DNA from: a bacterium
GTDB taxonomy: Bacteria > Ratteibacteria > UBA8468 > B48-G9 > JAFGKM01
Assembly (NCBI GenBank): GCA_026414725.1
Contig: JAOAIL010000006.1
Coordinates: forward strand, 390-64,389
DNA length: 64,000 nucleotides
Reading direction: 5' to 3'
In this document: positions 1 to 64,000 of the stretch, one piece after another
How positions within the stretch are numbered: the first letter of the stretch is position 1
Layout: every line of letters begins with the position of its first letter
Made by a program: the position numbers and the translations under genes
The notes under the pieces: generated by a model
What the model was told of the DNA's origin: nothing
Database searches by the model: none
Seen by the model: only the letters and a program-made list of their open reading frames with translations

Positions 1-680
1 ACATCCAATGATAAAGAAAACCTTCTTGCACCTGGTTGATGAAGATAACTTATTGTAGGATTTAAAGGAGTTAAATAAATCTCTCTCAAAACAGTCGTAT
101 AAACAAGCGCATTCCCAAAAGATATAAGTGCATTCAAAGGATTACCAGGTGGGTTTACAATTCTTTCTCCAAATTCCCAGCCAGTAATTTTTTCAAAACA
201 ACCATAATATAGTTTCCTTGTATGTGCCTCTAAACTCATAAGTTCTGGTATGGTCTTCGCCTTTTCTATTTCTTTCTCAAACTCCTCTATCTGTGATATT
301 TCTTTTTTAAAGTCCTCTCTTTTTTGAAGATTTCTTTTTATATTGTGTATGGCACCCTGAACAAAACATCTTGCAAGAACAATTCTTTTTGTTCCATCAA
401 GATAATGTGCTACTTGTCTGATTAAAAGGTCTCCTGAGAGATTTGTCTCGCGTGGGTAAAAAGTTCCAGAATAATATCCATAATAATTAAATATATGGAT
501 ACAGATACCATTCTGAGCGGAAAAATTTAAAAACTTATTATTGAAGTCAACTTCTCCAAAGACAAACAACTGGTCTATATTTTCAACTGGAATTGGCTTT
601 TTACCTTCCATTGTTTCAAAAAATATGGTGTTTTCTTTTCGCTTCAATACTCCATTAGAAAAGATATAATAGTTCTTCAT
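1..680 (-). CDS. cas1: CRISPR-associated endonuclease Cas1, 5'-complete and 3'-truncated by the window edge
   Basis: My own translation of the minus strand from the ATG at 680-678 gives MKNYYIFSNGVLKRKENTIFFETMEGKKPIPVENIDQLFVFGEVDFNNKFLNFSAQNGICIHIFNYYGYY with no stop down to position 1. This is the classic type I-B Cas1 N-terminus. The start overlaps the cas4 stop as ATGA. Confidence 0.85.
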   Translation of the reverse strand, partial: MKNYYIFSNGVLKRKENTIFFETMEGKKPIPVENIDQLFVFGEVDFNNKFLNFSAQNGICIHIFNYYGYYSGTFYPRETNLSGDLLIRQVAHYLDGTKRIVLARCFVQGAIHNIKRNLQKREDFKKEISQIEEFEKEIEKAKTIPELMSLEAHTRKLYYGCFEKITGWEFGERIVNPPGNPLNALISFGNALVYTTVLREIYLTPLNPTISYLHQPGARRFSLSLD

Positions 681-1192
681 ATATAACAGAGTTCAAAATA
701 TGCACAGTTTCTGCAATATGGTTTTTTTACTACCTCAGGTGGTTTAGATAGGTCCATTATCTCTTTAATATTCTCTTCTGCATTTTCTATATTCCTTCTA
801 TCTTCATCTTTTAAAATTACCTCTATTTTTTTCATCAATTTAGGGTAATGAATTATTCCTCTTGTACATTCTACTCCTGTCCTCTGGAGTTTATAGATGT
901 AGAACTTTGTCTGCCATATATGTGCTTCTTCAAGATTCCTTGATTTTTTGACTTCATTAACTATTATTTCATTTCCAATCCTGAGAAAATCCACTTTTAT
1001 TGTGTCTCCTAACATTATCTCTTTATACCCTTCTCTTTTAAATGAACTCTCACTTAATACTTTACCCATCTCAACAAAATCAGAAAATTGCTCCATTCCT
1101 AATCCATGTGAGAACAACCATAGTTTCCTTTTACACACAATATAATAAGCGATATGTGTTCCAGTAATTCTATAATTTAATAAATCTACCAT
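677..1192 (-). CDS. cas4: CRISPR-associated exonuclease Cas4 (RecB-like nuclease with Fe-S cluster)
   Basis: N-terminal YYIVCKRKLWL motif, QTKFY RecB motif, and the C-terminal CRNCAYFELC cysteine cluster. Confidence 0.85.
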   Translation of the reverse strand: MVDLLNYRITGTHIAYYIVCKRKLWLFSHGLGMEQFSDFVEMGKVLSESSFKREGYKEIMLGDTIKVDFLRIGNEIIVNEVKKSRNLEEAHIWQTKFYIYKLQRTGVECTRGIIHYPKLMKKIEVILKDEDRRNIENAEENIKEIMDLSKPPEVVKKPYCRNCAYFELCYI

Positions 1193-1198
1193 TAGATT

Positions 1199-3712
1199 TT
1201 AAATAATAATTGACTGTTCTTTTATTTTGTTTACCTTTAAAACCCAAATATTCTCAGAATAACTCCGTAATTTTCTACTTATTTCAACATCTTTCTGCAC
1301 TATTTTATCTTTTAAAATATTCCATAAAGTATCTATTATTTCCCGTTCTTTTATTTTCCATCCTGATAAATTTATTACATATTTAGCTATGATTTCCTTT
1401 TTAAACCAAAGCCAAGTAATGTCCAAATTATTTAGAATAGCATCATTTATTTTTTTAATTATTTCATTTTCATGTTCTGATTTTATTATTGACATAGAAA
1501 AAATCTCTCTAAATAAATTATGCGCTTCTTCTTTATACTCAGAAACATAGCCAGCGTTCAAAATTGATACTGTCTGAAAAAAAGTATTGATATACTCTGA
1601 ATTTTCTAAATTGTCATAAAGTCCTTCAACCAACTTTTGTTTCTCCTTTTCTGTAAAATTATTTTTATTTTTTAAAATTTCTAGGGTTCCCTTCAATAAA
1701 ATCTCTTCATATATCTTTCCTTTCCCAGATTCTATATATCCTTTTTCTTTTATATAATAGACATATATGTTTTTTTCATTTTGAGAATAATAATTTTCAT
1801 ATGTAAAAATTCTATTTGAATCTTTAATACTTCCTGTTAATACATTTACTCTCCTCATTATTCTTCCCATACGTTGAATCAAAGAATCCATTGGAGCAAT
1901 CTCTGTAAATAAATAATCTGCATCTATATCCAATGATGCTTCAATAACTTGAGTAGCAACAAGTATTTTAGATTTATTCTCATCTTCGGGTTTAGGATTA
2001 TTGAATTCTTCTTCCAGTCTTTTTTCCTTTTCCTTTCTTTCTTCTAATGTAAATCTTGAATGTAGTATATCAAGGTATATTTTTTGATCTTTAGTACTAT
2101 TTTTTATGTATTCATACATTTCCTCTGCTTTTTCAACAGTATTACAAACCACAAGAACTCTTTTACCTTTTTTAGATTTATCTATAATTTCTCTTATATC
2201 ATCTGTAATACTTTTATCTCGCAATTCTATCTTATGCCTGATAAGATCGTCTTTTATTTCAGAATAATAATTAATAATATCGCTATCCGATATGACATTC
2301 TTATCTTTCAAATAATTCTTTACAAAATTAGGAAGTGTTGCTGTCATCAATAAAAATTTACCACCCAGAGAAACAATATCTTCTATTAATTTTACTATCA
2401 TTGCACATGCTTTTGGATTATATGCTTGAACTTCATCTATTACTAATCTTGAATAGCCTAAAGTTGCATAAACTTTTTCGTATTGAGGGTATTTTAAAGA
2501 TGCAGGAAAAATCTGGTCTCCTGTACATATATTTATGGGTAAAGAAAAATGTCTTGAAAGGTCTAGAATTTTAAGTAGTTCCCCATCTATATCTTCTGTT
2601 GAATTGCTTGATTTTTCCACCAAATAAAGGTCTGCATCTGAATGTAAAAGTCCCACATTTTCATTTATGAAAGGGTCTTCTTCTTTAAAAATAGCAGCAT
2701 TTGATTGGTTTAAGTATTTAGAGATACGGTCAAATATTTGGTTTGTGGCACATCTTAAAGGAAGTGTATAAAAAAGTTTCTCATCCTCTGACCACAATAA
2801 AGCAAATTCTGTTTTACCAATACCTGTCGGGGCAATAAGAATCAAATTTTTGTTTTTAAAATTTTCAACCATATCTTTCTGCCAAAATTGTTTGCCAAAA
2901 TGTTTTTCTAATATATTCTCAATAATAGAAATTCTTTTTGTTTCCTTTTCAACTTCGCATAAAGTAATACCACGGTGTTCTTGCCTTTCTACAAATGAAG
3001 TAAAATGGTCTGCTCTTATTAAAAAGCCAGAAAGAAAAATCCACAGATTAAGGTCTATTTTCAATTCTATTTCCAGTTTTAATCTCTCTGGTAGAAAATA
3101 AAGAGTGTACGGAGGGATTATCCCAATACTGGTTAAATTACCCCCTTGAGAAATTTGTTTTACAATATGTTCATCAAATGAAATATAATCAGTTACGGCC
3201 AATCCATCTATTTTAAAATTAGAAAAAATTTTTTTTAGTTCTTCCGTAAGTGTTGCTCCATTACTATTCTTTAACAGAAATTCTGCTGTTTCTCTCAAAT
3301 CATTATTTATTTGCAAAAGATACTTTTTTTCGTCTATTTTCCAGTGATGAAAAGCAACAGCAGATAAAAATGTTGTATATAAACTTTCGCTATTTCTACA
3401 TATTGTCTTTACTTTTTCCTTGTCTATGAAGAACAAGGATAGAATATTGTGTCTTACATAAGGAAATTTATTATTGGAAGTCAGGGTATTGGTATTACCT
3501 ATCTTTTTCTGAAAAGAAGGCGATATTTTCCCAAGGTCATGAAAAAATCCAGCCCATTTAAGCAGATATTTTAAATAATACTCATCAATATTAGAACCGT
3601 TTTTAAAATTGCCATAGTTTAATTTATCTAAAGGTAGTTTTTCAATTGTTTTTATCACATCTTCAGTGTGTTTAATTAATAGTACTCCACTAGATTTTGC
3701 CCATATATCCAT
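1199..3712 (-). CDS. cas3: Cas3 fused HD nuclease plus DExH helicase
   Basis: N-terminal HD motif FFHDLGK, Walker A LIAPTGIGKTEFAL, DEVQ box. 837 aa. Confidence 0.9.
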   Translation of the reverse strand: MDIWAKSSGVLLIKHTEDVIKTIEKLPLDKLNYGNFKNGSNIDEYYLKYLLKWAGFFHDLGKISPSFQKKIGNTNTLTSNNKFPYVRHNILSLFFIDKEKVKTICRNSESLYTTFLSAVAFHHWKIDEKKYLLQINNDLRETAEFLLKNSNGATLTEELKKIFSNFKIDGLAVTDYISFDEHIVKQISQGGNLTSIGIIPPYTLYFLPERLKLEIELKIDLNLWIFLSGFLIRADHFTSFVERQEHRGITLCEVEKETKRISIIENILEKHFGKQFWQKDMVENFKNKNLILIAPTGIGKTEFALLWSEDEKLFYTLPLRCATNQIFDRISKYLNQSNAAIFKEEDPFINENVGLLHSDADLYLVEKSSNSTEDIDGELLKILDLSRHFSLPINICTGDQIFPASLKYPQYEKVYATLGYSRLVIDEVQAYNPKACAMIVKLIEDIVSLGGKFLLMTATLPNFVKNYLKDKNVISDSDIINYYSEIKDDLIRHKIELRDKSITDDIREIIDKSKKGKRVLVVCNTVEKAEEMYEYIKNSTKDQKIYLDILHSRFTLEERKEKEKRLEEEFNNPKPEDENKSKILVATQVIEASLDIDADYLFTEIAPMDSLIQRMGRIMRRVNVLTGSIKDSNRIFTYENYYSQNEKNIYVYYIKEKGYIESGKGKIYEEILLKGTLEILKNKNNFTEKEKQKLVEGLYDNLENSEYINTFFQTVSILNAGYVSEYKEEAHNLFREIFSMSIIKSEHENEIIKKINDAILNNLDITWLWFKKEIIAKYVINLSGWKIKEREIIDTLWNILKDKIVQKDVEISRKLRSYSENIWVLKVNKIKEQSIII

Positions 3713-3726
3713 TTTAATACTCCGGA

Positions 3727-4578
3727 TTAAATCATTTTACACAAAAAAAGAGGAATATTCATTTCAGTATCTGTTATAAATTCAAAAGGTTTTCCGAAAT
3801 AAAAAGGAAACTCACCTTGTTCAAAAAGTTTCACAGGGATATGTCTAAAATTTCGGAAACCATCTTCTATTTTATAAAGCCCTGTGACTAGATGAAAACT
3901 CCCTTTAATTTTTAAGAAGAACTCCTTATAGTCAACAGGATAAAAATCTTTTTCAAACCAATTAGGATATTCTTTACTTTTCTTATTTCGTGGTCTTGGG
4001 TCAGGAATCCAAGTATAATAGTATAACTTTCCATAAAAAGGTTTTTTATTATTTTTATCAATATCAACTATCCTTATTGCTTCCTCTGGACTATCTTCAA
4101 ATACAATCCAGTCCTCTGCTCTTCCAAGATGTAAAGGATAAATTCTATTTTGTGGATTGTTAAATACCTCCTTCAATTCTATGATGAATTTTTCATCACT
4201 ATGGTAAATGTAGATGATAAGGTTTACATTCTCTAAAACATCTATTCTCGTAGGTATCTGTCTTCCTGGATGTTCAGGAATTTGGTCCATAGTTCTATTT
4301 TGTATAGTAATAAATCTATTTCTGTGCGAATTTGCTGACAAGTTTCTTAGCCATATATATTCTTTTGTCATTGATTCAAACTTTCCATAAATAGCAAGAC
4401 CTAACTCTTTTAACTTAACGAACTTCTCATCATTTTGGTCTTTTATTCCGAGAACATTACATATAAGTCCTATAACAGTAGAATAAGGAGGAATGGGATA
4501 AGTATGCCTTCTAGAAAGAGTGAACGGAATTCTATAATGAACATGGGGTTGATAAATTTTTAATCTCAAAAATTTCAT
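3727..4578 (-). CDS. cas5: Cas5 (Cas5t/Cas5h-type) Cascade subunit
   Basis: N-terminal LTYPIPPYSTVIGLICNVLG-type Cas5 signature; position between cas7 and cas3. Confidence 0.8.
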   Translation of the reverse strand: MKFLRLKIYQPHVHYRIPFTLSRRHTYPIPPYSTVIGLICNVLGIKDQNDEKFVKLKELGLAIYGKFESMTKEYIWLRNLSANSHRNRFITIQNRTMDQIPEHPGRQIPTRIDVLENVNLIIYIYHSDEKFIIELKEVFNNPQNRIYPLHLGRAEDWIVFEDSPEEAIRIVDIDKNNKKPFYGKLYYYTWIPDPRPRNKKSKEYPNWFEKDFYPVDYKEFFLKIKGSFHLVTGLYKIEDGFRNFRHIPVKLFEQGEFPFYFGKPFEFITDTEMNIPLFLCKMI

Positions 4579-4618
4579 TTTAACTATTCCTGTATTTGGT
4601 AAATTCTTTTCTTAAGAG

Positions 4619-5560
4619 CTATTTAAATAACTCTTTTATAAATATATCCCATTTTGCATATGAGTGCTTTTCTATAAAATCTGAACTCATTGCATCTGGT
4701 TCTCGAGATTCAACAAAAGTTAAACTTTTTCCATTTATTTTTTCAATCCAACCATTAGATATTCCATTCTGCAGTAAATTCTCCCTAATTCTAAATTTTG
4801 GTCTATGATTTTCTTTATAGAATTCCACATCAACAAAGGAATGAAATATTGGAATAGGAATCTTTACGATACCTGAAATCAAAAATAAAGGCACAATGCC
4901 AGGACATTCTCCAGAAGAATGATAGTAAAGACCATTGTAAATAGAAGTCAATATGTCTAGAACTCGTCCCTCCTTTTCTTGGTCAGAAATAACCAATCTG
5001 CCACTATCATCGGTTCCTATTTTTTTCAAATCCAACGTAAAGGAGGTTTTATAAAGCGACTTATGTTCTTCAGGATTATATGGATTTGGTTCAAGTTTTG
5101 CATCTGGATATTGTTTAACATATCTTCTAACTAAATCATGATTCGCATAGAAAGTAATATCTCCTGCCCATGGTTCAAAAGAAATAGATTTTGTTATTCC
5201 TATAGCGGATTTCCTTGTAATCTGTTTTCCTTTCCCCTTTTTATTACCTTTTTTAGTTCCCATATATCCAAAAACATCAAGTTCAGCATACTCTTTAATA
5301 TTACCTTTTTTAAGATCAAATTGAATAACATTACCATTGGCTCTTGTAACGGGCGCTTCTTTCCATCTTTCTGGATTCATCCTGTTAAGTGTTATCCAGA
5401 GGTAATGTCTCATTGCAGGCCTTGAAATAAATGAATATGCTTCTCCCCAACCTCTCATAAGTTTCTTGATAGAAGGAATATTTCCTGCTACTTTTTCTCC
5501 TCGGTTAAGAGCATCTGCTTCAAAAATAATAGTAATGGTTATTGCTTCCTTAATCTTCAT
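4619..5560 (-). CDS. cas7: Cas7 (Cst2/DevR-type) Cascade backbone subunit
   Basis: ITIIFEADALNRGEKVAGNI N-terminal Cas7 signature. 313 aa. Sits in the canonical I-B position. Confidence 0.8.
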   Translation of the reverse strand: MKIKEAITITIIFEADALNRGEKVAGNIPSIKKLMRGWGEAYSFISRPAMRHYLWITLNRMNPERWKEAPVTRANGNVIQFDLKKGNIKEYAELDVFGYMGTKKGNKKGKGKQITRKSAIGITKSISFEPWAGDITFYANHDLVRRYVKQYPDAKLEPNPYNPEEHKSLYKTSFTLDLKKIGTDDSGRLVISDQEKEGRVLDILTSIYNGLYYHSSGECPGIVPLFLISGIVKIPIPIFHSFVDVEFYKENHRPKFRIRENLLQNGISNGWIEKINGKSLTFVESREPDAMSSDFIEKHSYAKWDIFIKELFK

Positions 5561-5870
5561 TTTGTTCCTCCTTTATATTTTTTTGTAAAGTTAAAATAGG
5601 GGCTAGGAATGAGAAAAGTAATGTTTTAAAGTATATTTCATTCTCAGGTTTAAATGCTTCTATAAGTTCTTCAGGAAATTTCTTTCCATTTGTCTTAAAC
5701 CATCTAAGTAGTATATAAAAGACATTATCTTTATTCTCGAGACGAATCTGTTCAAGTAACCTGAAAGCGATGTTATCTATTGATTTCAACTCCTCCTCGG
5801 ATGCTAATTGTCTACTTATTTCTTTTCCTTTTTCTTTTAAATTCCACATTAGTATGTCTATATTAGCCAT
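5550..5870 (-). CDS. Small (106 aa) protein between cas8 and cas7, a putative separately encoded Cas11/small subunit
   Basis: Overlaps the cas8 stop by 8 nt and the cas7 start by 11 nt, so it is translationally coupled. Size and position fit a small subunit. No recognisable motif. Confidence 0.45.
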   Translation of the reverse strand: MANIDILMWNLKEKGKEISRQLASEEELKSIDNIAFRLLEQIRLENKDNVFYILLRWFKTNGKKFPEELIEAFKPENEIYFKTLLFSFLAPILTLQKNIKEEQNED

Positions 5871-7008
5871 ATCCCACCTCCGTTTTTAAGATTTTCATTA
5901 TTCTTGTATATAATTCTGACAAAAGGAGTGAAATTTTATAAAGATTATTTATATCCATTTTACTTTCACTTATATACTTTTTTACTGGATCGTTTTCAGA
6001 AATCCTTTCCTTATTTTTTATTTTTAATAGAGTCCTTAAAATAAAATAGTTTGCCTTTTCAAGTTCTGAAAATTTTCCATCAAGAAGTAAATTAAAAATT
6101 TTTATTTCTCCAATTCTATCTATTAAATTAGCAATTTCATAATCAATTAATATTCTTGTTATGTGATAAGGTAAATCATAATAATCAATAATATTTTCCA
6201 ATTTATTATTAATTCTAACCCTTCTTTTAACTATCATTTCAATATTCATCATTGTCCAGGTTCCAAGTAGTGCTCTTCTTTTGACAATCCACTGAAGTAA
6301 GGAAGTAGCAAAAAGTTTTTTAATGTTATATTGTTCATCCTTGATAAAAAATTTTTCAATAAATTTATTTAAATCCCATGTAAGATAGAATAAAGAAGTA
6401 TTTATAAAAACATCTTTGTAAAAAGATAAATGATGAAAAATTACTAAATAAGAACACAGATGACATAATGGTGTTGAGGTTTTAAAGTTCCAGAAGGAAT
6501 TAGGCATTTCTGTAATGGCTCCTCCTAATTCTTTAATATGTATTCCTTGAAATACTTCTCTTTGAGAGATAAATTTAATAAATGAATCTTTATTCTTTTT
6601 ATATGAAACATTTGTTAAAAATTTACTCTGTAAATCATCTAATACTTTTTGAGGTAAGAAATGCCCACAACACCAATTACAGGATTTATTATTTATTCTG
6701 GGTTCAACAGAAGATAATTTTTTAATATATTCTTCCTTAAAAAAATCTTCTTGATTTTTTTGTATATAATTTGGATATCTTTTATTTTTTCCATATATTT
6801 TAAACTCTTCGTTTAATTCCTTTTTATGATATTGTACAAGCAATTTATAACTTTCTTCTAAAACCTTTCTTTCTATCTCAACACTCCCATCATTATTAAA
6901 TTGAAAAGTATTATTTTTCCCAGCGAATTCTAAAATTCGTAACAGGCCGACCACGCCTGCGTTATATAGCCAGTTAGAAGGGTAAAGTGTTATTTTATTA
7001 TTTGCCAT
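5863..7008 (-). CDS. cas8: Cas8 large subunit, Cst1/Cas8a1-like (cas_CXXC_CXXC family), type I-B Tneap variant
   Basis: N-terminal TLYPSNWLYNAGVVGLLRIL and two Cys pairs (CNWCCGH and CHLCSY), characteristic of Cst1. 381 aa. Confidence 0.7.
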   Translation of the reverse strand: MANNKITLYPSNWLYNAGVVGLLRILEFAGKNNTFQFNNDGSVEIERKVLEESYKLLVQYHKKELNEEFKIYGKNKRYPNYIQKNQEDFFKEEYIKKLSSVEPRINNKSCNWCCGHFLPQKVLDDLQSKFLTNVSYKKNKDSFIKFISQREVFQGIHIKELGGAITEMPNSFWNFKTSTPLCHLCSYLVIFHHLSFYKDVFINTSLFYLTWDLNKFIEKFFIKDEQYNIKKLFATSLLQWIVKRRALLGTWTMMNIEMIVKRRVRINNKLENIIDYYDLPYHITRILIDYEIANLIDRIGEIKIFNLLLDGKFSELEKANYFILRTLLKIKNKERISENDPVKKYISESKMDINNLYKISLLLSELYTRIMKILKTEVGYG

Positions 7009-7568
7009 TTTTTCTTTATCTCTTCTATTATTTTTAATGTTTTTCTATTAACATCAGGATAATCTTCTACAGAAAGAATTGCTCCAAGATATAGATTAAA
7101 ATCCTGCAAAGGAAACTTTTTTTCAAAATCGCTTTCTACTTTTTCTTTTTCCCACTTATATTTACTATAAAGGAATGCAAAATCCACCAAATCTTTTGTT
7201 TCAATTCTTCTTCCAGCAGAATAGATTTTGTTAATGAATATGTCATAATCAGAAGCCATTTTTATTCCGTCATATACTTCAAGTGGATTTATATTTTTAA
7301 AAGGGAAAAAGATAAAAGAAACTTTTATTCCTTTAATTATAAAGTCAATATTATCCACAAACTTTTCTTCTTTTTCCAGTACAAAAAATTTTTTTATTTT
7401 TGAGGATATTCTCATATAAGAAAATTCTTCCTCAGTAAGGAAATCAAGGTCTTCACTAATTCTATGATTATACTTAAACATTAATACAGTCCCACCTGCA
7501 AGATAGAAATTTTTGAAATTATTCTGTATCTCCCTCGCTATTTTTTTCATTTGTTCTGTTTTTTCCAT
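6990..7568 (-). CDS. Nucleotidyltransferase of the AbiEii/DUF1814 (type IV toxin-like) family, embedded in the cas operon
   Basis: N-terminal minimal-NTase motif FYLAGGTVLMFKYNHRISEDLDF matches the AbiEii LKGGTAL...R.SEDIDF consensus. Overlaps both neighbours. Confidence 0.6.
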   Translation of the reverse strand: MEKTEQMKKIAREIQNNFKNFYLAGGTVLMFKYNHRISEDLDFLTEEEFSYMRISSKIKKFFVLEKEEKFVDNIDFIIKGIKVSFIFFPFKNINPLEVYDGIKMASDYDIFINKIYSAGRRIETKDLVDFAFLYSKYKWEKEKVESDFEKKFPLQDFNLYLGAILSVEDYPDVNRKTLKIIEEIKKKWQIIK

Positions 7569-7819
7569 ATCTTTATCCAGAATTTTACTCCCCTTTTTAC
7601 TTCAGGGTATTTAAAAGCAATTTTGAAAGTTTCTTCAGGATATTGATAATAAATTTCTTTTATATCTTCAAAATTACCATAGGTGAGTATTCTTAATATA
7701 TACTTTTCAAGGACAACATCTTTTGCACAATCCCAGAATATACTTCTATATTTTTCAGGAATGTTTACTTTTTCTTTATATGTAATATTTATTCTTTGAG
7801 TTTTTCCTATGGTCTTCAT
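7547..7819 (-). CDS. 90-aa protein of unknown function, upstream partner of the NTase (possible antitoxin/adaptor)
   Basis: 6 nt after the cas6 stop, with a 22-nt overlap with the NTase gene. No recognised motif. Confidence 0.4.
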   Translation of the reverse strand: MKTIGKTQRINITYKEKVNIPEKYRSIFWDCAKDVVLEKYILRILTYGNFEDIKEIYYQYPEETFKIAFKYPEVKRGVKFWIKIWKKQNK

Positions 7820-7825
7820 CTTATC

Positions 7826-8572
7826 TCATAACTGTTTTATTACATCAATCATTCCAAAACCCTGGCCAGTTCTTACTCCTATCCCAAAATCATATAAAAA
7901 TTGCAATACTTCAGGATTCCCTTCAAGGGAAAAGCCACCTTTAAATCCTTTTGCATATCCACCAAAAACAGGAACTATTATTTCTGTTATTCTATAATCC
8001 GGTAGGATATTAAATTGTATATTACTTTTCAATGTTTTTCCTAAGATAGAACTATAACTTATTGCTGTTCTTTCATTAAATACTTCATTGAACTTCTGTA
8101 TGTTATCTTTTGAGGGAACTGTAAACCATTCAGAAAAGTTAGAAGGAGAAGCAGATGGGTCTGTCATTACTATTGCACCTATGGATTTACAAATAATCTT
8201 TGAGGAATTTATCCTACGCTGTGGGAGAAGTTGTATATTCTCAAGGACAAACTTTACTCCTTCAATTTCTATAAATGCATTCTCGTTCTTTTGAAGAGAT
8301 AGTATTCCATTCCAAAAGTGAGAAATTACTGAAATATCACCGGAAGAAAAAATGATAGATATATCAGGTCCTAAAATACCTTTCTCCCAGTTTAGCCCGA
8401 GAAATGGAGAATAGACATAGGGTTTTACCTTCTTGGTACTAAATAGTTCTTCGTATTCTAATTGTGAGGCGGTGGAGAATATCTTTTTAAGAAATGATAT
8501 GAAATACTTTCTGATGTCTTTATTCTTTTCTGTCTTTATAGAGTTGCCTTTCAAAATAAGAGAAAATCGCAT
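7826..8572 (-). CDS. cas6: Cas6 crRNA endoribonuclease
   Basis: MRFSLILK N-terminus and the C-terminal glycine-rich loop GVRTGQGFGMIDV. Confidence 0.8.
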   Translation of the reverse strand: MRFSLILKGNSIKTEKNKDIRKYFISFLKKIFSTASQLEYEELFSTKKVKPYVYSPFLGLNWEKGILGPDISIIFSSGDISVISHFWNGILSLQKNENAFIEIEGVKFVLENIQLLPQRRINSSKIICKSIGAIVMTDPSASPSNFSEWFTVPSKDNIQKFNEVFNERTAISYSSILGKTLKSNIQFNILPDYRITEIIVPVFGGYAKGFKGGFSLEGNPEVLQFLYDFGIGVRTGQGFGMIDVIKQL

Positions 8573-8652
8573 TTTAATTATTTTACCTTTAATTTATAAA
8601 AGTGTAAATAGATGTTATTACATTGTCTTACTCTTTCCTTGCATCTTTCTTC

Positions 8653-8925
8653 AGGAGAGGGTAAAAGACCAATCCCTCCCGTATTAGGGGGTGGGAAAAT
8701 AAGTGTGGGTAGAGAATAAAGCAACGGTTTCACCCTCACCCGTACCCTCTCCCCTCAAGGGAGAGGATATAGAATAAAGAATTGAGGAGAAAGTAAGGGA
8801 AGATTTCATTCCCACCCTGTTCTGACGGACTTAAGACACCCACCTCACCATCTCGGTGGGTGTGCTATACAATGTTCCTTACCCGTCGCACCAGCACCCA
8901 TCTCTCCTCAAGAGAGGGGAAATAA
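8653..8925. repeat. Composite GC-rich multi-hairpin intergenic repeat, including a reverse-orientation copy of the 95-nt module
   Basis: Contains CACCCTCACCCgtaCCCTCTCCCCTCAAGGGAGAGG and a 95-nt module at about 8806-8900. Confidence 0.8.
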
Positions 8926-8967
8926 GGTGGTTTTATAAAAAAGGGTGGATGTGGTAAGATATAAGGG

Positions 8968-9732
8968 ATGGAAGCAAAAAAATTCATAATAAAAGATAAT
9001 CTTTTTCTGACAGAAAAACTTTATCTATTGGAATTAGAAGGAAATTTTAATAAGGTACCTGTACCTGGACAGTTTGTACATATAAAGATAGAGCCATTCT
9101 TTTTAAGAAGACCTTTTTCTATCGCAGGATATAGCAAAAATTATTTAAAGATAGTTTATAAAGTGGTAGGAAGAGCAACTGAGGTATTGAGTAGAAAACA
9201 AAATGGAGAATTACTTGATGTTATAGGACCACTGGGAAATGGTTTTCCTGTTAATAAAAAATGGAAAAATATATATCTTGCTGGTGGAGGAACAGGTATT
9301 GCTCCCCTTCTATTTCTCACAGAAGCATTATTACAGCAAAACTGTAGTATAACTTTTTTTTATGGAGCAAGAACTTCTGAATGTATTGCTTTTAATATCC
9401 TGCCTTATAAAGTTAACTATGTATTTTCTACTGATGATGGTTCTTATGGGGAGAAGGGATTACTCGGTGATATACTTGAAAAACATATAGAGAAAGATGG
9501 TTCACCAGATGTTATATATGGAGGAGGACCTTACGGATTACTTAAAGATATAGCGAGAATTTCTCAGGAATATGAAACACCTGCTTTTGTTTCAATGGAA
9601 AACAGGATGGCGTGTGGAGTGGGTATATGTTATGGATGTGTCACTAAAATAAAAGGGAAAAATGGATGGGAATATAAAAGAGTATGTAAGGATGGACCTG
9701 TTTTTAATGTAAAAGAGGTTGTATGGGAATAA
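8968..9732 (+). CDS. pyrK: Dihydroorotate dehydrogenase electron-transfer subunit
   Basis: FAD/NAD-binding fold and C-terminal 2Fe-2S motif CGVGICYGCV. Confidence 0.9.
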   Translation: MEAKKFIIKDNLFLTEKLYLLELEGNFNKVPVPGQFVHIKIEPFFLRRPFSIAGYSKNYLKIVYKVVGRATEVLSRKQNGELLDVIGPLGNGFPVNKKWKNIYLAGGGTGIAPLLFLTEALLQQNCSITFFYGARTSECIAFNILPYKVNYVFSTDDGSYGEKGLLGDILEKHIEKDGSPDVIYGGGPYGLLKDIARISQEYETPAFVSMENRMACGVGICYGCVTKIKGKNGWEYKRVCKDGPVFNVKEVVWE

Positions 9733-10661
9733 AAGGGATAGAAATCAGGTTGGGCAAACTTAATTTAAAAACACCTGTGATTATAGCAAGCGGAATATTC
9801 AGTTATGGAGAGGTAAAACTTAACTACCTTGACTATGAAAAAATTGGAGCAATAGTAACAAAGACAATCACACTTAACCCTCGCAAAGGCAATCCTCAAC
9901 CCCGTATCTGGGAGACATCTTCAGGAATGATAAACTGCATCGGGCTTCAAAATCCGGGTATAAAGGAATTTCTGGAGAAAGGACTATACAAGATAGATGG
10001 TGTTAAGACAATTGTAAGTATATCTGGAGAAAGTCCTGAAGAGATAAAAAGAATGTTAGAACTGCTTGTAAAAAAAGGAGTAGAAACAATAGAGTTAAAT
10101 CTTTCCTGTCCAAATGTAAATAGAAATAATCGTATGGTTGCTCAATCTCCAGAGGATACATACAATTTTATTAGAAATGCAAAAGAGATATTTAAAAGAG
10201 AAACTGTTATAGCAAAATTATCTCCAAATATAACAGATATAACCGAAATAGCATTATCTGCAGAAGAGGCAGGGGCAGATGCAATAAGTTTAATAAATAC
10301 CTTAAAAGCAGTTGCTGTAGATATAGAAAATATGAGGATTATTGAAGGCGGGCTTTCAGGTTCCTGTGTAAAACCTGTAGGACTGAAGGCGGTATATGAT
10401 GTATATAAAAAAGTGAAAATTCCAGTAATAGGTATGGGAGGAATAACAACAGGCAAAGACGCTCTGGAATATATCCTTGCAGGAGCAAGTGCTGTGGGGA
10501 TTGGGAGTGGACTTTTTTCTAACCCTTATATTGTAGACCAGATATATGAGACATTTACAGAATTTTTGAAAACACATAGATTAAAAAACATATCTGAAGC
10601 AACAGGGCTTCTAAATGAAAAAAAGAAATCGGGAGAAAGAACAAAAGGAGAAAAGGGTTAG
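9723..10661 (+). CDS. pyrD: Dihydroorotate dehydrogenase 1B catalytic subunit
   Basis: KTPVIIASGIF, NLSCPNV, and GGI..G motifs. Overlaps pyrK. Confidence 0.9.
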   Translation: MGIKGIEIRLGKLNLKTPVIIASGIFSYGEVKLNYLDYEKIGAIVTKTITLNPRKGNPQPRIWETSSGMINCIGLQNPGIKEFLEKGLYKIDGVKTIVSISGESPEEIKRMLELLVKKGVETIELNLSCPNVNRNNRMVAQSPEDTYNFIRNAKEIFKRETVIAKLSPNITDITEIALSAEEAGADAISLINTLKAVAVDIENMRIIEGGLSGSCVKPVGLKAVYDVYKKVKIPVIGMGGITTGKDALEYILAGASAVGIGSGLFSNPYIVDQIYETFTEFLKTHRLKNISEATGLLNEKKKSGERTKGEKG

Positions 10662-12432
10662 TCCTTATAATGGTTTTATTATTATAAGTATCTGTATCTT
10701 TGTTTTTTTTAGATTTTTTGTTGATGGGTTAAGTTATCCTGTATATAATTTTATCTGGAATATCTATTTTTTCTTGCTTACCATAACCCATATTCTGATT
10801 AAAAATTTTAAAATAGAACTTGATAAAACATCTATATTACTTCTCCTTTATTTCACCATATCATCCATATCAACAGGTATTTCACCTATAAAAGGGACAG
10901 GAGTTGGTTTTAATGCACAGATACTTGCTTACTGGTGTATATTCTTTTTGGTAAAAGAGGTATTCAAAACAGTTGATGAGAAAAAAATTTTGCTTTTCAC
11001 TATTATTATCAGCGGGTTTCTCATTTGTATCTACGGAATAGACCAGTATTTTTTTGGTCTTAAACAGACAAAGGAATTTATATATTCCAGACCTGAACTT
11101 CTAAAAACGTTACCACCTACATTCCTTGAAAGAATCCAGAGTAACAGGGTTTTTGCAACATTTATATATCCCAATATATTTGCATCATTCCTGCTGTTTC
11201 TTATACCTCTTTCATTTTTTTTATCCATATCCAGAGAGAGAATTATTTTAAGGGTAATAGCAATGGCAACACTTATACTTTCTCTCTGGAATATATTTCT
11301 TACGGGTTCCAGTGGTGGTATATATATACTTCTTTTTGTTTTACAGATAATAACAATTTTTCTGATATTTGATACACGAAGATTAAGAATTATTCTGCCT
11401 GCCTTAATCATCTTTGAAATGTTGTTTATGTATGGTGGATATACAGCAGGGAAACTCCCCAAAATGAGTTCTTTTGTTGATAGAGTAAACTACTGGAAAG
11501 CAGCCACTACAGTATTTAAAGAACATCCTTTAGTTGGAGTAGGACCAGAAAATTATAAATATTACTATTTAAAATATAAAACACCCGGTGCGATGGAAGC
11601 AAAACATCCTCATTCTATATTTTTTGCATCACTCGCTGAAACAGGTATTGTAGGCACATTTTTCTTATTTGCTTTTTTTATAACTATAGGGATAAACCTT
11701 TTTACAAATGCAAAAGTGTCAATGTTAGAAGCAGGAGTGTCTTTCTCTTTTCTTTCTTTCCTTCTCCATAATTTCATTGATTTTAATTTTATCAATCCCG
11801 CTGTTGCTGTTCTATTTTTTATAGGTGGTGGGCTTGCTTCAACTAACCCAAAAGAAAATAAATTTAATAGATATCGCTCCTTGACAGATGGGGTTAATTT
11901 TCTTATTATATTACTGCTAATTTTTACTACTATAGAATATACAAGATTTTCTCTTTCGCAGAGAGAAATGGCTCTTTCAGAAGAGGAAAGTGATATAAAT
12001 ACTAAACTTTACTACATTGAAAAAGCAGGAAAGTTGTATGGGAATAATTTTGAAATATATGAGAAGAAAGGAGATATTTTCTATACCATTTTTACTTTTA
12101 AGAAAGAACTAATCTATAAACAGCAGGCAGAAATTTTATATTTACAGGCAATCAATTTAAATCCATTATTAATAAGTTGTTATAGAAAACTTGCATTTCT
12201 ATATGAAGCCACAGGAGATTATAAAGATGCGGAAAGAATGTATCTAAAAGTTCTAAAATTATATCCTGATAAGAAACAGTACAATATAGAAATGGCTTTG
12301 TTTTATAAAAAGACAGGGGATGAAGACAGGTTTCGTTACTATTACGAAAAAAGCAAGGGACTCAATGCAGTTTCAGTAGAGGAAGGTATGGTTATAGAAG
12401 GATATGAAAAATGGATAGAATCGCTGAAATAG
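10615..12432 (+). CDS. O-antigen ligase (Wzy_C) family membrane protein with a C-terminal TPR region
   Basis: Polytopic membrane segment with FFASLAETGIVG, followed by TPR-like repeats. Confidence 0.7.
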   Translation: MKKRNREKEQKEKRVSPYNGFIIISICIFVFFRFFVDGLSYPVYNFIWNIYFFLLTITHILIKNFKIELDKTSILLLLYFTISSISTGISPIKGTGVGFNAQILAYWCIFFLVKEVFKTVDEKKILLFTIIISGFLICIYGIDQYFFGLKQTKEFIYSRPELLKTLPPTFLERIQSNRVFATFIYPNIFASFLLFLIPLSFFLSISRERIILRVIAMATLILSLWNIFLTGSSGGIYILLFVLQIITIFLIFDTRRLRIILPALIIFEMLFMYGGYTAGKLPKMSSFVDRVNYWKAATTVFKEHPLVGVGPENYKYYYLKYKTPGAMEAKHPHSIFFASLAETGIVGTFFLFAFFITIGINLFTNAKVSMLEAGVSFSFLSFLLHNFIDFNFINPAVAVLFFIGGGLASTNPKENKFNRYRSLTDGVNFLIILLLIFTTIEYTRFSLSQREMALSEEESDINTKLYYIEKAGKLYGNNFEIYEKKGDIFYTIFTFKKELIYKQQAEILYLQAINLNPLLISCYRKLAFLYEATGDYKDAERMYLKVLKLYPDKKQYNIEMALFYKKTGDEDRFRYYYEKSKGLNAVSVEEGMVIEGYEKWIESLK

Positions 12433-13079
12433 AGACCAGAAAAGGCGAAAAATCCCAGTTTTTCAGGGTCGGACAGGACTTGATAGATGTAAAGAAAGGT
12501 GACCTTTGTATTATAGAATTAACACAGGGAACTATTGATTACGGGAAGGTCTATGGATTTATTGAAGGGAAAACACTGCTTAAACCGACTATCTCTGGTA
12601 AGGTATTGAGAAAAGTAACAGATAAAGATATTGAAGTTATAAAGGAAAACAGAGGAAAGGTATTAGAATGTATTGCTATATGTAAAGAAAAGATAAAAAC
12701 ATATAATCTTCCAATGAAACTGATTGATGCAGAGTACTCCTTTGATAGGACAAAAATAACTTTTTATTACTGGTCTGAAAGTAGAATTGATTTTAGAAAC
12801 CTTGTGAGAGAACTGGCAAAGATATTCAACTGCAGGATAGAAATGCGACAGATAGGGTTGAGAGACGAAGCGAAAATTAAAGGGGGGTATGGAATATGTG
12901 GCTGTCCACTATGCTGCGCACAGTTTTTAAGAAGGTTTGATTCAATAACAATGAGAATGGTTAAAAATCAGAATTTACCACTTGATATTAATAAGATTAC
13001 AGGACAGTGTGGACGATTGTTATGCTGCCTTGGTTATGAAGATGAACTTTATAAAAAAGAACTTTTGAAAAAACAATGA
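12411..13079 (+). CDS. ricT: PSP1 C-terminal domain protein (RicT/YaaT-like)
   Basis: Conserved CGRLLCCLGYE and CGCPLCC cysteine motifs. Confidence 0.8.
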   Translation: MDRIAEIETRKGEKSQFFRVGQDLIDVKKGDLCIIELTQGTIDYGKVYGFIEGKTLLKPTISGKVLRKVTDKDIEVIKENRGKVLECIAICKEKIKTYNLPMKLIDAEYSFDRTKITFYYWSESRIDFRNLVRELAKIFNCRIEMRQIGLRDEAKIKGGYGICGCPLCCAQFLRRFDSITMRMVKNQNLPLDINKITGQCGRLLCCLGYEDELYKKELLKKQ

Positions 13080-14563
13080 AGATTTATATAACTACTCCTA
13101 TATATTATATAAATGCAGAGCCCCATATAGGACATACCTATACAACTATTGCTGCTGATACCCTCGCAAGGTTCTATAGAATGTCTGACTATGACGTTTT
13201 CTTTCTCACAGGAACAGATGAACATGGACAGAAAATATATGAAGCAGCCCAAAAACAGAATATAACCATAAATGAGTTTGTTGATAGAAATTCTACCATA
13301 TATAAAAATCTCTGGGATACATTAAATATCTCCTATACAAGATTCATAAGAACAACTGAACCAATGCATGTGGAAACTGTAAAAAAGATATTTGTCAAAC
13401 TATTAGAAAAAGGAGACCTGTATAAAGGAGAATATACTGGATACTACTGTACTCCCTGTGAAAGTTATGCAATACCGGAAGATGAGAGTAATCCACTCTG
13501 TCCTGACTGTAAAAGACAGATGAGTAAAATCTCTGAACCATCCTACTTCTTCCGTATTTCAAAGTATGCAAAGCAACTTGAAAAATTTATTGAAGAAAAC
13601 AATTTTGTTAAACCGGATTTCAGAAAAAATGAGGTGCTTAATTTTATCAGGTCAGGGTTGTATGATGTGAGTATCACAAGAAAAAATGTTGAATGGGGTA
13701 TTTCTGCTCCAACATCTGAAGGTTATACTATTTACGTATGGTTTGATGCTCTTATTAACTATTTAAGTGGGATAGGTTATATGCAAGATGATAACTCATT
13801 TTTAAAGTACTGGCCACCGGATGTACAGTTTATAGGAAAGGATATTATAAGATTTCATCATATTATATGGCCCTGTCTTTTACTTGCACTGGACCTTCCA
13901 CTTCCTAAAACTATATTTGCTCATGGCTGGTGGATATCCGGTAAAGACAAAATTTCAAAATCAAAAGGCAATATAGTTTCACCACAGAACATTATAGCAG
14001 AATACGGACTGGATGCTTTCAGATACTTCCTTTTAAGAGAAGTCCCTTTTGGACTGGATGGTGAGTATTCAGAAGATGGTTTCAAAAAAAGGTATAATAG
14101 TGACCTTGTTAATGACCTGGGAAATCTTGTAAATAGAACCCTTAACCTTATAGAAACAAAAACACAGGGTGTGATAAGTAATGTAACACCTGATACATCT
14201 CTTGTAAATCTTGCTATTACTTCATCTGAAAAATATTTTGAAAAGATGGAGAAGATTGCGTTTTCAGAAGCACTTGAGGAGATATGGAAACTTGTATCCT
14301 ATCTAAACAGATTTCTTGATGAAAAAGCCCCATGGCGGGAAGGATGCAGCAATGTAAAAGAAATTCTTTACAGTACCATCTATGGCATCCGTAATGTATC
14401 AATAATGCTTGCTCCTTTTATTCCTTTTTCTTCTTTAAGAATATGGCAGATGATAGGTTTTGATGGAGACCCTAACAGAGATGGATTTAAACTGTTAAAC
14501 CAGAAAATGTCAGAAGGTATAAGGATTAAAAAAAGGGAGATAATCTTCCCGAGGAAAAAATAA
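13076..14563 (+). CDS. metG: Methionyl-tRNA synthetase (short form)
   Basis: HIGH-class motif PHIGHTYT and KISKS. Confidence 0.92.
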
Positions 14564-15276
14564 TGAAACCACTATATAAAAGATTTGTTCTAAAACTCTC
14601 AGGAGAAGCACTGCAAGGAGAGGAGAAGTTCGGTATTAATTCAAAAGCAATTATTTCTATAGCGAAAGAGATAAAAGATGTATGGCAGTTAGGATGTGAA
14701 ATAGGGATAGTACTGGGTGGAGGGAATATATATAGAGGGAACACGAGAGATAAAGAGATTACAGACCCTGTAACAGCAGATTATATGGGAATGCTTGCCA
14801 CGGTTATTAATGGACTTGCACTGCAGAATACACTTGAAAAATTAGGACTTGAAACACGTGTTCAGAGCGCCTTTGATATGAAGCAGTTCTGTGAAATGTA
14901 TATAAGAAGGAGAGCAATAAGACATCTTGAAAAGAGAAGGATTGTTATATTTGTAGGTGGAACAGGAAACCCATATTTCACAACTGATACTGCTGCTGCC
15001 TTAAAAGCAATAGAGATTGGCGCAGAGGTAATACTTAAAGCAACAAAGGTTGATGGAATATATTCAGCAGACCCAATGACAAATCCTACGGCAAAGAGAT
15101 ACAACAATCTTTCTTATATGGAAGTACTTCAGAAACGACTTAAAATAATGGATGCTTCTGCAATCTCTCTATGTATGGACAACCATATCCCTGTGGTGGT
15201 CTTTAACCTATTCAGAAAAGGGAATCTAAAAAAGATAGTAACAGGTAAAGGAATTAAAACAATTGTAAAGGAGTAA
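14563..15276 (+). CDS. pyrH: UMP kinase
   Basis: VLKLSGEAL and GGGN motifs. Confidence 0.92.
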
Positions 15277-15286
15277 GGGGGTTTAT

Positions 15287-15844
15287 ATGAAAGGGAAGAT
15301 ATTCAGTGAAGTAGAGAAAAAAATGGAAGGAGTTGTTAACTTTTTTAAAAAAGAAATCGGGACTTTGAGGGCAGGCAGGGCTTCTATTTCACTCCTTGAA
15401 GGTATTACTGTAGAGTATTATGGTTCAAAGATGCCTATAAGTCAGATTGCAACAATAACTATACCACAGCCACAGTTGATTGTAATACAACCATGGGATA
15501 AAAATATGCTTCAGGAAATAACAAAAGCAATCCAGTCCAGTAATATTGGTCTTAATCCTATTGCCGATGCAAATGTTATCCGGGTTCCTGTACCACCTAT
15601 CAGTGAGGAAAGGAGACAGGAACTGGTAAAAATTCTCCACAAAATGGGTGAAGAAGCGAAGGTTGAAATAAGAGAAATTAGAAGAAAAGGGAATGAAGAG
15701 TTAAAAAAAGCAGAAAAAGAAAAGATGATAACCGAAGACGATATGCATAAAGGAATAGAAGAAATACAGCAGACAACTGATAAATTCATAAAAGAAATAG
15801 ATAAAAAAGTAGAAGAAAAAAGTAAAGAAATACTGGAAGGTTAA
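15287..15844 (+). CDS. frr: Ribosome recycling factor
   Basis: 185 aa. Conserved Frr sequence throughout. Confidence 0.92.
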   Translation: MKGKIFSEVEKKMEGVVNFFKKEIGTLRAGRASISLLEGITVEYYGSKMPISQIATITIPQPQLIVIQPWDKNMLQEITKAIQSSNIGLNPIADANVIRVPVPPISEERRQELVKILHKMGEEAKVEIREIRRKGNEELKKAEKEKMITEDDMHKGIEEIQQTTDKFIKEIDKKVEEKSKEILEG

Positions 15845-16524
15845 TGAAAAAATTTGTAATAGCGATAGATGGACCTGCAGGAGCAGGAAAAAGTACAGTT
15901 GCTAAAATTGTTGCAAAAAAGATTGGTTTTTTATATGTAGATACAGGTGCAATGTATCGTGCACTTACCCTGAAAGCATTAAGAGATAGGATACCTCTAA
16001 CAGACGAAAAAAAACTGATAGAGATGGCACAAAATAGTAAGATAGAACTTCAGGATAATTCAGAAAGATACAGTGTATTTCTTGACGGTAAGGATGTCAG
16101 TGAAGCAATTAGAACAGAAGAAGTGAGTAAAGGCACACATTTTATTGCTTCTATACTCCCCATAAGAGAGATACTATGGAAAATGCAAAGAGAACTCAGG
16201 GAAAGGTATGATATTGTTATGGAAGGAAGAGACATAGGAAGCAAGGTGTTTCCTGATGCTCAATTAAAAATATTTCTTGATGCAAGTGTAGAGGAAAGAG
16301 CAAAAAGAAGATATCTACAACTGAAAGAGAGGGGGATTGAAGGGGACTTAACTGTTATAGAAAAAGAGATAAGAGAACGTGATGAGAAGGACCGGAAAAG
16401 AACTATATCTCCCCTTATAAAACAACCGGATGCTTTCTATATTGATACAACAAAAATGACTATCCCGCAGGTTATTGAAGAAATAGTTAATCTTTATAAA
16501 AATTTAAAATCAAATAAATCTTGA
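15844..16524 (+). CDS. cmk: Cytidylate kinase
   Basis: IAIDGPAGAGKSTVAK P-loop. Confidence 0.92.
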   Translation: MKKFVIAIDGPAGAGKSTVAKIVAKKIGFLYVDTGAMYRALTLKALRDRIPLTDEKKLIEMAQNSKIELQDNSERYSVFLDGKDVSEAIRTEEVSKGTHFIASILPIREILWKMQRELRERYDIVMEGRDIGSKVFPDAQLKIFLDASVEERAKRRYLQLKERGIEGDLTVIEKEIRERDEKDRKRTISPLIKQPDAFYIDTTKMTIPQVIEEIVNLYKNLKSNKS

Positions 16525-18228
16525 GGCAAGTTTAAGTTTTGTCTGGGTCTCTCCACCATTTATAAGATATAGAAGTGGTAAAGGTCTATCCACTCCTTCT
16601 ATAAAAGATGGCCTCGCCTGCCAGGGGGTTACAGAAAGAACATTGGTAAGGTCCATCCAGTATTCAAGTCGTGCAGGTTTAATGTCCCATACCATATGAA
16701 AGTGATTTGCCGGTGCATACTGTTTGTATTCAAGCATTGTAGCATACTTTGGAACAACAAATGTATGTGGCCATGTATAGGTAGATGTCTTACAGACAGC
16801 ATCAGCAAGTTTAGAAGGCAGTTCTACTGTTTCTGCCTCATCCCATATAAAAGAAAACATCCCTGTTATGCTACTATATGCCATCCTGCCTGCTATACCT
16901 TTAATACCAGCAGGTGAAACAAAAGTTACAGAATTTCCAAGCCCGGGGAAATATCCTTCATCAGCGAGCGGAAAAGAAATTTTTGACATAATCTCTTCTA
17001 TAGAGGAACCTGGTAATGCAGCCCAATCAAAAGAAGCACTTCCAGAATTATCTCCATCCACAAAACCCTTTTTCTCCCATATTGTATCTCCGGTCAACTT
17101 AACCCCTATTTTATCAGCAAGCTGTTTTATTTCCCATGGTTCCCAGACCTTTCTGAAATCCATAAATAGAGGTGGGTTGCCTGCGGTAAGATAGGTAAAG
17201 AATAGCATAGTAAGAAGCCCCTGAACATCTGCTTCAGTGGCATAGGGTAAAGGAGGTTTTTTCCCGTTATGGTCAAAAGTAGAATTAAAAAGGGACTCCA
17301 TAACATCAGCAACTGGAAGGGGAATACCTCTTAAGTCAGAACCCCACTCTAACTGACTCATAAAACCACCACCAACAGCATTAAGGTCTTTCATTATATC
17401 TCTCGCTATCAGATACATTGCAAGAGAATTATTAAATCTTTCATTGTCTTCTTCATTTCTAATCTCTATCCTTCCCTTACAGTGCCTATCAAACCAATTC
17501 CTTAATTCTTTCAGTTCGCTCTGATTGTATGCCTTTTTTTGTAACATATCTGCAAGAAGTTTCATATCCAGTCGGGTTATCTCTATACCAAATATCTTTC
17601 TTGTAGGTATAATATGTGCCAGTGCTGTTTCCATCCCCATAGAGTCATGACCGAATATAACAACACGTCTACCCTGTAGTGCCTTAAATGTTAATGCAGA
17701 ATAACACCAGTCAATAAGTGATTCAGCAGTATTATCAGTCATAACAGGATTCTGTCCTGTATCAGGCCATGTACCTATATTTATATGGATAAGTTTTCCA
17801 TATTGAGAAACAGCACCACTACAGGCATGGGTATATACAACACCTGGTTTAGGACCACTATTACCACAGGTAAGATTCACAGGTGTGTCTGGTGGAAACT
17901 GCTGAATGAAAGAGATAAGAGTCAGTTGAGGAAATGCCCATGTGTCAGGAACACCTACAAGTATATTAACCTTTGCATTTTTAAATTGAGAAGCAACTAT
18001 ATCCGCTTCTTTCTCACCTTCTATAAGAACATCGCTATAAACAACTTTTACAGGAGTACCATCGGGCTTCTTAATTTTGCCGGAGATAATCTCTGCTGTC
18101 ATTCTAACAATATTTGCTACTCTTTCTTTAGATGTTTTATCAATACGGGGGTCAGATGGAGCGAAAACCCCTATTACACATTCAGATGGTTCTGAAATCT
18201 GTGTTCTGTTAAGTTTTACAGGTTCCAT
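16510..18228 (-). CDS. fucI: L-fucose isomerase
   Basis: 572 aa. Blocks matching E. coli FucI, e.g. LFNSTFDHNGKKPP...FMDFRKVWEPWE and TWPHTFVVP. Confidence 0.8.
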   Translation of the reverse strand: MEPVKLNRTQISEPSECVIGVFAPSDPRIDKTSKERVANIVRMTAEIISGKIKKPDGTPVKVVYSDVLIEGEKEADIVASQFKNAKVNILVGVPDTWAFPQLTLISFIQQFPPDTPVNLTCGNSGPKPGVVYTHACSGAVSQYGKLIHINIGTWPDTGQNPVMTDNTAESLIDWCYSALTFKALQGRRVVIFGHDSMGMETALAHIIPTRKIFGIEITRLDMKLLADMLQKKAYNQSELKELRNWFDRHCKGRIEIRNEEDNERFNNSLAMYLIARDIMKDLNAVGGGFMSQLEWGSDLRGIPLPVADVMESLFNSTFDHNGKKPPLPYATEADVQGLLTMLFFTYLTAGNPPLFMDFRKVWEPWEIKQLADKIGVKLTGDTIWEKKGFVDGDNSGSASFDWAALPGSSIEEIMSKISFPLADEGYFPGLGNSVTFVSPAGIKGIAGRMAYSSITGMFSFIWDEAETVELPSKLADAVCKTSTYTWPHTFVVPKYATMLEYKQYAPANHFHMVWDIKPARLEYWMDLTNVLSVTPWQARPSFIEGVDRPLPLLYLINGGETQTKLKLASRFI

Positions 18229-18249
18229 ATACTCCTCCTGCGGTTTTCT

Positions 18250-20319
18250 TTATAATTTTTTTGTTTTAGATAACGCCTGCTTCCTGCTCAATTTCGCTCT
18301 ACCCTGTTCATCAAAACCGAGAAATTTTACAGGTATAGTATCCCCTTCTTTTATTACATCCTCAACCCTTTTTACATGGTGAGGTGCCAGTTCTGAAATA
18401 TGGACCAGTCCTTCCTTCCCGGGTAAAAATTGTACAAAAGCTCCAAAACTCATCACTTTCACTACCTTGCCTTCATAAATCCTACCCGGCTCTGGCTCTT
18501 CTGTAATTGCCCTTACCATCTCAGCAGCATCTTCACAGGCACGACTATCTGAAGAATATATCTTTACAGTTCCATCATCTTCTATATCTATCTCTGTGCC
18601 TGTATCTTCTATAATCTTCTTTATTGTCTTACCGGATGGACCAATAACAAGTCCTATCTTATCTGGATTAATCTTCATTGATATAATCCTCGGTGCATAT
18701 ACAGATAGTGACGGTCTTGGAGAAGTAATAACATCATACATCTTTTTTAGAATTATCCTCCTTGCTTCCCTTGACTGATAGAGTGCTTTTTCTATTATGT
18801 TAAGGGTTAATCCTTCTTCCTTGACATCCATCTGAAATCCCGTAATTCCTGTTTCTGTTCCTGCAATTTTTAAGTCAAGATTGCCATAGTGGTCTTCCTC
18901 TCCGGCTATATCAGTCAACAAAATATACTTATCTCCATTTTTTATTATTCCTATTGAAACCCCTGCTACATGTTTTTTAACAGGGACGCCTGCATCCATC
19001 AGGGCAAGGCTTCCCGCACAAACAGTTGCCATAGAGGATGAACCATTTGATTCAAGAATTTCTGCTACAATCCTTATAGTATATGCAAAATCCTCTTCTG
19101 AAGGGATAATAAACTCCAGTGCTCTCGCAGCAAGTACACCATGTCCTATTTCTCTTCTTGATGCCCCTCTTAAAGGAGACACCTCCCCTACTGAAAAAGG
19201 CGGGAAGTTATAATGAACCATAAATCTTCTGGTCATCTCTTCATGCAGTCCTTCTATTATCTGCTCATCCTTACTTGTCCCGAGTGTTACAGAAGCCAGA
19301 CACTGTGTCTGCCCTCTTGTAAATAAAGCAGAACCATGTGTCCTCGGTAATAAACCAATGATACATTCAACAGGTCTTATTTCATCAGGGGCTCTTCCGT
19401 CAAGTCGTTTACCTGTGGTTAATATAAGATTCCTGATGCTTTTCTCAAGGATATCCTGAAATATCTTTTTTGCTTTTGCTTTTTCCTCTTCTGTAAAAGA
19501 AGACAAAAATTCTTCTTCAAGTGAATCATAAAATGAACCTCTTGCTTTTTTATCAGGAAACTCATACGCCCTTTCTACCTTATCAGAAAGGAATATCGTT
19601 GCTTTGTTTTTTATATCATCGTCATATTTTTCTTCTTCCCATACTTCTTTCTCACCTATAAATCCCTTCTGTTGTTCTATTATCTTTTTTATCTCCTGAT
19701 GTCCTATTTTTATTGCCTCTAAAAACTGCTCTTCAGAGAATTCTTTACCATCTCCTTCAATCATTAAAATTGTATCTTCTGTTCCGGAAATAACCATATT
19801 TATCAAACTATCTTTCATCTGTATGGACGTAGGATTAATAACATACTTATTATCTATAAGACCTACCCTTACTGCACCGATGGGACCAGAAAAGGGTATC
19901 TTTGAAACAGTAATAGCGGACGATACTGCAATCACAGCAGGAACATCTGGATTGTTTTCCATATCAGCAGAAACAACACTTACAATTATCTGGACTTCTT
20001 TTCTGTATCCCTTCGGGAAAAGAGGCCTGATAGACCTATCTATTAAACGGCTTACAAGGATTTCTCTTTCTGTTGGTTTTCCCTCCCTCTTAAAAAAACC
20101 ACCAGGAATTTTTCCAATAGAAGAGATATATTCCCTGTAATCACAAACGAGAGGGAAAAAATCCACATCTTCACGAGGTTGTTTTGAACTCACCACTGTG
20201 GCGAGAATAACAGTATCACCTACACGAGCCCATATTGAACCATCACTCTGTTTGGCAACAAAACCACTTTCAAGGGACAAAATATTATCTCCGAAAGGAA
20301 TTTCTATTTTTTTACCCAT
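18250..20319 (-). CDS. pnp: Polynucleotide phosphorylase
   Basis: 689 aa. RNase PH repeats plus KH and S1 domains. Confidence 0.92.
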   Translation of the reverse strand: MGKKIEIPFGDNILSLESGFVAKQSDGSIWARVGDTVILATVVSSKQPREDVDFFPLVCDYREYISSIGKIPGGFFKREGKPTEREILVSRLIDRSIRPLFPKGYRKEVQIIVSVVSADMENNPDVPAVIAVSSAITVSKIPFSGPIGAVRVGLIDNKYVINPTSIQMKDSLINMVISGTEDTILMIEGDGKEFSEEQFLEAIKIGHQEIKKIIEQQKGFIGEKEVWEEEKYDDDIKNKATIFLSDKVERAYEFPDKKARGSFYDSLEEEFLSSFTEEEKAKAKKIFQDILEKSIRNLILTTGKRLDGRAPDEIRPVECIIGLLPRTHGSALFTRGQTQCLASVTLGTSKDEQIIEGLHEEMTRRFMVHYNFPPFSVGEVSPLRGASRREIGHGVLAARALEFIIPSEEDFAYTIRIVAEILESNGSSSMATVCAGSLALMDAGVPVKKHVAGVSIGIIKNGDKYILLTDIAGEEDHYGNLDLKIAGTETGITGFQMDVKEEGLTLNIIEKALYQSREARRIILKKMYDVITSPRPSLSVYAPRIISMKINPDKIGLVIGPSGKTIKKIIEDTGTEIDIEDDGTVKIYSSDSRACEDAAEMVRAITEEPEPGRIYEGKVVKVMSFGAFVQFLPGKEGLVHISELAPHHVKRVEDVIKEGDTIPVKFLGFDEQGRAKLSRKQALSKTKKL

Positions 20320-20326
20320 TATGTTT

Positions 20327-20593
20327 TCACTTCCTGATGTTTAATTTCTCGATAATCTCAAGATATTTGGAAGGGTTTTCCATCTGGAGATATCTAAGAA
20401 GTTTTCTTCTCTGTCCTATGAGTTTTAAAAAGCCACGTCTGGAGTTTGTATCCTTTTTAAATTTTTTGAAATGTTCATTAAGCGCTTCTATCCTTTTGGT
20501 AAGCAACGCTATCTGCACTTCCGGGGAACCTGTATCAGAAGGATGTCTTCCAAACTCCTTCGCTATCTCTTTTTTTACTTCCGTCTCCAACAT
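20327..20593 (-). CDS. rpsO: 30S ribosomal protein S15
   Basis: 88 aa. Canonical S15 sequence. Confidence 0.92.
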
Positions 20594-20745
20594 TTTTGCT
20601 CATCTCCTTTCTATTGTTTAGGATTTTCAATGATTATATATCTTCAAAGATATTTTGTCAATAAATCTCTCTTGTGATAAGATATAAAGCAATTATATAG
20701 GTTGTATAGCGTTAAATTAAAGATAGCATAATCTTTTGTTGACCT

Positions 20746-21990
20746 ATGGAAAAATATATAAAAGTTCGCGGTATGCATGATATATTACCGGATGATGTTT
20801 CAAAATGGCAGTTTATTGAAAATGTTCTTGTAGAAACCGTAAGATATTATGGTTATAAAGAGATAAGAACTCCAGTAGTAGAGTATCGTTCACTATTTGA
20901 AAGAAGTATAGGTAATGAGTCAGACATTATCTCTAAAGAAATCTACGCTTTCAAGGATAGGAAAGGAAGAGAGGTTGCTCTAAGACCCGAAGGGACTGCT
21001 TCTGTAGTAAGGGCTTTTATTGAATCAGGGATGTATGCAGGAAGAAGGATATTCCGGCTTTATTATTATGGACCTATGTTCAGATATGACAGACCACAGA
21101 AAGGCAGATACAGACAGTTCTATCAGTTCGGGATTGAATTATTAGGCGGTAAAGACCCTTTTTTTGACACTGAGATTGTTTTACTACTTAAATTTATAGC
21201 AGACAGGTTAAACCTTAAAGGATATTATTTTCTTATTAATACATTAGGATGTCCTTTATGTAAAAATATATACACTGATATGGTAAAAGATTATTTTTCA
21301 GTAAGGCAGGACATCCTTTGTGAGGACTGCAAAAAAAGGACTATTTCCTCTCCCTTACGGATACTTGACTGTAAACAAGATGTCTGTAAAAAAATCGTTT
21401 CTGATGCACCTGTAATTGGAGATATTCTCTGTGATAATTGTAAAAAACATTTCAGAACATTTGAGGAATCTTTGAAAGCAAATATGGTCCCTTACAAAGT
21501 TGACCCCCACCTTGTAAGAGGACTTGACTATTATACAAGAACTGTATTTGAGTTATATGTCTCAGGAGAAGAAAATGCTATTGCAGCAGGTGGTAGATAT
21601 GATACCCTTGTTCAGCAATTAGGGGGACCTGATATTCCTGCCATTGGATTTGCCATTGGGATGGAACGTCTTATCTCTCTCGTTGAATATAATCAATCAA
21701 AAGAAGCATTTTTTTATCTTGCCTGTATAGGGGAAGAAGCAAAAAATGAAGGTACTATCATTGCTAATAATCTCCGTAAAGAAGGTATAGTAATTGAAAC
21801 AGATTATGAAGAAGAGACACTCCGTTCCCATTTAAAAACTGCCAATAAGATAGGGGCACACTGGTGTATAATAATCGGAGAAGATGAAATAAAAAGAAAA
21901 GAGATTTTAGTTAAAGATATGGTATCAGGGAAGCAGATTATTATTCCTATAGATAATTATACAAGCAGAATAAAGGAGATATTAAAATGA
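20746..21990 (+). CDS. hisS: Histidyl-tRNA synthetase, with a Cys-rich insertion
   Basis: MHDILPDD N-terminus and class II motifs. The insertion domain carries four CxxC pairs. Confidence 0.9.
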
Positions 21991-23756
21991 TGAGAACTCA
22001 TAATTGTGGCGAACTTAACAGGACACATTCAGGAGAAAAGGTTGTTTTATGCGGTTGGGTAAACTCTATAAGGGACCATGGAGGGATAATATTTTTTGAT
22101 ATAAGAGACCGTTATGGTGTAACACAGATAGTATGTTCTCCGGAAAGTTTTAAGGAAAGTGGATTTGAAAATATAAAGGCAATAAGAGATGAGTGGGTCG
22201 TCAGAATTGAAGGAACAGTAAAAGAAAGGGCTCCAGAAACAGTAAATACTAAGATACCCACCGGTGAGATAGAGGTTGTTCCAGAAAAGATAGAAGTTCT
22301 GAATACTTCTCTTCCTCTACCATTTGAAATTTCTGATATAGAAAAGATTGAGGAGACACTAAAACTAAAATATAGATACCTTCACATAAGGAAATCACGG
22401 TTGACTGAAAACCTTCACAAGAGGGCACTTTTTGCACATTATATAAGAGAATTTTTGATATCAGAGCAATTCATAGAAGTTGAGACCCCAATTCTTACAA
22501 AGAGTACACCTGAAGGAGCACGGGACTTTATCGTCCCTTCACGATTAAATCCTGGGAAATTCTATGCACTCCCACAATCACCTCAGATTTTCAAACAACT
22601 TCTTATGGTAGGAGGTATTGACCGATACTTCCAGATAGCGAGATGTTTCAGAGATGAAGACCTGCGTGCTGATAGACAGCCAGAGTTCACACAAATAGAT
22701 ATAGAGATGTCCTTTATAAGTGAGGATGATATTATTTCTCTTATAGAAAGGATGTTAAAATATGCTATTGAGAAAACATTTAATATTCCGATAATAATTC
22801 CTTTTCCACGGATATCATATGATGACGCAATCTCAAAATATGGAGTTGATGCCCCTGACATAAGAATACCTTTAGAATATATAAACATCTCTTATATATT
22901 TCAACAGACAGAGATAAAAGTACTGAAAGATATTATTGAAAAAGGAGGAACAGTAAAAGGATTTATTATCAATGAAGGTGAAAAAATATCTCTTAAGGAT
23001 ATAGAAAATCTTGACAGGATGGTCAGGGAAGCAGGAGGCAGTGGACTGGGATGGATACGATTAAAAGGAAATGATGTGCAGAGTCCTTTTAAGAAATTTC
23101 TGTATCCTGATATAATCCAGAAAATAAAAGAACTTACCTCTTCAGAAAATTGTATTGTTTTTTTCCTTGCCGGTGAACAGAAAAAAATAACAGAGCTTCT
23201 TAATATAATAAAAAAACAAGTCGTAGAAAAAATTTTTACAAATAAGTCCGATGTCTTGAAGTTTATATGGGTAATAAACTTCCCTCTTTTTGAATATAAT
23301 AATGAAGAAAAGCGATTTCAGGCGGTTCATCATCCATTCACATCTCCAAAAGAAGAAGATATACCTAAGTTTAAACAGAACCCAGCAGATATGCGTTCAA
23401 GGGCATATGATATTGTATTAAATGGAATTGAAATTGGTGGTGGAAGCATAAGAATAAACAGAAGAGATATTCAGGAAGAAGTATTTAGGACAATAGGATT
23501 AAAGCAAGAAGATGTAAAAGAAAGATTTGGATTTTTACTAAATGCTCTTGAATATGGTGCTCCACCACATGGGGGTATTGCATTAGGATTGGACCGTCTT
23601 ATAATGCTGCTGGCAGGTGAAGAGAGCATAAGAGATACCATTGCATTTCCCAAAACACAAAAAGGTACCTGTCCTTTAACAGAAGCCCCGGGAGATGTGG
23701 ACCTGCAACTTCTGAAAGAAAATAGAATAAAAATTGACATAGAAAAATTGAAGTGA
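21987..23756 (+). CDS. aspS: Aspartyl-tRNA synthetase
   Basis: 589 aa. OB-fold followed by class II core motifs ([18 protein letters not shown]). Confidence 0.92.
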
Positions 23757-23809
23757 TAATATAAAATAAGTAAAAAAGTAAAAACTGCTTTTATTAAAAG
23801 GGGCAAATT

Positions 23810-24583
23810 ATGAAAAGGAAGATAATAAATTTTTGTATAGGTGCAGTATGCATCATTTTCCTTTCTGGCTGTGCAACTACAGGTAAAAAGGGGAGTAAAG
23901 AGATTGCAAAAAACGACCTTGAACTGATTGATATAAAGATGAAACAACTCCTTGCTATATCTGAAACAAGTTTAGAAATCAGCCGTAAGGCAGAGGAAAC
24001 ATCAAACGAAGCACTTGAAAAAAGCAAACAAGCAGAAGCAACGAGTGATAAAGCATTAGAAGCATCAAATAAAGCAATAGAAGCATCAAATGAAGCAAAG
24101 AAATATGCTGAAGAACAATCGCAAAAAGCGATAGAAGCAGCAAACGATGCGAAAAAGTATGCTGAAGAACAATCACAGAAAGCAATAGAAGCATCAAATA
24201 CTGCCTCTAAAGCGGCTATTGAATATTCTGATAGAGCAGCAGAAAAAGCAATTCAGGCATCTAACGAAGCAATTAAGGTAGCAAATCTTGCAAGTGAAAA
24301 GGCAATAGCAATAGCAAATCAGACAATGGCAGAAGTAAACAGGTTAAGAGCAACTATAAAGATGCAGGAAGAGGTAGAACCCATATTGAAAGAAGAACCA
24401 GCGGTTAAAATAGAACAGGTAGAACAAAAAGTACACATTGTTAAGAGCGGAGAAACACTTTCCACTATTGCCTGTAAATATTATAAAGATTCCTCTAAGT
24501 GGAAAGTAATATATGATACAAATAAAAATGTTCTTAAAAACCCTAATGTTATTACACCGGGAACAAAATTAGTCATTCCATAA
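23810..24583 (+). CDS. Lipoprotein with a repetitive alanine/lysine coiled-coil region and a C-terminal LysM domain
   Basis: FLSGC lipobox, internal KAIEASN repeats, LysM (VKSGETLSTIA...VITPGTKLVIP). Confidence 0.75.
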   Translation: MKRKIINFCIGAVCIIFLSGCATTGKKGSKEIAKNDLELIDIKMKQLLAISETSLEISRKAEETSNEALEKSKQAEATSDKALEASNKAIEASNEAKKYAEEQSQKAIEAANDAKKYAEEQSQKAIEASNTASKAAIEYSDRAAEKAIQASNEAIKVANLASEKAIAIANQTMAEVNRLRATIKMQEEVEPILKEEPAVKIEQVEQKVHIVKSGETLSTIACKYYKDSSKWKVIYDTNKNVLKNPNVITPGTKLVIP

Positions 24584-24584
24584 A

Positions 24585-25595
24585 ATGTCCCTTTTAAAAG
24601 AGGTATATCTCACCAATGAAGAAGCCCAGATTATCTCTGGGATAAGAGATAGTAATCTTGATTATATTGAGGACTTGATGGGTGTAGAGATTTTTGCCAG
24701 AGGTAATGTTTTAAAAATAAAGGGGACTGATAAAAACGTTGAAAACACAATAACATTATTGGATGCTCTCAAAAATTTCGTCAAACATAAAAAAAATATA
24801 ACCCGAAGTGATATACTCAAAATATTGGAAGAACCATCTGAACTACAGGAACATAATTCCACTTTATTAGAAACAAAGGATAAATCATCTGCTATCCTTG
24901 TGGATTCAAAGCGAAAAATAATTACTCCGAGAAGTCCTGCACAGAAAAGATATATCCAGACAATAAGAAAATATGACCTCGTAATGGGAATAGGACCTGC
25001 TGGTACAGGCAAGACATATCTTGCTGTTGCAGTGGGTATTGAGATGGTAAAACATGGAAAATTCCAGAAGATTGTACTCACCAGACCAGCACTTGAGGCA
25101 GGTGAACGACTGGGATTTCTTCCAGGAGACCTTGAAGAAAAGATAAAGCCATATCTTCAGCCCATATATGACTCAATATATGACATTATGCGGTATGAAG
25201 AAATTAAACGCTGGACAGAAAGAAGGATACTTGAAGTAGTCCCCCTTGCATATATGAGAGGGAGAACATTAAGTGATTCTTTTATAATACTTGATGAAGC
25301 CCAGAACACCACTCTGGAACAAATGAAGATGTTTCTCACCCGTCTCGGTATCAATTCAAAAGCAGTAATTACAGGTGATATTACACAGATAGATACCCCT
25401 CTTTCATCTCTTACATCAGGACTGGTAGAAATACAGAAAGTCCTTCATAGAGTTTCAGGTATAAAATTTGTGTACTTTTCGCATAGAGATGTGGTAAGAC
25501 ATTCTCTTGTAAAAAAGATAATAAATGCTTATGAAAGATACGAGAAGAAAAAGAAAAGTGGTATTTTCCCTAAAAAACTGTCAAAGGAAGATTAG
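24585..25595 (+). CDS. phoH: PhoH-like ATPase
   Basis: GPAGTGKTYLAVA Walker A. Sits in the conserved phoH-ybeY-dgkA context. Confidence 0.9.
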   Translation: MSLLKEVYLTNEEAQIISGIRDSNLDYIEDLMGVEIFARGNVLKIKGTDKNVENTITLLDALKNFVKHKKNITRSDILKILEEPSELQEHNSTLLETKDKSSAILVDSKRKIITPRSPAQKRYIQTIRKYDLVMGIGPAGTGKTYLAVAVGIEMVKHGKFQKIVLTRPALEAGERLGFLPGDLEEKIKPYLQPIYDSIYDIMRYEEIKRWTERRILEVVPLAYMRGRTLSDSFIILDEAQNTTLEQMKMFLTRLGINSKAVITGDITQIDTPLSSLTSGLVEIQKVLHRVSGIKFVYFSHRDVVRHSLVKKIINAYERYEKKKKSGIFPKKLSKED

Positions 25596-25614
25596 AATTA
25601 ACTGTCCCCAAATA

Positions 25615-25989
25615 ATGACAACGCTTAAAAAAAATAATCTATTTTTCTCTACACCCCCCTCTTATATTAATGTTGTTATTGTAAGTGACAACAAAATTAA
25701 GAAACTCAATAAAGAATTTTTACACAAAAATACTACAACAGATGTTTTGAGTTTTAAGGTATCTTATCAAGAAGGAGAGGTAATAATATCCGCTGAGACC
25801 GCACAACAGAATGCATTGCAATATGGTTTCCCTGTGGAATATGAGATAATATATTTAATAATTCACGGGTATCTACATCTTAGAAATTACACTGATTATA
25901 CTGAAAAAGAAAGAACAAAAATGTTAAAGATACAGGACAGGATATTTACAAAAATAATAAGGAATAGAAAATATGAAAGTGAACAATAA
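25615..25989 (+). CDS. ybeY: rRNA maturation endoribonuclease YbeY
   Basis: HGYLHL metal-binding motif. Start placed at the internal Met to avoid overlap with phoH. Confidence 0.8.
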   Translation: MTTLKKNNLFFSTPPSYINVVIVSDNKIKKLNKEFLHKNTTTDVLSFKVSYQEGEVIISAETAQQNALQYGFPVEYEIIYLIIHGYLHLRNYTDYTEKERTKMLKIQDRIFTKIIRNRKYESEQ

Positions 25990-26692
25990 AAAACAGGATA
26001 TAGTGACAAGTTTCAATTCTGCATTAGAAGGTCTATTTTACTCATTTAAAAGAGAAAGAAATATTAAAATTCATACAATCTTTGCTTTTGCTGTAATACT
26101 GTTAGGACTTTTCTTTAAACTACCGCTTCCAGAATTTATCCTTCTGCTGGTTGTTATATCAATTGTGTTCATAGCAGAACTTATAAATACAGTTGTAGAA
26201 GTTGTTGTGGATGTATTTGTATCAGAGTATCATTATGAAGCAAAAAAAGCCAAAGATATATCTGCCGCAGCAGTTCTTGTATCCGCTGTACTTTCTGTAA
26301 TTAGTGGCTATCTGATATTTGTAAAACATTTCCCTTCCGGATGGAGAAACATATTTAATAATATAGCAAACTCTTCGTGGCATTTAAGTTTCACTGCACT
26401 TATTATTGTAATAACACTTTCTCTCGTTATGAAACTTATTATAGGGAAAAAATATTCAGTTTCAGGCGGGATGCCCAGTATCCATAGTGTCGCATCTTTC
26501 AGTATATGGACAGCCATATCATTCTTTACTTTTAATGAATACCCTATTATTTCATTGCTCGTCTTTATTCTCGCATTCTGGGTAGCACAAAGCAGGGTTT
26601 TGCGGGGAATACATAAACCATCAGAGGTAATTATCGGTGGAATTATAGGAGTGTTTATTACAACCCTTTTCTTTCAAATATTCTGGAGGTGA
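25973..26692 (+). CDS. dgkA: Diacylglycerol/undecaprenol kinase (DgkA) fused to a PAP2 phosphatase domain
   Basis: N-terminal half has DgkA motifs (ELINTVVEVVVD, AKKAKDISAAAV). C-terminal half has PAP2 motifs (PSIHS; SRVLRGIHKPSE). Confidence 0.75.
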   Translation: MKVNNKKQDIVTSFNSALEGLFYSFKRERNIKIHTIFAFAVILLGLFFKLPLPEFILLLVVISIVFIAELINTVVEVVVDVFVSEYHYEAKKAKDISAAAVLVSAVLSVISGYLIFVKHFPSGWRNIFNNIANSSWHLSFTALIIVITLSLVMKLIIGKKYSVSGGMPSIHSVASFSIWTAISFFTFNEYPIISLLVFILAFWVAQSRVLRGIHKPSEVIIGGIIGVFITTLFFQIFWR

Positions 26693-27300
26693 AAATGAAA
26701 TCACTTAAAAAACATTTCATTTCAGGTATTGTTTTTATAATACCCATTTCGCTTTCTCTATGGATATTGTTCAAAATTATAAGTTTTCTTGAAAATGTAC
26801 TGGGTCCTCTATTCAAAAAATTCTTTCCAAATATATACACTCCGGGGGTTGGTTTTTTTTCTCTCATACTTCTTATTCTGCTTATTGGATTTCTTGCCGA
26901 TAATTTTTTAGGGAAAAAAATACTCGTATTCTTTGAAAGAGTATTTGAAACAATGCCTGTCCTGAATAGAATTTATCTCTTTATAAAAAGTATAAGCAAT
27001 AATCTTATTCAGGGAAAATCAACCATATTCAAAGAAGTTATAAAGATATCTTTCCCTAATGGAAGTTATACCATTGGTTTTATTATGGGAAAATCCAGAG
27101 AACAGGGAATGGTAAATGTTTTTGTCCCTACCGTACCGAATATAAGTACTGGGTTTTATCTAATTATCCCTGAAACAAACATTGAAAAACTTGACATGTC
27201 TGTGGAAGAGGCATTGAAAACAGTTATCTCTATGGGACTTTTCTCATCGGAGGAAAATGGCACCAATAAAAACAGAGGCATTTGTTCTAAAGAAACATAA
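26689..27300 (+). CDS. DUF502 family membrane protein
   Basis: N-terminal TM helix and a DUF502-like pattern. Confidence 0.6.
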   Translation: MKMKSLKKHFISGIVFIIPISLSLWILFKIISFLENVLGPLFKKFFPNIYTPGVGFFSLILLILLIGFLADNFLGKKILVFFERVFETMPVLNRIYLFIKSISNNLIQGKSTIFKEVIKISFPNGSYTIGFIMGKSREQGMVNVFVPTVPNISTGFYLIIPETNIEKLDMSVEEALKTVISMGLFSSEENGTNKNRGICSKET

Positions 27301-28000
27301 CTTTAGAGAGACAAGTGTAATTCTCTCTCTTTATACAGAAAAGGCAGGAAAAATTAAAGGGGTATTGAAAGGTGTAAGAGTGGAAAAAAGTAAAGTTCCA
27401 CCATTAACCTTCACACCTGGCGCCTATATCTGCACGACTGTTTATTTAAAAAAGCACTCTGAATTAAACCTGATAAGTAGCCCTTTTCTATTACAATATT
27501 ACGAAAACATATGTAAGAAAAATCTGTATGTCTGGCACCTTATACTTAACCTCGTAGACCTATTTACTCCTGAAAAAGATGTAGATAAGGAGATGTTTAC
27601 CCTCCTGAAAGATACAGGTGATGCCTTTAAAGAATCTTCAAATCCCGAAGTGATTTTTATCACATTCAAACTTAAATTTATAAAAATACTCGGATATGGT
27701 ATAGAACTTTCAAAATGTGTTGTCTGTAGAAAGCAAAATCCTGTGTACCTATTCAGTGGTAAACTCGGTGGACTTATATGTAATGTTTGTAAACACCGAG
27801 ACCCACAGAGGGTGAATATATCAAAAAAGATTATTCATATAATGCAACAAATGGAAAAAATGGATATGAAAAGATGTTTTGTTATAAAACGTATTCCCTT
27901 TGATATATTACAAAAAATAAACTTTTATGCAAACATAACATTGAATTATCACTCAGAGATTGATAAAATATGGTGGACAAATGAGAAAAATATCTTATAA
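27257..28000 (+). CDS. recO: DNA repair protein RecO
   Basis: OB-fold N-terminus and a CVVCRK...CNVCK zinc finger. Confidence 0.85.
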   Translation: MAPIKTEAFVLKKHNFRETSVILSLYTEKAGKIKGVLKGVRVEKSKVPPLTFTPGAYICTTVYLKKHSELNLISSPFLLQYYENICKKNLYVWHLILNLVDLFTPEKDVDKEMFTLLKDTGDAFKESSNPEVIFITFKLKFIKILGYGIELSKCVVCRKQNPVYLFSGKLGGLICNVCKHRDPQRVNISKKIIHIMQQMEKMDMKRCFVIKRIPFDILQKINFYANITLNYHSEIDKIWWTNEKNIL

Positions 28001-28814
28001 AAAAATAATTGATGGAGTAATTGAACTTGTAATAAATACAAGCAGAAATATACCTGATGAAGTGAAGAGATATATAAAAAAAGCATATCTATCAGAATCA
28101 GGTTATGGGAAAAAATATCTTGAAATAATTCTAAAAAATTTCGCTATAGCAGAAAAAGAAAAATTACCGATATGTCAGGATACAGGACTTGCTGTATTCT
28201 TTGTAGAGTTAGGTCCGGATATTGTAATTGATACAGGAAGATATAAAACACTTGAAGATATTATAAATGAGGGGTTGCAAACTGGAAGTAAAAAGGGATA
28301 TCTAAGAAATTCTGTTGTGTCTGCAATAGATAGGAAAAATACAGGGACAAACAGTCCGGGTATTATACATATAATCCCTGCAAGTAAAGGGATTTTCAGA
28401 ATACATCTACTGTCAAAAGGATTTGGTTCTGAAAATACTTCAAAGATTGCTATGTTAAGCCCCACTGGGGGGAAAGAAATGATAGAGAACTTTATAGTTG
28501 AAACGGTAAAACAGGCAGGTTCATTACCCTGTCCACCTCTGTTTGTTGGTGTTGGTATCGGTGGTTCTTTTGAGAAAGCGGCAGTTTTATCAAAGTTAGC
28601 ACTGTGTAATATAGGAAAGGAGTCAAAACATAGAAGATGGGAAAAGAAAATCCTTTCAATGATAAATATGTTAAATATAGGACCTGCTGGTTTGGGTGGG
28701 AAAAACACTGCACTGGATGTAAGGGTAGAGGAAACTCCTACACATATAGCAGGACTGCCTGTTGCTGTAAATATATCCTGCTGGGCACACAGGTATGGAT
28801 GGATAGAGTTATGA
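27960..28814 (+). CDS. fumA: Fe-S hydro-lyase (class I fumarate hydratase/tartrate dehydratase) alpha subunit
   Basis: LPICQDTG catalytic motif. Confidence 0.8.
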   Translation: MIKYGGQMRKISYKKIIDGVIELVINTSRNIPDEVKRYIKKAYLSESGYGKKYLEIILKNFAIAEKEKLPICQDTGLAVFFVELGPDIVIDTGRYKTLEDIINEGLQTGSKKGYLRNSVVSAIDRKNTGTNSPGIIHIIPASKGIFRIHLLSKGFGSENTSKIAMLSPTGGKEMIENFIVETVKQAGSLPCPPLFVGVGIGGSFEKAAVLSKLALCNIGKESKHRRWEKKILSMINMLNIGPAGLGGKNTALDVRVEETPTHIAGLPVAVNISCWAHRYGWIEL

Positions 28815-29344
28815 AGAAAATATACTTTCCATTAAAAACAGTAAAAGAAATTGAGGTACTGAAAGTAGGTGAAGAGGTTGAGATATATGGAATTATTTAC
28901 GTGGCGAGAGATGCCGCACATAAAAAACTCATTTCTGACATTAATAAGCAAGAAACCTTACCCTTTCAATTAAAAAATAATCTTATCTACTATATGGGAC
29001 CCACACCTGCACCTGAAGGGAAAATCATTGGTTCCTGTGGTCCTACAACAAGTAAGAGAATGGATACTTATACCTCTCTCCTTTTACAGAAAGGACTTAA
29101 AGCAACTATTGGTAAAGGTGAAAGGAGTGAAGATATTGTTTCTGCCTGTAAAAAATATAAAGCAGTATATTTCATCACTTATGGTGGTTGTGGAGCATAT
29201 TTAAGTAAATTTATCAAAAAATCTGAATGTATTGCCTATAAAGAACTTGGACCTGAAGCAATATATAAACTTGAGGTAGAAAAATTTCCTGCTATTGTTG
29301 CTATTGATACAGAAGGCAATAGTATTTATAATAAAAGGGTGTAA
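28811..29344 (+). CDS. fumB: Fe-S hydro-lyase beta subunit
   Basis: Start taken at the internal Met (MKKIYFPL), overlapping the alpha stop as ATGA. GSCGPTTSKRMD motif. Confidence 0.75.
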   Translation: MKKIYFPLKTVKEIEVLKVGEEVEIYGIIYVARDAAHKKLISDINKQETLPFQLKNNLIYYMGPTPAPEGKIIGSCGPTTSKRMDTYTSLLLQKGLKATIGKGERSEDIVSACKKYKAVYFITYGGCGAYLSKFIKKSECIAYKELGPEAIYKLEVEKFPAIVAIDTEGNSIYNKRV

Positions 29345-29411
29345 CAATCTCCTCGTTTTAATTTAAAGAATAGGAAACTTTATTCCCCATATAAGGGGAA
29401 GGATATTAAGT

Positions 29412-29470
29412 GGGGGATAATAAAGGTCTCACCCTCACCCTGTCCCTCTCCCCTCAAGGGAGAGGGAAAC
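29412..29470. repeat. Single hairpin-a repeat unit upstream of the tRNA pair
   Basis: GGTCTCACCCTCACCCTGTCCCTCTCCCCTCAAGGGAGAGGG. Confidence 0.8.
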
Positions 29471-29484
29471 TAATTTATAATTTT

Positions 29485-29558
29485 GCGCCCATAGTTCAAC
29501 TGGATAGAACGTCGGGTTGCGGACCCGAAAGTTGCTGGTTCAAATCCGGCTGGGCGCA
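29485..29558 (+). tRNA. tRNA-Arg; anticodon reads GCG in my hand fold
   Basis: Cloverleaf: acceptor GCGCCCA/TGGGCGC, D-arm GTTC..GAAC, anticodon stem TCGGG/CCCGA with loop TTGCGGA, T-arm GCTGG-TTCAAAT-CCGGC. Confidence 0.65.
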
Positions 29559-29560
29559 CA

Positions 29561-29636
29561 CGGGGCGTGGCTCAGCCTGGTTAAGAGCGCTTGGTTCGGG
29601 ACCAAGAGGTCGGCGGTTCAAATCCGCCCGCCCCGA
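29561..29636 (+). tRNA. tRNA-Pro (anticodon CGG)
   Basis: C1:G72 acceptor, anticodon loop TTCGGGA, T-loop TTCAAAT. 2 nt after tRNA-Arg. Confidence 0.7.
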
Positions 29637-30799
29637 CTATCCTGGCATCCCATTACCAACATAGAAAAGAAAGAGACAGTATAGGGAAGAATTTTTTCAT
29701 CTATGGAGAAGGTAGGACTATGGTTGGGTCCGTATTTGTCTCCAATTCCAACAAAAAGATACGCAGAAGGAACCCTCTGTGCAAAGAATGCAAAGTCCTC
29801 ACCACCCATTATAGGATGGAAGTCAACAAGATTCTGGGGTACAATACCTTTTGCTATATCTTTTACTTTCTCCACCATCCCTTCATCATTCACACAGACA
29901 GGAGAATAGTTTTTATATAAAATATCTACCTGACATCCATAAGTATTACATACTGAATATGTCTTTTTTTCTATCTCTTCTCTTATCTTATTCTGCACTT
30001 CTTCTTTAAGTGTTCTTACAGTCCCTATCAATTCAACTATTTCAGGGATGATGTTAAATGCATCCCCACCTTTAATAGAACAGATAGATACCACTGCATT
30101 ATCCATAGGATTTATACTTCTGCTTACTATTGTCTGAAGTGCTGTAATAAGATACCCTGCACAAACAACAGGGTCAGCAGTAAGATGGGGAGCAGAACCA
30201 TGTCCACCCTGCCCTTTTATAGTTATTTTAAAATAGTCGGTACTTGCCATTACAGGTCCTTTCCCTATCCAGATTTTATAAAGTGGAAGTTGAGGGAAAA
30301 AATGGAAACCGAGTAGGTAATCAACATTTTTTAAGACACCCTCTTTTATCATCAAGGGGGCTCCACAGGGTGGTCTTTCTTCTGATGGCTGGAAGATAAA
30401 TTTTACATTTACTTTAAGTTCTTTCTCTATTCTTTTTAAAACACAAGCAATACCGAGCAATGTAGCAGTATGTCCATCATGCCCGCAGGCATGCATAATC
30501 CCTTTATTAACAGATGCAAAAGGAAGTTCTGTTTTTTCCTCAACAGGAAGTGCATCCATATCAGCCCGTAAACCAATGGTTATATCTGCACCTCTATCTA
30601 TATAGCCCACAACACCTGTCTTCGCTTTAACCTCAAAAGGAATTCCTGTCTGTTTAAGAATGTTCTGGATTTTTTCAGATGTTCTGTATTCTTCAAATCC
30701 TAGTTCAGGATATTTGTGAAAATATCTGCGCCATTCAATAACTTTCTTTTCTATTCTGTTTGTTTCTGTTTTTATTTTTTTAAGTAATTCTGCTTTCAT
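29618..30799 (-). CDS. M20 family amidohydrolase/peptidase
   Basis: HACGHDGH metal-binding motif. 393 aa. The 3' end overlaps tRNA-Pro on the opposite strand. Confidence 0.8.
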   Translation of the reverse strand: MKAELLKKIKTETNRIEKKVIEWRRYFHKYPELGFEEYRTSEKIQNILKQTGIPFEVKAKTGVVGYIDRGADITIGLRADMDALPVEEKTELPFASVNKGIMHACGHDGHTATLLGIACVLKRIEKELKVNVKFIFQPSEERPPCGAPLMIKEGVLKNVDYLLGFHFFPQLPLYKIWIGKGPVMASTDYFKITIKGQGGHGSAPHLTADPVVCAGYLITALQTIVSRSINPMDNAVVSICSIKGGDAFNIIPEIVELIGTVRTLKEEVQNKIREEIEKKTYSVCNTYGCQVDILYKNYSPVCVNDEGMVEKVKDIAKGIVPQNLVDFHPIMGGEDFAFFAQRVPSAYLFVGIGDKYGPNHSPTFSIDEKILPYTVSFFSMLVMGCQDSRGGRI

Positions 30800-30895
30800 A
30801 AAACCTCTCCCCTTATCTCCTCAAAGAATAAAACATAAGCAGGAGAACTACTTCACTTTTAAAAAAGAGATTAAAACAACTTTCTTCTCTAATTT

Positions 30896-32459
<1,564 letters not shown>

Positions 32460-32485
32460 AATAAGTTAAAACATCTTCACACTTT

Positions 32486-33748
32486 CTATTTTATATATTT
32501 ACCGTAATAGTCAGCGGTCTCACCCAGTATATCTTCTATCCTCAATAACTGGTTATACTTACAGAGCCGTTCAGACCTGCTGAGAGAACCACTTTTTATC
32601 TGTCCTGAATTTACTCCAACGGCAAGGTCTGCAATAAAAGAGTCCTCTGTTTCACCGCTTCTATGTGATATAACTGTCCGGTAATTATTCCTCTGTGCCA
32701 TTTCTATTGTTTCCAGTGTCTCTGTAAGTGTGCCTATCTGATTTACCTTTATAAGGATAGCATTGGCAATTCCTTTTTCTATTCCCTTTTTGAATATCCC
32801 TGGATTGGTAACAAAAATATCATCTCCTACAATCTGAATCTTTTTACCGAGCACGTCTGTTAAGTTTTTCCATCCATCCCAGTCATTCTCCGCCAGCCCA
32901 TCTTCTATTGAGAAGATAGGATATTTTTTCACTATCTTTTCATAATATTCTATCAAATAATCAGATGCTACCTTCTTGCCTTCAAAACTATACTTACCAT
33001 TTTCCCAGAGGGAAGATGCTGCTGTATCAAGTGCAATAGAAATATCTTTTCCCGGTTTATATCCCGCTTCTTCTATTGCCTTTATTATTAACTCTATCGC
33101 TTCTTCATTCTTACTTAAGTTAGGAGCAAATCCACCCTCATCTCCTACCGATGTATTGTACCCCTTCCCTTTCAGTGTCTTTTTCAAAACCTGAAATGCC
33201 TCTGCTACCATCCTGTAGCCATCACTGAAATTTTTTGCCCCAACAGGTGCTATCATAAATTCCTGTATATCAAGGTTATTATCTGCATGAAGTCCACCAT
33301 TTATAACATTACAGAGAGGCACAGGCATTAGATTTGCCTTAACACCTCCGAGATAAAAATATAGAGGAACACCTAAAACTTCTGCAGATGCTCTCGCTAC
33401 TGCTAAACTCACTCCTAAAATAGCATTGGCACCTAACTTTGATTTATTTTCAGTCCCATCCAGCTCTATAAGTGTCCGGTCTATAAGTCGCTGGTCAAAG
33501 ACACTCATACCTGCAATTTCAGGTGCTATCACCTCATTAACATTTTTTACTGCTTTCTCAACTCCCTTACCGAGAAATTTCTTTCCACCATCCCTTAACT
33601 CAAGGGCTTCTCTTTCTCCTGTAGAAGCACCGGAAGGAACTGCTGCCCTACCTACTTCACCACTTTCAACATATACTTCCACTTCTATTGTAGGATTACC
33701 TCTTGAATCAACAATCTGTCTTCCATATACATCTACTATCTCCATCAT
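32486..33748 (-). CDS. eno: Enolase
   Basis: 420 aa. Canonical enolase motifs (SHRSGETED). Confidence 0.95.
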
Positions 33749-33757
33749 ATCCTCCCT

Positions 33758-34405
33758 TTATAAGTTTGTTATCAGATATTCTTTTAATAAAATAAGATTA
33801 TCAAATATCATTATATCACTGTATTTTTCAAGTTCCTCTTTTGAAGAAGAACCAGTAGAGACAATATATGTATCAACCCCTGCACTTTTACCTGTCAGAT
33901 AATCAATATCCATATCCCCTACAAAAAAAGTTTGCTTCTTGTCTATTCCGAGGGTTCCCATTGCTTTAAGTAATATTTCAGGGTCTGGCTTGGGTCTTTC
34001 AACATCATCTGCTGTATATATTATATCAAAGTAGTCCTTTATATTCAATTTTTTAAGTACAGGACTGACAGAAAAACTTGCTCTGTTCGTAGCAGCAACT
34101 ATATATAGATTTTTCTCTTTAAGGTATCTCAATAAATCTTCAGCACCTTCCATAAGATTTACATTACCTTCAAGAAATTGTATATGTTTTTCCCGGTATA
34201 AAGATATAAAATCAGCAATATCTTCTTTCCTTACAATTCTTCCAGCGAGGTCTTTATCTCCTCTACCTACAACCTTTTTAGCAATTTCAAGAGAAACAGG
34301 AGGATAGTTTAATTTTTTTAGGCAGTAGTTTATTGTATCTCTTATTGATTTATAGGCATCTATCAGCGTTCCATCAAGGTCAAATATAGCGATTTTTTTG
34401 TTCAT
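33758..34405 (-). CDS. HAD-superfamily hydrolase (phosphoglycolate-phosphatase-like)
   Basis: DLDGTL motif I and GDxxxD motif. Confidence 0.8.
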   Translation of the reverse strand: MNKKIAIFDLDGTLIDAYKSIRDTINYCLKKLNYPPVSLEIAKKVVGRGDKDLAGRIVRKEDIADFISLYREKHIQFLEGNVNLMEGAEDLLRYLKEKNLYIVAATNRASFSVSPVLKKLNIKDYFDIIYTADDVERPKPDPEILLKAMGTLGIDKKQTFFVGDMDIDYLTGKSAGVDTYIVSTGSSSKEELEKYSDIMIFDNLILLKEYLITNL

Positions 34406-34508
34406 AATGAGAATTAAATTACACTAAACCTTTCTATATGTCAATTGTCTAATATATGAAAAAGAGGAGGAAAATGGTACAGAAAATTTCAAAAGGAGGT
34501 GAAAGAAG

Positions 34509-34928
34509 ATGAGAAGAAGTATAGTGATACTAACAGGAATTTTTCTCTTATCTGGATTAACCTTTGGACAGGAAATGAAACAGAACTCACAGGTGAGGGA
34601 ACGGTTGAGAAATGCTATGGAGATTCGTCGCGAGATGCGCGAGATAGAAAGACAGACAATAGAAAGTGATGCAGAACTCCAAGGAATAATGAATAAGATA
34701 AAGGACCTTCACAAACAGTTAAGAGAGAGATTGGACTCAAAATTAGCAAATAATACAGAATACCAGCAACTGAAAAAAGAACTGGAAGGAATAAGAGAAG
34801 AGTGGAAGGAAAGATGGAAGAGACAGGAAGGACCTACTCATGGAGGCCCACCACCCGCTAATATACATCAATCAGGTGAAAAAACTATACATCAATCAGG
34901 CGAAAAAGGAAAGAAACAAGGCAAGTAA
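34509..34928 (+). CDS. Secreted coiled-coil protein with a C-terminal tandem repeat
   Basis: Signal peptide. Charged helical region. Duplicated IHQSGEK octapeptide. Confidence 0.6.
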   Translation: MRRSIVILTGIFLLSGLTFGQEMKQNSQVRERLRNAMEIRREMREIERQTIESDAELQGIMNKIKDLHKQLRERLDSKLANNTEYQQLKKELEGIREEWKERWKRQEGPTHGGPPPANIHQSGEKTIHQSGEKGKKQGK

Positions 34929-34950
34929 AAACTATTTCTTTCCTTGAAAA

Positions 34951-34992
34951 GGGATGGAAAGAAAAACCATCCCTTTTCTTTTTTTCTTTTTT
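34951..34992 (+). terminator. Rho-independent terminator
   Basis: GGGATGG-loop-CCATCCC hairpin followed by a T-run. Confidence 0.6.
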
Positions 34993-35031
34993 GATATATT
35001 ATATTCCTGTAGTTATTTTTAAGGTATTTTT

Positions 35032-35895
35032 ATGACTGGAATAGATATAATTATTTCAATTCTGCTCTTAAGTGGACTCTTACTTGGCATTGTTAGAGGA
35101 TTTGTAAGTAGTATCTTTGACCTTATTGGAATTGCTATAGGTATAATACTTGCTTCACAGATATATAGAGCACCTGCAAATCTTTTTGAAAGATTCAATA
35201 TAAAAGGAAATGCTGTAGACCTTACCTTTTTTCTTCTTTTGTCCCTCATATTAATCGCCACCTGTATGTTCTTCTTAGACCTTATTAGAAAAAGGGTTGA
35301 GTATAAACACATCATTGACAGGATACTTGGCGTTGCACCTGGTACTTTAGAAGGAGCTCTTTTTACAGGAATAATTCTTGTAGCAATGAGTGTTTCATTT
35401 AATTCTGCTACGGAAGTGCAACAGAGTAAATTGTCAAAATACTTTCTAAAATATCTGCCTCCCATCTATGAAAAAACAGATAAATGGAAGATTAATCTTC
35501 CAAAGATGATATATCTACCTTCTAAATATTTTGATGAGTTTAACAGTGAAAACAAAGAGATATATTTCAGAAAAATAAACTTTTCTCAATGGAATGGCAT
35601 TACCTGTATGGAGTGTGGTGGTAAGGTAAAATTTGATGGATACTTCCTAAGGATAGGTGCTGCAATCGTTCCAAAATTCACCTGTGATGTCTGTGGAAGA
35701 ATTTCTGATGGATGCCAGACATATGAAGGGTTCCATAGGTTATACAGAAGTTGTCCTGTAGAGATTGCAAAACAGAAGGTTAGGTTTGATTGTGGAAGAT
35801 GGACAAACCATAAACTTATTTCTCCAAAAGGGCAATGCCCTGTTGATGGGAATAAACTTGATATATGGGAGTGGGAACCACCTCAGTCATATTAA
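35032..35895 (+). CDS. cvpA: CvpA family membrane protein with a C-terminal cysteine-rich (zinc-ribbon-like) extension
   Basis: N-terminal CvpA TM helices. C-terminus carries CMECGG...CDVCG...CPVDG cysteine pairs. Confidence 0.7.
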   Translation: MTGIDIIISILLLSGLLLGIVRGFVSSIFDLIGIAIGIILASQIYRAPANLFERFNIKGNAVDLTFFLLLSLILIATCMFFLDLIRKRVEYKHIIDRILGVAPGTLEGALFTGIILVAMSVSFNSATEVQQSKLSKYFLKYLPPIYEKTDKWKINLPKMIYLPSKYFDEFNSENKEIYFRKINFSQWNGITCMECGGKVKFDGYFLRIGAAIVPKFTCDVCGRISDGCQTYEGFHRLYRSCPVEIAKQKVRFDCGRWTNHKLISPKGQCPVDGNKLDIWEWEPPQSY

Positions 35896-35909
35896 ATCCA
35901 AAATCCTGA

Positions 35910-36446
35910 TTATTTTTTAGAACCACCAAGAAGTTTTACAATCTCTTTTCCAAATTCCTCTGCTGCATCAGGACCGTTTGCCGTTACTATCTTTCCATCA
36001 GAAACTACTGGCTTATCCACACAGATTGCTCCTGCACTCTTCAAACTTTCCAGTTCACTGGGATACACAGTCGCTTTTTTCCCCTTCAATACCCCTGCTC
36101 TCGCAAGAATTCCAGGGGCAATACAGATAGCACCAACAACCTTTCCTTTTTCATATGCATCTTTTGCAAGTTGCAGTGCGGTCTTATCAGTAAAGTAATC
36201 GGCAGAACCAGGACCACCTACAAATACAACTCCTGCATAATCATTCACATTTACCTCTGCAAGACCAATATCTACATGTACAGTACTTCCGAGTTTTCCT
36301 CTGGCAGTACCTTTTTGCATGGAGGCAGTCACTACTTTATAGCCCGCTGATTCAAGAACCTGCTTTGGTTTAAAATACTCTTCATCACGAAATCCATTCT
36401 GTGCAATTATTAAGAGGACCATAACTACCCCCTTTATCAATATCAT
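35910..36446 (-). CDS. DJ-1/PfpI family protein
   Basis: Class I glutamine amidotransferase-like fold with the AICIAP nucleophile elbow. Confidence 0.85.
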   Translation of the reverse strand: MILIKGVVMVLLIIAQNGFRDEEYFKPKQVLESAGYKVVTASMQKGTARGKLGSTVHVDIGLAEVNVNDYAGVVFVGGPGSADYFTDKTALQLAKDAYEKGKVVGAICIAPGILARAGVLKGKKATVYPSELESLKSAGAICVDKPVVSDGKIVTANGPDAAEEFGKEIVKLLGGSKK

Positions 36447-36635
36447 CTACTCTCCTTTTTAAAGTTATATTACCTGATTTCTAAAATAACGTCAAGCACT
36501 CATAAGGATAGGACAAGAAACCTCTGAAATATTTACCTAAAGTTGTATGCCTCTTCTTTAAAAGCAGTAAATTTTTTCACTATATATGGAAAAAAAACAT
36601 TTATTAAAGTAAGATATTATTACAGGAGAAATATA

Positions 36636-37268
36636 ATGAAGATAACAGGACTTTATTTTATAACGGACTCAATCCTTACAAAAAAATCAATAATTGCTGA
36701 TGTAGAAGCATCAATAAAAGCAGGTACAGAGATAGTTCAATACAGGGAAAAGGATAAACCTGCAAGGGAGATGTTAGAAGAAGCATTTAAGATAAAAAAG
36801 ATATGTGAAGGGAAAGCCATCTTCTTAGTTAATGACAGAGTAGATATTGCATTAATTGTAGATGCAGATGGGGTCCACCTCGGTCAGGATGATATTCCCT
36901 GTGTATATGCAAGAGAAATTTTAGGTAAAGATAAAATTATTGGTATAACTGTCCATAATGTAGAAGAGGCAATAAAAGCAGAAGAAGATGGTGCTAACTA
37001 TTTAGGTGTATCCCCTATCTTTCTAACAAAGACAAAAAAAGATGCGAGGGCACCATTAGGGGTTGAAGTAATAAAAGAAATAAAAAAAGTGGTTTCTCTC
37101 CCTGTGATTGTAGCTGGTGGTATCAATCTGGATAATCTTGCCTCTGTTCTTTCTGCAGGTGCTGATGGTATAGCATCTGTCTCTGCAATAATATCAGGTG
37201 GAAATGTAGAAGAAGAGTGTAGAAAGTTTATAAAAGCAATCTCTGAATTCAAAAGTATCTCTCAATAA
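36636..37268 (+). CDS. thiE: Thiamine-phosphate synthase
   Basis: MKITGLYFITD start and GADGVHLGQDD motif. Internal Met chosen as start. Confidence 0.85.
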   Translation: MKITGLYFITDSILTKKSIIADVEASIKAGTEIVQYREKDKPAREMLEEAFKIKKICEGKAIFLVNDRVDIALIVDADGVHLGQDDIPCVYAREILGKDKIIGITVHNVEEAIKAEEDGANYLGVSPIFLTKTKKDARAPLGVEVIKEIKKVVSLPVIVAGGINLDNLASVLSAGADGIASVSAIISGGNVEEECRKFIKAISEFKSISQ

Positions 37269-38244
37269 TAACCCTTATCTTCTCTAAATCCTCTCTGGAA
37301 AGTATTATATCTCCTGCTTTAACATTTTCTAATACCTGTGCTGGACTTCTTGCCCCGACGAGTGCGTGTGTACAGCCATCTTGATGTAAAACCCAGGCAA
37401 TAGCAAGTTGTGTAAATGTGATACTATATTTTTCCGTAAACGGTTTTAACTCTGAAAGCATCTTTTGAATCTTAAGGCGGTTTTCTATTGTAAAAAGTGG
37501 ATGGTCCCTCCTGTGGTCTCCTTCAGGGAAAACTACTTCAGGTGTAACTTTACCTGTAAGCAGTCCTCTGGCAATTGGAGAATAGGCAAGGAATGCGATA
37601 TTATGTTTTTTACAGTAAGGTAGGTTATCTATTTCTTTTTTTCTGTCAATTATACTGTATCCTTCCTGGTCAGAATCAATCTCCCCCACCCTTCTATATT
37701 CATCCATCTGGGATGTTGTTGCATTACTCACACCGATTGCCCTTATCTTTCCTTCCTTTTTCAATTTCATAAGTGTATTCATTGTATCTTCTATAGGAGT
37801 TGTTGGGTCTTGCCAGTGTGTCTGATATAAGTCAATACAGTCAGTACCGAGTCGTTTCAAACTCTCTTCTATCTCTTTATTTATAGAAGATGGAGCGAGA
37901 TACTTAAAGACCTTGACTTCCCCACTATCCCTTCTTATTGTCTTCCCATCAGAATAAAAATGGAAGGTACCATTTTCTTTATCCCATACAAGTCCACATT
38001 TTGTAGCGAGGATAATTTTATCACGAATTCCTTTTATTGCCCTACCTACAATCTCTTCTGACCTTCCAAATCCATAGACAGGAGCGGTATCAATAAGATT
38101 TATACCATTATCAACAGCAGTTTTTATCGCTTCTATTGCGTCTTTTTCCTCAGCACCACCCCACATCCAGCCACCAATCGCCCAGGCACCAAACCCAACA
38201 ACTGATGCAGATATTTTAGATTGTCCAATTTCTCTGTATATCAT
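37249..38244 (-). CDS. Aldo/keto reductase family oxidoreductase
   Basis: MIYREIGQSKISASVVGFGAWAIGG AKR N-terminus. Second Met chosen as start. Confidence 0.85.
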   Translation of the reverse strand: MIYREIGQSKISASVVGFGAWAIGGWMWGGAEEKDAIEAIKTAVDNGINLIDTAPVYGFGRSEEIVGRAIKGIRDKIILATKCGLVWDKENGTFHFYSDGKTIRRDSGEVKVFKYLAPSSINKEIEESLKRLGTDCIDLYQTHWQDPTTPIEDTMNTLMKLKKEGKIRAIGVSNATTSQMDEYRRVGEIDSDQEGYSIIDRKKEIDNLPYCKKHNIAFLAYSPIARGLLTGKVTPEVVFPEGDHRRDHPLFTIENRLKIQKMLSELKPFTEKYSITFTQLAIAWVLHQDGCTHALVGARSPAQVLENVKAGDIILSREDLEKIRVIIERYF

Positions 38245-38251
38245 AATAAAC

Positions 38252-38683
38252 TTACTTTTTCTCAAAAGAGGCAAGCAATTCCTCTGTTACATCCTTTCCA
38301 CCTGCAATGAGAGCATTTTTATCAACCACATATGTATAACCCTTTTTCTTTGCAAACTTCTGCACATCATCCTTCATTTTATTAAATGCCTCTTCCTGAA
38401 GGTTCATCGCTAATGTCCTTAATTCCATCTGCATCTGTATCTGCGCATTTTTCTTCTCTTCTTCGTTTTCTATACCTTCTAACTTTTTCTGCATCTCTCC
38501 TGCCTGTGCCTGAAATTTCTCCATTGCTTCTTTAAAGGCAGGATGTGCCTCAAACACCTTCCCTGTATCTATTGAAACAATCTTCACATCTGCTGCATAA
38601 CCCTTTAATGCTAATCCAAGAAAGGAAACACACAAAATTACTACTCCATTTATAAAACCCTTCTTTTCTAATCTAACCATCAT
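38252..38683 (-). CDS. skp: OmpH/Skp family periplasmic chaperone
   Basis: Signal peptide followed by a Skp-like coiled coil. Confidence 0.75.
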   Translation of the reverse strand: MMVRLEKKGFINGVVILCVSFLGLALKGYAADVKIVSIDTGKVFEAHPAFKEAMEKFQAQAGEMQKKLEGIENEEEKKNAQIQMQMELRTLAMNLQEEAFNKMKDDVQKFAKKKGYTYVVDKNALIAGGKDVTEELLASFEKK

Positions 38684-38789
38684 CTTCCCCCTTTTTTATT
38701 TTATATAGTATCATAGATTTCATATACTTCCAAAAAATAAATTCTTATTCCCTGTTTTTCATATAGGTAATACCAGAAATAAAAAATAC

Positions 38790-38817
38790 TTGACAAAAAT
38801 AAAAAAACGTATATACT
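38790..38817 (+). promoter_or_regulatory. Sigma70-type promoter (TTGACA, 16 nt spacer, TATACT)
   Basis: Consensus hexamers upstream of the regulator gene. Confidence 0.5.
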
Positions 38818-38909
38818 AACTCTTTAAAAATCTTAAAAAAGAGTAGATGGGTAGTATATATTTCACCCTTACCTTAATCCTCTCCCCTTAAAGGAGAAGA
38901 AATTAATTA

Positions 38910-40046
38910 ATGAAGAAAAGGAAAGGGAAAGATATGGGGAAGACAAAAAAGACAATAGAGAAGGTGGAAAGAAGTGCAGTTGATAGAGTTAAGGAGAATC
39001 TGAAGGCAAGAATTTTAAAGGGTGCGTTCTCCACAGAGATAAGATTCCCTTCTGAAAGGAAATTGGGTAAAGAGTATAGTGTAAGCAGGATTACAATAAG
39101 ACATGCCATAAGTGAACTTGTTGCAGAAGGATATCTCTTCAGGATTCCTTTTAAAGGAACTTATGTATCAAAAGATATTTCAAAACAGACAATAGAAATT
39201 ATAGTTAATCCTCCTTTAAATATTTCTTTCTTTGCTGATGTACTGGAAGGATTTGAAAGTGCAGTATCAAAAGATGGGAATAAACTTATACTTAAATGCA
39301 CAGATGCAAACGCGGATACAGAGAGAAAATACCTTGAGAGGATAAGAGAAGAAAAACTGGATGGGCTTGTAATTATTTCAGGTATACATTCTCTTTCAAA
39401 TGTTGACTTAATAAAAAAGGTATCTCACATCCTTCCTGTAGTTGTGATTGATAGATATCTGGGAGAGGTGGAAGCGGACTATATTACTTCTGATGATGAA
39501 AAAGGTGGCTATCTTGCAACAAAACACATGATTGAACTCGGGTGTAGAAAAATTCTACATCTCGCAGGACCATTACAGCACTCAACTGCAAGGGCACGAC
39601 TGAATGGATACAGAAAGGCACTTGATGAGTTCAATATTGAGTTTGATGAGGAAATGGTGAGGCACACTGACTGGAATATAGAGAGTGGATACTACGAAGC
39701 AAAAAAATTTTTGATGAATAATAGGGTAGATGGTATATTTGCCTCCAATGACGAGATAGCTGTTGGTGCTTTTAAAGCAATAAGAGAACTCGGACTCAGT
39801 ATCCCATCAGATATATCAATTGTGGGATACGGAAACCTTACGATTGGACGATATCTTGAAATTCCACTGACAACTATTGACCAGAAGCCAGAGAAAATTG
39901 GAGCAGAGGCATACAGGATTTTAATGGAGCGGTTAAAAGGAGAAAGGAATAGCCATACATTGAAAAAGGTAGCTATGGATGTGGAACTTATCATCAGGGA
40001 AAGTTGTGGTATTCAAAAACAGATAAAGATAAAAGATTTTAGATAA
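38910..40046 (+). CDS. GntR-HTH transcriptional regulator with a LacI/PBP-type sugar-binding domain (AraR-like)
   Basis: N-terminal GntR HTH (YSVSRITIRHAISELV) followed by a periplasmic-binding-protein fold. Lies upstream of the fucosidase. Confidence 0.75.
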   Translation: MKKRKGKDMGKTKKTIEKVERSAVDRVKENLKARILKGAFSTEIRFPSERKLGKEYSVSRITIRHAISELVAEGYLFRIPFKGTYVSKDISKQTIEIIVNPPLNISFFADVLEGFESAVSKDGNKLILKCTDANADTERKYLERIREEKLDGLVIISGIHSLSNVDLIKKVSHILPVVVIDRYLGEVEADYITSDDEKGGYLATKHMIELGCRKILHLAGPLQHSTARARLNGYRKALDEFNIEFDEEMVRHTDWNIESGYYEAKKFLMNNRVDGIFASNDEIAVGAFKAIRELGLSIPSDISIVGYGNLTIGRYLEIPLTTIDQKPEKIGAEAYRILMERLKGERNSHTLKKVAMDVELIIRESCGIQKQIKIKDFR

Positions 40047-40070
40047 CTTTTTTGAAAAAGAGGTGAAATT

Positions 40071-41414
40071 ATGAAAATGCGATGGTGGGATGAGGCAAGG
40101 TTTGGTATGTTTATTCACTGGGGACTTTACTCTATTTTAGGTAGAGGAGAATGGGTGATGTATGTAGAGAGAATCCCTGTAGCAGAGTATGCAAAACTCG
40201 CAGATAAGTTTAAACCACCTAAAAGTTTTACACCAGAAGTATGGGTAAAGTTAGCAAAAGAGGCAGGAATGAGATATATGGTGTTTACAACCAGGCACCA
40301 TGATGGATTCTGTTTATTTGATTCAAAAGTAAGTGATTTCACTTCTGTAAAAACAGCAGCAAAGAGGGATTTTGTGGCAGAATACGTGGATGCCTGTAAA
40401 AAGTATAATATGAGGATTGGACTTTACTACAGTTTGATTGACTGGAGATTTCCCGGGGCTTTTAACAGAGGGAAATATCCGGTGTGCCAGGTGCCATTTC
40501 TATACAGGATTTTCAAATGGAAATCTCCCGGGGCTTTTGACAGAGAAAAATATTCGGAAAGTTTTGAAAAGATGGTAGAACAAGCACACCAGCAGGTAAG
40601 AGAACTTATGACAAATTATGGAAGGATTGATTACCTTTTCTATGATGGTGAATGGATACCTGGTGTCCGCTGTAATAGAAGTTATACGAAATCCAACGAA
40701 TCTCCTGAAATTGCAAAGTTGTGGAGGGCAAAAGAGTTAAATGCTATGGTGAGAAAATTACAACCAGAAATAATGATTAACAACCGTGCTGGTACATCAG
40801 AAGATGTGGATACTCCAGAACACCATATTGTCGCTTCTGATAAAAACAGGGCATGGGAAAGTAATACCACTATTGGTGATTGGTGCACATGGGGATATAC
40901 CAGACACAATCCTAATATGAAACCCACTACACAGTTAATTCAAGACCTCGTTGCCTGTGCAAGTAAAGCAGGAAACTATCTTCTCAATATAGGACCAAAA
41001 CCTGACGGCAGTGTTAGAGAAGAAGAGGTTGAGCGATTGAAAGCAATAGGAACATGGTTGAATAAAAATGGAGAAGCAATATATGGTTCTGAATATGTTC
41101 CTAACTCTGTTACATGTATCTGGGGAAGTAGTAAGGTCGGAATGATAACAGCAAAAGGAAATATAGCATATCTTCATATATTTCGATGGCAGGGAGAAAC
41201 TATAACATTAACAGGAGTAAAAAATAAGGTATATTCAGCAAGGATACTCGGGATAGATGAAAAAATAAGAGTTTACAGAGATAAATATGATAGAGTTGTA
41301 ATCACTGGACTTCCTGTAGATCCACCGGATAATTACGGAACTGTTATCGCTTTAGAACTGGATGGAAAACCAGAAGCAGTTGATTATTCAAAGATACCCA
41401 TTCCAGAATCCTGA
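40071..41414 (+). CDS. Alpha-L-fucosidase (GH29)
   Basis: FGMFIHWGLYS and TTRHHDGFCLFDS GH29 motifs. Confidence 0.85.
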   Translation: MKMRWWDEARFGMFIHWGLYSILGRGEWVMYVERIPVAEYAKLADKFKPPKSFTPEVWVKLAKEAGMRYMVFTTRHHDGFCLFDSKVSDFTSVKTAAKRDFVAEYVDACKKYNMRIGLYYSLIDWRFPGAFNRGKYPVCQVPFLYRIFKWKSPGAFDREKYSESFEKMVEQAHQQVRELMTNYGRIDYLFYDGEWIPGVRCNRSYTKSNESPEIAKLWRAKELNAMVRKLQPEIMINNRAGTSEDVDTPEHHIVASDKNRAWESNTTIGDWCTWGYTRHNPNMKPTTQLIQDLVACASKAGNYLLNIGPKPDGSVREEEVERLKAIGTWLNKNGEAIYGSEYVPNSVTCIWGSSKVGMITAKGNIAYLHIFRWQGETITLTGVKNKVYSARILGIDEKIRVYRDKYDRVVITGLPVDPPDNYGTVIALELDGKPEAVDYSKIPIPES

Positions 41415-41418
41415 TTGT

Positions 41419-41459
41419 TTTCACCCTCACCCATACCCTCTCCCCTCAAGGGAGAGGGA
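41419..41459. repeat. Single hairpin-a repeat unit between the convergent fucosidase and rmuC genes
   Basis: CACCCTCACCCATACCCTCTCCCCTCAAGGGAGAGGG. Confidence 0.8.
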
Positions 41460-41477
41460 TATAAAATGTAGGGTATT

Positions 41478-42683
41478 CTAACTATCCAATGGTGGAGGTA
41501 TCTGACTTTTATCTATCTCTTTTTCTGAAAGGGATTCTACACTTTTGAGTTTTGCCTGGATTTGTCTGGTGCGGGTTCCCACCAGTGTCTCTATATCTTT
41601 TCCTGCTCCTTCTATCTTTTCCTGTGCCTTTCTCAGTACTTCACCGAATTTTTCAAACTCCTTCTTTACCTCTGCAAGAACTCTCCATACCTCACTGCTT
41701 CTCTTCTGGATAGCAAGTGTTCTGAATCCCATATATAAACTATTTAAAAAAGCAGCCAGTGTAGAAGGTCCTGTAATAACTACTCTGTATTCTTTCTGTA
41801 ACATCTCAAAAAGTCCTGTCTTCCTTACAATCTCTGCATATAACCCTTCAGCAGGAACAAACAATATACCAAAGTCCGTTGTTTCTGGCGGATTGATATA
41901 CTTATCTCTTATGTCTTTTGCACACTTTTTAAGAGCGTTTTCCATTTCTCTGGAACACTTTTGAATATCTTCCTGATTTCCATTTTCATAGGCGTCTAAC
42001 AATCTGTAATAGACCTCTATCGGAAATTTTGAATCCACAGGAAGATATACCGGACTATCCCCTCCAGGAAGTTTAATAGCATATTCTACATATTCAGATG
42101 AACCCTTCCCTGCTGCAACATTTTTCTCATACTGCTCAGGAGCAAGTATATCTTCAAGTATACTACCCAACTGGATTTCTCCTAATATACCCCTGGATTT
42201 AACATTGGAAAGAACCTGTTTAAGGTCACCTACATCTGCTGCCAAATTTTTCATCTCCCCAAGTCCTTCATGTACCTGCTTCAGCCGTTCACTTACAAGA
42301 TTAAATGATTCACTTAATCGTTTTTCAAGTGTGGAATGTAGTTTCTCATCTACAATAGCACGCATCTCTTCCAGTTTCTTTGAATTTTCTTCCTGTAATG
42401 ACTGAAGACGTTTCTCAAGTGTCCCTGATATCATCTCACTTAAATTTTTCAATGCATTACTTAACTCTTCTCTCGTATCCCTGAAACTTTTTTGCATCTC
42501 CTCCCTGTTATGCATAAATTCTTCTCTTATAAGCGGGTCTATCCTGTTAAGTATATTTTCTATATCCCTGATTTTAAAGGTCATCTCTTCAACCTCTTCT
42601 TTTTCTCTCCTATTCTTAGAAAGTATAAATAGTAAGATAATAAGAACCACCAGAGAAACGATTGAAATAATATTATTAACCAT
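41478..42683 (-). CDS. rmuC: DNA recombination protein RmuC
   Basis: N-terminal TM helix, long coiled coil, and RmuC nuclease-like C-terminus. Confidence 0.8.
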   Translation of the reverse strand: MVNNIISIVSLVVLIILLFILSKNRREKEEVEEMTFKIRDIENILNRIDPLIREEFMHNREEMQKSFRDTREELSNALKNLSEMISGTLEKRLQSLQEENSKKLEEMRAIVDEKLHSTLEKRLSESFNLVSERLKQVHEGLGEMKNLAADVGDLKQVLSNVKSRGILGEIQLGSILEDILAPEQYEKNVAAGKGSSEYVEYAIKLPGGDSPVYLPVDSKFPIEVYYRLLDAYENGNQEDIQKCSREMENALKKCAKDIRDKYINPPETTDFGILFVPAEGLYAEIVRKTGLFEMLQKEYRVVITGPSTLAAFLNSLYMGFRTLAIQKRSSEVWRVLAEVKKEFEKFGEVLRKAQEKIEGAGKDIETLVGTRTRQIQAKLKSVESLSEKEIDKSQIPPPLDS

Positions 42684-42767
42684 TTTGTCCTATCCTCCGT
42701 TGTTAACAAATTATCATATATTGGATATTGTGACAATACCCTTTCTCTCAGTATTTTCTCAAAAGTA

Positions 42768-42798
42768 TTGACAGAAAGATATTTGAATATGTATAATT
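42768..42798 (+). promoter_or_regulatory. Sigma70-type promoter (TTGACA ... extended -10 TGTATAAT)
   Basis: Consensus hexamers upstream of the 42805 gene. Confidence 0.45.
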
Positions 42799-42804
42799 AA
42801 GTAG

Positions 42805-43383
42805 ATGAGTGCACTGAAAAATAAAAAGTTCTTTACAACAGGTGATATCGCAGAACTATTCGGCGTAAGTAGAATATCAGCATATAAGTGGGTAAAATCC
42901 GGTAAAATAAAAGCATTTAAGATTCCAGGCGGTAGATACAGAATCACTTCAAAATCAATCAATGAATTTATTAAGAAAACTGGATTAGCAGAAAAATTTC
43001 CTTATTTAATTGGTAATACCTTAAAGATATTAATAGTTGATGATGAAGAATTAATTGCAAAGTCCATAAAAAACTTTTTAGAAGAGAAATATCATAACTG
43101 GCATATTACCATTGCAAACGATGGATTTGAAGCAGGCAGGTTATTAATGAATATTATTCCTGATATTGTTATACTTGACCTTTTCCTGCCGGGTATCAAT
43201 GGCTTTCAACTCTGTAGAAAGATAAAAAACGATGAAGCCACAAAACACATAAAAATTATTGCTATTACTGGCTATCCTACAGAAGAAAATATTGGTAAAA
43301 TCAAGGAATGTGGGGCAGATACATTCATTTCAAAACCCTTTGAAATGGAAAAACTGGAAAAGACACTGAAACAACTTTTATGA
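42805..43383 (+). CDS. Response regulator with an N-terminal excisionase/MerR-type HTH and a C-terminal receiver domain
   Basis: HTH_17-like FTTGDIAELFGVSRISAYKWV, then a REC domain (ILIVDDE...ILDLFLPG...ITGY). Confidence 0.75.
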   Translation: MSALKNKKFFTTGDIAELFGVSRISAYKWVKSGKIKAFKIPGGRYRITSKSINEFIKKTGLAEKFPYLIGNTLKILIVDDEELIAKSIKNFLEEKYHNWHITIANDGFEAGRLLMNIIPDIVILDLFLPGINGFQLCRKIKNDEATKHIKIIAITGYPTEENIGKIKECGADTFISKPFEMEKLEKTLKQLL

Positions 43384-43391
43384 CTACAATT

Positions 43392-44162
43392 CTAACCTAT
43401 TGTTTTAACCACATTTCTGAAAAATATAAGTCCATATCCGGCTTCTTCCTTAGTCCTTTTATTCTGCCAGTCAGGATAGTAATACTTTAATATCGCCCTT
43501 TCAGGATGTGGCATCATACCAACAATAAGTCCATCTGGAGAGGAAATACCTGCAATATTATTTATAGAACCATTAGGATTAAAAGGATATTCTGCGGGAT
43601 TACCATCGGCATCGCAGTACCTGAAAATAACCAACCTACCTTTTTCTATCCTTTCAAGCACTGCTTTATTTTTGGGTATAAACTTTCCTTCTGCATGAGC
43701 AACAGGAAGTTTTATTACAGGTGGCATATCTTTGAAAAATGGAGACACTGTTTTTTCTATTTTTAAATATACCCATCTGTCTTCAAACCGAGCAGAATCA
43801 TTCCATCCGAGAGAAACAACCTGCCGCCCCTCCCATGGAAAGATTCCTGATTTTACGAGAACCTGAAAACCATTACATATCCCTATAACTGGTTTCTTAT
43901 CTTCAATAAATCTTTTTATCTCTTCTCTCAGATTATGCCTTATCTCATTGGCAAGTACCTTACCTGCTGATATATCATCTCCATAAGAAAAACCACCGGG
44001 TATTACTAAAATCTGGTAGTTATTCAGTTTTTTACTTCCATCTTTTAGACGATTTATATGAACCCTTTCAGGAATCCCTCCAGCGAGTGCAAAAGCCCAT
44101 TCGGTTTCTCTGTCACAGTTTGTACCCCCTACCCTTAATATCAGAACCCTCGGTTTTACCAT
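43392..44162 (-). CDS. purQ: Phosphoribosylformylglycinamidine synthase subunit PurQ
   Basis: GATase with catalytic GICNGFQ. Confidence 0.9.
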   Translation of the reverse strand: MVKPRVLILRVGGTNCDRETEWAFALAGGIPERVHINRLKDGSKKLNNYQILVIPGGFSYGDDISAGKVLANEIRHNLREEIKRFIEDKKPVIGICNGFQVLVKSGIFPWEGRQVVSLGWNDSARFEDRWVYLKIEKTVSPFFKDMPPVIKLPVAHAEGKFIPKNKAVLERIEKGRLVIFRYCDADGNPAEYPFNPNGSINNIAGISSPDGLIVGMMPHPERAILKYYYPDWQNKRTKEEAGYGLIFFRNVVKTIG

Positions 44163-46540
44163 TTCAAACCACCCTTCCAGACCTTTTTTGCTTCTTTTAT
44201 AGAAAGATTAATCATCTCTTCTTTTTTATAAACAATTCTGAATTCATCTGTTTCTTCCACTCTTCCAATGCAGGAAAAAACAAAACCCTTCATAAGTTTT
44301 TCAAACTTATCTCTATATCTTTCTTCTACCTCTACTACAAACCTGCCCTGTGTCTCAGAAAAAAGAAGGACATCAAGTGCTTTATCGGAAGAAGGAACAT
44401 TTTTAAGATAAATAGTTCCCCCTTTATTTCCACCCATTGCCATTTCTAAAAGGGTTATAATCAAACCACCATCAGAACAGTCATGACAGGAAACTATAAT
44501 ACCAGCACCTACACATCTATGAAGAGTCCTCATCAAAGGTAGTGTTGTTGAAGGGTGAGGTTCAGGAATTTTTCCACCCTTTATTCCATATATCCTGTAA
44601 TATTCTGATTCCCCTAACTCATTATACGTCTTTCCACAAAGATAAATAAAATTACCTGCTTTCTTAAAAGCGGAAGTAACTGTCTTCCTTATATCTGGAA
44701 CTATCCCTACTGCTGAAATAAGTAATGTTCCCGGTATGGAGGTTTTTCTACCTGAGAGTTTATCTATAAAAAAGTTATTCAAACTATCTTTACCGGATAT
44801 GAATGGTAGTTTGTATCTGACCGCAAAGTCATAACAACCTTTTACACATCTTGTCAGAGCACCTAAATTTCTTTCATCATTTACATCACCCCAACAAAAG
44901 TTATCAAGAATTGCTACACTTTCAGGATTGGCACCCACTGCCACAAGATTCCTTAACGCCTCTTCTATACAACATCCAGCCATATAGTAAGGGTCTATCA
45001 TTCCATAAAATGGATTTATACCACAACCTACTGCTATACCTCTCCAGCTATCATAAAGTGGTTTCAAAACAACTGCATCCGAAGGTCCATCCTGATGCAT
45101 CCCAGTCAATGGTTTTACAATAGTATGCGCCTGAACTTCATGGTCATACTGCGTTATTACTGCCTCACGGGAAGAAATATTATAACTACCCAGCACATTC
45201 AAAATACGTTCCTGCCAGTCAAGTATCTTTATCGCTTTTTCAAAACGGATTGCCTTACCTTTATCAATATAGAACTTTGCCTTCAGTTTTCTCGGAGGAA
45301 GCCCTCTATGAAGAAACTTCATATCAAGACAGCATACCTGCTGTCCTCTGTAGAAAATCTCTAATTTCCCTGTCTCAATAAACTGTCCTATTACAGTTGC
45401 TTCTACATCTTCTTCTGTAAATAATTTTAATAATTTTTTAACATTCTTCTCAGGGACAGCAAGAACCATTCTTTCCTGTGATTCAGATACCCATATCTCC
45501 CATGGGGCAAGTCCTTCATATTTTAATGGAACTTTCTCAAGATTAACATAAGCACCAACATCCTTACCCATCTCTCCTATAGCAGAAGAAAGACCTCCTG
45601 CCCCGCAATCAGTAATCGCATTATAAAGATTCTCATCCCTCGCTTTAATTAAAACATCCATCATTTTCTTCTCCACTATGGGATTACCTATCTGAACCAC
45701 ACTTGTAGAGATATCTTTGTCCAGTGCGATAGAAGAAAATGTTGCTCCATGTATACCATCCCTGCCTGTCTTTCCACCCACTACTATAATATAATCACCA
45801 TCACGAACTTTTTTCTTAATTTTATCAAGTGGAATTATACCGAGTGTTCCGCAGTAAACAAGACAGTTATTCTGATACCCCTTATCAAATATAATAGCAC
45901 CAGAAGCAGTAGGAATACCCATCCTGTTCCCATAATCCCTTACACCACTTACAACACCACGGAAAACCCTGCGTGGATGGAGAACACCTTCAGGAAGTTC
46001 TGAATAGGGAACATCCAGATTACCAAAACAGAATACATCAGTATTCAAAATAGGGAAGGCACCTTTACCTGCTCCCAGTATATCTCTTATAACTCCACCT
46101 ATACCAGTTCCAGCGCCACCATAGGGTTCAAGTGCAGATGGATGGTTATGTGTTTCTACCTTAAAAGCAATTCCGTATTTACTGGTAAACCTTATAATCC
46201 CCGCATTATCTTCAAAAACAGAAACGCAGAAATTTCCTTTGACCCTGTCTGTTGCTTTCTTAATTTTTTTTAGAAGCGTTATCTTTTCCTTGCTTTCTTT
46301 ATTACCACCCTCTGTATATTCAATATCCGCTCTGAAAATTTTATGATAGCAGTGCTCTGACCATGTCTGGGCAATTGTTTCTATTTCACAATCCGTAGGA
46401 TTTCTTCCGATAGATTTAAAATACTTCTGAATAATTTTCATCTCCTCAAGATTTAGTGAGAGGAGATTCTTCTCGCTTACTTCTATTAAAGTTTTATCAT
46501 CTACATCTATAATTTTTACTTCTCTGGCATACTCACTCAT
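44156..46540 (-). CDS. purL: Phosphoribosylformylglycinamidine synthase subunit PurL
   Basis: 794 aa small-PurL architecture. Confidence 0.9.
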   Translation of the reverse strand: MSEYAREVKIIDVDDKTLIEVSEKNLLSLNLEEMKIIQKYFKSIGRNPTDCEIETIAQTWSEHCYHKIFRADIEYTEGGNKESKEKITLLKKIKKATDRVKGNFCVSVFEDNAGIIRFTSKYGIAFKVETHNHPSALEPYGGAGTGIGGVIRDILGAGKGAFPILNTDVFCFGNLDVPYSELPEGVLHPRRVFRGVVSGVRDYGNRMGIPTASGAIIFDKGYQNNCLVYCGTLGIIPLDKIKKKVRDGDYIIVVGGKTGRDGIHGATFSSIALDKDISTSVVQIGNPIVEKKMMDVLIKARDENLYNAITDCGAGGLSSAIGEMGKDVGAYVNLEKVPLKYEGLAPWEIWVSESQERMVLAVPEKNVKKLLKLFTEEDVEATVIGQFIETGKLEIFYRGQQVCCLDMKFLHRGLPPRKLKAKFYIDKGKAIRFEKAIKILDWQERILNVLGSYNISSREAVITQYDHEVQAHTIVKPLTGMHQDGPSDAVVLKPLYDSWRGIAVGCGINPFYGMIDPYYMAGCCIEEALRNLVAVGANPESVAILDNFCWGDVNDERNLGALTRCVKGCYDFAVRYKLPFISGKDSLNNFFIDKLSGRKTSIPGTLLISAVGIVPDIRKTVTSAFKKAGNFIYLCGKTYNELGESEYYRIYGIKGGKIPEPHPSTTLPLMRTLHRCVGAGIIVSCHDCSDGGLIITLLEMAMGGNKGGTIYLKNVPSSDKALDVLLFSETQGRFVVEVEERYRDKFEKLMKGFVFSCIGRVEETDEFRIVYKKEEMINLSIKEAKKVWKGGLKW

Positions 46541-47032
46541 TTAATTTTCCCCATTAACTAATTCTATTGAATAGTCATGTACAAGACGGTTTGCAAGTAC
46601 CTTCTCACACATAAGTTCTATCTTCTCTTTTGTTAAACTCCCTTTTATATAATATCTTTTCCCCGTAGATATTTTTAAATCTTTTTTGATACCTGCATCT
46701 TTTACCGCAACAGCAACTGTTTCTGCTACAGCATCTGTAACACCTTTTTTATAAAATACATCTACTATAAAATTAAAAGCATCCTTTCTTACAGTATCCC
46801 CATACTTTCTAATCTTATATTCCTGTATAACACTATCTACAAGCACATCCTCTGCAATTTTTTTTATCTCTTTTAAAGAAATATCTCCTTCAAAACGATA
46901 CAGTTCAGCAGTGGTTATACCATCTATCTCTGATATCCCTGTCCCCATAATATTTTTCATAACATCTATCCCGAAGACATCTGGAATATCAGTTTTATTA
47001 TATATCTCTATAAGGAATATATTCTTTTTCAT
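46541..47032 (-). CDS. purS: Tandem-duplicated PurS (PurS-PurS fusion)
   Basis: Both halves match the PurS pattern; the C-terminal half carries MCEKVLANRLVHDY. Start taken at Met14 to abut the upstream gene. Confidence 0.7.
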   Translation of the reverse strand: MKKNIFLIEIYNKTDIPDVFGIDVMKNIMGTGISEIDGITTAELYRFEGDISLKEIKKIAEDVLVDSVIQEYKIRKYGDTVRKDAFNFIVDVFYKKGVTDAVAETVAVAVKDAGIKKDLKISTGKRYYIKGSLTKEKIELMCEKVLANRLVHDYSIELVNGEN

Positions 47033-47931
47033 ATTATATTTAAGTTCAATAATCTCACACTGTTTTTCCATTCTATCTTTTCTATAACCTCTTCTTTTAA
47101 AACTCCATCTTCTCTCAACTTCCTTATAAAATCTACATTAGGATATACTTTATTTACATCACTTCTGAAACAGGAATCAGTTCCAAAAAGAACTCTATCC
47201 TGAAACTCGTTAATAAAATTTACTGTAAATTTCATATCTCTGGTAAGCGCGTTATAACCACTACGTGCAGATATATCAACCCATAAATTTTTATATTTCC
47301 TCATCAATCTCACGACTGCACCTTCACCTTTTACATATCCTTCTGGATAAACAAGCCGTTCATTTTTTGAGACATTAGATGATATCTCTGCCCAGAATGT
47401 AACACCATGTCCTATAAATACTGTTTCCGGACAACTTTTTAGAGCATTCTCAAGTTTAGGTAATCCGTAGTCATCCCTTAACCCATATCCATATTCACTA
47501 TCATTCATATCAAAAAGAATCGGAAAACCAAACTCTCCTGCCTGTCTATAAAGATTTATACATCTTACATCATCAAAGTCCATCTTCGGTAGTAATTCCC
47601 CAATGCCTTTACACCCTCTACTCTTATATTCTGAAAGTAGATAACGAAAATCTGTAGCAGGACCATTAAGATAACGGGGATCTATCAAGCAGAAAGGTAT
47701 CAATCTATCAGGATATCTGGCGCATGCTATTATTACATCCTCTGTAGTACATTCTAAATAACCACCTTCAGGAGTTTCACTCAAAGGAAGGATACAGGTA
47801 ATATCTATACCCCATCTATCCATCTTCTCAATAAGATTTGTTACATCTATAAACTCTTTTCTATTTGGAACTATCCTTCCTATATGCCCATGGATATCTA
47901 TAATTTTCCCTTTCATTATATTACTCCACAA
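47029..47931 (-). CDS. Amidohydrolase-2 family TIM-barrel metal-dependent hydrolase
   Basis: IIDIHGHIG metal-binding start. 300 aa. Confidence 0.7.
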   Translation of the reverse strand: MWSNIMKGKIIDIHGHIGRIVPNRKEFIDVTNLIEKMDRWGIDITCILPLSETPEGGYLECTTEDVIIACARYPDRLIPFCLIDPRYLNGPATDFRYLLSEYKSRGCKGIGELLPKMDFDDVRCINLYRQAGEFGFPILFDMNDSEYGYGLRDDYGLPKLENALKSCPETVFIGHGVTFWAEISSNVSKNERLVYPEGYVKGEGAVVRLMRKYKNLWVDISARSGYNALTRDMKFTVNFINEFQDRVLFGTDSCFRSDVNKVYPNVDFIRKLREDGVLKEEVIEKIEWKNSVRLLNLNII

Positions 47932-47981
47932 TCTTATTTATTATATCACAACTAAATCATACTTGAATTCCCTTTGATTTT

Positions 47982-48180
47982 TCCCTCTTCCTTGAGGGGA
48001 GAGGGATGCTGATGCGATGGGTAAGGAATACCGTATAGCCAGCCGAGATGGTGAGGCGGGTGACCGAAGCCCGTCAGAGCGAGACAGGGTGAGACCTTCC
48101 TATACTTTTCCCCCTAATCCTTAACCTTCTCCCCCCATAGGGAGAAGGTAATTTAGGTATCTCCCCCTCATATGGGAAGA
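47982..48180. repeat. Composite GC-rich multi-hairpin repeat, including the 95-nt module (48003-48097)
   Basis: Hairpins CCCTCTTCCTTGAGGGGAGAGGG and CCTTCTCCCCCCATAGGGAGAAGG; GGTGAGACC. Confidence 0.8.
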
Positions 48181-48246
48181 AAAAATCATTATTCTTACCA
48201 CAACTATTATGTCTGCAAATTCTATATATTATGTTAAAATTATTGT

Positions 48247-48927
48247 ATGAACGAAAAAATTGCAGTCCTTGAAGACGAAAAAGATATCCTGGAACTTATA
48301 ACACTCCATCTTGATAAGGCGGGCTACAGGGTATGTAAATTTTCAAAGGCAGATGACCTGTTTAAGGCATTTGAAAAAGAGAGGTTTGACCTTTTAATAC
48401 TGGACCTCATACTGCCTGATATGGATGGGATTGATGTATGCAAACAGATTAAAACATCTATCTGTCCTTCTCTTCCTGTAATTATGGTTACAGCAAAAAC
48501 AGAGATAGAGGACAGAATAATTGGACTGGAAATGGGAGCGGATGATTATATAACAAAACCATTCTCTCCTAAAGAACTCGTAGCGAGAGTAAAAGCAGTA
48601 ATAAGGAGATACAAGACGATAACATCTGGTGAAGATATAATAAAGATAGGTACTAACCTTATCATTGATTTAACAAAACATTCTGTTTATGTTGATGGTA
48701 AAAAGATAGAACTGACATTTGCAGAGTTCGGTATATTAAAAATACTTGCTTCTAAGAAAGGATGGGTATTCCCGAGAGACAAAATTATCAACCTTTTATG
48801 GGAAGGAGAAAAATTTGTGATAGAGCGGACTGTTGATGTCCATATAAAAAATCTCCGTGATAAATTAGGTAAGGCAGGTAGATACATAAAAAATGTAAGG
48901 GGAATTGGTTATAAAATAGAAGAATGA
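48247..48927 (+). CDS. phoB: OmpR/PhoB-family response regulator
   Basis: REC domain plus winged helix. Adjacent to the kinase and the pst locus. Confidence 0.85.
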   Translation: MNEKIAVLEDEKDILELITLHLDKAGYRVCKFSKADDLFKAFEKERFDLLILDLILPDMDGIDVCKQIKTSICPSLPVIMVTAKTEIEDRIIGLEMGADDYITKPFSPKELVARVKAVIRRYKTITSGEDIIKIGTNLIIDLTKHSVYVDGKKIELTFAEFGILKILASKKGWVFPRDKIINLLWEGEKFVIERTVDVHIKNLRDKLGKAGRYIKNVRGIGYKIEE

Positions 48928-50051
48928 TAACTGCTATATTTTTTTTAATTTGTTTTGGACTCTTATGTGGATTAATATTCTTATTCATAAAAATCCATAA
49001 TCTATCCCTGATTAACAAAAAACTTACTCTCCAGATTACTGAACTTACCGAGATAAAAAAAGAGATTCAGACAAAAATAGAAACAGTCCTGTTATCTTTT
49101 CCGATTCCTGTAATGGTAATTGATAAACAGGGTATTATAAAATTTGCAAATACAGAGATACAGAATATTATCGGTAGTCCACCAGAAGGTCATAATTATA
49201 TTGAATTTTTTAATCAGACAGAGTTTATTGAAGCAATACATAATATACCAGAAGGAAAAACATTACAGACAGAACTCCTCTACAAAGACCAGTTTTATGC
49301 TGTACATTTTGTTTCTTTAACAGATAATGAGATACTTATAACATTGAAAGACATCACTGATTCAAAAGAGATATTAAGAATAAAAAAAGAACTGATAAGC
49401 AATATCTCTCATGAATTAAAAACACCTCTCACAGTAATAAAGGGGTATCTTGAAACAATCTATGAAGAAATCCCATCATACTTGAAAGGACAGGTTGAAA
49501 TAATACTAAATCATACGGAACGCCTTACAGGTATTGTAAGAGACCTGCTTAAACTTTCAGAACTTGAAGAAATAAAAATAGAATTCCAGAAGGTTAATAT
49601 AAAAGAGGTTATTGAAAAAGTTATTAGTATGTTTGAGAAAAGAATAATCCAGAAGAATCTTTCATTAAAAGTTAATATGGATACATCCATTACTTATATC
49701 TCAGGAGACCCTTACAAACTGGAAGACCTGATTATCAATCTTCTTGATAATGCTATAAGATATACAGATAGCGGAGAGATAACCATCAAGACAGAAAAAA
49801 CAGACAGGAATTTAATTATCGGTATAAAAGATACAGGAATAGGCATCCCTGAAAAAGACCTTCCACGGATATTTGAAAGATTTTATGTAGTAGATAAATC
49901 ACGCTCAAGAGAGACAGGTGGTACAGGTCTGGGACTTGCTATAGTAAAACATATAGTCATCCTACATAAAGGAACAATAGAAATAAAAAGTTCACTCGGT
50001 GAAGGGACAGAAGTTATTATCTCTCTTCCATTAAGTTGTAATAATACCTGA
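48924..50051 (+). CDS. phoR: Sensor histidine kinase (PhoR-like)
   Basis: TM helix, PAS-like region, H-box SHELKTPL, HATPase motifs. Confidence 0.85.
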   Translation: MITAIFFLICFGLLCGLIFLFIKIHNLSLINKKLTLQITELTEIKKEIQTKIETVLLSFPIPVMVIDKQGIIKFANTEIQNIIGSPPEGHNYIEFFNQTEFIEAIHNIPEGKTLQTELLYKDQFYAVHFVSLTDNEILITLKDITDSKEILRIKKELISNISHELKTPLTVIKGYLETIYEEIPSYLKGQVEIILNHTERLTGIVRDLLKLSELEEIKIEFQKVNIKEVIEKVISMFEKRIIQKNLSLKVNMDTSITYISGDPYKLEDLIINLLDNAIRYTDSGEITIKTEKTDRNLIIGIKDTGIGIPEKDLPRIFERFYVVDKSRSRETGGTGLGLAIVKHIVILHKGTIEIKSSLGEGTEVIISLPLSCNNT

Positions 50052-50078
50052 AAAACTCTTTTTTATCCCCATAACGAT

Positions 50079-50117
50079 TTAACAGAATCTTAACAATTCC
50101 TTTATCAATTCTTTATT
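50079..50117 (+). promoter_or_regulatory. Candidate Pho-box: four TT(A/T)A(C/T)CA-like direct repeats with 11-bp periodicity
   Basis: TTAACAgaatcTTAACAattccTTTATCAattcTTTATTC upstream of porin-pstS. Confidence 0.4.
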
Positions 50118-50231
50118 CCCTACGGGTAAAGTATATGCAAAAGAAAAATATACTCTTCTCAAAAATGCCTGAAAGGAGGTGATAAAAAGCAGTAGTGGCA
50201 GAGAAGAGAAAAACAAAAGGAGGGAATAAAA

Positions 50232-51521
50232 ATGATAAGGACTATGAAGATTATAATAACTCTGCTGATAATAGCAGGGGTATCTTTTTCCTTTGCTTCT
50301 GAGGTAGACCGTCTGGTAGAAAAGTTAGTTGAAAAAGGTATTTTAACTGAAGGTGAGGCATACAAAATACTGGCAGAAGCAGAGGAAGAAGCGAGGGCAC
50401 AGGAAGCATTAGCGAGAAAGGATTCAGATAAAATCTCCAAATGGATAAAAGAGACAAAATTTAAGGGAGATATCCGTCTGAGATATGAAAATATTGAAAG
50501 AGACAATCAGGATGGTTCTTATATTGCAGACAGAGATAGAACAAGAATAAGATTCAGATGGGGATTTGACACAAAGGTTAATGACCGACTGGAGGCGGGC
50601 TTGAGATTAGCAACAGGAGATAGCGCTGACCCAACGAGTGCAAACCAGACACTTACTGAAGCGTTCAGTGATAAAAGTATCTGGCTTGATAGGGCATATC
50701 TGAAATATACTTTTGCCTCTGTACCAACACTATCCTTAACCGGTGGTAAGATAGCAAACCCATTTATTTCAACAAACCTCGTCTGGTCAGGAGACCTCAA
50801 TCCTGAAGGTATTGTACTCCAGAAAACTTTCCCTATTAAAAATAATGAAGGCAAAGACATCGGAGAGTTTTTTGTAACAGGTGGATATTTTCCTGTGTGG
50901 GAGAACAAGGACTCCATTACAGACCCTTATATGCTTGGAACACAACTGGGATACAGAGGAAAAATTGGAGAAAGAAGTTTCAAAGCAGCCGTTGTATATT
51001 ATGACTATGATGATATTGCTAATCAGGAAGCGGCTAAAGTATCTCCGAGTTGTAATAACAAAGGTAATACATTATATACAAGTGGGGGCAAAAAATACTA
51101 TAAATATGATTATGACATCTGGGGTGCATATATTGACTTTACTCCTGTTGAGTTCACATTAAAAGAAGAAAAACTCCCTCTTACCTTATATGGTGAATAT
51201 GTGAGAAATATCGGTTCTTCAGATATTGATGGAGATACTGGCTTTATCTATGGGTTTAAGCTCGGCAATGCTAAAAAACAAAAAACATGGGAATTCTCTT
51301 ATGACTACAGACGTCTTGAGGCAGATGCTGTATTGGAGTTTATGCCTGATGGCTCATTCTCTGAAGGTGGAACTGATGCAAAAGGACATACCTTTGGTTT
51401 CAAATATGCAACAACTGATAGTTCAACACTCGGAATAACATATATGATATCTGAGGGACTGGGGACAAACAAGAAAAGAGATGTAAATACACTGCAGGTT
51501 GACTATGCAGTGTCATTTTAA
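50232..51521 (+). CDS. Outer-membrane beta-barrel porin (putative phosphate-selective)
   Basis: Signal peptide, alternating amphipathic beta-strands, C-terminal aromatic residue. Lies in the pst locus. Confidence 0.6.
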   Translation: MIRTMKIIITLLIIAGVSFSFASEVDRLVEKLVEKGILTEGEAYKILAEAEEEARAQEALARKDSDKISKWIKETKFKGDIRLRYENIERDNQDGSYIADRDRTRIRFRWGFDTKVNDRLEAGLRLATGDSADPTSANQTLTEAFSDKSIWLDRAYLKYTFASVPTLSLTGGKIANPFISTNLVWSGDLNPEGIVLQKTFPIKNNEGKDIGEFFVTGGYFPVWENKDSITDPYMLGTQLGYRGKIGERSFKAAVVYYDYDDIANQEAAKVSPSCNNKGNTLYTSGGKKYYKYDYDIWGAYIDFTPVEFTLKEEKLPLTLYGEYVRNIGSSDIDGDTGFIYGFKLGNAKKQKTWEFSYDYRRLEADAVLEFMPDGSFSEGGTDAKGHTFGFKYATTDSSTLGITYMISEGLGTNKKRDVNTLQVDYAVSF

Positions 51522-51536
51522 AGAAAGGAGGGGAAG

Positions 51537-52340
51537 ATGATAAAGAAGATATTAATAGCGTTAGTAGTAATGGGATTAGGGATGGCTTTCTCAGCAGAAG
51601 AAATCATAATGGCTGGCTCCACAACAGTTCTACCCATAGCACAGAAAGCAGCAGAGGTCTATATGTCAAAAAATCCTCAAATAAAAATCACAGTAAGAGG
51701 TGGTGGTTCAGGAGTGGGTATTGCATCCTTAATAGATAAGACCTGTGATATAGCAAACTCTTCCAGACCTATAAAGGATAAAGAAATACAGACAGCAGCA
51801 GGTAAAGGAGTAAAGCCAAAAGCCAATGTGATAGCACTGGATGGAATAGCGATAGTCATCCACCCATCCAATCCTGTAAGTCAACTGTCTGGAGAACAGG
51901 TAAAGGATATATATACCGGTAAAATTAACAACTGGTCTCAGGTAGGAGGTCCAAATCTCAAAATCGTTGTGGTTTCCAGAGATAGTGCTTCAGGAACATA
52001 TGAGGCATTTAATGAACTTGCACTAAAAGGTGAAAAAGTAAGGCCTGATGCATTAATGCAGGCATCCAACCAGGCAGTAGCAACCACAGTAGCACAGACC
52101 CCTGGAGCCATTGGCTATGTAGGGATGGGATACATTACATCTTCAGTTAAAGATATTGCTATAGATGGCATAATCCCTTCAAAAAGCACGATACTCTCAA
52201 GAAAGTATAAATATGCAAGACCTTTATTCATGTATACAGATGGTGAACCGAAAGGTGAAGTAAAAAAATTTCTTGACTTTTTATTAAGTAAAGAAGGACA
52301 GAAACTTGTTGAAGAGGTTGGTTTCGTAGGACTGCATTAA
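51537..52340 (+). CDS. pstS: Phosphate ABC transporter substrate-binding protein
   Basis: PBP fold with the AGSTTV motif. Confidence 0.9.
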   Translation: MIKKILIALVVMGLGMAFSAEEIIMAGSTTVLPIAQKAAEVYMSKNPQIKITVRGGGSGVGIASLIDKTCDIANSSRPIKDKEIQTAAGKGVKPKANVIALDGIAIVIHPSNPVSQLSGEQVKDIYTGKINNWSQVGGPNLKIVVVSRDSASGTYEAFNELALKGEKVRPDALMQASNQAVATTVAQTPGAIGYVGMGYITSSVKDIAIDGIIPSKSTILSRKYKYARPLFMYTDGEPKGEVKKFLDFLLSKEGQKLVEEVGFVGLH

Positions 52341-52359
52341 GATGAAAAATTATTCTATA

Positions 52360-52455
52360 TCCTCCCCATACGAGGGGGGAGGAAACAGGTGGGGGTGGGA
52401 AGTGAAAGAAGGTCTCACCCCCACCCTATACCTCTCCTCTCAAGGGCGAGGGATA
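52360..52455. repeat. Composite hairpin repeat between pstS and arsC
   Basis: TCCTCCCCATACGAGGGGGGGAGG ... GGTCTCACCCCCACCC ... CTCTCCTCTCAAGGGCGAGGG. Confidence 0.8.
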
Positions 52456-52489
52456 GATTAAAAATTTTTTAACTTTAATGGTATAATAT

Positions 52490-52921
52490 ATGGAACAAAA
52501 AATGAAAAAGAAAGTCCTTTTTGTATGTGAATTTAATTCTGCGAGAAGTCAGATGGCAGAAGCGTTCCTTAAAAAAATTGCAGGTGATAGATTTGAAGTG
52601 GAAAGCGCAGGGTTAAATCCAGGGACTATTAACCCTCTCGCCGTTGAAGTAATGAAAGAGGTAGGTATTGATATTTCGGGGAATAAAACCCAGAGTGTTT
52701 TTGAACTTTATAAAAAAGGAAAAAGGTACCACTATGTTATTACTGTATGTGATAAGGGAAACAGATGTCCTGTATTTCCCAATACCTTACAGACACTCCA
52801 CTGGAACTTTGATGACCCTGCTAAATTTGAAGGAAGTTATGAAGAGAAATTGGAACAGATGAGGAAGTTACGGGATGCAATAAAACAAAAGATAGAGGAA
52901 TGGGTAAACACTATAGAATAA
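52490..52921 (+). CDS. arsC: Arsenate reductase, thioredoxin-coupled LMW-PTP family
   Basis: CX5R loop CEFNSARS, second Cys pair VCDKGNRCP, and the HWNFDDP motif, as in B. subtilis ArsC. Confidence 0.75.
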
Positions 52922-53793
52922 AAGAAAATATCTACCACTGGATATTTGGAGTTCTTGCCTTTACTTCTCTTATCTTTCTTACAGGCATTACAATTACACT
53001 ATTTACTGAATCTTTCCCCTTATTTAAACACTATTCCCTTCATAACTTCTTTTTTGGAAAATACTGGTATCCTACCTATGACCCACCTGAATTCGGTGCA
53101 TTACCACTAATCCTTGCATCATTATTTGTCACAGCAGGAGCAATGTTTGTATGTATACCTCTCGGTATAGGAAGTGCATTATACCTTACCGAACTGGCAG
53201 GTCATAGACAGAGAGAAATACTTAAACCCCTTATAGAAATACTCGCCAGTATCCCTTCTATTGTTTATGGGTTTTTTGGTATGGTGGTGGTTGCTCCTTT
53301 TATACAGAAAATCTTTAACCTCCCAACGGGCCTTACAGCACTCACAGGTAGTTTAATACTCGGTATTATGGCAACACCAACAGTAACAAGTTTATCCGAA
53401 GATGCAATAAATTTTGTCCCTAAAAGTTTCCGTGAGGCATCACTGGCATTAGGGGCTAACAGATGGCAAACAGTAATAAAAGTAGTACTCCCATCTGCAA
53501 GTTCAGGTATCTTTACTGCTATAATTCTCGGTATAAGCAGGGCAATAGGTGAGACAATGACTGTACTTATGGTTACAGGTGGCTCTGCAATTATACCGAA
53601 GTCATTCCTTCAGCCAGTACGTCCCATTACATCTACTATTGCAGCAGAAATGGGAGAGACAGTTATGGGCAGTTTACACTATAATGCACTCTTTACACTC
53701 GGATTATTACTCTTTCTTATTACCCTGATTTTCAACATCATTGCTGAGTTTATAAGTAAAAAACATAGGATTAAGTTAGGAGCAGGTAGGTGA
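52900..53793 (+). CDS. pstC: Phosphate ABC transporter permease PstC
   Basis: Six TM helices and the EAA-type permease motif. Confidence 0.9.
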
Positions 53794-54650
53794 GATATAC
53801 AAAAAACAGAATTATTGAAAAAGTATGGTTTTCAATAATATGCATATGTATCATTTTAACACTTCTATCACTCGGTTTGATATTGTATTTCATAACTATA
53901 AGAGGAATAAAAATCATTTCATTTGAATTTCTCACACAGATACCTGAAAGCGGTATGACAGAAGGAGGTATTGCCCCTGCTATTGTAGGCACGTTCTATC
54001 TTACATTAGGAGCAATAATCTTTGCTGTCCCTATAGGTGTTGGATGTGCCATATATCTGAATGAATACACTCCTAAAAATCTTGTGGTAAATATACTGAG
54101 AATTAGCATAAATAACCTGGCAGGTATACCTTCTGTTATATTTGGACTATTCGGACTTGCTGTTTTTGTTAAACTTTTTAATTTTGGTGTATCAATAATT
54201 TCTGGCTCTTTAACACTCGGAATTCTTATACTCCCTGGAATTATATCCGCTTCACAGGAAGCACTTATGGCAGTACCACAGTCATTAAGAGAAGCATCTC
54301 TCGCATTAGGAGCAACAAAGTGGCAGACAATAAGAAAGGTTGTTCTACCTGCAGGACTGCCCGGAATTCTCACAGGCGTTATCTTAAGCACAGGTAGAGC
54401 AGCAGGAGAAACAGCAGCCATTATGTTTACTGCTGCTGCTTTCTATGTAAAAAGTTATCCTAAATCTATATTTTCAGAGGTAATGGCTCTGCCCTACCAC
54501 ATCTATGGACTTATGACAGAAGGAATCTATCCTGAGAAACAGACACAGATTGCTTATGGCTGTGCACTTATCCTTATGTTCCTCGTGCTTTTTATATCAG
54601 CGATAGCAATATATTTCAGACAGAAACAAAGGAGAACCTACTATGGTTGA
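53790..54650 (+). CDS. pstA: Phosphate ABC transporter permease PstA
   Basis: Permease with REASLALGA motif. Confidence 0.9.
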
Positions 54651-55401
54651 AGTACAGATAAAAGTAGAAAACCTGAATTTTTACTATGGAAAATACCAAT
54701 GCCTTAAAAACATCAATATGGACATCTATAAAAATTCTGTTACTGCTATTATAGGACCTTCTGGATGTGGTAAGTCAACTTTTATCCGTCTTTTTAATCG
54801 TATGAATGACCTTATCCCTGGGACAAAAGTAGAAGGCGTAATATATCTTGATAAGGAAAATATACTATCACAGGAAACCGATGTTGTAGAATTACGAAGG
54901 AAGGTAGGTATGGTATTTCAAAAACCCAATCCCTTTCCTAAAAGTATCTTCAGAAATATATCATATGGACTTGAAATCCATAATATAAAAGATAAAGAAC
55001 TTATTGAAAAAAAAGTTAAAGAGGCACTTCAAAAATCAGCCCTGTGGGATGAGGTTAAAGACCGTCTCAATGATAGCGCACTTATGCTTTCTGGCGGACA
55101 GCAGCAACGATTGTGCATCGCGAGATGTCTGGCGGTAGAGCCAGAGGTAATACTCTTTGATGAACCCTGTGCAAGTTTAGACCCTATATCTACAAACAGA
55201 ATAGAAGAACTTATAACGGAACTTAAAAAAAATTATACTATTGTCATAGTCACACATAATATGCAACAGGCAGCGAGAGTATCTGATTATACTGCCTTTC
55301 TTTATTTAGGAGAACTGATAGAGTATGGACCTACAGAAAGAATTTTTACAGTACCTTCACATCCTAAGACAGAGGAGTATTTATCAGGTAAGTTTGGATA
55401 A
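54643..55401 (+). CDS. pstB: Phosphate ABC transporter ATP-binding protein
   Basis: Walker [10 protein letters not shown], signature LSGGQQQRL. Confidence 0.95.
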
Positions 55402-55423
55402 TTGAAAATATGTTTGAGTAATG

Positions 55424-55655
55424 CTCCTACCCATATGAGGGGGAGAGACCTAAATTACCTTCTCCCTCGGGGGGAGAAGGTAAGGATGAGGGATAAAGTT
55501 TAGCAAAGGTCTCACCCTCACCCTGCCCCTCTCCCCTCAAGGGAGAGGGAAAACAGTTCCTCCCCATATGAGGGGGGAGGATATAGGTGGGGGTAGAGAG
55601 TAAAAGTAAAGTTCTCACCCTCCCCTTAATCCCCTCCCCTCAAGGGAGAGGGATA
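55424..55655. repeat. Tandem pair of composite hairpin repeats between pstB and phoU
   Basis: Hairpins b (CCCATATGAGGGGGAG), c (ACCTTCTCCCTCGGGGGGAGAAGGT) and a (CCCTCTCCCCTCAAGGGAGAGGG), twice. Confidence 0.85.
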
Positions 55656-55673
55656 AAACATAAGGAGAGAAAA

Positions 55674-56327
55674 ATGATAGAACAAGAGATACAGCGGTTA
55701 AAAGAAAGTATCATTGCTTATGCATCTTTTGTAGCGAGAATGATAGAAGAAAGTATTACAGGACTGCTTGAAAAAGATGAAAAAATATTGAAAAAACTTA
55801 TAGAGGAAGAAGAAACAAAAGCAAACCATACAGAGATAGAGATTGAAGAAATATGTATTGAGGCAATTGCGCGGTATGAACCGAAAGCAAAGAATTTAAG
55901 AACCGTCCTTATGATAATGAAGATTAACAACGACCTTGAAAGAATAGGTGATGAAGCAGTTAATATTGCAGAAGCATCCCTTTTTCTTATAAAAAAACCA
56001 GAGGTAAAAAAACTTATAGATATTCCTCGTATGGCAGATTTGAGTGTAAGGATGTTAAAAGATAGTATCCAGTCGTTTGTAACAGATAATTCTATGCTTG
56101 CCCGTGAAATATGCACAAGAGATGATGTAGTGGATAATTTAAGAGACCAGGTAATCAGAGAACTTTTAACCTATATGATAACAGACCCTGCAACTATAGA
56201 AAGGGCATTACAACTTATGAGGGTTGCACGCTCACTTGAACGGGTGGCAGACCTTTCAACAAACTTCTGTGAAGATGTGGTATTTATGGTTGAAGGGAAA
56301 AATATCAAACACCACGCAGAAGAATAA
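55674..56327 (+). CDS. phoU: Phosphate transport system regulator PhoU
   Basis: Two PhoU repeats. Start moved to the internal Met (MIEQE) because the upstream part of the ORF translates repeat DNA. Confidence 0.85.
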   Translation: MIEQEIQRLKESIIAYASFVARMIEESITGLLEKDEKILKKLIEEEETKANHTEIEIEEICIEAIARYEPKAKNLRTVLMIMKINNDLERIGDEAVNIAEASLFLIKKPEVKKLIDIPRMADLSVRMLKDSIQSFVTDNSMLAREICTRDDVVDNLRDQVIRELLTYMITDPATIERALQLMRVARSLERVADLSTNFCEDVVFMVEGKNIKHHAEE

Positions 56328-56350
56328 ATTTTAATATTTTTAAATACCTC

Positions 56351-56378
56351 TTGACAAAATTTTGTATATGGGTATAAT
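56351..56378 (+). promoter_or_regulatory. Consensus sigma70 promoter (TTGACA, 16 nt spacer, TATAAT)
   Basis: Perfect hexamers about 15 nt upstream of the riboswitch. Confidence 0.6.
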
Positions 56379-56394
56379 ATCACAAAATTGGAGA

Positions 56395-56570
56395 TAATAT
56401 CTCAGAGTGCCCGAGAGGGCTTAATAGGGAAGTGTCGCACTCACCAAGGTGAGGAGACGACTACGCTCCCGGCGCTGTAGGGCTGACGAAATTCCAAAAG
56501 CCACTGTCTGAAAAGACGGGAAGGTGGAAGAGTAGAATGAAGCCCAAGTCAGAAGACCTGCTCTGAGGAA
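56395..56570 (+). promoter_or_regulatory. Cobalamin (AdoCbl) riboswitch aptamer
   Basis: Blocks CTTAATAGGGAAG, GCCACTG...GACGGGAAGGTGG and B12-box-like AAGCCCAAGTCAGAAGACCTGC, in the same order as the E. coli btuB leader. Closing helix CTCAGAG/CTCTGAG. Confidence 0.7.
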
Positions 56571-56637
56571 TGGCGCAGCTTTTTCCTGCGGAGTACAGGA
56601 AAAAGGGTTTTTGTATTTTAGGCGAAGAAAACAGGGT

Positions 56638-56676
56638 GCAGCCCGCCATATATTTTGGCGGGCTTTTTTATTTCTC
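56638..56676 (+). terminator. Intrinsic terminator (riboswitch expression platform)
   Basis: GCCCGCCA-loop-TGGCGGGC followed by TTTTTTATTTCT. Confidence 0.7.
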
Positions 56677-56682
56677 AAACAA

Positions 56683-56920
56683 ATCCTCCCCATATAAGAG
56701 GGAGAGACATAAATTACCTTATCCCTATGGGGGAGAAGGTTAAGAGGGGGAAAGTATAGTGAAGGTCTCACCCTCACCCTGTCCCTCTCCCCTCAAGGGA
56801 GAGGAAAGAAAGTCCTCCCCATATGAGGGGGGAGGAATTAGGTGGGGGTGGAGAGTGTAAGCAAAGGTTTCACCCTCACCCTGTCCCTCTCCCCTCTAAG
56901 GGAGAGGGAAGGGGAGAGGG
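56683..56920. repeat. Tandem pair of composite hairpin repeats between the riboswitch terminator and the RNase HII-like gene
   Basis: Same b-c-a hairpin order. 56815-56875 is nearly identical to 57828-57888. Confidence 0.85.
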
Positions 56921-56935
56921 ATAATAAGGGATGCT

Positions 56936-57808
56936 ATGCCAGAGAAAAAAAGGATACTCGGGATAGATGAAAATGGACTTGGACCGCTTATGGGTCCTCT
57001 CGTCATTACAGGAGTCCTGTTAAGGTATGGAGGAAAAGACGTTTGGTTTGATGGTATAAGTGATAGCAAGGAATTTTTTTCAAGAAATATAGACAGGTTC
57101 TCACAATTAGAAGATACGGTTTTATCTCTTTTTTATCTTCTTGAAGGTAGAACACCTTCATCTCCAGTAGAAATACTTGAAAATTTCTGTGTAAAATATG
57201 ATTGTCTTTCCGGATTGAATATCTGCACCCGTAATATTCCGGATAGGTTTATATGGTCGGAAGGTAAAAAATGTGAAGAGTTGTCTGGATGGATGGGAAA
57301 GAATGGAATAGAGATAGAAAAGATACAATCAATTGCTCTATGTCCCAAGAGAATCAACAATTTTATAGAAAAGGGAGACCATAAATTCCTGCTTAATCTT
57401 TCTGCATTCTGCGATATTATAAAGAACCTCCCTGATAAAAATATGCTCTCTGTATATGCAGGCAGGGTTGGAGGATTAAAATTTTACAAAAAATATCTAA
57501 CTTATTACCTTTATGACTATCAATGTGAAACTATTGAAGAGAAAGAAGATGTCTCCTTATACCGGATGGAAGGAGATAATGAAACATTCACAATGGGCTT
57601 TTACACAGATGTAGAGAAGAAATCCTTTCCTGCTGCAATTGCATCAATTATAGGGAAATATATTAGAGAGTTATTTATGGCAGGTATACGGAAAACTCTC
57701 GGGATATCAGAAGATATCTCCGGCTATCATGACAGGAGAACAAAAAAATTTGTCCCTTCCATCTCCCCTGAAAGGTTTCCTTCAGATTGTATCTTCCGCT
57801 CAAAATAG
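56936..57808 (+). CDS. Divergent RNase HII-like protein with a large Cys-containing insertion
   Basis: RNase H2 motifs GIDENGLGPLMGP (GIDEAGRGP), GISDSKEF (DSK), and AAIASIIGKYIRE (ASIxAKxxRD, with E in place of D). 290 aa against about 200 for canonical RnhB. Confidence 0.55.
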   Translation: MPEKKRILGIDENGLGPLMGPLVITGVLLRYGGKDVWFDGISDSKEFFSRNIDRFSQLEDTVLSLFYLLEGRTPSSPVEILENFCVKYDCLSGLNICTRNIPDRFIWSEGKKCEELSGWMGKNGIEIEKIQSIALCPKRINNFIEKGDHKFLLNLSAFCDIIKNLPDKNMLSVYAGRVGGLKFYKKYLTYYLYDYQCETIEEKEDVSLYRMEGDNETFTMGFYTDVEKKSFPAAIASIIGKYIRELFMAGIRKTLGISEDISGYHDRRTKKFVPSISPERFPSDCIFRSK

Positions 57809-57819
57809 TATAAAGAGAA

Positions 57820-57930
57820 ATCCTCCCCATATGAGGGGGGAGGAATTAGGTGGGGGTGGAGAGTGTAAGCAAAGGATTCACCCTCACCCATCCCCTCTCC
57901 CCTCAAGGGAGAGGGATGGGGAAAGGGGAT
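57820..57930. repeat. Composite hairpin repeat
   Basis: TCCTCCCCATATGAGGGGGGAGG ... GGTGGGGGTGGAGAGTGTAAGCAAAGG ... CCCTCTCCCCTCAAGGGAGAGGG. Confidence 0.85.
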
Positions 57931-57976
57931 ACAATTTAAGTAAACTTTCAAATTTTATCTTATTATATATGATGAG

Positions 57977-58005
57977 TTGACAAAAATATAGATAGGTATT
58001 AAAAT
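57977..58005 (+). promoter_or_regulatory. Sigma70-type promoter (TTGACA, 17 nt spacer, TAAAAT), with RBS AAGGAGG ahead of the ferredoxin gene
   Basis: Consensus hexamers. Confidence 0.5.
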
Positions 58006-58049
58006 TTTGCGAAAATTAATTTTATTTCTACAAGTACAAGGAGGTCTGG

Positions 58050-58238
58050 ATGAAAGTGAGAGTTGATGAGTCACTCTGTACAGGGTGTGGTTTATGTGTA
58101 GATATTTGCCCTGAGGTATTTGAGATGCCTGAGGCGGTCTCTATCGTAAAATCCCCTGTGGTCTCAGGAGACCTTGCTGACAAGGTCAAGGAGGCAGCAG
58201 AGAGTTGCCCGGTAGAAGCGATTATCATTGAAGAATAA
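58050..58238 (+). CDS. fdx: Single-cluster 4Fe-4S ferredoxin
   Basis: CTGCGLCVDICP ... CP motif. 62 aa. Confidence 0.85.
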   Translation: MKVRVDESLCTGCGLCVDICPEVFEMPEAVSIVKSPVVSGDLADKVKEAAESCPVEAIIIEE

Positions 58239-58247
58239 CTAAAATAT

Positions 58248-59786
58248 ATGAGGAACAAGCTATTACTGATAACAGTAGTAAGTATTTTTCTATCTTCCTG
58301 TACCAGAGAGGGACAGTTATCTTATGTTAAGTGGGATATAAAAGCGAGGAGATATCTTGATAAATCCCTGAAAGCATATCGTTTAGCGATAAAAAATAAC
58401 CCGGGAGATAGAAAACTTATTGATGAATATACAGGTATCCTTAAAGTAGTAAAAGGAGATGTGCCGGCAAAGATAGAGTTTGCTATTTTGCTCTATGAAA
58501 TAGGGATTAAGGATGAGAGTGAAAAATTCCTGATAGAAGCGCTTCTGACCAATAAGCAAGAAACTGAAAGATATCTTGATAACCGTATAAATGAAGCAAC
58601 ATCTGTTCAGGACAGAATACTTCTTTATGAATTTGCTCTAAAAGGACTGCCGGATAATGGACAGTACTGGTATCAGTTAGGAAGGTTATATCTGGGAATA
58701 AACAATATCTCTGCCGGCATAAAGGCACTTGAAGAAGCATATCTTAATGGTGTAAAAGAACCTGAACTATTTTATTATCTTGCCAACGCACTGTTCCAAC
58801 AGGGTAATTATAAAGAGGCAGAGGTATATGTAGATGAAGGTTTAAAGATAGCAGGTGATAATGTAAATATGCGACGGCTCAGGTATGCCCTATATATTAA
58901 GCAGAAAAAGATAACCCTCGCTCAATCAGAAAAAGCCAGGTTACAACAACTGACAAAAAAGGAAAAGGAGACAGAAAGACCTGCTGTTATTCTGCCTGAT
59001 ATCGGTCCTTATAAGTTTATCTATGTCTCCAAGGGAAATCAGAAACTATATGTTTATAATATGGAACCTACCGGTGCAAAGGTCATTGAGACATTACCAT
59101 GCACAACAGGGAAAAACACAGGACCTAAAATGAAACAGGGAGATGAAAGAACACCGGATGGTACATACCTTATAATTTCTAAAATGGAAGGTCCTTCTCT
59201 TCCTTCTAAATACGGGATAGCCGCATACCCTCTGAACTATCCGAACCTTATTGATAGACGGCTCCAGAGAGATGGTGATGGAATATGGCTACATGGAACT
59301 CCTATAGCGAGGACACCTTATAACAGTGAGGGATGCGTGGTGGTAAGTGATAATGATATGAGCAGATTGATAGACGATATAGTGGTAAGGAAGACCTTTG
59401 TATCTATAAGTGAGGGAGACCTTAATATTGACTATAATGCCTTTAAGAAAGCGATAGAAACAGTTAAATTATGGAAAGAAGGATGGGAAAGTTTGGATAT
59501 AGATAAATATATGGCTGTCTATGACGAGATGTTCTATTCAGGAGGAAAGGATAAAAAGCAGTATAAGGCATATAAAGCGGATATAAACAGGCAGAAAAAA
59601 CATATAAAGGTGGATGTATCAGAACTACAGATTTTGCCTTACGGGAAGACACCATTAGGTAATCTATTACTTGCTTTCTTCAGACAAAAATACTCTTCCG
59701 ATAACTTTTCCAGTACGGGCTACAAAATACTTTATCTGGTAGAGAGAGATAATAGATGGTATATTATAGGAGAAGAGATGCTTTGA
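58248..59786 (+). CDS. Lipoprotein with TPR repeats and an L,D-transpeptidase (YkuD) catalytic domain
   Basis: Signal/lipobox SSC; TPR region; YkuD motifs TPDGTY...IWLHGT...SEGCVVV. Confidence 0.75.
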   Translation: MRNKLLLITVVSIFLSSCTREGQLSYVKWDIKARRYLDKSLKAYRLAIKNNPGDRKLIDEYTGILKVVKGDVPAKIEFAILLYEIGIKDESEKFLIEALLTNKQETERYLDNRINEATSVQDRILLYEFALKGLPDNGQYWYQLGRLYLGINNISAGIKALEEAYLNGVKEPELFYYLANALFQQGNYKEAEVYVDEGLKIAGDNVNMRRLRYALYIKQKKITLAQSEKARLQQLTKKEKETERPAVILPDIGPYKFIYVSKGNQKLYVYNMEPTGAKVIETLPCTTGKNTGPKMKQGDERTPDGTYLIISKMEGPSLPSKYGIAAYPLNYPNLIDRRLQRDGDGIWLHGTPIARTPYNSEGCVVVSDNDMSRLIDDIVVRKTFVSISEGDLNIDYNAFKKAIETVKLWKEGWESLDIDKYMAVYDEMFYSGGKDKKQYKAYKADINRQKKHIKVDVSELQILPYGKTPLGNLLLAFFRQKYSSDNFSSTGYKILYLVERDNRWYIIGEEML

Positions 59787-61270
59787 TGGATACATATCCT
59801 GACTATAACACATTTAAGAAACTGGCAGAGAAGTATCCGAGGGTTCCTCTGTATAGAGAAGTAATTGGAGATATGGAAACCCCTGTCTCTGCATTTCTAA
59901 AGATAAGAAAGGGGACTTATAACTTTCTGTTAGAGAGTGCAGAACAGGAAGAGAAGGTCGGCAGATATTCATTCCTCGGAACAAACCCTGAACTGGTTAT
60001 AACAGGAAAGGGTAAAGATGTTGAGATATATAATAACCGTTCAGGGGAAAAACAGACCATCAGTTCTGAGGTCACAACCTCTGTTATAGATAAGATTCTT
60101 CTGGAAAATATTGCCCCCTCATACAGTAATCTTCCTGGTTTTACAGGAGGACTGATTGGTTATTTTTCCTATGACTTTGTCCGTCAGATAGAAAAACTTC
60201 CAGATATCTCTCCGGATACTCTGAATACACCTGACTTCTTTTTCATTCTTGCAGGCGATATGGCTATTTTTGACCACTTCAAAAGAAAGATTATACTTGT
60301 TACCAATGTCAAAATTAATGAATGGACGTCCCCTGAGGAAGGATATAAAGATGGTTGTTCCCGTCTGGAATCTCTTAAAGACCAGATAGAAAAACACACA
60401 CTACTTTTAGAACATCCTCTGTCTTATAATAATGGAGATGTTTCATTCCAGAGTAATTTTAACCGCAGTGCCTTTATAGACGCTGTAAAGAAGACAAAAA
60501 GGTATATAAGAGAAGGGGATATCATACAGGCGGTGATAGCCCAGCGATGGCAGAAAGAATTAGACATTCCTGCCTTCAATATCTACAGGGCACTGAGAAC
60601 TGTAAATCCCTCACCATATATGTTTTATATTGACGCTGGTGAGTTTAAACTTGTAGGGTCTTCCCCTGAGATATTGGTAAAATTAGATGGGAAAAAGGCA
60701 ACGATAAGACCTATTGCAGGAACAAGGCCGAGGGGAAGAAATGAGAAGGAAGAGGCAAAATTAGAAACAGAATTACTTGCAGATGAGAAGGAACGGGCAG
60801 AGCATATAATGCTTGTGGATTTAGGAAGGAATGATTTAGGAAGGGTGTGTATCCCCGGAACAGTAAAGGTAACAGAACTTATGGTGATAGAAAAATACTC
60901 CCATGTGATGCATATCGTATCAAATGTAGAAGGAAAGATGAAACCTGGTAAGAGTGCGGTGGACCTCATTAAGGCATCTTTTCCCGCAGGCACTGTATCA
61001 GGTGCACCTAAAATAAGGGCGATGGAGATTATAGAGGAGATTGAACCGGAGAAAAGAGGTCCATATGCTGGGGCTGTAGGATATTTCAGTTTACAGGGCA
61101 ATATGGACTTCTGTATCACAATAAGAACCTTCTTCATCAAGGAGAACAAACTTTATATACAGGCAGGTGCAGGAATTGTTGCTGATTCTGTACCGGAAAA
61201 GGAATACAGGGAGACAGAGAATAAGGCAAGAGGACTGATGGAAGCATATAAACTTGCCAGGAGGATATAA
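59786..61270 (+). CDS. trpE: Anthranilate synthase component I
   Basis: LLES...GRYSF Trp-feedback signature and chorismate-binding core. Start at the Met overlapping the upstream stop (TGATG). Confidence 0.85.
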   Translation: MDTYPDYNTFKKLAEKYPRVPLYREVIGDMETPVSAFLKIRKGTYNFLLESAEQEEKVGRYSFLGTNPELVITGKGKDVEIYNNRSGEKQTISSEVTTSVIDKILLENIAPSYSNLPGFTGGLIGYFSYDFVRQIEKLPDISPDTLNTPDFFFILAGDMAIFDHFKRKIILVTNVKINEWTSPEEGYKDGCSRLESLKDQIEKHTLLLEHPLSYNNGDVSFQSNFNRSAFIDAVKKTKRYIREGDIIQAVIAQRWQKELDIPAFNIYRALRTVNPSPYMFYIDAGEFKLVGSSPEILVKLDGKKATIRPIAGTRPRGRNEKEEAKLETELLADEKERAEHIMLVDLGRNDLGRVCIPGTVKVTELMVIEKYSHVMHIVSNVEGKMKPGKSAVDLIKASFPAGTVSGAPKIRAMEIIEEIEPEKRGPYAGAVGYFSLQGNMDFCITIRTFFIKENKLYIQAGAGIVADSVPEKEYRETENKARGLMEAYKLARRI

Positions 61271-61272
61271 CA

Positions 61273-61836
61273 ATGCTTTTGATGATAGACAACTATGATT
61301 CTTTTGTCTATAACCTTGTACAGTACTTCGGAGAACTAAAACAGAAGGTAGTAGTATTCAGGAACGATGCTATCTCCATTGAGAAGATTAAAAAATTAAA
61401 GCCCTCCCATATAGTTATATCACCGGGTCCTGGAAGACCTGAAGATGCAGGGATTTCCTGTGATGTAATAAAAAACTTTACAGGAAGTATACCCATATTA
61501 GGTGTGTGTCTGGGGCATCAGTGTATTGGCTATGTTTATGGTGGCAAGATTATAAAAGCAGACAAACTTATGCACGGCAAGACCTCCATTATATACCACA
61601 AAAAGACAGGGCTATATAAAGGTATTCCTTCTCCATTTACTGCTACAAGGTACCACTCACTCCTCATCAAAAACGGTTCTTTACCACCTGAAATTATTGT
61701 TGATGCGTGGACGAAAGAGGGTGAGATAATGGGAGTACGACATAAAAAATATAAACTATTTGGTGTTCAGTTCCATCCAGAGGCAGTACTTACCGAGTAT
61801 GGCAAAACAATTCTTAAAAACTTTCTTTCCCTCTGA
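61273..61836 (+). CDS. trpG: Anthranilate synthase component II (glutamine amidotransferase)
   Basis: GATase class I with catalytic GVCLGHQ. Confidence 0.9.
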   Translation: MLLMIDNYDSFVYNLVQYFGELKQKVVVFRNDAISIEKIKKLKPSHIVISPGPGRPEDAGISCDVIKNFTGSIPILGVCLGHQCIGYVYGGKIIKADKLMHGKTSIIYHKKTGLYKGIPSPFTATRYHSLLIKNGSLPPEIIVDAWTKEGEIMGVRHKKYKLFGVQFHPEAVLTEYGKTILKNFLSL

Positions 61837-61936
61837 TTAATACCACCTCTATAGAATAATATAAAAAAGAGATTTATTCCCTATATGAGATTATTATATA
61901 TTCTTTCCTCACCCTAATTCCTATCACCCAAAAATT

Positions 61937-62275
61937 CCTACCCATATGAGGGGAGATACCTGAATTACCTTCTCCCTATGGGGGGGAGAAGGTTAAGGAT
62001 GAGGGGGAAAAGTGTAGCAGAGGTCTCACCCTCACCCTGCCCCTCTCCCCTCTAAGGGAGAGGGGAAAAGAAGAAAATCCTCCCCATATGAGGGGGGAGG
62101 GTGCTGGTGCGACGAGTAAGGAGCAACGTATAGCACAGATGGCGAGATGGTGAGCCCGTTGACTGAAGCCCGTCAGGGCAAGAACAGGTGGGGGTGAAGA
62201 GTATAGAAAAGGTCTCACCCTCCCCTCTGAGAGAGGGGAAACTTAACAGAACCTATCTCCTCAAGGGAGAGGAAA
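61937..62275. repeat. Composite hairpin repeat cluster with the 95-nt module (62099-62200)
   Basis: b-c-a unit, then hairpin b fused to the module, then two more degenerate hairpins. Confidence 0.85.
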
Positions 62276-62311
62276 AAGAGAAGTAAGGGAGGAGAATAAT
62301 TTCAAGGCATA

Positions 62312-63064
62312 TTACTCCATTGCCGTGAGACGTTTTATATCTTCCAGTGTATCCACTGAAGGAGAATCCCTCTGGATAACTATAACCTTAAGTTTATATC
62401 CGTTTTCAATAATCCTTAACTGCTCTAATTTCTCAATCCTTTCAAGCGGACTGACAGGCAGTTTATGGAATATCTTGAGAAACTCCTTCCTGAAAAGATA
62501 TACACCTATATGTTTATAAAAACTCACCCTTTTCAACAATTCAGGAGTATTGCCTGTGAAATAGAGAGAAGGGTAGGGGATTAAAGAACGGGAAGAATAA
62601 AGGGTATTCCCTTCCTTATCAAAAACAATTTTTACAACATTTGTATCATAGACCTCATCTGCTTTTCTTATCTTTGTGGCTGATGTGGCAGCATAAATGT
62701 CCTTATCTTTTTTCATTATCTCCAGTGGTTTTTCAACTGCTTCAACAGGTAAAAATGGCTCATCTGCCTGTATATTTACCACTATATCCACATCCATATC
62801 TTTAACTGCCTCTGCTACCCTGTCAGTCCCGCTTTTACAGTCAGGGGATGTCATTATCACTTCTGCGCCTATCCGTCCTGCTTCCTCTGCTACCCTTCTA
62901 TCATCTGTGGCAATATATATAGCAGAGAACTCTTTAACCTTCTTTGCCCTTTCATATACCCTGTGGAGCACGGTCTTTCCATTGATTTCATAAAGCACTT
63001 TACCTTTCAACCGTTCAGAGCCGTACCTTGCAGGTATCACACATATTATCTTTTCTTTCCTCAT
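62312..63064 (-). CDS. kdsB: 3-deoxy-manno-octulosonate cytidylyltransferase
   Basis: VIPARYGSERLKGK N-terminal motif. Confidence 0.9.
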   Translation of the reverse strand: MRKEKIICVIPARYGSERLKGKVLYEINGKTVLHRVYERAKKVKEFSAIYIATDDRRVAEEAGRIGAEVIMTSPDCKSGTDRVAEAVKDMDVDIVVNIQADEPFLPVEAVEKPLEIMKKDKDIYAATSATKIRKADEVYDTNVVKIVFDKEGNTLYSSRSLIPYPSLYFTGNTPELLKRVSFYKHIGVYLFRKEFLKIFHKLPVSPLERIEKLEQLRIIENGYKLKVIVIQRDSPSVDTLEDIKRLTAME

Positions 63065-63081
63065 CTGTTTCCTTTTTATTT

Positions 63082-63325
63082 ACCCTCTCCCTTGAGTGGA
63101 GAGGTTCTATTAATTCTCCTCTCCCTTAGAGGGGAGGGGATTAAGGGGAGGGTGAGACCTCCGATGTACTTTTCCCCCTCATCCTTAACCTTCTCCCCCA
63201 TAGGGAGAAGGTATTTTAGGTATCCCCCTCATATGGGGAGGATTTCTTATTTACCCTCTCCCTTGAGGGGAGAGGGTTAGGGTGAGGATGAATACCTGTT
63301 TTAATCTTCATCCTCACCCCTTAAA
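63082..63325. repeat. Composite hairpin repeat cluster in reverse orientation, plus a perfect 13-bp inverted repeat
   Basis: CCCTCTCCCTTGAGGGGAGAGGG twice, CCTTCTCCCCCATAGGGAGAAGG, GGGTGAGACC; GGGTGAGGATGAA...TTCATCCTCACCC. Confidence 0.85.
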
Positions 63326-63373
63326 ATTGTATCATATAAAGGATTAAGATAAAATATACGGGATGGAGGAAAA

Positions 63374-63788
63374 ATGGAAAAGATAATAAGGTTCGGGGTA
63401 TCAATGGAGGAGAAACTCCTTGAGACATTTGACAGGTATATAAGGGATGAAGGGTATAAAAACCGTTCTGAGGCAATAAGGGACATCATAAGGAAGGAGT
63501 TTGTAGAGGAGGAATGGGAAAAAGATACTGATGTTGCTGGTTGTATACTTATTGTCTATGACCACCACAAAAGGGAACTTGTTTCAAGGATAATGGATAT
63601 ACAGCATGACTATTATGAAAATATCATCTCCACAGCAGCATATACATATGGACCACCACAACTGTCTTGAAATCGTAGTGGTAAAAGGGAAGGCAGATGC
63701 AATAAGACGTCTTTATGGACTCTTAAAAGCACTGAAAGGTGTTAAATACTCCACTCTCTCTAAAGCGAGCACAGGTAAAAAGATATAG
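63374..63788 (+). pseudogene. nikR: Nickel-responsive regulator NikR, reading frame disrupted by a 1-nt frameshift near 63630
   Basis: The RHH N-terminus (RFGVSMEEKLLETFD...GYKNRSEAIRDIIR) is in one frame. The Ni-site and C-terminal half (HIHMDHHNCLEIVVVKGKADAI...) continue in the +1 frame. Confidence 0.7.
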
Positions 63789-63789
63789 A

Positions 63790-64000
63790 TTATGGAAAAA
63801 GCAGAACTCTGCCCTGTTTATAATATCCCTTACTGACAAGACGGATACCTTTTTTTCCTGTAATCTCTCCTGATACCTTTGCTTTAATCTTATATTTCTC
63901 TGCTGTCTTAATAACCTTTTCTGGCTGTGATGTAATAAGAAGCATCCCCTGACCCATATTCCATACCGTATATGCCTCTCTATCATCCACACCGCCACAT
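63790..64000 (-). CDS. purM: PurM-like (AIR synthase family) protein, C-terminal fragment; the gene continues past the window end
   Basis: WNMGQGMLLI matches the PurM FNMGIGMVLV motif. The frame stays open to position 64000. Confidence 0.55.
   Translation of the reverse strand, partial: CGGVDDREAYTVWNMGQGMLLITSQPEKVIKTAEKYKIKAKVSGEITGKKGIRLVSKGYYKQGRVLLFP

What the first reader, a model, noticed from the sequence alone, without database searches (positions are those of the whole stretch)
6990..7819. AbiEii/DUF1814-type nucleotidyltransferase and a 90-aa partner inserted inside a type I-B cas operon, between cas6 and cas8
Two translationally coupled ORFs sit inside the cas6...cas1 operon. They overlap each other by 22 nt. 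The 192-aa ORF overlaps cas8 by 19 nt, and the 90-aa ORF starts 6 nt after the cas6 stop. The 192-aa protein carries the minimal-NTase motif FYLAGGTVLMFKYNHRISEDLDF, typical of AbiEii abortive-infection toxins. The 90-aa partner has no recognisable fold. A toxin-like NTase co-transcribed with Cascade genes suggests an addiction or abortive-infection module coupled to CRISPR interference, or a new accessory or regulatory subunit. This gene order is not part of any canonical I-B layout.
Basis: partly seen in the sequence, partly recalled or inferred. Interest (0 to 1): 0.8.

Follow-up and report, generated by a model that had tools for sequence, protein, structure and literature searches.

The report
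Toxin–antitoxin pair inside CRISPR operon
Two small overlapping genes that look like a self-contained toxin–antitoxin pair (a tRNA-modifying-type nucleotidyltransferase plus a small uncharacterised partner) sit inside a type I-B CRISPR operon, and the same pair recurs inside such operons in many uncultivated bacteria, which hints at a link between this suicide-type module and CRISPR immunity that I could not find described.

Summary
On the minus strand, cas6 (7826-8572) is followed by a 90-aa ORF (7547-7819) and a 192-aa ORF (6990-7568). Then come cas8b, cas11b, cas7, cas5, cas3, cas4 and cas1. The stated gaps and overlaps (6, 22 and 19 nt) are right.

The 90-aa partner is a divergent DUF6922 protein. 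It is helical, has no HTH and matches no solved fold.

The pair is a tightly coupled two-gene cassette in more than 100 loci from many phyla. About two thirds of the 93 sequence clusters sit among unrelated housekeeping genes. About one third (30 of 93) lie in or next to type I-B cas operons, mostly at two junctions, cas6|cas8b and cas7|cas5.

The best reading is an autonomous MenAT/AbiE-like toxin–antitoxin cassette captured in the Cascade operon and co-transcribed with it. A functional coupling to CRISPR is plausible but not shown. I found no prior description of this association. Interest is moderate to high.

The parts
7547..7819 (-). 90-aa small partner. A divergent DUF6922 protein and the predicted antitoxin.
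6990..7568 (-). 192-aa AbiEii/DUF1814 (MenT-like) nucleotidyltransferase, the predicted toxin.
7826..8572 (-). cas6, the first gene of the operon. Its stop codon lies 6 nt before the small ORF.
   Evidence: Pfam Cas_Cas6_C at 5.5e-19 and TIGR01877 at 1.4e-21. Cas6 identity tracks NTase identity across loci (Spearman 0.75).
8580..8608 (-). Best sigma-70-like promoter match on the operon strand, just upstream of cas6.
   Evidence: TTTACA-17-TAAAAT, 10 of 12 positions. This is a consensus match only. No terminator-like site lies between cas6 and cas8b.
5863..7008 (-). cas8b (Cst1-like large subunit). Its start overlaps the NTase gene by 19 nt.
   Evidence: PADLOC Cas8b at 8.9e-88. Pfam Cas_CXXC_CXXC at 1.1e-4.
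5550..5870 (-). cas11b small subunit.
   Evidence: PADLOC Cas11b at 3.5e-26.
4619..5560 (-). cas7 (Cst2/DevR).
   Evidence: Pfam DevR at 3e-39 and TIGR02585 at 8.7e-46.
3727..4578 (-). cas5b.
   Evidence: TIGR01895 at 2.1e-33.
1199..3712 (-). cas3 (HD nuclease plus helicase).
   Evidence: TIGR01587 at 2.2e-75 and cas3_HD at 9.4e-24.
677..1192 (-). cas4.
   Evidence: Pfam Cas_Cas4 at 3.7e-54.
3..692 (-). cas1, cut off by the window edge.
   Evidence: A local Cas1 profile built from related loci matches at E=1.3e-98.

Best explanation
The two ORFs are an autonomous two-gene toxin–antitoxin (abortive-infection type) cassette that has been captured inside the type I-B interference operon. It is transcribed with cas6 and the Cascade genes from the promoter upstream of cas6.

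The 192-aa protein is an active AbiEii/MenT-type nucleotidyltransferase. By analogy with MenT1, MenT3 and MenT4, it most likely adds nucleotides to the 3' ends of tRNAs and so stops translation. The 90-aa DUF6922 protein, made just before it by coupled translation, most likely neutralises it by direct binding, as the small MenA1 antitoxin does. It has no DNA-binding fold, so it is unlikely to act as a repressor in the way AbiEi does.

On this reading the link to CRISPR is genetic: physical linkage and co-expression. The cassette makes the locus hard to lose, and it can arrest the cell when expression of the operon collapses, for example during phage takeover. It is not a structural Cascade subunit.

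Shown here: the gene identities, the coupling of the two genes, the conservation, and the recurrent placement in I-B operons.
Inferred: co-transcription, enzymatic activity, the tRNA target, which protein is toxin and which antitoxin, and any stabilising or abortive-infection benefit.
For: Identity of the NTase:
- Pfam and PADLOC AbiEii matches.
- High-confidence AF2 model.
- AbiEii motifs I-IV (as defined in PMC3985639) and the MenT catalytic residues (PMC10435456) are conserved. They are invariant in cas-embedded members, in standalone members and in distant members alike.

The pair as a unit:
- The small ORF lies directly upstream of the NTase gene in nearly every locus where upstream sequence is available and overlaps it in almost all of them, usually by 11-34 nt.
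- Its profile also finds the partner of NTases only 28-36% identical, in Fervidobacterium, Saccharibacteria and Bradyrhizobium.
- The partner is a DUF6922 protein.

Autonomy:
- Standalone pairs sit between unrelated housekeeping genes.

Capture in cas operons:
- 30 of 93 clusters (90% identity) have I-B cas genes in the locus, and 27 are adjacent to them.
- Of 51 clusters with at least 1.5 kb of flank on both sides, 11 are flanked by cas genes on both sides.
- The junction tally is cas6|cas8b 8 and cas7|cas5 7.
- None of 14 distant relatives is near cas genes.
- Where the pair is embedded in or abuts a cas operon it is on the cas strand, often with overlapping stop and start codons; the only opposite-strand case (L137) is a cas operon 2.6 kb away.

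This window:
- No promoter or terminator is predicted between cas6 and cas8b, and base composition shows no break.

Persistence:
- Orphan or truncated cas6 genes remain next to the pairs where the effector genes are gone (L001-4, L123).
Against: - Nothing here tests toxicity, neutralisation, the enzyme's substrate or transcription.
- The partner shows no detectable relationship to MenA1 or AbiEi, so the way it neutralises the toxin is a guess.
- The repeated use of the same two junctions, and the long co-divergence with cas6 (Spearman 0.75), go beyond what simple hitchhiking predicts. They could point to a closer functional tie.
- Conversely, the loss of cas genes around surviving pairs shows the cassette does not reliably protect the operon.
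Confidence: 0.6

Rival explanations
1. The pair is a neutral selfish hitchhiker. It is a mobile toxin–antitoxin cassette that lands in cas operons, where inserts between genes are tolerated and which themselves move between genomes. It stays only because it is addictive. It has no effect on CRISPR function or on the stability of the operon.
For: - Two thirds of family members are standalone in unrelated neighbourhoods.
- Cas-embedded and standalone members are interleaved on the tree.
- The pairs survive where cas operons have decayed.
- Some copies are frameshifted or carry D40 substitutions.
- The NTase is much more conserved (about 62% identity) than the Cas proteins around it (35-40%). This fits lateral spread into diverse operons.
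Against: - About 30% association with a single CRISPR subtype, at two recurrent junctions inside the operon and on the cas strand, is far above what random insertion would give. None of 14 distant relatives shows it.
- Co-divergence with cas6 indicates long-term joint inheritance.
- A second paralogous pair is often found alongside in the same operons.
Confidence: 0.2
2. The pair is a functionally integrated accessory module, a protein counterpart of CreTA or of the Cas13a–HicAB 'CCTA' system. Under this reading the NTase or its partner senses, is regulated by, or acts on CRISPR components such as Cas6, crRNA 3' ends or Cascade. The toxin then fires when interference is blocked or lost, or the enzyme modifies CRISPR RNAs.
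For: - Recurrent embedding between effector genes, with overlapping codons.
- The strongest co-inheritance is with cas6, the crRNA-processing nuclease (Spearman 0.75).
- cas6-plus-pair blocks persist on their own.
- In one relative the pair follows a Csx1 CARF gene.
- Precedents exist for toxin–antitoxin modules wired to CRISPR effectors: CreTA and Cas13a–HicAB (PMC13448076).
Against: - Closely related pairs (60-68% identity) work in genomes with no cas gene within 10 kb.
- No sequence feature separates cas-embedded members from standalone ones at the conserved sites.
- The position in the operon is not fixed.
- There is no direct evidence of any interaction.
Confidence: 0.15
3. The roles are reversed, as in HEPN–MNT type VII systems. 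The nucleotidyltransferase would be the antitoxin, modifying and inactivating a toxic DUF6922 protein.
For: - Minimal NTases are antitoxins in HEPN–MNT systems (PMC3632139).
- The function of DUF6922 is unknown, and no paper mentions it.
Against: - The fold and motifs match the DUF1814 toxins MenT1, MenT3, MenT4 and AbiEii, not MNT.
- The gene order, with the small gene first, matches antitoxin-first operons.
Confidence: 0.04
4. The two ORFs are decaying remnants and are not expressed as functional proteins.
For: Some relatives carry frameshifted NTase genes (L062, L069, L070, L133).
Against: - In this window both ORFs are intact and all catalytic residues are in place.
- Both give high-confidence folds.
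- Both show strong purifying conservation across phyla.
Confidence: 0.01

Closest known systems
MenAT1 (Rv0078B–Rv0078A) and the other MenAT toxin–antitoxin systems of Mycobacterium tuberculosis (PMC10435456)
   Same: - A short (about 190 aa) DUF1814 nucleotidyltransferase toxin preceded by a small protein gene.
- The equivalent catalytic Ser/Thr, Asp, Lys and Asp positions are conserved.
   Different: - Only 10-13% sequence identity, and no sequence-level PDB hit.
- The partner is a DUF6922 protein with no detectable similarity to MenA1.
- The cassette is embedded in a cas operon.
- The tRNA target is not tested.
AbiE (AbiEi–AbiEii), the type IV toxin–antitoxin and abortive-infection system (PMC3985639)
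   Same: - A bicistronic operon with the antitoxin gene first.
- A toxin in Pfam PF08843 with NTase motifs I-IV.
- AbiE is known both to give phage resistance and to stabilise mobile DNA. Those are the two roles proposed here.
   Different: - There is no AbiEi (COG5340, winged HTH plus C-terminal domain). The partner is a 90-aa helical DUF6922 protein.
- The toxin is about 100 aa shorter than typical AbiEii.
- There is no separate autoregulated promoter, since only 6 nt separate it from cas6.
CreTA, the CRISPR-regulated RNA toxin–antitoxin modules first found between cas6 and cas8 of Haloarcula type I-B (papers listed)
   Same: A toxin–antitoxin module at the same cas6|cas8 junction of a type I-B operon. 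Its proposed outcome, making the cas locus costly to lose, is the same.
   Different: - CreTA is made of two small RNAs, and its antitoxin works through Cascade.
- Here both parts are proteins and there is no intergenic space or repeat-like element.
- The cassette also works in genomes without nearby cas genes.
CCTA, the integrated Cas13a–HicAB system (PMC13448076)
   Same: A protein toxin–antitoxin pair genetically integrated into a CRISPR-Cas locus.
   Different: - A different CRISPR type (VI versus I-B) and a different toxin family (HicA RNase versus an NTase).
- Physical and functional coupling was demonstrated for CCTA. None is shown here.

Membership tests
AbiE (AbiEi/AbiEii) | Toxin carries the DUF1814/AbiEii domain (PF08843). 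| tested here: met
   E=1.5e-10, 41.8 bits against a threshold of 22.5. Six PADLOC AbiEii models also match.
AbiE (AbiEi/AbiEii) | NTase motifs I (hGG/S), II (DhD), III (K...R) and IV (D) are conserved. | tested here: met
   G25 G26, R36, D40/D42, K114...R121 and D126/D129 are invariant or nearly so in 37 to 85 homologues. The motifs are as defined in PMC3985639.
AbiE (AbiEi/AbiEii) | The upstream antitoxin is AbiEi (COG5340: winged HTH plus C-terminal domain). | tested here: not met
AbiE (AbiEi/AbiEii) | Own promoter, negatively autoregulated through inverted repeats. | tested here: not met
   Only 6 nt separate the cas6 stop from the small ORF, and no strong promoter match lies there.
AbiE (AbiEi/AbiEii) | Toxicity, neutralisation, GTP binding and phage resistance. 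| not testable with these tools
   These need expression and biochemical assays.
MenAT (MenT nucleotidyltransferase toxins) | The MenT two-lobed fold. | tested here: met
MenAT (MenT nucleotidyltransferase toxins) | Catalytic residues equivalent to MenT1 T39, D41, K137 and D152. | tested here: inconclusive
   S38, D40, K114 and D126/D129 are invariant and sit at the matching motif positions. The residue-by-residue structural superposition was not available.
MenAT (MenT nucleotidyltransferase toxins) | A cognate MenA-type antitoxin. | tested here: not met
   No sequence or fold similarity of the partner to any PDB chain, MenA1 included. Only the architecture, with a small upstream gene, is shared.
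MenAT (MenT nucleotidyltransferase toxins) | Nucleotide addition to tRNA acceptor stems. | not testable with these tools
   Needs in vitro NTase assays and tRNA sequencing.
DUF6922 (PF21956) | Match to the Pfam model. | tested here: inconclusive
   The window protein scores 20.1 bits, below the threshold of 27. However, 28 of 35 family members match (best 8.8e-15), and the family profile retrieves hundreds of PF21956 proteins. It is a divergent branch of the family.
Type I-B CRISPR-Cas | cas6, cas8b, (cas11b), cas7, cas5, cas3, cas4 and cas1 in one operon. | tested here: met
Type I-B CRISPR-Cas | An adjacent CRISPR array. | tested here: not met
   No array anywhere in the 64-kb window. The operon runs off the window edge at cas1, so an array may lie beyond it.
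CreTA | An RNA toxin plus a crRNA-like antitoxin with degenerate repeats in a cas intergenic region. | tested here: not met
   There is no intergenic space at the junctions, which are 6 nt, a 22-nt overlap and a 19-nt overlap. Both components are conserved proteins.
HEPN–MNT (type VII) | A HEPN toxin with an Rx4-6H motif, paired with a minimal NTase antitoxin. | tested here: not met

The most novel reading that the evidence does not exclude
The DUF6922–NTase pair could be a protein-based safeguard or back-up arm of type I-B CRISPR-Cas, comparable to CreTA or to the Cas13a–HicAB CCTA system. Its toxin would be held in check only while the cas6/Cascade operon, or crRNA processing, is active. Loss or inhibition of the CRISPR system, by deletion, anti-CRISPR proteins or phage shut-off, would then release a tRNA-directed (or crRNA-directed) nucleotidyltransferase and arrest the cell. 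This wiring would have arisen repeatedly across many uncultivated phyla.
Probability: 0.25. Interest if true: 0.8.

Novelty: new variant of a known kind. Interest (0 to 1): 0.6.

Why it matters
Coupling between toxin–antitoxin modules and CRISPR-Cas is an active question. The two demonstrated examples found in this literature search are RNA-based CreTA and the type VI Cas13a–HicAB system.

This finding adds a protein toxin–antitoxin cassette from a different toxin class, a MenT/AbiEii nucleotidyltransferase with an uncharacterised DUF6922 partner. It sits inside type I-B interference operons, at two recurrent junctions, in roughly a third of the family and across many phyla.

If the coupling is functional, it would show that class 1 systems also recruit protein suicide or addiction modules. 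It would also assign a first function to DUF6922.

Even if the pair is only a hitchhiker, it is a clean natural case for studying how addictive cassettes shape the gain, shuffling and decay of cas operons. Examples seen here are cas6-plus-pair blocks recombining with different effector modules, and pairs surviving as the last remnant of lost loci.

Tried and rejected
- Sequence search of both protein profiles against PDB chains found nothing useful.
- NCBIfam has no model for either protein.
- A Foldseek search against AFDB50 could not be run because the library was unavailable.
- An IMG/VR scan found no viral relatives.
- PLSDB gave a single 31% hit on the Aquifex plasmid ece1. There is therefore no evidence that the cassette is phage- or plasmid-borne.
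- Exact look-up of the window's own protein for contig context failed.
- No CRISPR array or CreA-like repeat was found in the window.
- The composition profile shows no foreign-DNA signature for the pair.
- I considered and rejected a HEPN–MNT-like reading, a CreTA reading and a pseudogene reading. The reasons are in the membership tests and the rival explanations.
- Literature searches for DUF6922, for AbiEii with I-B or cas6, for DUF1814 with CRISPR, and for CRISPRicity found no description of this association. The library omits many subscription papers, so absence is not proof.
Full report
**Observation.**
The finding is accurate. All the genes lie on the minus strand.
- cas6 runs 7826-8572.
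- After a 6-nt gap comes a 90-aa ORF (7547-7819).
- A 192-aa ORF (6990-7568) overlaps the 90-aa ORF by 22 nt.
- cas8b (5863-7008) overlaps the 192-aa ORF by 19 nt.
- Downstream come cas11b, cas7, cas5, cas3 and cas4, and then a cas1 cut by the window edge.

A second in-frame ATG at 7550 would give an ATGA 4-nt overlap instead of 22 nt. Either start keeps the two genes translationally coupled. The best promoter-like match on that strand lies just upstream of cas6 (8608..8580). No terminator-like site separates cas6 from cas8b, and GC content is continuous across the region. Co-transcription is therefore inferred. It is not shown.

**The 192-aa protein.**
- It matches Pfam AbiEii (PF08843) at E=1.5e-10, above the gathering threshold. 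It also matches six PADLOC AbiEii models.
- It has about 95 close homologues of 182-204 aa in many phyla. In the library clustered at 50% identity the core subfamily is small: 12 representatives at E≤1e-30 and 177 at E≤1e-10.
- The AlphaFold model is very confident (pLDDT 96.7).
- The four AbiEii motifs whose mutation abolishes toxicity and, for motifs I, II and IV, GTP binding (PMC3985639) are present as G25-G26, R36/D40/D42, K114...R121 and D126/D129. The MenT1 catalytic positions T39, D41, K137 and D152 (PMC10435456) also have counterparts.
- These residues are invariant or nearly so in the family. They are equally conserved in members inside cas operons and in standalone members.

The enzyme is therefore very probably active. 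It has not been domesticated by inactivation.

**The 90-aa protein.**
- On its own it only grazes Pfam DUF6922 (E=4.6e-4, below threshold). However, 28 of 35 diverse homologues match DUF6922 (best 8.8e-15). A family profile retrieves hundreds of PF21956 proteins.
- The model (pLDDT 87) shows two short strands and four helices.
- A sequence profile finds nothing in the PDB, including MenA1 and AbiEi.
- The protein is basic, with predicted pI 9.6.
- No paper in the searchable library mentions DUF6922.

**The pair as a unit.**
I collected 171 loci from genomes and metagenomes. In nearly every locus with upstream sequence, the small ORF lies directly upstream of the NTase gene, and it overlaps it in almost all of these, usually by 11-34 nt. 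The iterated small-protein profile also finds the upstream partner of NTases that are only 28-36% identical to the window's. These are in Fervidobacterium, Saccharibacteria and Bradyrhizobium. This is a conserved bicistronic cassette.

**Genomic context.**
After collapsing the NTases at 90% identity there are 93 core-family clusters.
- 30 clusters have type I-B cas genes in the locus, and 27 are directly adjacent to them.
- Of the 51 clusters with at least 1.5 kb of flank on both sides, 15 are cas-adjacent and 11 have cas genes on both sides.
- Two junctions dominate: cas6|pair|cas8b (8 clusters, including this window) and cas7|pair|cas5 (7 clusters).
- Others are pair|cas3, pair|cas4, and cas6|pair with nothing after it.
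- Where the pair is embedded in or abuts a cas operon it is on the cas strand, often with overlapping stop and start codons. One nearby cas operon, 2.6 kb from the pair in L137, is on the opposite strand.
- Among members at least 60% identical to the window protein, 15 of 24 are cas-associated. None of 14 distant relatives is.
- In one Chlorobiota locus the pair follows a Csx1 CARF gene.
- The remaining two thirds sit between unrelated genes such as radical SAM enzymes, dehydrogenases, P-type ATPases and aminoacyl-tRNA synthetases. This is what a mobile, self-sufficient cassette would look like.
- No relatives were found on viral contigs, and only one weak hit on a plasmid.

**Evolution.**
- On a neighbour-joining tree, cas-embedded members fall in at least six places, interleaved with standalone members. 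The window's own clade is mostly cas-embedded and contains both junction types.
- NTase identity correlates with Cas identity across loci. The correlation is strongest for Cas6 (Spearman 0.75) and weaker for Cas8b (0.54), Cas7 (0.40), Cas3 (0.35) and Cas5 (0.34).
- The NTase is far more conserved (about 62% identity) than the Cas proteins (35-40%).
- The window's Cas7 and Cas5 are closest to those of cas7|pair|cas5 loci. Its Cas6 is closest to those of cas6|pair loci. Some of those cas6|pair loci carry a very different effector module. So cas6 plus the pair behaves as a block that recombines with effector modules.
- A second, paralogous DUF6922–NTase pair (about 35% identical) sits in tandem with the first in 16 loci.
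- In two lineages a full or truncated cas6 remains next to the pairs while all effector genes are gone (L001-4/L092-93 and L121-123). The cassette outlives the CRISPR locus.
- Some copies are frameshifted or carry D40 substitutions, which is common for chromosomal toxin genes.

**Mechanism.**
The best-supported reading is an autonomous MenAT/AbiE-like toxin–antitoxin cassette captured in the I-B operon.
[quoted passage not shown] AbiE both protects against phage and stabilises mobile DNA (PMC3985639).
- By analogy, the 192-aa enzyme is the toxin. The 90-aa protein, translated just before it, is the antitoxin.
- The antitoxin probably acts by direct binding, because it has no DNA-binding fold and no promoter of its own to regulate.
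- Embedding in the operon ties the pair's expression to Cascade expression. It should also make the locus costly to delete, and it could arrest the cell when host transcription collapses.
- These last steps are inference.

**Rivals.**
- A neutral hitchhiker with no effect on CRISPR (confidence 0.2).
- A truly wired accessory module in the manner of CreTA or the Cas13a–HicAB CCTA system (0.15).
- Reversed toxin and antitoxin roles (0.04).
- Decaying remnants (0.01).

**Comparison with known systems.**
- It is an AbiEii-family toxin but not a canonical AbiE system. There is no AbiEi and no own autoregulated promoter.
- In size, fold and architecture it is closest to MenAT1, but with an unrelated partner.
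- It shares a location and a possible outcome with CreTA, but none of CreTA's parts.
- It is not a HEPN–MNT system.

**Novelty and literature.**
I found no description of AbiE/MenT-type or DUF6922 modules inside type I-B operons in the following:
- the 2025 CRISPR classification;
- a December 2025 review of toxin–antitoxin and CRISPR coupling;
- the CRISPR-linked gene surveys;
- the targeted searches.

The library is incomplete, so the novelty claim is provisional.

**Verdict.**
The identity of the pair is settled as far as computation allows. The recurrent association with type I-B operons is a real pattern that I could not find reported. A functional coupling to CRISPR remains to be tested. 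It is a new variant of a known kind, with interest 0.6.

Noticed in passing
L001:8590-9511, L011:10562-11405, L012:10531-11356, L014:8872-9736, L102:1936-2809, L123:8874-9738: A second, paralogous DUF6922 (92-103 aa) plus AbiEii-like (198-218 aa) pair, about 35% identical to the focal NTase, sits in tandem with the focal pair in 16 loci. It can come before or after the focal pair, mostly inside or beside type I-B operons. The window has only one pair.
   Followed up: partly
L001:7004-9511 (also L002-L004, L092, L093); L123:8577-10546: An orphan cas6 (full length in L001, a 97-aa fragment in L123) is followed by two NTase pairs, with no other cas genes or CRISPR array within the 10 kb of flank available on each side. 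This looks like a decayed CRISPR locus in which only the toxin–antitoxin cassettes and cas6 survive.
   Followed up: partly
L060:8353-10583: In a Chlorobiota MAG the pair lies directly downstream of a Csx1 CARF-domain gene (Pfam 7.6e-27), and a Cas1 profile hit lies 3.7 kb further on. The association may therefore extend beyond type I-B. The NTase in this locus is frameshifted.
   Followed up: partly
L018:13192-15840: Two CRISPR arrays lie about 3 kb downstream of a standalone pair, although my type I-B profiles found no cas genes there. A different CRISPR type may be nearby.
   Followed up: no
L095:1451-8878 versus window 677-8572: The cas6-plus-pair blocks are related (Cas6 50% and NTase 68% identical). 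The effector modules attached to them are very different: L095 has a 569-aa Cas8b with no separate cas11b, and its Cas7 and Cas5 are only 28-34% identical to the window's. This suggests modular recombination of cas operons at the cassette.
   Followed up: partly
window 1-64000: No CRISPR array occurs anywhere in the window, even though the cas operon is complete. The operon runs off the left edge at cas1, so cas2 and an array may lie just beyond.
   Followed up: partly
window 56388-56579 (+): A cobalamin riboswitch (Rfam RF00174, 94.8 bits).
   Followed up: no
window 29485-29636 (+): Two adjacent tRNA genes (Rfam RF00005, 68.6 and 65.7 bits).
   Followed up: no
window 24048-24199: A tandem repeat with periods of 21 and 54 nt (2.5-2.7 copies, 81-91% matches). 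It is rich in AAAGCAATAGAAGCATCAA-type units and is probably a repetitive coding segment.
   Followed up: no
window 7547-7568 (-): There is an alternative start codon for the NTase at 7550. It overlaps the stop of the small ORF as ATGA and would give a 186-aa protein. Many homologues begin at the equivalent position.
   Followed up: yes

Follow-up and report, generated by a model that had tools for sequence, protein, structure and literature searches.

Intergenic hairpin arrays of a Ratteibacteria-related bacterium as probable members of the BoxC/PIT/TM_ECO class of intrastrand triplex motif repeats

The spacer between pstB and phoU in the 64-kb stretch of host DNA that we analyzed (hereafter, the window) holds an array of GC-rich hairpins, and such arrays recur in other spacers, raising the question of which kind of repeated element they represent. 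A sequence-only reading of the window had filed the family under MITEs or REP/RAYT elements. We compared the arrays with these and with other repeat classes, using the 64 kb of the host genome together with fragments of related genome(s).

Composite arrays in the spacers of the window

GC-rich hairpin arrays are found in 11 intergenic spacers of the window, with none expected by chance, and repeat finding grouped copies into families at all 11 places that the sequence-only reading had listed, the one at 38859-38909 being degenerate as claimed. Together, the arrays amount to 1,872 nt, or about 29% of the 6.5 kb that are not covered by long ORFs. All copies of the window lie between ORFs, most of which have Pfam support, in agreement with the earlier claim that the elements are always intergenic; the counts and the spacer location thus bear out a repeated, non-coding intergenic family. 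The GC content of the window is 0.355, as had been estimated (about 35%), and that of the arrays 0.42-0.59 (0.53 for the focal array), lower than the 60% or so previously given. The arrays generate spurious ORFs rich in proline, serine, glycine and glutamate.

Hairpin a (CCCTCTCCC-N5-GGGAGAGGG) has 12 matches in the window at up to two mismatches, against 0.02 expected, and hairpin b (CCTCCCCATATGAGGGGGGAGG) has 5 against 0 expected, so that both recur as claimed. Hairpin c is present at four sites (48124-48149, 55458-55480, 61967-61993 and 63188-63212); a search with the 4-nt loop that had been ascribed to it returned no match because its true loops measure 5-7 nt. In a census of perfect GC-rich hairpins over the window, all belong to the repeat family except a riboswitch terminator at 56640-56664. 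Copies within the window are 65-85% identical to one another, and some are decaying. We also considered a CRISPR reading of the arrays, which was rejected, as their spacing is not regular; no CRISPR array was found anywhere in the window.

The arrays are built from modules with a common plan, namely an all-pyrimidine arm of 7-10 nt (Y), a loop of 3-8 nt, a complementary all-purine arm (R), a short linker, usually of 3 nt, and a third strand composed of G, T and A, which mirrors the purine arm and lies 3' of the hairpin on one strand or the other. The sequence GGTCTCACCCTCACCCTG, earlier described as a leader before hairpin a, turns out to be the complement of this third strand and thus more than a flank. 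The window holds at least 19 triplex modules, whose triplets were counted. Modules are joined as inverted pairs, with one triplex motif per strand and the third strands pointing inward; where module a is paired, its partner is always b or c, and a solitary a is also seen (41419-41459). Two composite units are found, U1 (b'-c-a, ~128 nt) and U2 (b-a, ~100 nt), often in tandem as U1-U2, so that the fixed order b-c-a proposed earlier holds for the five copies of the first unit and not for the second. The five U1 copies align from a common first base, TCCT(A/C)CCCATATGAG, and their upstream flanks are unrelated. Judging from the sequences, U1 and U2 have been copied as blocks into intergenic spacers. 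The c-a and b-a pairs also fold as interrupted hairpins of ~45 bp (dG -53 to -68 kcal/mol, z -3.4 to -4.8); according to these predictions the triplex is not the sole fold allowed, as arms and tails would also permit ordinary long hairpins. The coordinates of all features are collected in Table 1.

Table 1. Repeat arrays of the window, modules of the focal array and its flanking genes
Feature	Positions	Strand	Basis or remark
Focal array, pstB-phoU spacer	55425-55653	+	
U1 (b'-c-a), first half of focal array	55425-55553	+	Alignment of five copies
Module b', degenerate b-type hairpin (TCCTACCCATATGAGGGGGAGAGA)	55425-55448	+	Repeat family D8
Module c: Y CCTTCTCCC, loop 5, R GGGAGAAGG, linker 3, third strand GGATGAGGG	55458-55492	+	9/9 valid triplets
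Module a: CCCTCTCCC-TTGAG-GGGAGAGGG-GCA-GGGTGAGGG	55515-55549	-	Exact TM_ECO/BoxC pattern; 9/9 triplets
U2 (b-a'), inverted pair of triplex modules	55557-55653	+	~45-bp interrupted hairpin, dG -56.2 kcal/mol, z -4.8; families D4, D5
Module b: Y TCCTCCCC, loop 8, R GGGGAGGA, linker 3, third strand AGGTGGGG	55558-55592	+	8/8 triplets
Module a', imperfect a-type: TCACCCTCCCC-TTAA-TCCCCTCCC-CTCAA-GGGAGAGGG (letters of the + strand)	55611-55652	-	Family D2
pstB, 5' flank of focal array	54643-55401	+	PstB, PF00005; synteny with relatives
phoU, 3' flank of focal array	55674-56327	+	PF01895; Shine-Dalgarno AAGGAGAG between array and ATG
Array: b-like, a, X, a-like; divergent spacer between cas6 and a dihydroorotate-dehydrogenase-type gene	8653-8925	+	
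b-like + module a; 18 nt 5' of two tRNA genes (29485-29636)	29399-29467	+	Exact TM_ECO pattern 29432-29466 (-)
Degenerate a-type copy	38859-38909	+	Family D2, 69% identity
Solitary module a, convergent spacer	41419-41459	+	Exact TM_ECO pattern 41424-41458 (-)
Reverse U1, X nested between tail and hairpin of a; adjoins start of a - strand gene; site empty in L002	47978-48180	-	
U2, pstS-LMWPc spacer; a-type half decaying	52359-52455	+	
U1-U2 array between cobalamin-riboswitch terminator and next ORF; absent at this site in L001	56684-56922	+	
U2 copy: b 57821-57855 (+), a 57881-57915 (-)	57820-57927	+	
U1, then b module with inverted X between hairpin and tail, then degenerate a-like hairpins; convergent spacer	61935-62275	+	
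Reversed array a-b'-c-a'-a'', 5' of a - strand cytidylyltransferase gene	63082-63325	-	

An extra module of ~110 nt, X (...CTGACGGGCTTCGGTCA.C.GGCTCACCATCTCG...CCTTACCCGTCGCA.CAGCA), occurs in the window at 8800-8925, 47978-48100 (-) and 62076-62206 (-) and in the related loci L028, L029, L031, L044, L045, L046 and L051. In the three window arrays and in the related genome, X without exception interrupts a triplex module between tail and hairpin, in a constant relative orientation. X is not homopurine/homopyrimidine, and an Rfam search with it gave no match.

The window has several other features close to arrays. A cobalamin riboswitch (Rfam, 94.8 bits; region 56388-56935), with the terminator mentioned above, is followed by a 240-nt array and then by an ORF (56936-57808) whose similarity to RNase HII is confined to the first 47 residues of the latter; in the relative L001, the riboswitch leads directly to a prepilin-type N_methyl protein, then to BtuF/FecCD-like genes. 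A 62-residue ferredoxin-like ORF (CxxCxxC...CP motifs), below the length limit of the ORF list, lies at 58051-58239, with a near-consensus, promoter-like site upstream (57977-58005). Defence genes occupy the left end of the window on the minus strand (677-8572), namely Cas4 (677-1192), an AbiEii toxin (6990-7568) and Cas6 (7826-8572), with large unannotated ORFs between them.

A pairing rule that ties the third strand to the stem

We tested the relation between stem and third strand without bias, on hairpins picked by their pyrimidine-to-purine stem alone in the window and in the STE_142 loci (272 distinct hairpins). A third strand was sought 0-8 nt from the hairpin, on either strand, as a segment that runs antiparallel to the purine arm and pairs with it in G*G, A*A or T*A triplets. 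All triplets are valid in 210 of the 272 hairpins, and at most one is missing in 252, while complete cases number ~4 in controls with shuffled flanks and ~5 when tails are swapped between stem types, with a maximum of 11. The third strand covaries with the stem in a three-way manner (Y, R and third strand) over 28 distinct combinations, for example GGGAGAGGG/GGGTGAGGG, GGGAGAAGG/GGATGAGGG and GGGGAGGA/AGGTGGGG, or, among the further pairs, AAGGAAGG/GGATGGAT and AAAGGAGGG/GGGTGGATT. Since the copies form families related by descent, the independent evidence consists of these 28 combinations and not of the 272 copies. T is used in the third strand by 22 of the 28, so that the C-rich complement would rarely be a valid pyrimidine motif. 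Among asymmetric stems, the mirror rule fits 200 and the direct-repeat rule 99, and pyrimidine-to-purine hairpins number 274 against 18 with the reverse arrangement. In unrelated metagenome contigs, the rule is obeyed by 29 of 47 hairpins other than the stem used for the search, against 0.6 expected. As a mirror relation cannot come from templated copying, this covariation suggests that selection acts on Hoogsteen pairing at the DNA level.

BoxC/PIT/TM_ECO repeats became known some thirty years ago. BoxC, the PIT element (a rediscovery) and TM_ECO (the latest name) are one and the same repeat, which is described as a class II purine-motif intrastrand triplex (Holder 2015, PMC4666352; Hoyne and Maher 2000, 2002 as cited there). 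Its pattern is 5'-CCCTCNCCC N3-6 GGGNGAGGG N3 GGGNGAGGG-3'; it was reported from 262 proteobacterial genomes, with 23 copies in MG1655 that are always intergenic and that form inverted pairs of two types at five sites (PMC4666352). The motif loci of E. coli vary more than control loci, their strand orientation is without bias, triplex repeats were not found on transposons, phages or plasmids, and no function has been assigned (PMC4666352). In the window, the exact pattern occurs seven times against 0 expected; module a conforms to it, and modules b and c fall outside it. Exact matches also occur in Ratteibacteria STE_142, in an Omnitrophota MAG, at more than 90 metagenome loci and in E. coli. 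A 26-base pattern from module a is present in more than 120 metagenome contigs, whose GC content is 0.40-0.68 and whose flanks are unrelated, and the module-a pattern in replicons of Azospirillum, Sinorhizobium, Klebsiella and Enterobacter and in 4,613 of 5,426 E. coli genomes, the hrpB-mrcB spacer of E. coli holding a matching inverted pair with identical arms and third strand. By these matches, module a is not specific to the lineage. A literature search with the exact module sequence gave no match, and the link to the published family was made through the E. coli occurrence.

Taken together, these results make it likely, from pattern and pairing rule, that the repeats of the window belong to the BoxC/PIT/TM_ECO class of intrastrand triplex motif repeats, copied as composite blocks. 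In the proposed mechanism, one DNA strand would fold back twice, first into a Watson-Crick hairpin and then with the third strand laid onto the purine arm, antiparallel and via G*G, A*A and T*A reverse-Hoogsteen contacts, giving a class II purine-motif triplex. The selected form would be folded single-stranded DNA, exposed in replication, transcription or repair, and the fold may be required for copying by a trans-acting machinery that is not encoded in the element. The isolated strand of the E. coli motif was reported to form a stable triplex in vitro by CD and NMR, and no triplex signal was seen with the double-stranded motif or in DMS footprints in vivo (PMC4666352). A more far-reaching version of this proposal is speculative, and we consider it rather unlikely: that the family gives the first evolutionary evidence of a DNA triple helix being itself selected in cells, its elements inserting into or acting on one strand of transcribed DNA and spreading via single-stranded DNA by means of an enzyme that recognizes a triplex in place of a hairpin.

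Turnover in relatives, strand polarity and competing explanations

The PstB protein of the window shares 90% identity with its counterpart in Candidatus Ratteibacteria STE_142 and 84% with Omnitrophica proteins, and we compared syntenic contigs of three relatives, L060 (93% PstB identity), L001 and L002. The pstB-phoU spacer measures 272 nt in the window, against 12 nt in L060, 18 nt in L001 and 15 nt in L002, indicating that the focal array is a gain private to the window lineage. Likewise, the purS-response-regulator spacer is filled in the window (47978-48180) and empty in L002, and an array separates the riboswitch terminator from the next ORF in the window, where L001 has none. In the pstS-LMWPc spacer, hairpin a is intact in L060 and decaying in the window (52411-52461), and L001 and L002 have other hairpins there. 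Such decaying copies beside perfect ones suggest a birth-death turnover rather than a function kept at each site. The earlier description of the element as active or recently active is doubtful, as the copies are only 65-85% identical and some are decaying. At phoU, the ribosome-binding region reads AAGGAGAG in the window (55654-55673) and GTGAGGTG in the array-less L001 (3647-3664) and L060 (2985-2996), a difference suggesting that the insertion was accompanied by a change in the phoU translation start signals.

The sequence-only reading had made its case depend on copies elsewhere and on the arrays not being assembly artefacts. The exact 22-mer of hairpin b is found in 50 stretches of one related Ratteibacteria genome, many of them near contig ends; the family is thus abundant elsewhere, and it is not an artefact of assembly. 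A match of this 22-mer in Dehalococcoidia, within a GC-rich ORF, was set aside as due to chance. In STE_142 (L008-L059), about one-third of the contigs with hairpin b end within ~250 nt of it. The arrays thus seem to break short-read assemblies of the lineage, many contigs of the related MAG ending in them. In L001 (5640-5760, 6760-6950) and at many STE_142 loci, an AT-rich insert (AGAGGGGATTTTTAGGTTTAGTGTTTTGGATTTAGAGTTTATT) interrupts the third strand of module b. A direct duplication of ~14-15 nt (TATAGGTGGGGGTGG) flanks the insert, and longer variants are nested inside it.

The orientation of the arrays follows that of the genes. In co-directional spacers of the related genome, the sense strand carries the b-type triplex in 29 cases and the template strand in 1 (p = 6e-8; 38 vs 2 in a first count by copy), each subfamily having its own fixed strand. 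Arrays flip with gene direction within one contig of 7.5 kb, and in the window that at 61935 is forward and that at 63082 reversed; as these flips occur within a few kb, polarity tracks transcription and not replication, and a replication-linked polarity was rejected. Under the triplex proposal, the polarity could arise because elements insert into a single strand of transcribed DNA, or because copies in the opposite orientation are lost. Module a shows no bias in mixed metagenome loci (20 sense, 25 antisense), where ORF calls are unreliable in GC-rich DNA, and the polarity may be a peculiarity of the lineage with a cause unrelated to the triplex. A one-way terminator, also considered as its cause, fits the window but not the related genome, in which b has no A-rich flank on its 5' side.

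A more general role in RNA, in which the hairpins would act in operon transcripts as stabilizers, processing sites or one-way terminators, would account for the fixed orientation (29 vs 1) and for the presence of arrays inside operons. It draws further support from five window copies in which hairpin b, read antisense, is followed by a T-rich tail, reversed arrays showing the same on the opposite strand, with no hairpin and T-run on the sense strand, and from the pstS-LMWPc spacer, where three relatives each have a different hairpin-forming sequence. Among the sense strands of forward arrays, only the riboswitch terminator qualifies as an intrinsic terminator. However, the third strand obeys a purine-motif rule with frequent T, a motif that RNA reportedly does not form (PMC4666352). 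On the sense strand, mismatched stem positions are C.A in 17 cases and U.G in 8, so that G.U wobble is not enriched, and the related genome, in which the polarity was measured, lacks an A-rich flank 5' of b and hence the antisense T-run. In E. coli, PIT motifs had neither promoter nor terminator activity (PMC4666352). Searches against Rfam 15 with gathering and E-value thresholds gave no family at threshold, the repeats having only sub-threshold resemblance to miRNA precursors or Whalefall-1. We regard an RNA-level role as an unlikely explanation of the family; it may be a secondary effect and not the reason that the family exists.

Mobility of the kind known for REP/REPIN elements, in which inverted-pair palindromes are mobilized as single-stranded DNA by a single-copy RAYT (an IS200-like Y1 HUH enzyme) encoded elsewhere in the genome, would fit the inverted doublets that fold as long hairpins, the strictly intergenic sites, the sharp ends without target duplication and the coexistence of several subfamilies, all of which are shared with published REPIN descriptions (PMC3337134). 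Yet the GTAG or CGTC tag, a defining feature of REP (PMC3733652), is absent, with GTAG/CTAC lying within 8 nt of only 7 of the 272 hairpins and CGTC/GACG of none. A six-frame scan of the window and of ~0.38 Mb of repeat-bearing loci, crude and run on incomplete genomes, gave no HUH...Y (Y1) candidate, and no transposase, integrase, reverse transcriptase or Y1_Tnp was found by Pfam among the 40 ORFs of the window. Moreover, the mirror relation between tail and purine arm is not predicted by REPIN models. Enterobacterial repeat surveys list BoxC, the E. coli counterpart of the module, apart from REP/BIME. A REP/REPIN origin is therefore quite improbable, and descent as MITEs from a DDE-type insertion sequence is far less probable still. 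Short, repeated units that have no coding capacity and that differ in insertion between relatives would fit this descent, and in some metagenome contigs module a sits inside a separate repeat. But the array ends consist of hairpin arms only, with no terminal inverted repeats beyond them, a search for target-site duplications at the flanks of seven arrays found none, and there is no transposase among the 40 ORFs scanned in the window. No recurrent neighbor protein was seen either, the ORFs within 2.5 kb of module a at 120 metagenome loci belonging to housekeeping families only, and no copying intermediate or target motif was found. The original filing under MITE or REP/RAYT is thus not supported: by their defining features, the family is neither REP nor MITE.

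The separate repeat just mentioned is ~140 nt long, with inverted ends CTAGTG(T/C)CTGGTCAA and module a at its center, and was seen in L063, L083, L089, L092, L099, L169 and others (FWWM01/FWPU01), on contigs of about 50% GC. It looks like a true MITE that captured a triplex module.

Comparison with known repeat classes

For the preferred BoxC/PIT/TM_ECO reading, the lineage amounts to a natural experiment, in which many variants keep the three-part pairing rule at very high density and in sharp-ended composite units. It also offers empty sites in relatives and a transcription polarity that is missing in E. coli, so that one can test whether selection acts on the triplex, and which strand takes part and when.

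Among known systems, the mirror repeats of H-DNA have in common with these modules the homopurine/homopyrimidine tracts, the mirror symmetry and the Hoogsteen pairing. In H-DNA, however, a duplex donates one strand, whereas here all three segments are on one DNA strand, which folds back twice. REP/BIME/REPIN elements are likewise short, GC-rich extragenic palindromes in transcribed spacers, with inverted doublets, mosaic arrays and several families per genome; unlike them, the present family has no GTAG/CGTC tag, no RAYT was found for it, its arms are strictly homopyrimidine then homopurine, and its tail mirrors the purine arm, a relation without a role in REP models. MITEs such as Correia (Neisseria) and ERIC/IRU are also intergenic, co-transcribed units of 100-150 nt that differ in presence between genomes, but terminal inverted repeats with target duplications, and a parent insertion sequence, are lacking here.

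The closest agreement is with BoxC/PIT/TM_ECO. Module a is exactly the published pattern, with class II purine-motif geometry in both cases; both are intergenic, occur singly or as inverted pairs of two different types (type A with type B in E. coli), have no linked transposase and differ between close relatives in the loci they occupy. The differences are of host, density and organization. TM_ECO is proteobacterial, whereas the host of the window belongs to an uncultured candidate phylum (near Ratteibacteria) and has 35.5% GC; 64 kb of its DNA hold 7 exact matches and at least 19 triplex modules, against 23 copies in the 4.6 Mb of MG1655. The window also has the lineage-specific modules b and c, with many more such modules in the relative, each with a matching third strand, and its modules are joined in composite units that were copied as a whole. 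Finally, the polarity relative to transcription is strict here and absent in E. coli, a difference that does not exclude membership. The view that the arrays are a dense, lineage-diversified colony of an already known repeat class is thus well supported.

Follow-up and report, generated by a model that had tools for sequence, protein, structure and literature searches.

The window, by which we mean the whole 64-kb stretch of DNA that was analysed, carries on its + strand a pstSCAB-phoU cluster, a leader with its own promoter, an aptamer and two hairpins, a GC-rich repeat spacer and a gene for a divergent RNase HII-like protein, which is in turn followed by a second repeat copy. The last gene of the cluster is phoU (55673-56327, + strand; Pfam PhoU, 1.4e-39), with pstS, pstC, pstA and pstB further upstream, and the riboswitch has it as a conserved neighbour on the upstream side. 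In the ORF list phoU is given a GTG start that falls within a repeat (55587); the ATG at 55673 is the one that the relatives also use.

The leader begins with a sigma-70-type promoter (56351-56378, + strand) formed by TTGACA (56351-56356), a 16-nt spacer and TATAAT (56373-56378). This promoter, which had been proposed in a first-pass annotation of the same DNA, scored 12 of 12 and was the top site of a 3-kb scan; TTGACA and GGTATAAT were invariant in the six phoU-linked leaders that were aligned (6/6). Downstream of it lies the aptamer (56388-56579, + strand), which matched RF00174, the Rfam cobalamin riboswitch family (clan CL00101), over model positions 1-189 of 189, with 94.8 bits against a gathering score of 31.5 and E = 2.5e-22. 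The covariance-model search suggested by the annotation thus agreed with its assignment to the cobalamin riboswitches. RF00174 was the sole non-tRNA Rfam match within the 64-kb window, and the score of the aptamer compares with 53-86 bits in four phoU-linked relatives.

The conserved blocks, the B12 box and the closing CTCAGAG/CTCTGAG helix pointed out earlier were all found in the expected order and could be aligned to the model. These are CTTAATAGGGAAG (the GGGAAG block, 56420-56432), GCCACTG...GACGGGAAGGTGG (the GCCACUG...GGGAAGG arm, 56500-56527) and the B12 box AAGCCCAAGTCAGAAGACCTGC (as RNA, AAGCCCAAGUCAGAAGACCUGC; 56540-56561), all on the + strand. The multi-helix aptamer is closed by P1, in which TCTCAGAG (RNA UCUCAGAG, 56400-56407) pairs with CUCUGAG(G) (CUCUGAGG, 56561-56568) of the same strand; both B12 box and P1 aligned to the RF00174 consensus. 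The L5 loop, UCCCG, is located at 56467-56471 (+ strand). As far as can be judged from the sequence, the element at 56388-56579 is a genuine cobalamin riboswitch that belongs to the common long type; its ligand would be cobalamin, in keeping with the known behaviour of the family. The open reading frames that overlap this region were discarded as coding. The 57-aa ORF at 56570-56743 had no Pfam match, its frame is broken by 1-nt indels with respect to the relatives, and its ATG is the conserved antiterminator element described below; the minus-strand ORFs over the riboswitch likewise had no Pfam match and are interrupted by 1-nt indels among relatives.

Judging by protein names, the window belongs to a metagenome-assembled genome (MAG) related to Candidatus Ratteibacteria/Omnitrophota. 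Relatives were sought by a PhoU search in which one genome per species was kept, and 12 close relatives from Ratteibacteria/Omnitrophota with 69-88% identity were obtained. RF00174 was found directly 3' of phoU in 4 of the 12, and in a fifth the end of the contig cuts it off after its first part. According to the alignment, the phoU-linked relatives keep the promoter, the aptamer, the hairpin that follows it and the terminator. Two of them, L010 and L014, have a set of four genes that starts a few tens of nt beyond the terminator. The first one encodes a protein with a prepilin N-terminal methylation motif and DUF1559 (Pfam N_methyl and SBP_bac_10), and the other three encode a Peripla_BP_2 protein (BtuF-like), a FecCD protein (BtuC-like) and an ABC_tran ATPase (BtuD-like). 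With a pattern specific for this aptamer lineage, 30 metagenome loci were recovered. An Rfam scan of 20 pattern-derived loci gave 19 RF00174 matches; the remaining candidate, L074, was rejected as a lineage member, being a chance pattern match without Rfam match.

Taking the phoU-linked and the metagenome loci together, a B12-related gene was present after the platform in 30 of the 30 informative related loci, some of them near-duplicates (about 24 are independent), approximately 10-135 nt downstream: a DUF1559-like gene with btuF(CD) in 23 loci, a TonB-dependent receptor in 5 and metE in 2. Four more loci were uninformative, since the contig ends after the platform. The terminator of the relatives would be the OFF-switch of the riboswitch itself, and their btu operon starts about 10-135 nt after it. 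The window copy is the only one that lacks a B12-related gene downstream when compared with the 30 informative loci: no gene for B12 transport, B12 synthesis or a B12-independent isozyme follows the window riboswitch, and repeats and the RNase HII-like gene are found instead. Such a gene is a contextual hallmark of RF00174 and not a structural requirement.

The expression platform was analysed in an alignment of 20 sequences. Directly 3' of the aptamer there is a second conserved hairpin, not mentioned in the first-pass annotation (56579-56605, + strand; stem CUUUUUCCUG/CAGGAAAAAG, loop CGGAGUA), which appeared as T1 in the terminator scan. Its stem shows compensatory changes across the lineage, from CCUG/CAGG to CCCG/CGGG, and the pair at columns 60-71 was UA in 8 sequences, CG in 6 and UG in 5. 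A U-run 3' of this hairpin was found in just a subset of the lineage, for which reason we consider it the equivalent of P13 and not a conserved terminator. Its loop could form three pairs with L5, and we infer that a kissing loop may be established in the window between CGG of the loop and CCG of L5 UCCCG. In the relatives with the loop CGGGAUAA there are five possible pairs; because the search pattern dictated the sequence of L5, covariation between the two loops is uninformative.

The regulated intrinsic terminator, T2, is placed at 56640-56676 (+ strand), with stem AGCCCGCCA/UGGCGGGCU, a 7-nt loop and the tail UUUUUUAUUU. This is the GC hairpin with U-run anticipated by the annotation: the stem (56640-56664) has 9 pairs, 7 of them G-C, and is followed by TTTTTTATTT. 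Across the 20-sequence alignment it was 94.9% paired, and the outermost variable pair (columns 116-141) was GC in 11 sequences, AU in 6 and GU in 3. The alternative arrangement, in which T1 would be the regulated terminator and T2 would only end the unit, was rejected taking into account that the U-run of T1 is limited to a subset, whereas T2 is conserved and stands directly before the operon of the relatives.

The P13-like hairpin is flanked by two short strands that are complementary to the 5' arm of the terminator. Strand a, AUGGCG (56570-56575, + strand), lies directly 3' of P1 and complements CGCCAU at 56644-56649, the 3' end of that arm, and strand c, GGC (56621-56623, + strand; a GGGY element in the relatives), complements GCC at 56641-56643, its 5' end. 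In the lineage the platform is ordered as P1 3' strand, RYGG, a hairpin with a GCGG-type loop, GGGY, CAGGGUGCA and terminator, and the terminator follows the pattern RCCCGCC(RY) ... GGCGGGY and then a U-run; RYGG(C) plus GGGY thus correspond to the sequence of the terminator 3' arm, divided around the hairpin. Strand a and the terminator arm co-vary (AUGG/CCAU, GUGG/CCAC, GCGG/CCGC), with columns 26-124 pairing as AU in 11 sequences, GC in 6, GU in 1 and other combinations in 2. For strand c, columns 97-116 gave CG in 12, UA in 5, UG in 2 and another combination in 1. Column 116, the R position of the terminator 5' arm, covaries both with its terminator partner and with the upstream GGGY element, and column 124, in the CCRY end of that arm, is better paired to the element after P1 than to its terminator partner (UG 8, CG 4, UA 2, other 5).

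The two antiterminator helices were paired in 84.0% and 92.5% of the cases, the latter value being that of helix c (20 sequences). None of 500 shuffles reached the observed covariation score or paired-cell fraction of the antiterminator, and in a register test the pairing was 82-86% at register 0 against 37-59% when the partners were slid by 1-3 columns. The shuffle statistics overstate the support, because the structures tested came from the same sequences and many of these are closely related. What the data show directly is the match to the family, the conservation of the helices and the covariation of the two alternative pairings. From these alignments we conclude that the platform would adopt two mutually exclusive folds, a three-way-junction antiterminator, in which the AUGGCG-CGCCAU and GGC-GCC helices have the P13-like hairpin between them, or the terminator. 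As in transcription-terminating platforms in general, an intrinsic terminator is located 3' of the aptamer together with an antiterminator that excludes it.

In solved cobalamin riboswitches the ligand stabilises P1 and the L5-L13 kissing loop. Considering this, a possible mechanism may be proposed in which the near-consensus promoter would drive a leader consisting of aptamer, P13-like hairpin and strong terminator. When B12 is scarce, AUGGCG and GGC would capture the 5' arm of the terminator, the three-way-junction antiterminator would be formed and transcription would continue. Once B12 is bound, the P13-like hairpin and the segments beside it would be kept on the aptamer by P1 and by the presumed L5-L13 kissing loop; the terminator arm would then be free, the terminator would form and transcription would stop near 56670. 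The element would thus be an OFF switch acting by B12-dependent termination, the direction of switching being inferred from what is known of the family. For the control of an importer, B12-dependent termination is the logic to be expected.

At the nucleotide level, the window resembles L010, L013 and L014 from pstB across phoU and the complete riboswitch as far as 56672-56676, where the U-run of the terminator ends; repeats start at 56681. Between the terminator and the next ORF there are 259 nt (56677-56935, + strand), in line with the approximately 260 bp of composite repeats that had been reported, made up of GC-rich, REP/MITE-like hairpin repeats (families D1-D3, inverted repeats I3-I4). 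This spacer occupies the place where the relatives have their 10-135-nt leader and btu operon. Its predicted fold has -126.8 kcal/mol (z = -5.2), and its repeats were found at no fewer than 9 other intergenic sites of the window and at none in shuffled sequence; of two core motifs, one was counted 5 times and the other 9 times in the window, always intergenic, and both 0 times in shuffles. A second 114-nt composite copy (D1; 57818-57931, + strand), 85% identical to 56810-56923, lies 3' of the RNase HII-like gene.

Homologs of BtuF, BtuC or DUF1559 were absent from the 64-kb window. The first-pass annotation had called the riboswitch stand-alone and had suggested that the insertion of repeats uncoupled it from its target. 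The first description holds in that no B12 gene lies downstream in the window, but the terminator is the conserved regulated platform, with a covarying antiterminator, and not the end of an independent unit. As for the second, the comparison with the 30 of 30 informative relatives that do have a B12 gene favors the uncoupling, while a simple insertion does not account for a btu target missing from the whole window.

A BtuF homolog, MCX8082363.1, was found on a separate 78.7-kb contig, and it is 81% identical to the BtuF of L010. The accessions of other window proteins rise from ...454 to ...495 along the window, and MCX8082363.1 is 129 below MCX8082492.1, the RNase HII-like protein of the window, which indicates that it comes from the same submission. 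Given its position on another contig, the importer, or at least BtuF, exists in the MAG and is not behind the riboswitch. The DUF1559 ortholog of the MAG was not among the best 120 DUF1559 matches.

Since the btu operon is gone from the locus while BtuF survives on another contig, we interpret the switch as an orphaned leader. We think it reasonably likely that a normal transcription-terminating B12 riboswitch was orphaned by a rearrangement at repeats. The breakpoint would lie at REP-like repeats just past the terminator, the event would have removed the DUF1559-like gene and btuFCD from the locus, and read-through would now enter 259 nt of repeats and then the unrelated RNase HII-like gene. 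The split of riboswitch and operon is probably recent, because the switch shows no sign of decay. The window copy scores above all four phoU-linked relatives in Rfam, and its promoter is perfect. In forced folds, the energy gap between antiterminator and terminator was 8.8 kcal/mol in the window against 1.0-17.3 kcal/mol in relatives in which the riboswitch controls an operon. The L13 loop CGGAGUA, which differs from CGGGAUAA, was considered as a sign of decay and discarded: functional members have CGGCAGA, CGGAAGA or CGGUCGA, and the energetics of the window copy are typical. It should be observed that a perfect promoter and an undecayed switch fit equally well a retention for function, be it to control the new downstream gene or to act in trans.

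The junction of riboswitch and RNase HII-like gene is known from one MAG contig, and in our search no second assembly containing it was found. This raises the question of whether the contig could be an assembly chimera joined through REP-like repeats, in which case the btu genes of the 78.7-kb contig would still follow the riboswitch, after repeats, in the real genome. The junction is indeed made solely of repeats present many times in the genome, an exact 55-mer shared by 56813-56867 and the copy at 57818-57931 lies on both sides of the RNase HII-like gene, and this gene is away from the neighbourhood it has in relatives. If the contigs were numbered consecutively, accession arithmetic would place BtuF about 3-8 proteins from the start of its contig, and the failure to detect the DUF1559 ortholog of the BtuF contig among the best 120 matches would fit a gene cut by the contig end. 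Nevertheless, exact repeats within 56677-56812 are of 43 nt at most, so that the riboswitch is securely linked to no fewer than 136 nt that derive from repeats and not from a btu leader. A chimera would require two misjoins, one for each flank of the RNase HII-like gene, typical reads span 55-nt repeats, and in the relative L006 an RNase HII-like gene also occurs within 5 kb of a ferredoxin-YkuD pair, the same pair that follows the gene in the window. Taken together, we regard a chimera as unlikely.

The gene that now stands behind the riboswitch (56936-57808, + strand; 290 aa) encodes a divergent RNase HII-like protein. Pfam PF01351 matched MCX8082492.1 at residues 8-54 only, corresponding to profile positions 1-48 of 199, with 36.2 bits against 25.8, and the NCBIfam RNase HII equivalogs TIGR00729 and PRK00015 gave at most 32 bits against cut-offs of 123-285. 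At least 60 MAG proteins belong to the same family. The DE and DSK motifs do not vary within this family and a C-terminal GKYIRE/SGY block is conserved, and no invariant Asp was seen in the middle of the protein; archaeal RNase HII structures in the PDB were matched at the N- and C-terminal parts only. The homologs are located elsewhere either 3' of a TauE-family gene and 5' of argS, or adjoining exbD/tonB. In relatives the gene is a promoter-less distal operon member, at 4-64 nt from the preceding TauE-family gene. The window copy is outside the usual TauE-RNH-argS neighbourhood and has composite repeat copies on both sides, and a TauE/argS 'empty site' was not found elsewhere in the window.

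It had also been suggested that the riboswitch may regulate this gene. The scan of the + strand of the spacer (56677-56935) gave no promoter-like or terminator-like site, and therefore read-through under B12 scarcity could reach the gene. This absence, the perfect promoter, the undecayed aptamer and switch, and the need for a new promoter of a gene that is promoter-less in relatives and has been moved would all fit a co-option, where the riboswitch is kept for a useful B12-repressible control of the RNase HII-like gene and perhaps of genes beyond. However, no cobalamin riboswitch (RF00174) was detected at the 5 homolog loci of the gene, and on this basis we rejected the family as a B12-regulated one. 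The 259-nt, highly structured and untranslated spacer is a poor operon leader, and the arrangement occurs in a single genome. We know of no B12 link, nor of a plausible one, for an RNase HII-type nuclease. Such a co-option seems to us improbable. The gene may be B12-repressed, which would most likely be a side effect of the rearrangement without adaptive meaning; any control is probably incidental.

By comparison with the RF00174 leaders of btuB and btuFCD, the window element has the same full-length model match, B12 box, aptamer closed by P1 and 3' hairpin in the position of P13, and its sister genomes have, as transporter leaders do, a terminator and B12 transporter genes downstream. In our model the element is one that would function like the cobalamin riboswitches of transporter leaders. 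It differs from these in having no B12 gene downstream and in its platform, where the antiterminator is presented as two short strands around the P13-like hairpin. To our knowledge, and without a dedicated literature search, an antiterminator divided in this way has not been described before. The term 'orphan riboswitch' is used in the literature for those of unknown ligand, and not for those whose target gene is missing.

Riboswitches without a cognate coding gene next to them have been described. EutX of Enterococcus faecalis and Rli55 of Listeria monocytogenes are noncoding RNAs gated by an AdoCbl riboswitch, in which B12 determines whether the short or the long noncoding RNA is made (PMC5821096). 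Like the window element, they combine a cobalamin riboswitch with its own promoter and no cognate coding gene next to it, and the window element would likewise yield a short terminated RNA or a longer read-through one depending on B12 (PMC5821096). The terminated leader of about 285 nt, or its read-through form, could then be a trans-acting small RNA or sponge of the EutX/Rli55 kind, for which the strong promoter of its own, the terminator, the lack of a cognate ORF and the superficially similar layout could be taken as evidence (PMC5821096). One feature of EutX and Rli55 is the ANTAR dual hexaloop, a pair of A..G.. hairpins 25 nt apart or less, and none was found in 56560-56945, which argues against a role of this type. 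The same promoter-aptamer-terminator unit is an ordinary cis leader with a downstream B12 gene in 30 of 30 informative relatives; unlike in EutX/Rli55, then, the stand-alone layout is not conserved, and no stand-alone copy is maintained elsewhere. There are no eut genes in the neighbourhood of the window element, also unlike those systems, and the sequence reached by read-through consists of generic repeats dispersed through the genome. A regulatory RNA of this kind is, in our opinion, very improbable.

Leaders that act in trans are also known among SAM riboswitches. SreA and SreB of Listeria are leaders which also act in trans; they still precede cis targets, and their trans targets have been identified. 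In Desulfovibrio, a terminated SAM-I leader serves as a small RNA, something possible for the window too, and this riboswitch/sRNA also precedes its cis target and has identified trans targets (bioRxiv 10.1101/803072). The window riboswitch differs from all of them in having neither a visible cis target nor a trans target. Considered as a whole, a new use of the riboswitch, either to make an RNase HII-like nuclease B12-repressible or to provide the leader of about 285 nt as a free B12-sensing RNA, is doubtful in our view.

Returning to the orphaned leader as the preferred reading, the riboswitch itself is a textbook one, and for that reason the practical value of the analysis is a correct annotation. 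The element should be labelled as a cobalamin riboswitch leader. 'Guilt by association' is a standard way to assign functions to genes linked to riboswitches, and here it should not be used to call the next gene B12-related. What is unusual in the window element is its orphaned state and the antiterminator split around the P13 hairpin.

Two by-products may outweigh the main finding, namely the split antiterminator supported by covariation and the link between DUF1559 and btuFCD. DUF1559 is a very large family of unknown function. The presence of a DUF1559/prepilin-like gene as the first gene of btuFCD operons (23 loci) suggests for one member of the family a role in B12 capture. Our literature search found no paper that names both DUF1559 and cobalamin, and the gene heading these operons may for this reason prove the more rewarding one to follow.

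If the junction is real, the locus would be a clean natural case of a functional-looking riboswitch parted from its operon by a repeat-associated rearrangement. If, on the other hand, the riboswitch had found a new use, it would offer a natural snapshot of how repeat-mediated rearrangement gives a riboswitch a new target. A real junction would in any case bear on how riboswitches gain and lose their targets.

The region downstream of phoU is a synteny breakpoint in the clade (compare the loci L011, L012, L015, and L021 from other genomes). In 7 of the 12 relatives the riboswitch was absent from this position and unrelated genes were found instead; for example, phoU is followed in L011 by a LacI-type regulator and a DUF1559 paralog, and in L012 by a small unknown gene and dnaE. 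In two relatives, L013 and L018, the aptamer was enlarged by a GGCG/AAGG-rich insertion of ~100 nt (L013, 5270-5390; L018, 4310-4428; columns ~535-655 of the nucleotide alignment of phoU-linked leaders). The insertion was located in a peripheral part, in the stretch from the P6 extension to the B12 box, and lowered the Rfam scores of both relatives to 53-55 bits. In L013, phoU and the riboswitch promoter are additionally separated by an 87-aa ORF. In the window, an alternative pairing is available in which the P13-like hairpin uses its 3′ half to pair with the U-rich tract located 3′ of it (56590-56619, GGAGUACAGGAA / UUUUUGUAUUUU), forming 12 pairs, many of them G-U. In the subgroup bearing the U-run, this pairing may give the platform a third conformer.

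Many intergenic regions of the window were occupied by a family of GC-rich hairpin repeats (REP/MITE-like), with a G+C content of ~52% versus 35.5% for the genome. Copies were located at 8730, 29423-29465, 41421, 52360-52383, 55512-55581, 56681-56925, 57818-57931, 62026-62101, and 63265-63291, and the repeats gave rise to spurious ORFs of the "...SPLRGEGQGEGE..." type. The copy at 29423-29465 lies upstream of two tRNA genes placed side by side on the + strand (29485-29636; 68.6 and 65.7 bits). The family was also present in L008 and L015, as well as within the btu operon of the relative L010.

The product of 56936-57808 is a member of a divergent RNase HII-like family of ~290 aa, with at least 60 members in MAGs of the Ratteibacteria/Omnitrophota type. 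The DE and DSK motifs and the C-terminal GKYIRE/SGY block were retained in the family, while the central region was replaced. The gene is usually found at the end of a flavodoxin-like/unknown/TauE operon, adjoining argS. Further downstream, 57977-58238 holds a 62-aa ORF for a single-cluster 4Fe-4S ferredoxin (Pfam Fer4_13, 9e-15) with its own promoter (11/12 match, 57977-58005). The GenBank record seems to lack an annotation of this ORF, since the flanking proteins are MCX8082492 and MCX8082493, with none between them. In L006, a called 61-aa ferredoxin homolog adjoins the same YkuD gene.

In 23 loci of the riboswitch lineage, the operon downstream of the B12 riboswitch opens with a gene, placed 5′ of btuF, btuC, and btuD, for a protein of ~240 aa that combines a DUF1559 (SBP_bac_10) domain with an N-terminal methylation motif of the prepilin type (L010, 4683-5423; L014, 6172-6870; and 21 further loci, such as L071, 423-1109, and L097, 3482-4186). 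Our literature search found no paper dealing with DUF1559 together with cobalamin. The leading position of this gene in the riboswitch-btuFCD arrangement of these 23 loci suggests that a pseudopilin-like protein participates in the capture or uptake of B12 in Ratteibacteria/Omnitrophota.

Follow-up and report, generated by a model that had tools for sequence, protein, structure and literature searches.

A divergent RNase HII-fold protein encoded behind a cobalamin riboswitch in a Ratteibacteria contig: a large protein clade and a probably incidental gene adjacency

Introduction

The described enzymes closest to the protein reported here are RNase HII (Thermococcus kodakarensis, Tk, PDB 1io2; PF01351) and RNase HIII (Bst-RNase HIII, PDB 2d0a). 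RNase HIII has a DEDE motif with Glu as the last catalytic residue, a likeness to the present protein. On the RNA side, Listeria Rli55 and Enterococcus EutX are riboswitch-terminated non-coding RNAs under B12 control. No literature linking B12 riboswitches to RNase H or RNase HII was found, and literature searches on RNase HII together with Fe-S and paralog returned nothing relevant.

The DNA analyzed here is a 64-kb stretch of a metagenome-assembled contig (the window). An original prediction had named one gene, encoding a divergent, enlarged RNase HII-like protein, as the apparent target of a B12 riboswitch. Both the protein and its position behind the riboswitch were followed up by computational analysis.

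Results

Protein family and fold

The open reading frame (ORF) under study was located as follows.

56936..57808, + strand: 290-aa RNase HII-fold protein, ATG start (assigned by Pfam, motifs and the AF2 model)

Its N-terminus agreed with those of the homologues (M..KR[IV]LGIDENG). The motifs GIDENGLGP, SDSK, and AAIASIIGKYIRE were found at residues 9–17, 42–45, and 233–245 of the translation, respectively. The Pfam model RNase_HII (PF01351) matched with 36.2 bits (cutoff 25.8), mainly over residues 8–54. All seven NCBIfam RnhB models (TIGR00729, PRK00015, and related) scored far under their cutoffs, the best at 31.9 bits against 123.3, and the protein is not an RnhB equivalog by these models.

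A homology search returned 63 relatives, mostly from Ratteibacteria and Omnitrophota metagenome-assembled genomes (MAGs), nearly all of them 283–335 aa long. The closest was 68% identical, leaving aside an identical MAG protein (MCX8082492.1); the exact protein was seen on a single contig. A clade profile made from 59 relatives was run against 1.84 billion representative proteins and retrieved 949 clusters (50% identity) at E ≤ 1e-30 and 2426 at E ≤ 1e-10. The genome scan placed clade members in Ratteibacteria, Omnitrophota, Elusimicrobia, Aerophobetes, Calescibacterium, and Planctomycetota, as well as in many Myxococcota. Members carry the annotation "hypothetical" or a loosely applied "ribonuclease HII". 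No extra Pfam domain was found in the longer family members (P0190, P0199, and others). PADLOC gave no match and PHROGs only insignificant ones, and thus there was no sign of a defense-system or phage role. Judging from names and literature, this large clade is uncharacterized, in agreement with the earlier remark that the function is not evident from the sequence.

In the profile search proposed with the original prediction, the clade profile matched RNase HII in the PDB with an E-value of 2e-15. Family positions 3–56 aligned to Tk 1–55 and positions 227–284 to Tk 132–186. In the AF2 model, calculated from the family alignment, the core RNase HII fold was intact (pLDDT 92.2, pTM 0.92). The description of the protein as a divergent, enlarged RNase HII-like protein was borne out by the Pfam score and the model confidence. 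The protein has a genuine type 2 RNase H fold but is neither an RnhB equivalog nor an RNase HIII.

Approximately 100 residues were surplus (290 minus 189 aligned). Since the profile alignment ended at residue 56 and resumed at 227, ~94 of them fall between 57 and 226. An insertion of roughly 100 residues had been predicted; the size was right, and the secondary structure of the AF2 model divided the surplus into several inserted elements instead of a single block.

Active site

D11 and E12 were present in all sequences having a residue at those columns (213/213). S44 and K45 were invariant (216/216), and D43 was found in 211 of the 216. E227 aligned with Tk D135 ("HKAD"; the Asp of KAD/MDE in archaeal RNase HII), the fourth catalytic carboxylate. 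All 216 sequences had an acidic residue here (125 D, 91 E), the window protein having E.

The third catalytic Asp, normally located where strand 4 ends (Tk D105, Tm D107), was not found in the window protein. From a comparison of motifs and topology, not a residue-level superposition, we infer that Gly176 takes its place. The comparison set "SVYAG-RVGGLKFYKKYL...TFTMGFYTDVE" of the window protein against archaeal "FYID-AFSSPQRFLEKLKRFL...IIAENKMDE", and also used clade members reading "IIID-RQGGRTHYRKHL...HFVTKADKK". When a D176-bearing member was searched with phmmer and aligned with hhalign to E. coli RnhB and archaeal RNase HII, only the N- and C-terminal motifs aligned. Position 136 (Cys; Asp or Glu in members lacking the cysteines) was also considered as the third-Asp equivalent. 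It was dropped for 176 because the pattern "hhhD[KR]xGG + helix + strand + KAD" of the D176 members parallels archaeal "FYIDA + helix + IIAENKMD".

Of the 216 clade sequences, 171 had G and 44 had D at position 176. Sequences with Gly176 carried Asp (127) or Asn (29) at position 225 and Asn (156) at position 13. Those with Asp176 carried Lys, Gly, Glu or Arg at 225 (canonical "KAD") and Ala (36) at 13 (canonical "DEAG"). The two states may mark two subclades, and the counts are therefore not independent events. The covariation of Gly176 with Asp/Asn225 suggests a carboxylate relocation: the third carboxylate probably left strand 4 and now resides on strand 5 ("D-x-E/D"), with Asp225 probably compensating. 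In this arrangement, D11 and E12 would stand on strand 1, the new Asp225 would stand on strand 5 two residues before E227, and the strand-4 Asp would be Gly176. D11, E12, D225, and E227 are proposed as the four acidic residues of the window protein. The active site looks rewired, not lost.

Further conserved positions were E59, K/R177, E202, K241-Y242-x-R244-E245, and G263-Y264. The SGY motif occupied residues 262–264, and its Tyr264, which corresponds to the tyrosine in "GSGY" of RNase H2, was present in 215 of the 216 sequences. The GRG motif reads G14-L15-G16 here, the Arg being replaced by Leu, Phe or Tyr in the clade; the glycine backbone of this segment may suffice for 2'-OH sensing at the RNA-DNA junction. 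The probably rewired carboxylate site, together with the conserved DSK and SGY motifs (the latter with the junction-sensing Tyr), leads us to infer an active, metal-dependent nuclease that would act on RNA/DNA hybrids or embedded ribonucleotides.

Two statements of the original prediction about these motifs held in part. GIDENGLGP, SDSK, and AAIASIIGKYIRE are present as quoted; the catalytic set as a whole is not kept, the third Asp apparently being replaced by Gly176. The last acidic residue had been given as E instead of D, which is correct for the KYIRE motif with its invariant E245, a residue that is not among the four catalytic carboxylates. Glu is also found at the actual catalytic equivalent of Tk D135, E227.

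Cysteine residues

Four cysteines were conserved (C90, C97, C136, and C285). They occurred together in 135 of the 216 sequences and were all absent from 51, while intermediate numbers were found in 30. As the proteins are cytoplasmic and their lineages mostly anaerobic, this all-or-none pattern suggests that the four residues form a putative shared Cys4 metal site for Zn or Fe-S. Several cysteines absent from canonical RnhB had been pointed out earlier; the four that are kept together sustain this, and the others (C85, C113, C159, and C197) were less conserved or not conserved.

The protein could be the housekeeping RNase HII of its lineage, taking the place of RnhB in routine excision repair of ribonucleotides and in the processing of Okazaki primers, and not a specialized paralogue. 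This is possible but doubtful. The type 2 RNase H fold with DSK, SGY, and four acidic residues is compatible with it, the gene is the sole RNase HII-like ORF in the window, and in relatives it adjoins the housekeeping genes argS and rbfA. The RnhB equivalog scores far under the cutoffs speak against such a role, as do GLG in place of GRG, the rewired active site, and the extra Cys4 module. Another argument against it is the presence of clade members in large-genome Myxococcota.

Riboswitch and expression platform

The region upstream of the ORF contained the following elements.

56351..56378, + strand: sigma-70-type promoter TTGACA-16-TATAAT, consensus match (12/12), drives the riboswitch transcript
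56388..56579, + strand: cobalamin riboswitch aptamer RF00174 (Rfam, full model 1–189), with GCCACUG and the B12 box AGUCAGAAGACCUGC
56559..56597, + strand: antiterminator, P1 3' strand (CUGCUCUGAGGAA) paired with the T1 5' arm and loop, −16.1 kcal/mol
56579..56619, + strand: T1, switchable terminator, 10-bp AU-rich hairpin (−10.7 kcal/mol) followed by GGUUUUUGUAUUUU
56640..56674, + strand: T2, strong predicted terminator, 9-bp hairpin with 7 GC pairs (−18.0 kcal/mol) followed by UUUUUUAUUU

The RF00174 match scored 94.8 bits (E-value 2.7e-24; gathering score 31.5) and was the sole cobalamin riboswitch in the window. The ORF starts 356 nt past the aptamer. It was confirmed as the first gene downstream of the riboswitch on the same strand, and no other sigma-70-like promoter was predicted on the + strand between the riboswitch promoter and the ORF.

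The T1 hairpin (56579–56605) had an ensemble pair probability of 0.27. With P1 open, the antiterminator is predicted to outcompete T1, given −16.1 versus −10.7 kcal/mol, which corresponds to a classic OFF-switch layout. The T2 hairpin (56640–56664) begins 35 nt beyond the T1 hairpin and has a U6 tail. Its pair probability was ~1.0 in every fold, it had no competing partner, and its sequence was unique in the window; the strengths of T1 and T2 are predictions. As T2 has no competing fold, polymerases that pass T1 would still meet a strong terminator before the ORF, and the leader from the switch to the ORF is thus interrupted by an unregulated terminator.

Some weak dependence on B12 is physically plausible, since no promoter of its own is predicted for the gene and its transcription probably comes from the riboswitch promoter or the pst operon, passing T1. 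A stronger reading takes B12 control as genuine and selected: the switch would be the leader of the nuclease gene and, without B12, a useful fraction of transcripts would pass T1, T2, and the repeats that follow. A speculative rationale is that B12 shortage would disable a B12-dependent ribonucleotide reductase and lower the dNTP/rNTP ratio; more ribonucleotides would then enter DNA, with a greater need for RNase H2-type repair. The shared strand, the position as first ORF, the lack of a promoter in between, the textbook antiterminator/T1 competition, and an intact riboswitch with its promoter all favor such control. T2, lacking a competing structure, weighs against it, and the reading is considered fairly unlikely in view of this and the comparisons given below.

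REP-like repeats

Between T2 and the ORF, and elsewhere nearby, REP-like repeats were found.

56684..56925, + strand: composite REP-like palindromic cluster of three hairpin units, ending at the Shine-Dalgarno region of the ORF
55425–55668: second copy of the composite REP (~240 nt), between pstB and phoU
57818..57931, + strand: REP-like unit pair 3' of the ORF, 85% identical to 56810–56923

Such repeats recurred at ~12 sites in the window, with copies flanking the ORF on either side and sharing exact stretches of ~55 nt. The hairpins of the composite REP had T-runs on the minus strand only. For this reason, and because a composite REP also lies inside the normally co-transcribed pair pstB-phoU, the repeats themselves are not evidence of uncoupling.

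Genuine B12 control gains some ground here. REP clusters are tolerated within operons and, if the 242-nt cluster is discounted as an insertion, T2 is only ~20 nt from the Shine-Dalgarno sequence and ATG. However, REP-like units also filled many of the spacers between the TauE-family transporter gene and the nuclease gene in relatives. The cluster at 56684–56925 thus belongs to the ancestral upstream spacer of the gene, which speaks against a later insertion into a leader.

Gene neighborhood and synteny

The genes around the riboswitch and the ORF were as follows.

Upstream: pstS, pstC, pstA, pstB, phoU
Downstream: small ferredoxin, TPR/YkuD L,D-transpeptidase, trpE, trpG
57977..58005, + strand: separate promoter-like site (11/12) ahead of ferredoxin / L,D-transpeptidase / trpEG

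Having this promoter-like site of their own, the downstream genes are independent of the riboswitch promoter. None of the neighbors was B12-related, and the same was true of ten larger genes elsewhere in the window (including cas3, purL, pnp, and several aminoacyl-tRNA synthetases).

In 17 loci of the subfamily to which the window protein belongs, the gene lay directly 3' of a gene for a TauE-family transporter. Often it closed an operon (FMN-reductase / 439-aa / TauE) running convergently toward argS-rbfA. The TauE-to-gene spacers of relatives were 4–620 nt long and had no promoter-like site. TauE, FMN reductase (FMN_red), argS, and rbfA were not found in the window.

The upstream side was compared with metagenomic relatives whose PhoU is 74–80% identical. 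These keep pstA-pstB-phoU, followed by a LacI-like regulator gene; they had no riboswitch and none of the genes that lie downstream of phoU in the window. Homology to them stopped exactly at the phoU stop codon. A promoter 3' of phoU shared with one relative (L099) was considered and rejected, as only the consensus hexamers matched and homology ended at the phoU stop. With the TauE side absent from the window and the homology to the phoU relatives ending at the phoU stop, the segment carrying the riboswitch and the nuclease gene lies between two synteny breaks.

Breaks on both sides could also arise if the riboswitch-to-gene junction were a chimeric join at REP-like repeats of the metagenome-assembled contig. 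Repeat copies on both flanks of the gene, ~12 sites in the window with exact stretches of ~55 nt, and an exact protein known from one contig are in keeping with such an artefact. Nevertheless, it is judged highly improbable. The GC content of the gene (~35–36%) fits that of its neighbors, the stretches shared exactly are short relative to the k-mer sizes usual in the last rounds of assembly, and the REP-to-gene junction is itself genuine because the same repeat family lies 5' of the gene in relatives.

Recurrence of the pairing

An Rfam scan of 59 homologue loci (flanks of up to 6–8 kb each; a few of the loci are near-duplicates) found no cobalamin riboswitch. The remaining homologue loci were negative in a GCCACUG/B12-box motif screen that recovers the switch of the window, and the 8 phoU loci also had no cobalamin riboswitch. 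Among the loci scanned, the pairing of riboswitch and nuclease gene appears unique to the contig of the window.

These results count against selected B12 control, as do the neighborhood without a B12-related gene and the literature without a link between B12 riboswitches and RNase H. What stands of the original designation of the gene as the apparent riboswitch target is a genuine switch, a first ORF, and no intervening promoter. The designation itself is weakened by the 59 loci lacking the pairing, by T2 between the switch and the gene, and by the normal place of the gene at the distal end of a TauE operon.

Discussion

The explanation preferred here, with confidence only slightly above even, is that a nuclease of a widespread clade was placed behind a self-contained switch by a lineage-specific, REP-associated rearrangement, and that the adjacency is most likely incidental. 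In the proposed course of events, the gene would normally close a TauE-transporter operon and lack a promoter of its own, with REP-like hairpin repeats separating it from TauE. A rearrangement in the genome of the window would have replaced the TauE side, the breakpoint lying at or next to the REP cluster and, in the other direction, immediately after phoU. The new upstream neighbor would be a self-contained B12 unit made of the consensus promoter, the aptamer, the antiterminator/T1 switch, and T2. Transcripts from the riboswitch promoter would stop at T1 with B12 bound, and mostly at T2 without B12. The nuclease gene would get only leaky read-through, perhaps B12-responsive as a side effect and not as an evolved regulon link; at most, B12 modulates this read-through. 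The intact riboswitch and its perfect promoter count against an incidental adjacency, as they argue that the switch still does something.

A more far-reaching combination would have the B12 switch throttle a rewired, metal-cluster-bearing RNase H2-type nuclease, thereby coupling cobalamin to ribonucleotide removal, for example by way of a B12-dependent ribonucleotide reductase and the dNTP/rNTP balance. Regardless of this coupling, the clade would be a new type 2 RNase H subtype, marked by a third catalytic carboxylate now on strand 5 instead of strand 4 and by the gain of a Cys4 module (Zn or Fe-S). This combination is considered quite improbable.

Genuine, selected B12 control would be notable if true. 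DNA repair and ribonucleotide removal would join the short list of functions under B12 control, through a kind of regulation that has not been described in any class of riboswitch; on the evidence, a functional link is unlikely. The more solid result is the protein family, with ~1000 clusters at 50% identity in several phyla and no characterized member. Its trait set comprises the putatively re-positioned catalytic carboxylate and the all-or-none Cys4 site, and knowledge of its substrate would refine RNase H classification and annotation in candidate phyla. The locus also calls for caution in regulon assignment: being the first gene after a riboswitch is insufficient when terminators, repeats, and synteny breaks intervene.

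Comparison with known systems

Like Rli55 and EutX, the locus combines a cobalamin aptamer, its own promoter, and terminators, so that the length of the RNA, short or longer, would vary with B12 and no ORF would be regulated directly. Unlike them, it has no ANTAR-type hairpins or eut genes, and its 60-nt T1–T2 segment has no recognized function; the likeness is a resemblance only. The repeats of the window are, like REP/BIME elements, dispersed intergenic GC-rich hairpins that occur in clusters, within operons, and at synteny breakpoints, but their sequence family is lineage-specific.

RNase HIII (Bst-RNase HIII) is similar in length (~300 aa). Unlike it, the window protein lacks the N-terminal TBP-like domain (~90 aa): its DE motif starts at residue 11 and the extra residues are internal.

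With RNase HII of T. kodakarensis, the protein shares G-x-D-E-x-G-x-G-P, DSK, the A-S-I-x-[AG]-K helix, and the SGY tyrosine, and the fourth carboxylate is kept as E or D. In contrast to RNase HII, it has ~94 extra residues between the DSK helix and strand 5, GLG for GRG, and "RE" for "RD", and it fails the RnhB equivalog cutoffs. It also differs in the Cys4 module, in a C-terminal C-x-x-R, and in apparently having Gly176-Lys/Arg177 for the third Asp of strand 4, with a probably compensating Asp225. A precedent for shifting carboxylates is provided, judging by its entry title only, by LC9-RNase H1 (PDB 4ibn), "a type 1 RNase H with the type 2 active-site motif".

Terminators behind the riboswitch

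The elements at the 3' end of the cobalamin riboswitch, and the gene downstream of it, were as follows.

56388-56579 (+), cobalamin aptamer (RF00174)
56579-56674, predicted tandem terminator pair, T1 followed by T2
56640-56674, T2, strong terminator
56936-57808 (+), RNase HII-like gene (290 aa)

T1 was predicted to be switchable by a competing antiterminator, and T2 to have no competing fold. With T1 and T2 in tandem, the riboswitch unit could therefore yield short RNAs only; their predicted lengths could be approximately 230 nt with B12 and approximately 290 nt without B12. The unit could be a stand-alone B12-responsive RNA, or a switch that was orphaned recently.

REP-like repeats and the phoU start

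GC-rich palindromic REP-like repeats were dispersed through the intergenic regions of the window and shared the core CCCTCTCCCCTCAAGGGAGAGG, for which a window search returned 17 matches at approximately 12 sites (chance expectation, 0). The repeats also built composite clusters of approximately 240 nt, and spurious ORFs of the 'PSPLRGEGQGEG' type were these repeats in translation. Related units were carried by intergenic spacers of the MAG relatives.

Sites of the REP-like repeats in the window
8745, REP-like repeat
29444, REP-like repeat
41436, REP-like repeat
47984, REP-like repeat
52430, REP-like repeat
55425-55668, three-unit composite
56684-56925, three-unit composite
57818-57931, REP-like repeats
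62251, REP-like repeat
63084, REP-like repeat
63254, REP-like repeat

The composite at 55425-55668 occupied the pstB-phoU gap inside the pst operon and was the same as that at 56684-56925. The mechanical phoU ORF call (55587-56327, GTG at 55587) read across it, whereas phoU itself most likely begins with the ATG codon at 55674 (MIEQEIQ...), matching relatives. At L103, a locus encoding a PhoU relative (57% identical), a nearly full-length 16S rRNA gene (7712-9185) was located 2 kb 3' of phoU and could serve for taxonomic placement of that lineage.

Two adjacent tRNA genes (29485-29558 and 29561-29636, +) adjoined the repeat unit at 29444. Separately, the window may open with a type I CRISPR-Cas locus, as suggested by a Cas3 HD-helicase gene (1199-3712, -; domains Cas3_HD, DEAD, and Cas3-like_C_2).

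Gene neighbours of the RNase HII-like homologues

In distant phyla, the RNase HII-like gene was paired with a membrane exporter gene (L001-L007, L010, L016-L034, L043, and L044, gene pair; L014, L053, L061, L068, L073, L078, L085, and L088). A TauE/TSUP-family gene was immediately 5' in 17 Omnitrophota/Ratteibacteria-type loci, and one common gene family (approximately 450-510 aa) followed 3' in 11 Myxococcota loci, overlapping the RNase HII-like gene by a few bases in some of them; the single member checked, at L014, belonged to the MatE family. In a second subclade (L035-L042, Ratteibacteria clade), the conserved 3' gene pair encoded a 229-aa HEAT-repeat-like protein and a prepilin-type N-methyl/SBP_bac_10 protein. 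A 6S RNA gene was found approximately 1.5 kb 5' of the homologue in an Omnitrophota MAG (L049, 4349-4508), and this proximity is probably a coincidence.

Clade members without the cysteines

The protein positions listed for clade-wide variation were residues 136 and 176. In Cys-less members, position 136, which is Cys in the window protein, was often Asp or Glu, and Trp was common at position 97. The putative Cys4 metal site (C90, C97, C136, and C285) may therefore have taken the place of a different arrangement of packing or charge, and not simply have been added.

Follow-up and report, generated by a model that had tools for sequence, protein, structure and literature searches.

In the 64,000-nt stretch of DNA analysed here (hereafter the window; G+C content 35%), a module of 78-85 nt recurs inside clusters of intergenic hairpin repeats, and the first-pass annotation read it as a possible small structured RNA or as the core of a MITE. 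The question that this locus raises is which of these two readings, if either, accounts for the module. The explanation that we consider best, with a confidence slightly above even, is that a lineage-specific family of small palindromic repeats, located between genes, carries the module as an optional internal cassette. The existence of three copies, the relationship between filled and empty sites, the constant position and polarity of the module and its absence from an orthologous site are directly supported. The features on which the argument is built are collected in Table 1.

The window holds exactly three copies of the module, all of them intergenic, with limits that were set by alignment against module-less repeat units. 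A covariance model built from the three copies (R1) scored them at 99-110 bits, while the next best score in the 64-kb window was 12.8 bits with filters off. The 11-mer GAGATGGTGAG has three mismatch-free occurrences in the window, one per copy (0.93 occurrences are expected by chance at ≤1 mismatch), and the 16-mer GTGCGACGGGTAAGGA from the 5′ part of the module, searched with ≤3 mismatches, returned the three copies and one chance match in coding sequence, against an expectation of 0.06. These scores, the exact count of GAGATGGTGAG and the alignments bear out the three locations given in the first-pass annotation. The invariant blocks that it listed are likewise present in every copy (TGCTG, TGCGA, GTAAGGA, GTATAGC, CGAGATGGTGAG and CCGTCAG), and the more variable centre that it described corresponds to alignment columns 37-44, where copy 2 has a deletion of 4 nt in the inner-stem 5′ strand. 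Copy 3 is without a 5-nt 3′ tail and has a perfect 8-bp inner stem, CACCCACC/GGTGGGTG. The figure of about 85% identity needs qualification: it referred to the ends only, and over the whole module the pairwise identity among the three copies is lower, at 77-79%. The pattern of conservation, which had been thought unlike that of simple palindromes, stands in part. Clustering of the variable columns is moderate (runs test, p = 0.011), mostly as one 8-column block that contains the indel, whereas an invariant run of 12 nt, the longest present, is of a length to be expected at such divergence (p = 0.18); the conserved blocks thus indicate non-randomness only weakly. Chance or an assembly artefact has practically no claim to explain the resemblance of the copies. 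The contig does come from a metagenome-assembled genome (MAG), and such assemblies are error-prone at repeats, but chance is at odds with the distance between the R1 scores of the copies and the next best score, and the copies, being 21-23% diverged from one another and set in unique flanks, are not collapsed or duplicated products of assembly.

Table 1. Positions in the window of the module copies, of repeat units and clusters with and without the module, and of the elements of the consensus hairpin in copy 1.
Feature	Position	Strand	Remarks
Module copy 1	62101-62185	+	85-nt insert relative to four module-less units; R1 110.5 bits
Module copy 2	48007-48084	+	78 nt; R1 105 bits; filled/empty alignment with unit 63105-63245
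Module copy 3	8820-8897	-	78 nt; R1 99.3 bits; aligned with the other copies
Long-form host unit of copy 1	62077-62246	+	Hairpin A, module, linker L, hairpin; flanks align with short units
Short (module-less) host unit, example	56812-56912	+	Families D1-D6; z -4.9 (+), -4.2 (-)
Empty-site counterpart of copy 2	63105-63245	+	Same hairpin, same reversed linker and hairpins, without module (A5)
Repeat cluster holding copy 2	47979-48175	+	Amidohydrolase/response-regulator intergenic region
Repeat cluster holding copy 3	8650-8925	-	cas6/pyrK-like intergenic region
Irregular hairpin, copy 1	62111-62174	+	RNAalifold consensus
P1	62111-62117 with 62168-62174	+	GACGGGU/GCCCGUC
P1b (2 bp)	62120-62121 with 62163-62164	+	
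P2a	62124-62127 with 62158-62161	+	Variable 5-nt spacer (GUAAGGA-GUAUAGC) paired with bases after inner stem
P2b (3 bp)	62141-62143 with 62154-62156	+	Closes invariant loop GAGAUGGUGA
Invariant terminal loop GAGATGGTGA	62144-62153	+	10 nt
Invariant internal-loop motif GTATAGC	62128-62134	+	

The repeats around the module are numerous. Repeat finding recovered 9-12 copies each of several overlapping families of G+C-rich palindromes in eleven intergenic regions, with clusters at 8.7, 29.4, 38.8, 41.4, 48.0, 52.4, 55.4-55.7, 56.7-56.9, 57.8, 61.9-62.3 and 63.1-63.3 kb. The host unit of the module, which is common in the window, is about 100 nt long and is built as hairpin, linker and hairpin. The outer hairpin is exemplified by CCTCCCCATATGAGGGGGGAGG; the linker, itself a hairpin with GGGTGAGGGTG/CACCCTCACCC arms, has the arm sequences GGTGGGGGTGGAGA and TCTCACCCTCACC; and CCCTCTCCCCTCAAGGGAGAGGG makes up the second hairpin. 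Predicted folds of the unit comprise three hairpins or a single long one, with z-scores of -3.7 to -4.9 on both strands, and a strong fold on both strands identifies it as a long imperfect palindrome. Palindromes of this family keep their pairing while their sequences drift. Compensatory change is therefore general to these repeats and is not in itself the mark of an RNA gene.

Other elements lie among or near the clusters. A cobalamin riboswitch (56388-56579, + strand, 94.8 bits) is situated between the repeat clusters at 55425-55668 and 56684-56923; the open reading frame (ORF) next 3′ of it, 56936-57808, has only a short N-terminal match to RNase HII and is an unusual partner for such a riboswitch. 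At 29405-29481, a repeat unit stands immediately 5′ of two adjacent tRNA genes (29485-29558 and 29561-29636). Within coding sequence, ORF 23810-24583 contains a tandem repeat (24037-24285) with periods of 21 and 54 nt, rich in alanine, serine, lysine and glutamate. The repeat clusters are crossed by ORFs of 80-84 codons at 61976-62218 (-) and 8433-8687 (+), one of them antisense across module copy 1, and both are most likely spurious. Two antisense frames are open in all copies of the module.

The relationship between the module and its host unit is best seen in alignments of units with and without it. Of roughly a dozen otherwise similar palindromic units, three have the module. When copy 1 and its flanks were compared with the short units at 52352, 55550, 56805 and 57813 (alignment A4), the flanks matched end to end, and the 85-nt block of the module replaced a 4-nt spacer between GGGGGGAGG and AGGTGGGGGTG. 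Copy 2 has an empty-site counterpart elsewhere in the window (Table 1), a unit that is 94-97% identical to 48103-48165 (families D10 and D20); in their alignment (A5) about 75 nt are present in copy 2 only, in a context that is the mirror image of that of copy 1. The arrangement of copy 3 is that of copy 2. Every copy of the module interrupts a G-rich arm, between GGGGAGAGG-type and GGGTGAGGGTG-type segments and with one and the same polarity relative to that arm. It is followed on its 3′ side by CAGG(G)TG... in every case and preceded by a GGGAGAGGG-type hairpin arm, so that each copy sits directly 3′ of such a hairpin, in agreement with the earlier remark that the copies are fused to one of the hairpin repeats. 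Being a palindrome, the host unit has a G-rich arm on either strand, and the two are equivalent. Relative to an orientation of the host unit defined as hairpin A, linker and hairpin C, the module is sense in copy 1 and antisense in copies 2 and 3.

Farther out than the segments directly next to the module, the units that flank the three copies vary in type and orientation, which argues that the copies are not parts of one longer duplicated consensus. Of the MITE-core proposal, then, the repeat element survives and the core does not: the clean filled/empty alignments make the module an optional cassette instead. It also differs from classical MITEs in having no terminal inverted repeats, its ends (GTGCTGG... 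and ...CAAGAAC) being unrelated by inversion. The only inverted repeat of the module is internal (GACGGG/CCCGTC); the host unit itself is a long inverted repeat. No clean target-site duplication appeared in the filled/empty alignments, where the module takes the place of a 4-11-nt spacer that the empty sites have and that is not duplicated, and a GGGTG-like motif is found at the 5′ end of the module and again just 3′ of it in all three copies. A Pfam scan identified no transposase among the 18 annotated ORFs of the window. The module copies and the short units have diverged alike (the short units are 71-82% identical), which points to the same age and dynamics for both. With blastn-short, the module showed no similarity to other repeats of the window beyond chance 9-12-mers. 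The shared TAAGGA...GTRTAGC had suggested that the module derives from the linker element; the same search, which gave chance matches only, ruled this out.

The genes next to the three sites are unrelated, and comprise two divergent pairs and one convergent pair. Copy 1 is placed between convergent glutamine-amidotransferase and cytidylyltransferase genes, copy 2 between divergent amidohydrolase and response-regulator genes, and copy 3 between divergent cas6 and pyrK-like genes. A type I CRISPR-Cas set occupies 1199-8572 (-) of the window and includes cas6, a gene for a CXXC_CXXC-domain protein, a DevR/Csa2-family cas7, cas5 and cas3 (HD and helicase), with an AbiEii-type toxin-domain gene (6990-7568) embedded between cas6 and a large-subunit-like gene. 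Tandem Repeats Finder detected no CRISPR array in the window.

Relatives were compared next. One flanking protein is 100% identical to the NCBI MAG protein MCX8082482.1, and the next best protein match, at 82% amino-acid identity, is to a Candidatus Ratteibacteria MAG. A contig of this MAG, the nearest relative (L128), is collinear with 45.9-50.9 kb of the window, with gene order kept over 5 kb, and its response-regulator/amidohydrolase intergenic region measures 120 nt and contains neither repeats nor module. The orthologous site being empty, the cluster at 48.0 kb is specific to the lineage of the window and was either gained there or lost in the relative. Two further relatives were uninformative, since gene order at the syntenic sites is not conserved. 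A metagenome scan with the outer hairpin retrieved seven contigs with near-identical host units (L146, L148, L149, L151, L153, L155 and L156). All hairpin-linker junctions in these contigs are of the short form, and R1 detected no module in the seven, even with filters off; nor did it find one in 30 loci from relatives.

Searches for the module alone gave a similar picture. A three-block pattern of the module had no matches in the JGI metagenomes, either half used as a pattern had none in IMG/VR, and blastn against plasmids and phages returned no match. Translations of the three copies, sense and antisense, had no match at E ≤ 10 among 5.8 billion predicted proteins; this composite query was meant to catch spurious ORFs called over homologous modules. 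In reference genomes, the pattern GAGATGGTGAG-N13-17-CCGTCAG gave at least 120 chance matches, and among the matches listed none had GTATAGC upstream.

The hairpin type of the host repeat, for its part, is very widely distributed, far beyond the lineage of the window. The string CACCCTCACCC-N2-5-CCTCTCCCCT-loop-GGGAGAGG occurs exactly in IMG/VR contigs L129-L142, whose G+C content is 48-71%, and two reference genomes, a Hyphomicrobiales MAG and Phytobacter (L013 and L029), have hairpins of a like kind, CCTCTCCC...GGGAGAGG. Host units may also carry other inserts. In L146 and L156, both JGI metagenome contigs, near-identical host units have a 49-nt insert, CAGGGAAGGATGAGGGAAAGAGAGCGGAGATAAGGAATTGGTAGGGTCG, in the linker loop, and another insert of about 50 nt, AT-rich, after GGTGGGGGTGG; the variety of these inserts shows that the repeat family takes up more than one kind of cassette. 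In a relative with 78% amino-acid identity (L121), a cluster of related hairpins (CCCTCTCCCCCTTGCGGGAGAGGGAAAGGGTGAGGGGG) lies at 8640-8800, and one of these hairpins has an insert of about 60 nt in its loop region, another case of inserts within palindromes.

Several known repeat systems resemble this one in part. The closest analogues are the Correia elements with their long and short forms, BIMEs and BOX elements, with Correia/NEMIS nearest. Correia elements exist in forms of 107 bp and 155 bp that differ by a 50-bp internal segment, and this segment carries an IHF site (PMC2229807). As in Correia/NEMIS of Neisseria, short and long forms of a non-coding intergenic palindrome differ here by one internal segment, of 78-85 nt, and both would fold into a long stem-loop. 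The two systems share no sequence similarity and belong to different phyla. Correia elements have terminal inverted repeats of 24 bp and duplicate a TA, and no counterpart of either was found for the module; the module is also without the IHF site, a search for the consensus WATCARNNNNTTR with ≤1 mismatch finding none inside the three module intervals of Table 1. REP and BIME sequences are short G+C-rich palindromes in mosaic intergenic arrays with alternating orientations and extra non-palindromic motifs (PMC2817692, PMC3733652). The host repeats of the window, though not the module, resemble the REP/BIME/REPIN sequences of Proteobacteria in being G+C-rich palindromes of 20-40 bp in mosaic intergenic clusters. 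On one side, REP palindromes end in a conserved tag, GTAG or CGTC, that is unpaired (PMC3733652); by inspection only, no such tag was recognised at the foot of the host hairpins, and CGTC is found within stem P1 of the module. A further difference is that no RAYT gene was seen among the 18 Pfam-scanned ORFs of the window. The accessory motifs of BIMEs are much shorter than the module, which has an internal hairpin of its own.

A modular build with optional internal segments is also common to BOX and ERIC elements. Wilson and Sharp, in 2006, reportedly described ERIC copies enlarged by internal insertions of about 70 bp. BOX elements of Streptococcus pneumoniae are modular repeats made from sub-units, with optional or variable internal modules (PMC3049150). 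Sequences, hosts and module order all differ from those seen here, and transcription or effects on mRNA have been reported for ERIC and BOX. Among RNA families, whalefall-1 (RF01762), one of the hairpin-type motifs in Rfam that come from metagenomes, matches the flanking GGGAGAGGG hairpins weakly, at 19.7 bits against a gathering threshold of 37, and the module itself does not match it.

Whether the module is selected as an RNA was approached through its structure. RNAalifold applied to the three copies predicts one common irregular hairpin of 16 pairs (Table 1), in which 47 of 48 cells are paired (97.9%), a value obtained with three sequences from which the structure itself was derived. Three pairs have changed on both sides (A-U/C-G/U-G, G-C/A-U and G-C/C-G), and five of the six one-sided changes give G-U, where the opposite strand would have A-C mismatches. 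Pairing falls to 27-48% when the 3′ partners are slid by 1-3 columns, and of 500 column shuffles, 16 equalled the observed pairing values. A longer inner stem, incompatible with P2a, is an alternative in which 91.7% of cells are paired. By inspection, a pseudoknot between GUGCU and AGCAC is possible in copies 1 and 3 and is lost in copy 2. Folding energies of the sense strand are ordinary relative to shuffles (z = -0.3, -1.6 and -0.9). The 10-nt terminal loop is the same in every copy, even though the stem that closes it varies on both strands. Taken as support for a selected structure, the common hairpin is suggestive, but not strong.

Database and signal searches covered known RNAs and expression signals. 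A scan of the window against Rfam 15 at gathering thresholds reported only the cobalamin riboswitch and the two tRNAs. The covariance search of Rfam proposed in the first-pass annotation was run for each copy against 4227 families at E ≤ 10; it gave only unrelated matches below 11 bits that differed by copy, and no family matches the module. Scans for consensus promoters and terminators revealed nothing framing it. Motifs such as GUGCGAC, CUGAAG and AAGCCCG had brought self-cleaving ribozymes, group II intron domains, fragments of rRNA, RNase P or tmRNA and IS605-type guide RNAs into consideration; all were ruled out, since no Rfam model gave a match even at E ≤ 10. Also ruled out was a conserved short reading frame beginning with the AUG of GAGAUGGUG, since it would have six codons in copy 3 against 14-16 in the others.

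How far these results favour an RNA has to be weighed against the DNA-level readings. If the module were a functional structured RNA domain expressed from the G-rich strand, and either carried by the repeat units or domesticated from them, its invariant GAGAUGGUGA loop and its GUAAGGA and GUAUAGC internal-loop motifs would bind a protein or another RNA. We judge this unlikely, if less so than the other rivals considered below. The near-complete pairing with its two-sided changes and its sensitivity to sliding, the G-U pairs that would be mismatched on the other strand, the constancy of the loop above a varying stem and the clustering of variable columns are all as such a domain would have them. 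They come, however, from three sequences that also supplied the structure, and they are offset by the shuffles that do equally well, by a competing inner stem that is nearly as good, by sense-strand folding no better than that of shuffles, and by a number of invariant columns and a longest invariant run such as neutral divergence would leave at about 78% identity. The module moreover belongs to no Rfam family, is framed by no promoter- or terminator-like signals, changes from sense to antisense relative to the host unit between copy 1 and copies 2 and 3, and was not detected in the relatives examined. The structured-RNA half of the original suggestion therefore keeps its hairpin, its compensatory changes and its strand-specific G-U pairs, and loses ground on the shuffles, the ordinary z-scores and Rfam. 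Were the module a selected RNA structure, it would represent an RNA family that is new and confined to a phylum about which little is known, a claim for which the present data are insufficient.

A different reading makes the module a miniature non-autonomous mobile element, mobilised by a single-strand transposase of the IS200/IS605 or RAYT type and inserting, with strand and site specificity, next to the GGGAGAGG hairpin arm. In its favour, the module always enters the G-rich arm at the same point and in the same polarity, and the two places where it does so are symmetric within the palindromic unit. An internal imperfect hairpin without terminal inverted repeats or a clear target duplication, which is what the ends of single-strand transposons have, would also fit such an element, as would the GGGTG-like motif repeated at the 5′ end and just after the 3′ end in all three copies. 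We nevertheless think it improbable: no such transposase is among the annotated genes of the window, there is one hairpin and not two subterminal ones, the copies are old and diverged with no near-identical pair to indicate recent movement, and recombination between units accounts for the same pattern. It is a similarly long shot that the module is an undescribed irregular hairpin of about 80 nt, with the GAGAUGGUGA loop and the GUAUAGC internal loop and with strand- and site-specific insertion into the G-rich arm of palindromic repeats, representing either a new class of functional RNA or a new miniature single-strand mobile element with a partner enzyme. Still less probable, in our estimation, is a DNA-level platform for a nucleoid or regulatory protein, comparable to the IHF site in long Correia elements and some BIMEs. 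An optional internal segment whose invariant blocks are separated by variable spacers is what might be expected of such a platform, and published systems have an IHF site in a comparable segment (PMC2229807). Yet no copy contains the IHF consensus, the sites share no gene context, and the compensatory pattern and the G-U asymmetry are unexpected for a site in duplex DNA.

The reading that we prefer, an optional cassette within a palindromic repeat, would work as follows. Host units of about 100 nt pile up as mosaic clusters between genes, and in a minority of them a segment of 78-85 nt interrupts the G-rich arm and produces the long form. At the DNA level, the cassette would spread along with the repeat units or be swapped with them, possibly by strand- and site-specific insertion or by recombination between units. 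Its hairpin may be kept in the same way as the other palindromes of the family, for recognition or stability as a single-stranded hairpin and not as an independent RNA gene, and if nearby genes are affected at all, this would be a by-product, for instance where the cassette forms a structured segment within an untranslated region. Some observations count against the cassette. The module resembles no other repeat of the window from which it could have arisen; it has neither terminal inverted repeats nor a clear target-site duplication, and the 18 annotated ORFs include no transposase; and the compensatory changes and G-U pairs on one strand are such as a selected RNA structure would give.

The locus extends to an uncultured lineage related to Candidatus Ratteibacteria the kind of modular intergenic repeat, with long and short forms, that is familiar from Neisseria, enterobacteria and pneumococci, and it provides a clean example of a cassette with a fixed position and polarity inside a palindromic unit. 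For annotation, the clusters deserve attention in that they attract spurious ORFs and miRNA-like RNA matches, and they are of value for quality control of MAG assemblies. They also offer a starting point for asking how such cassettes move.
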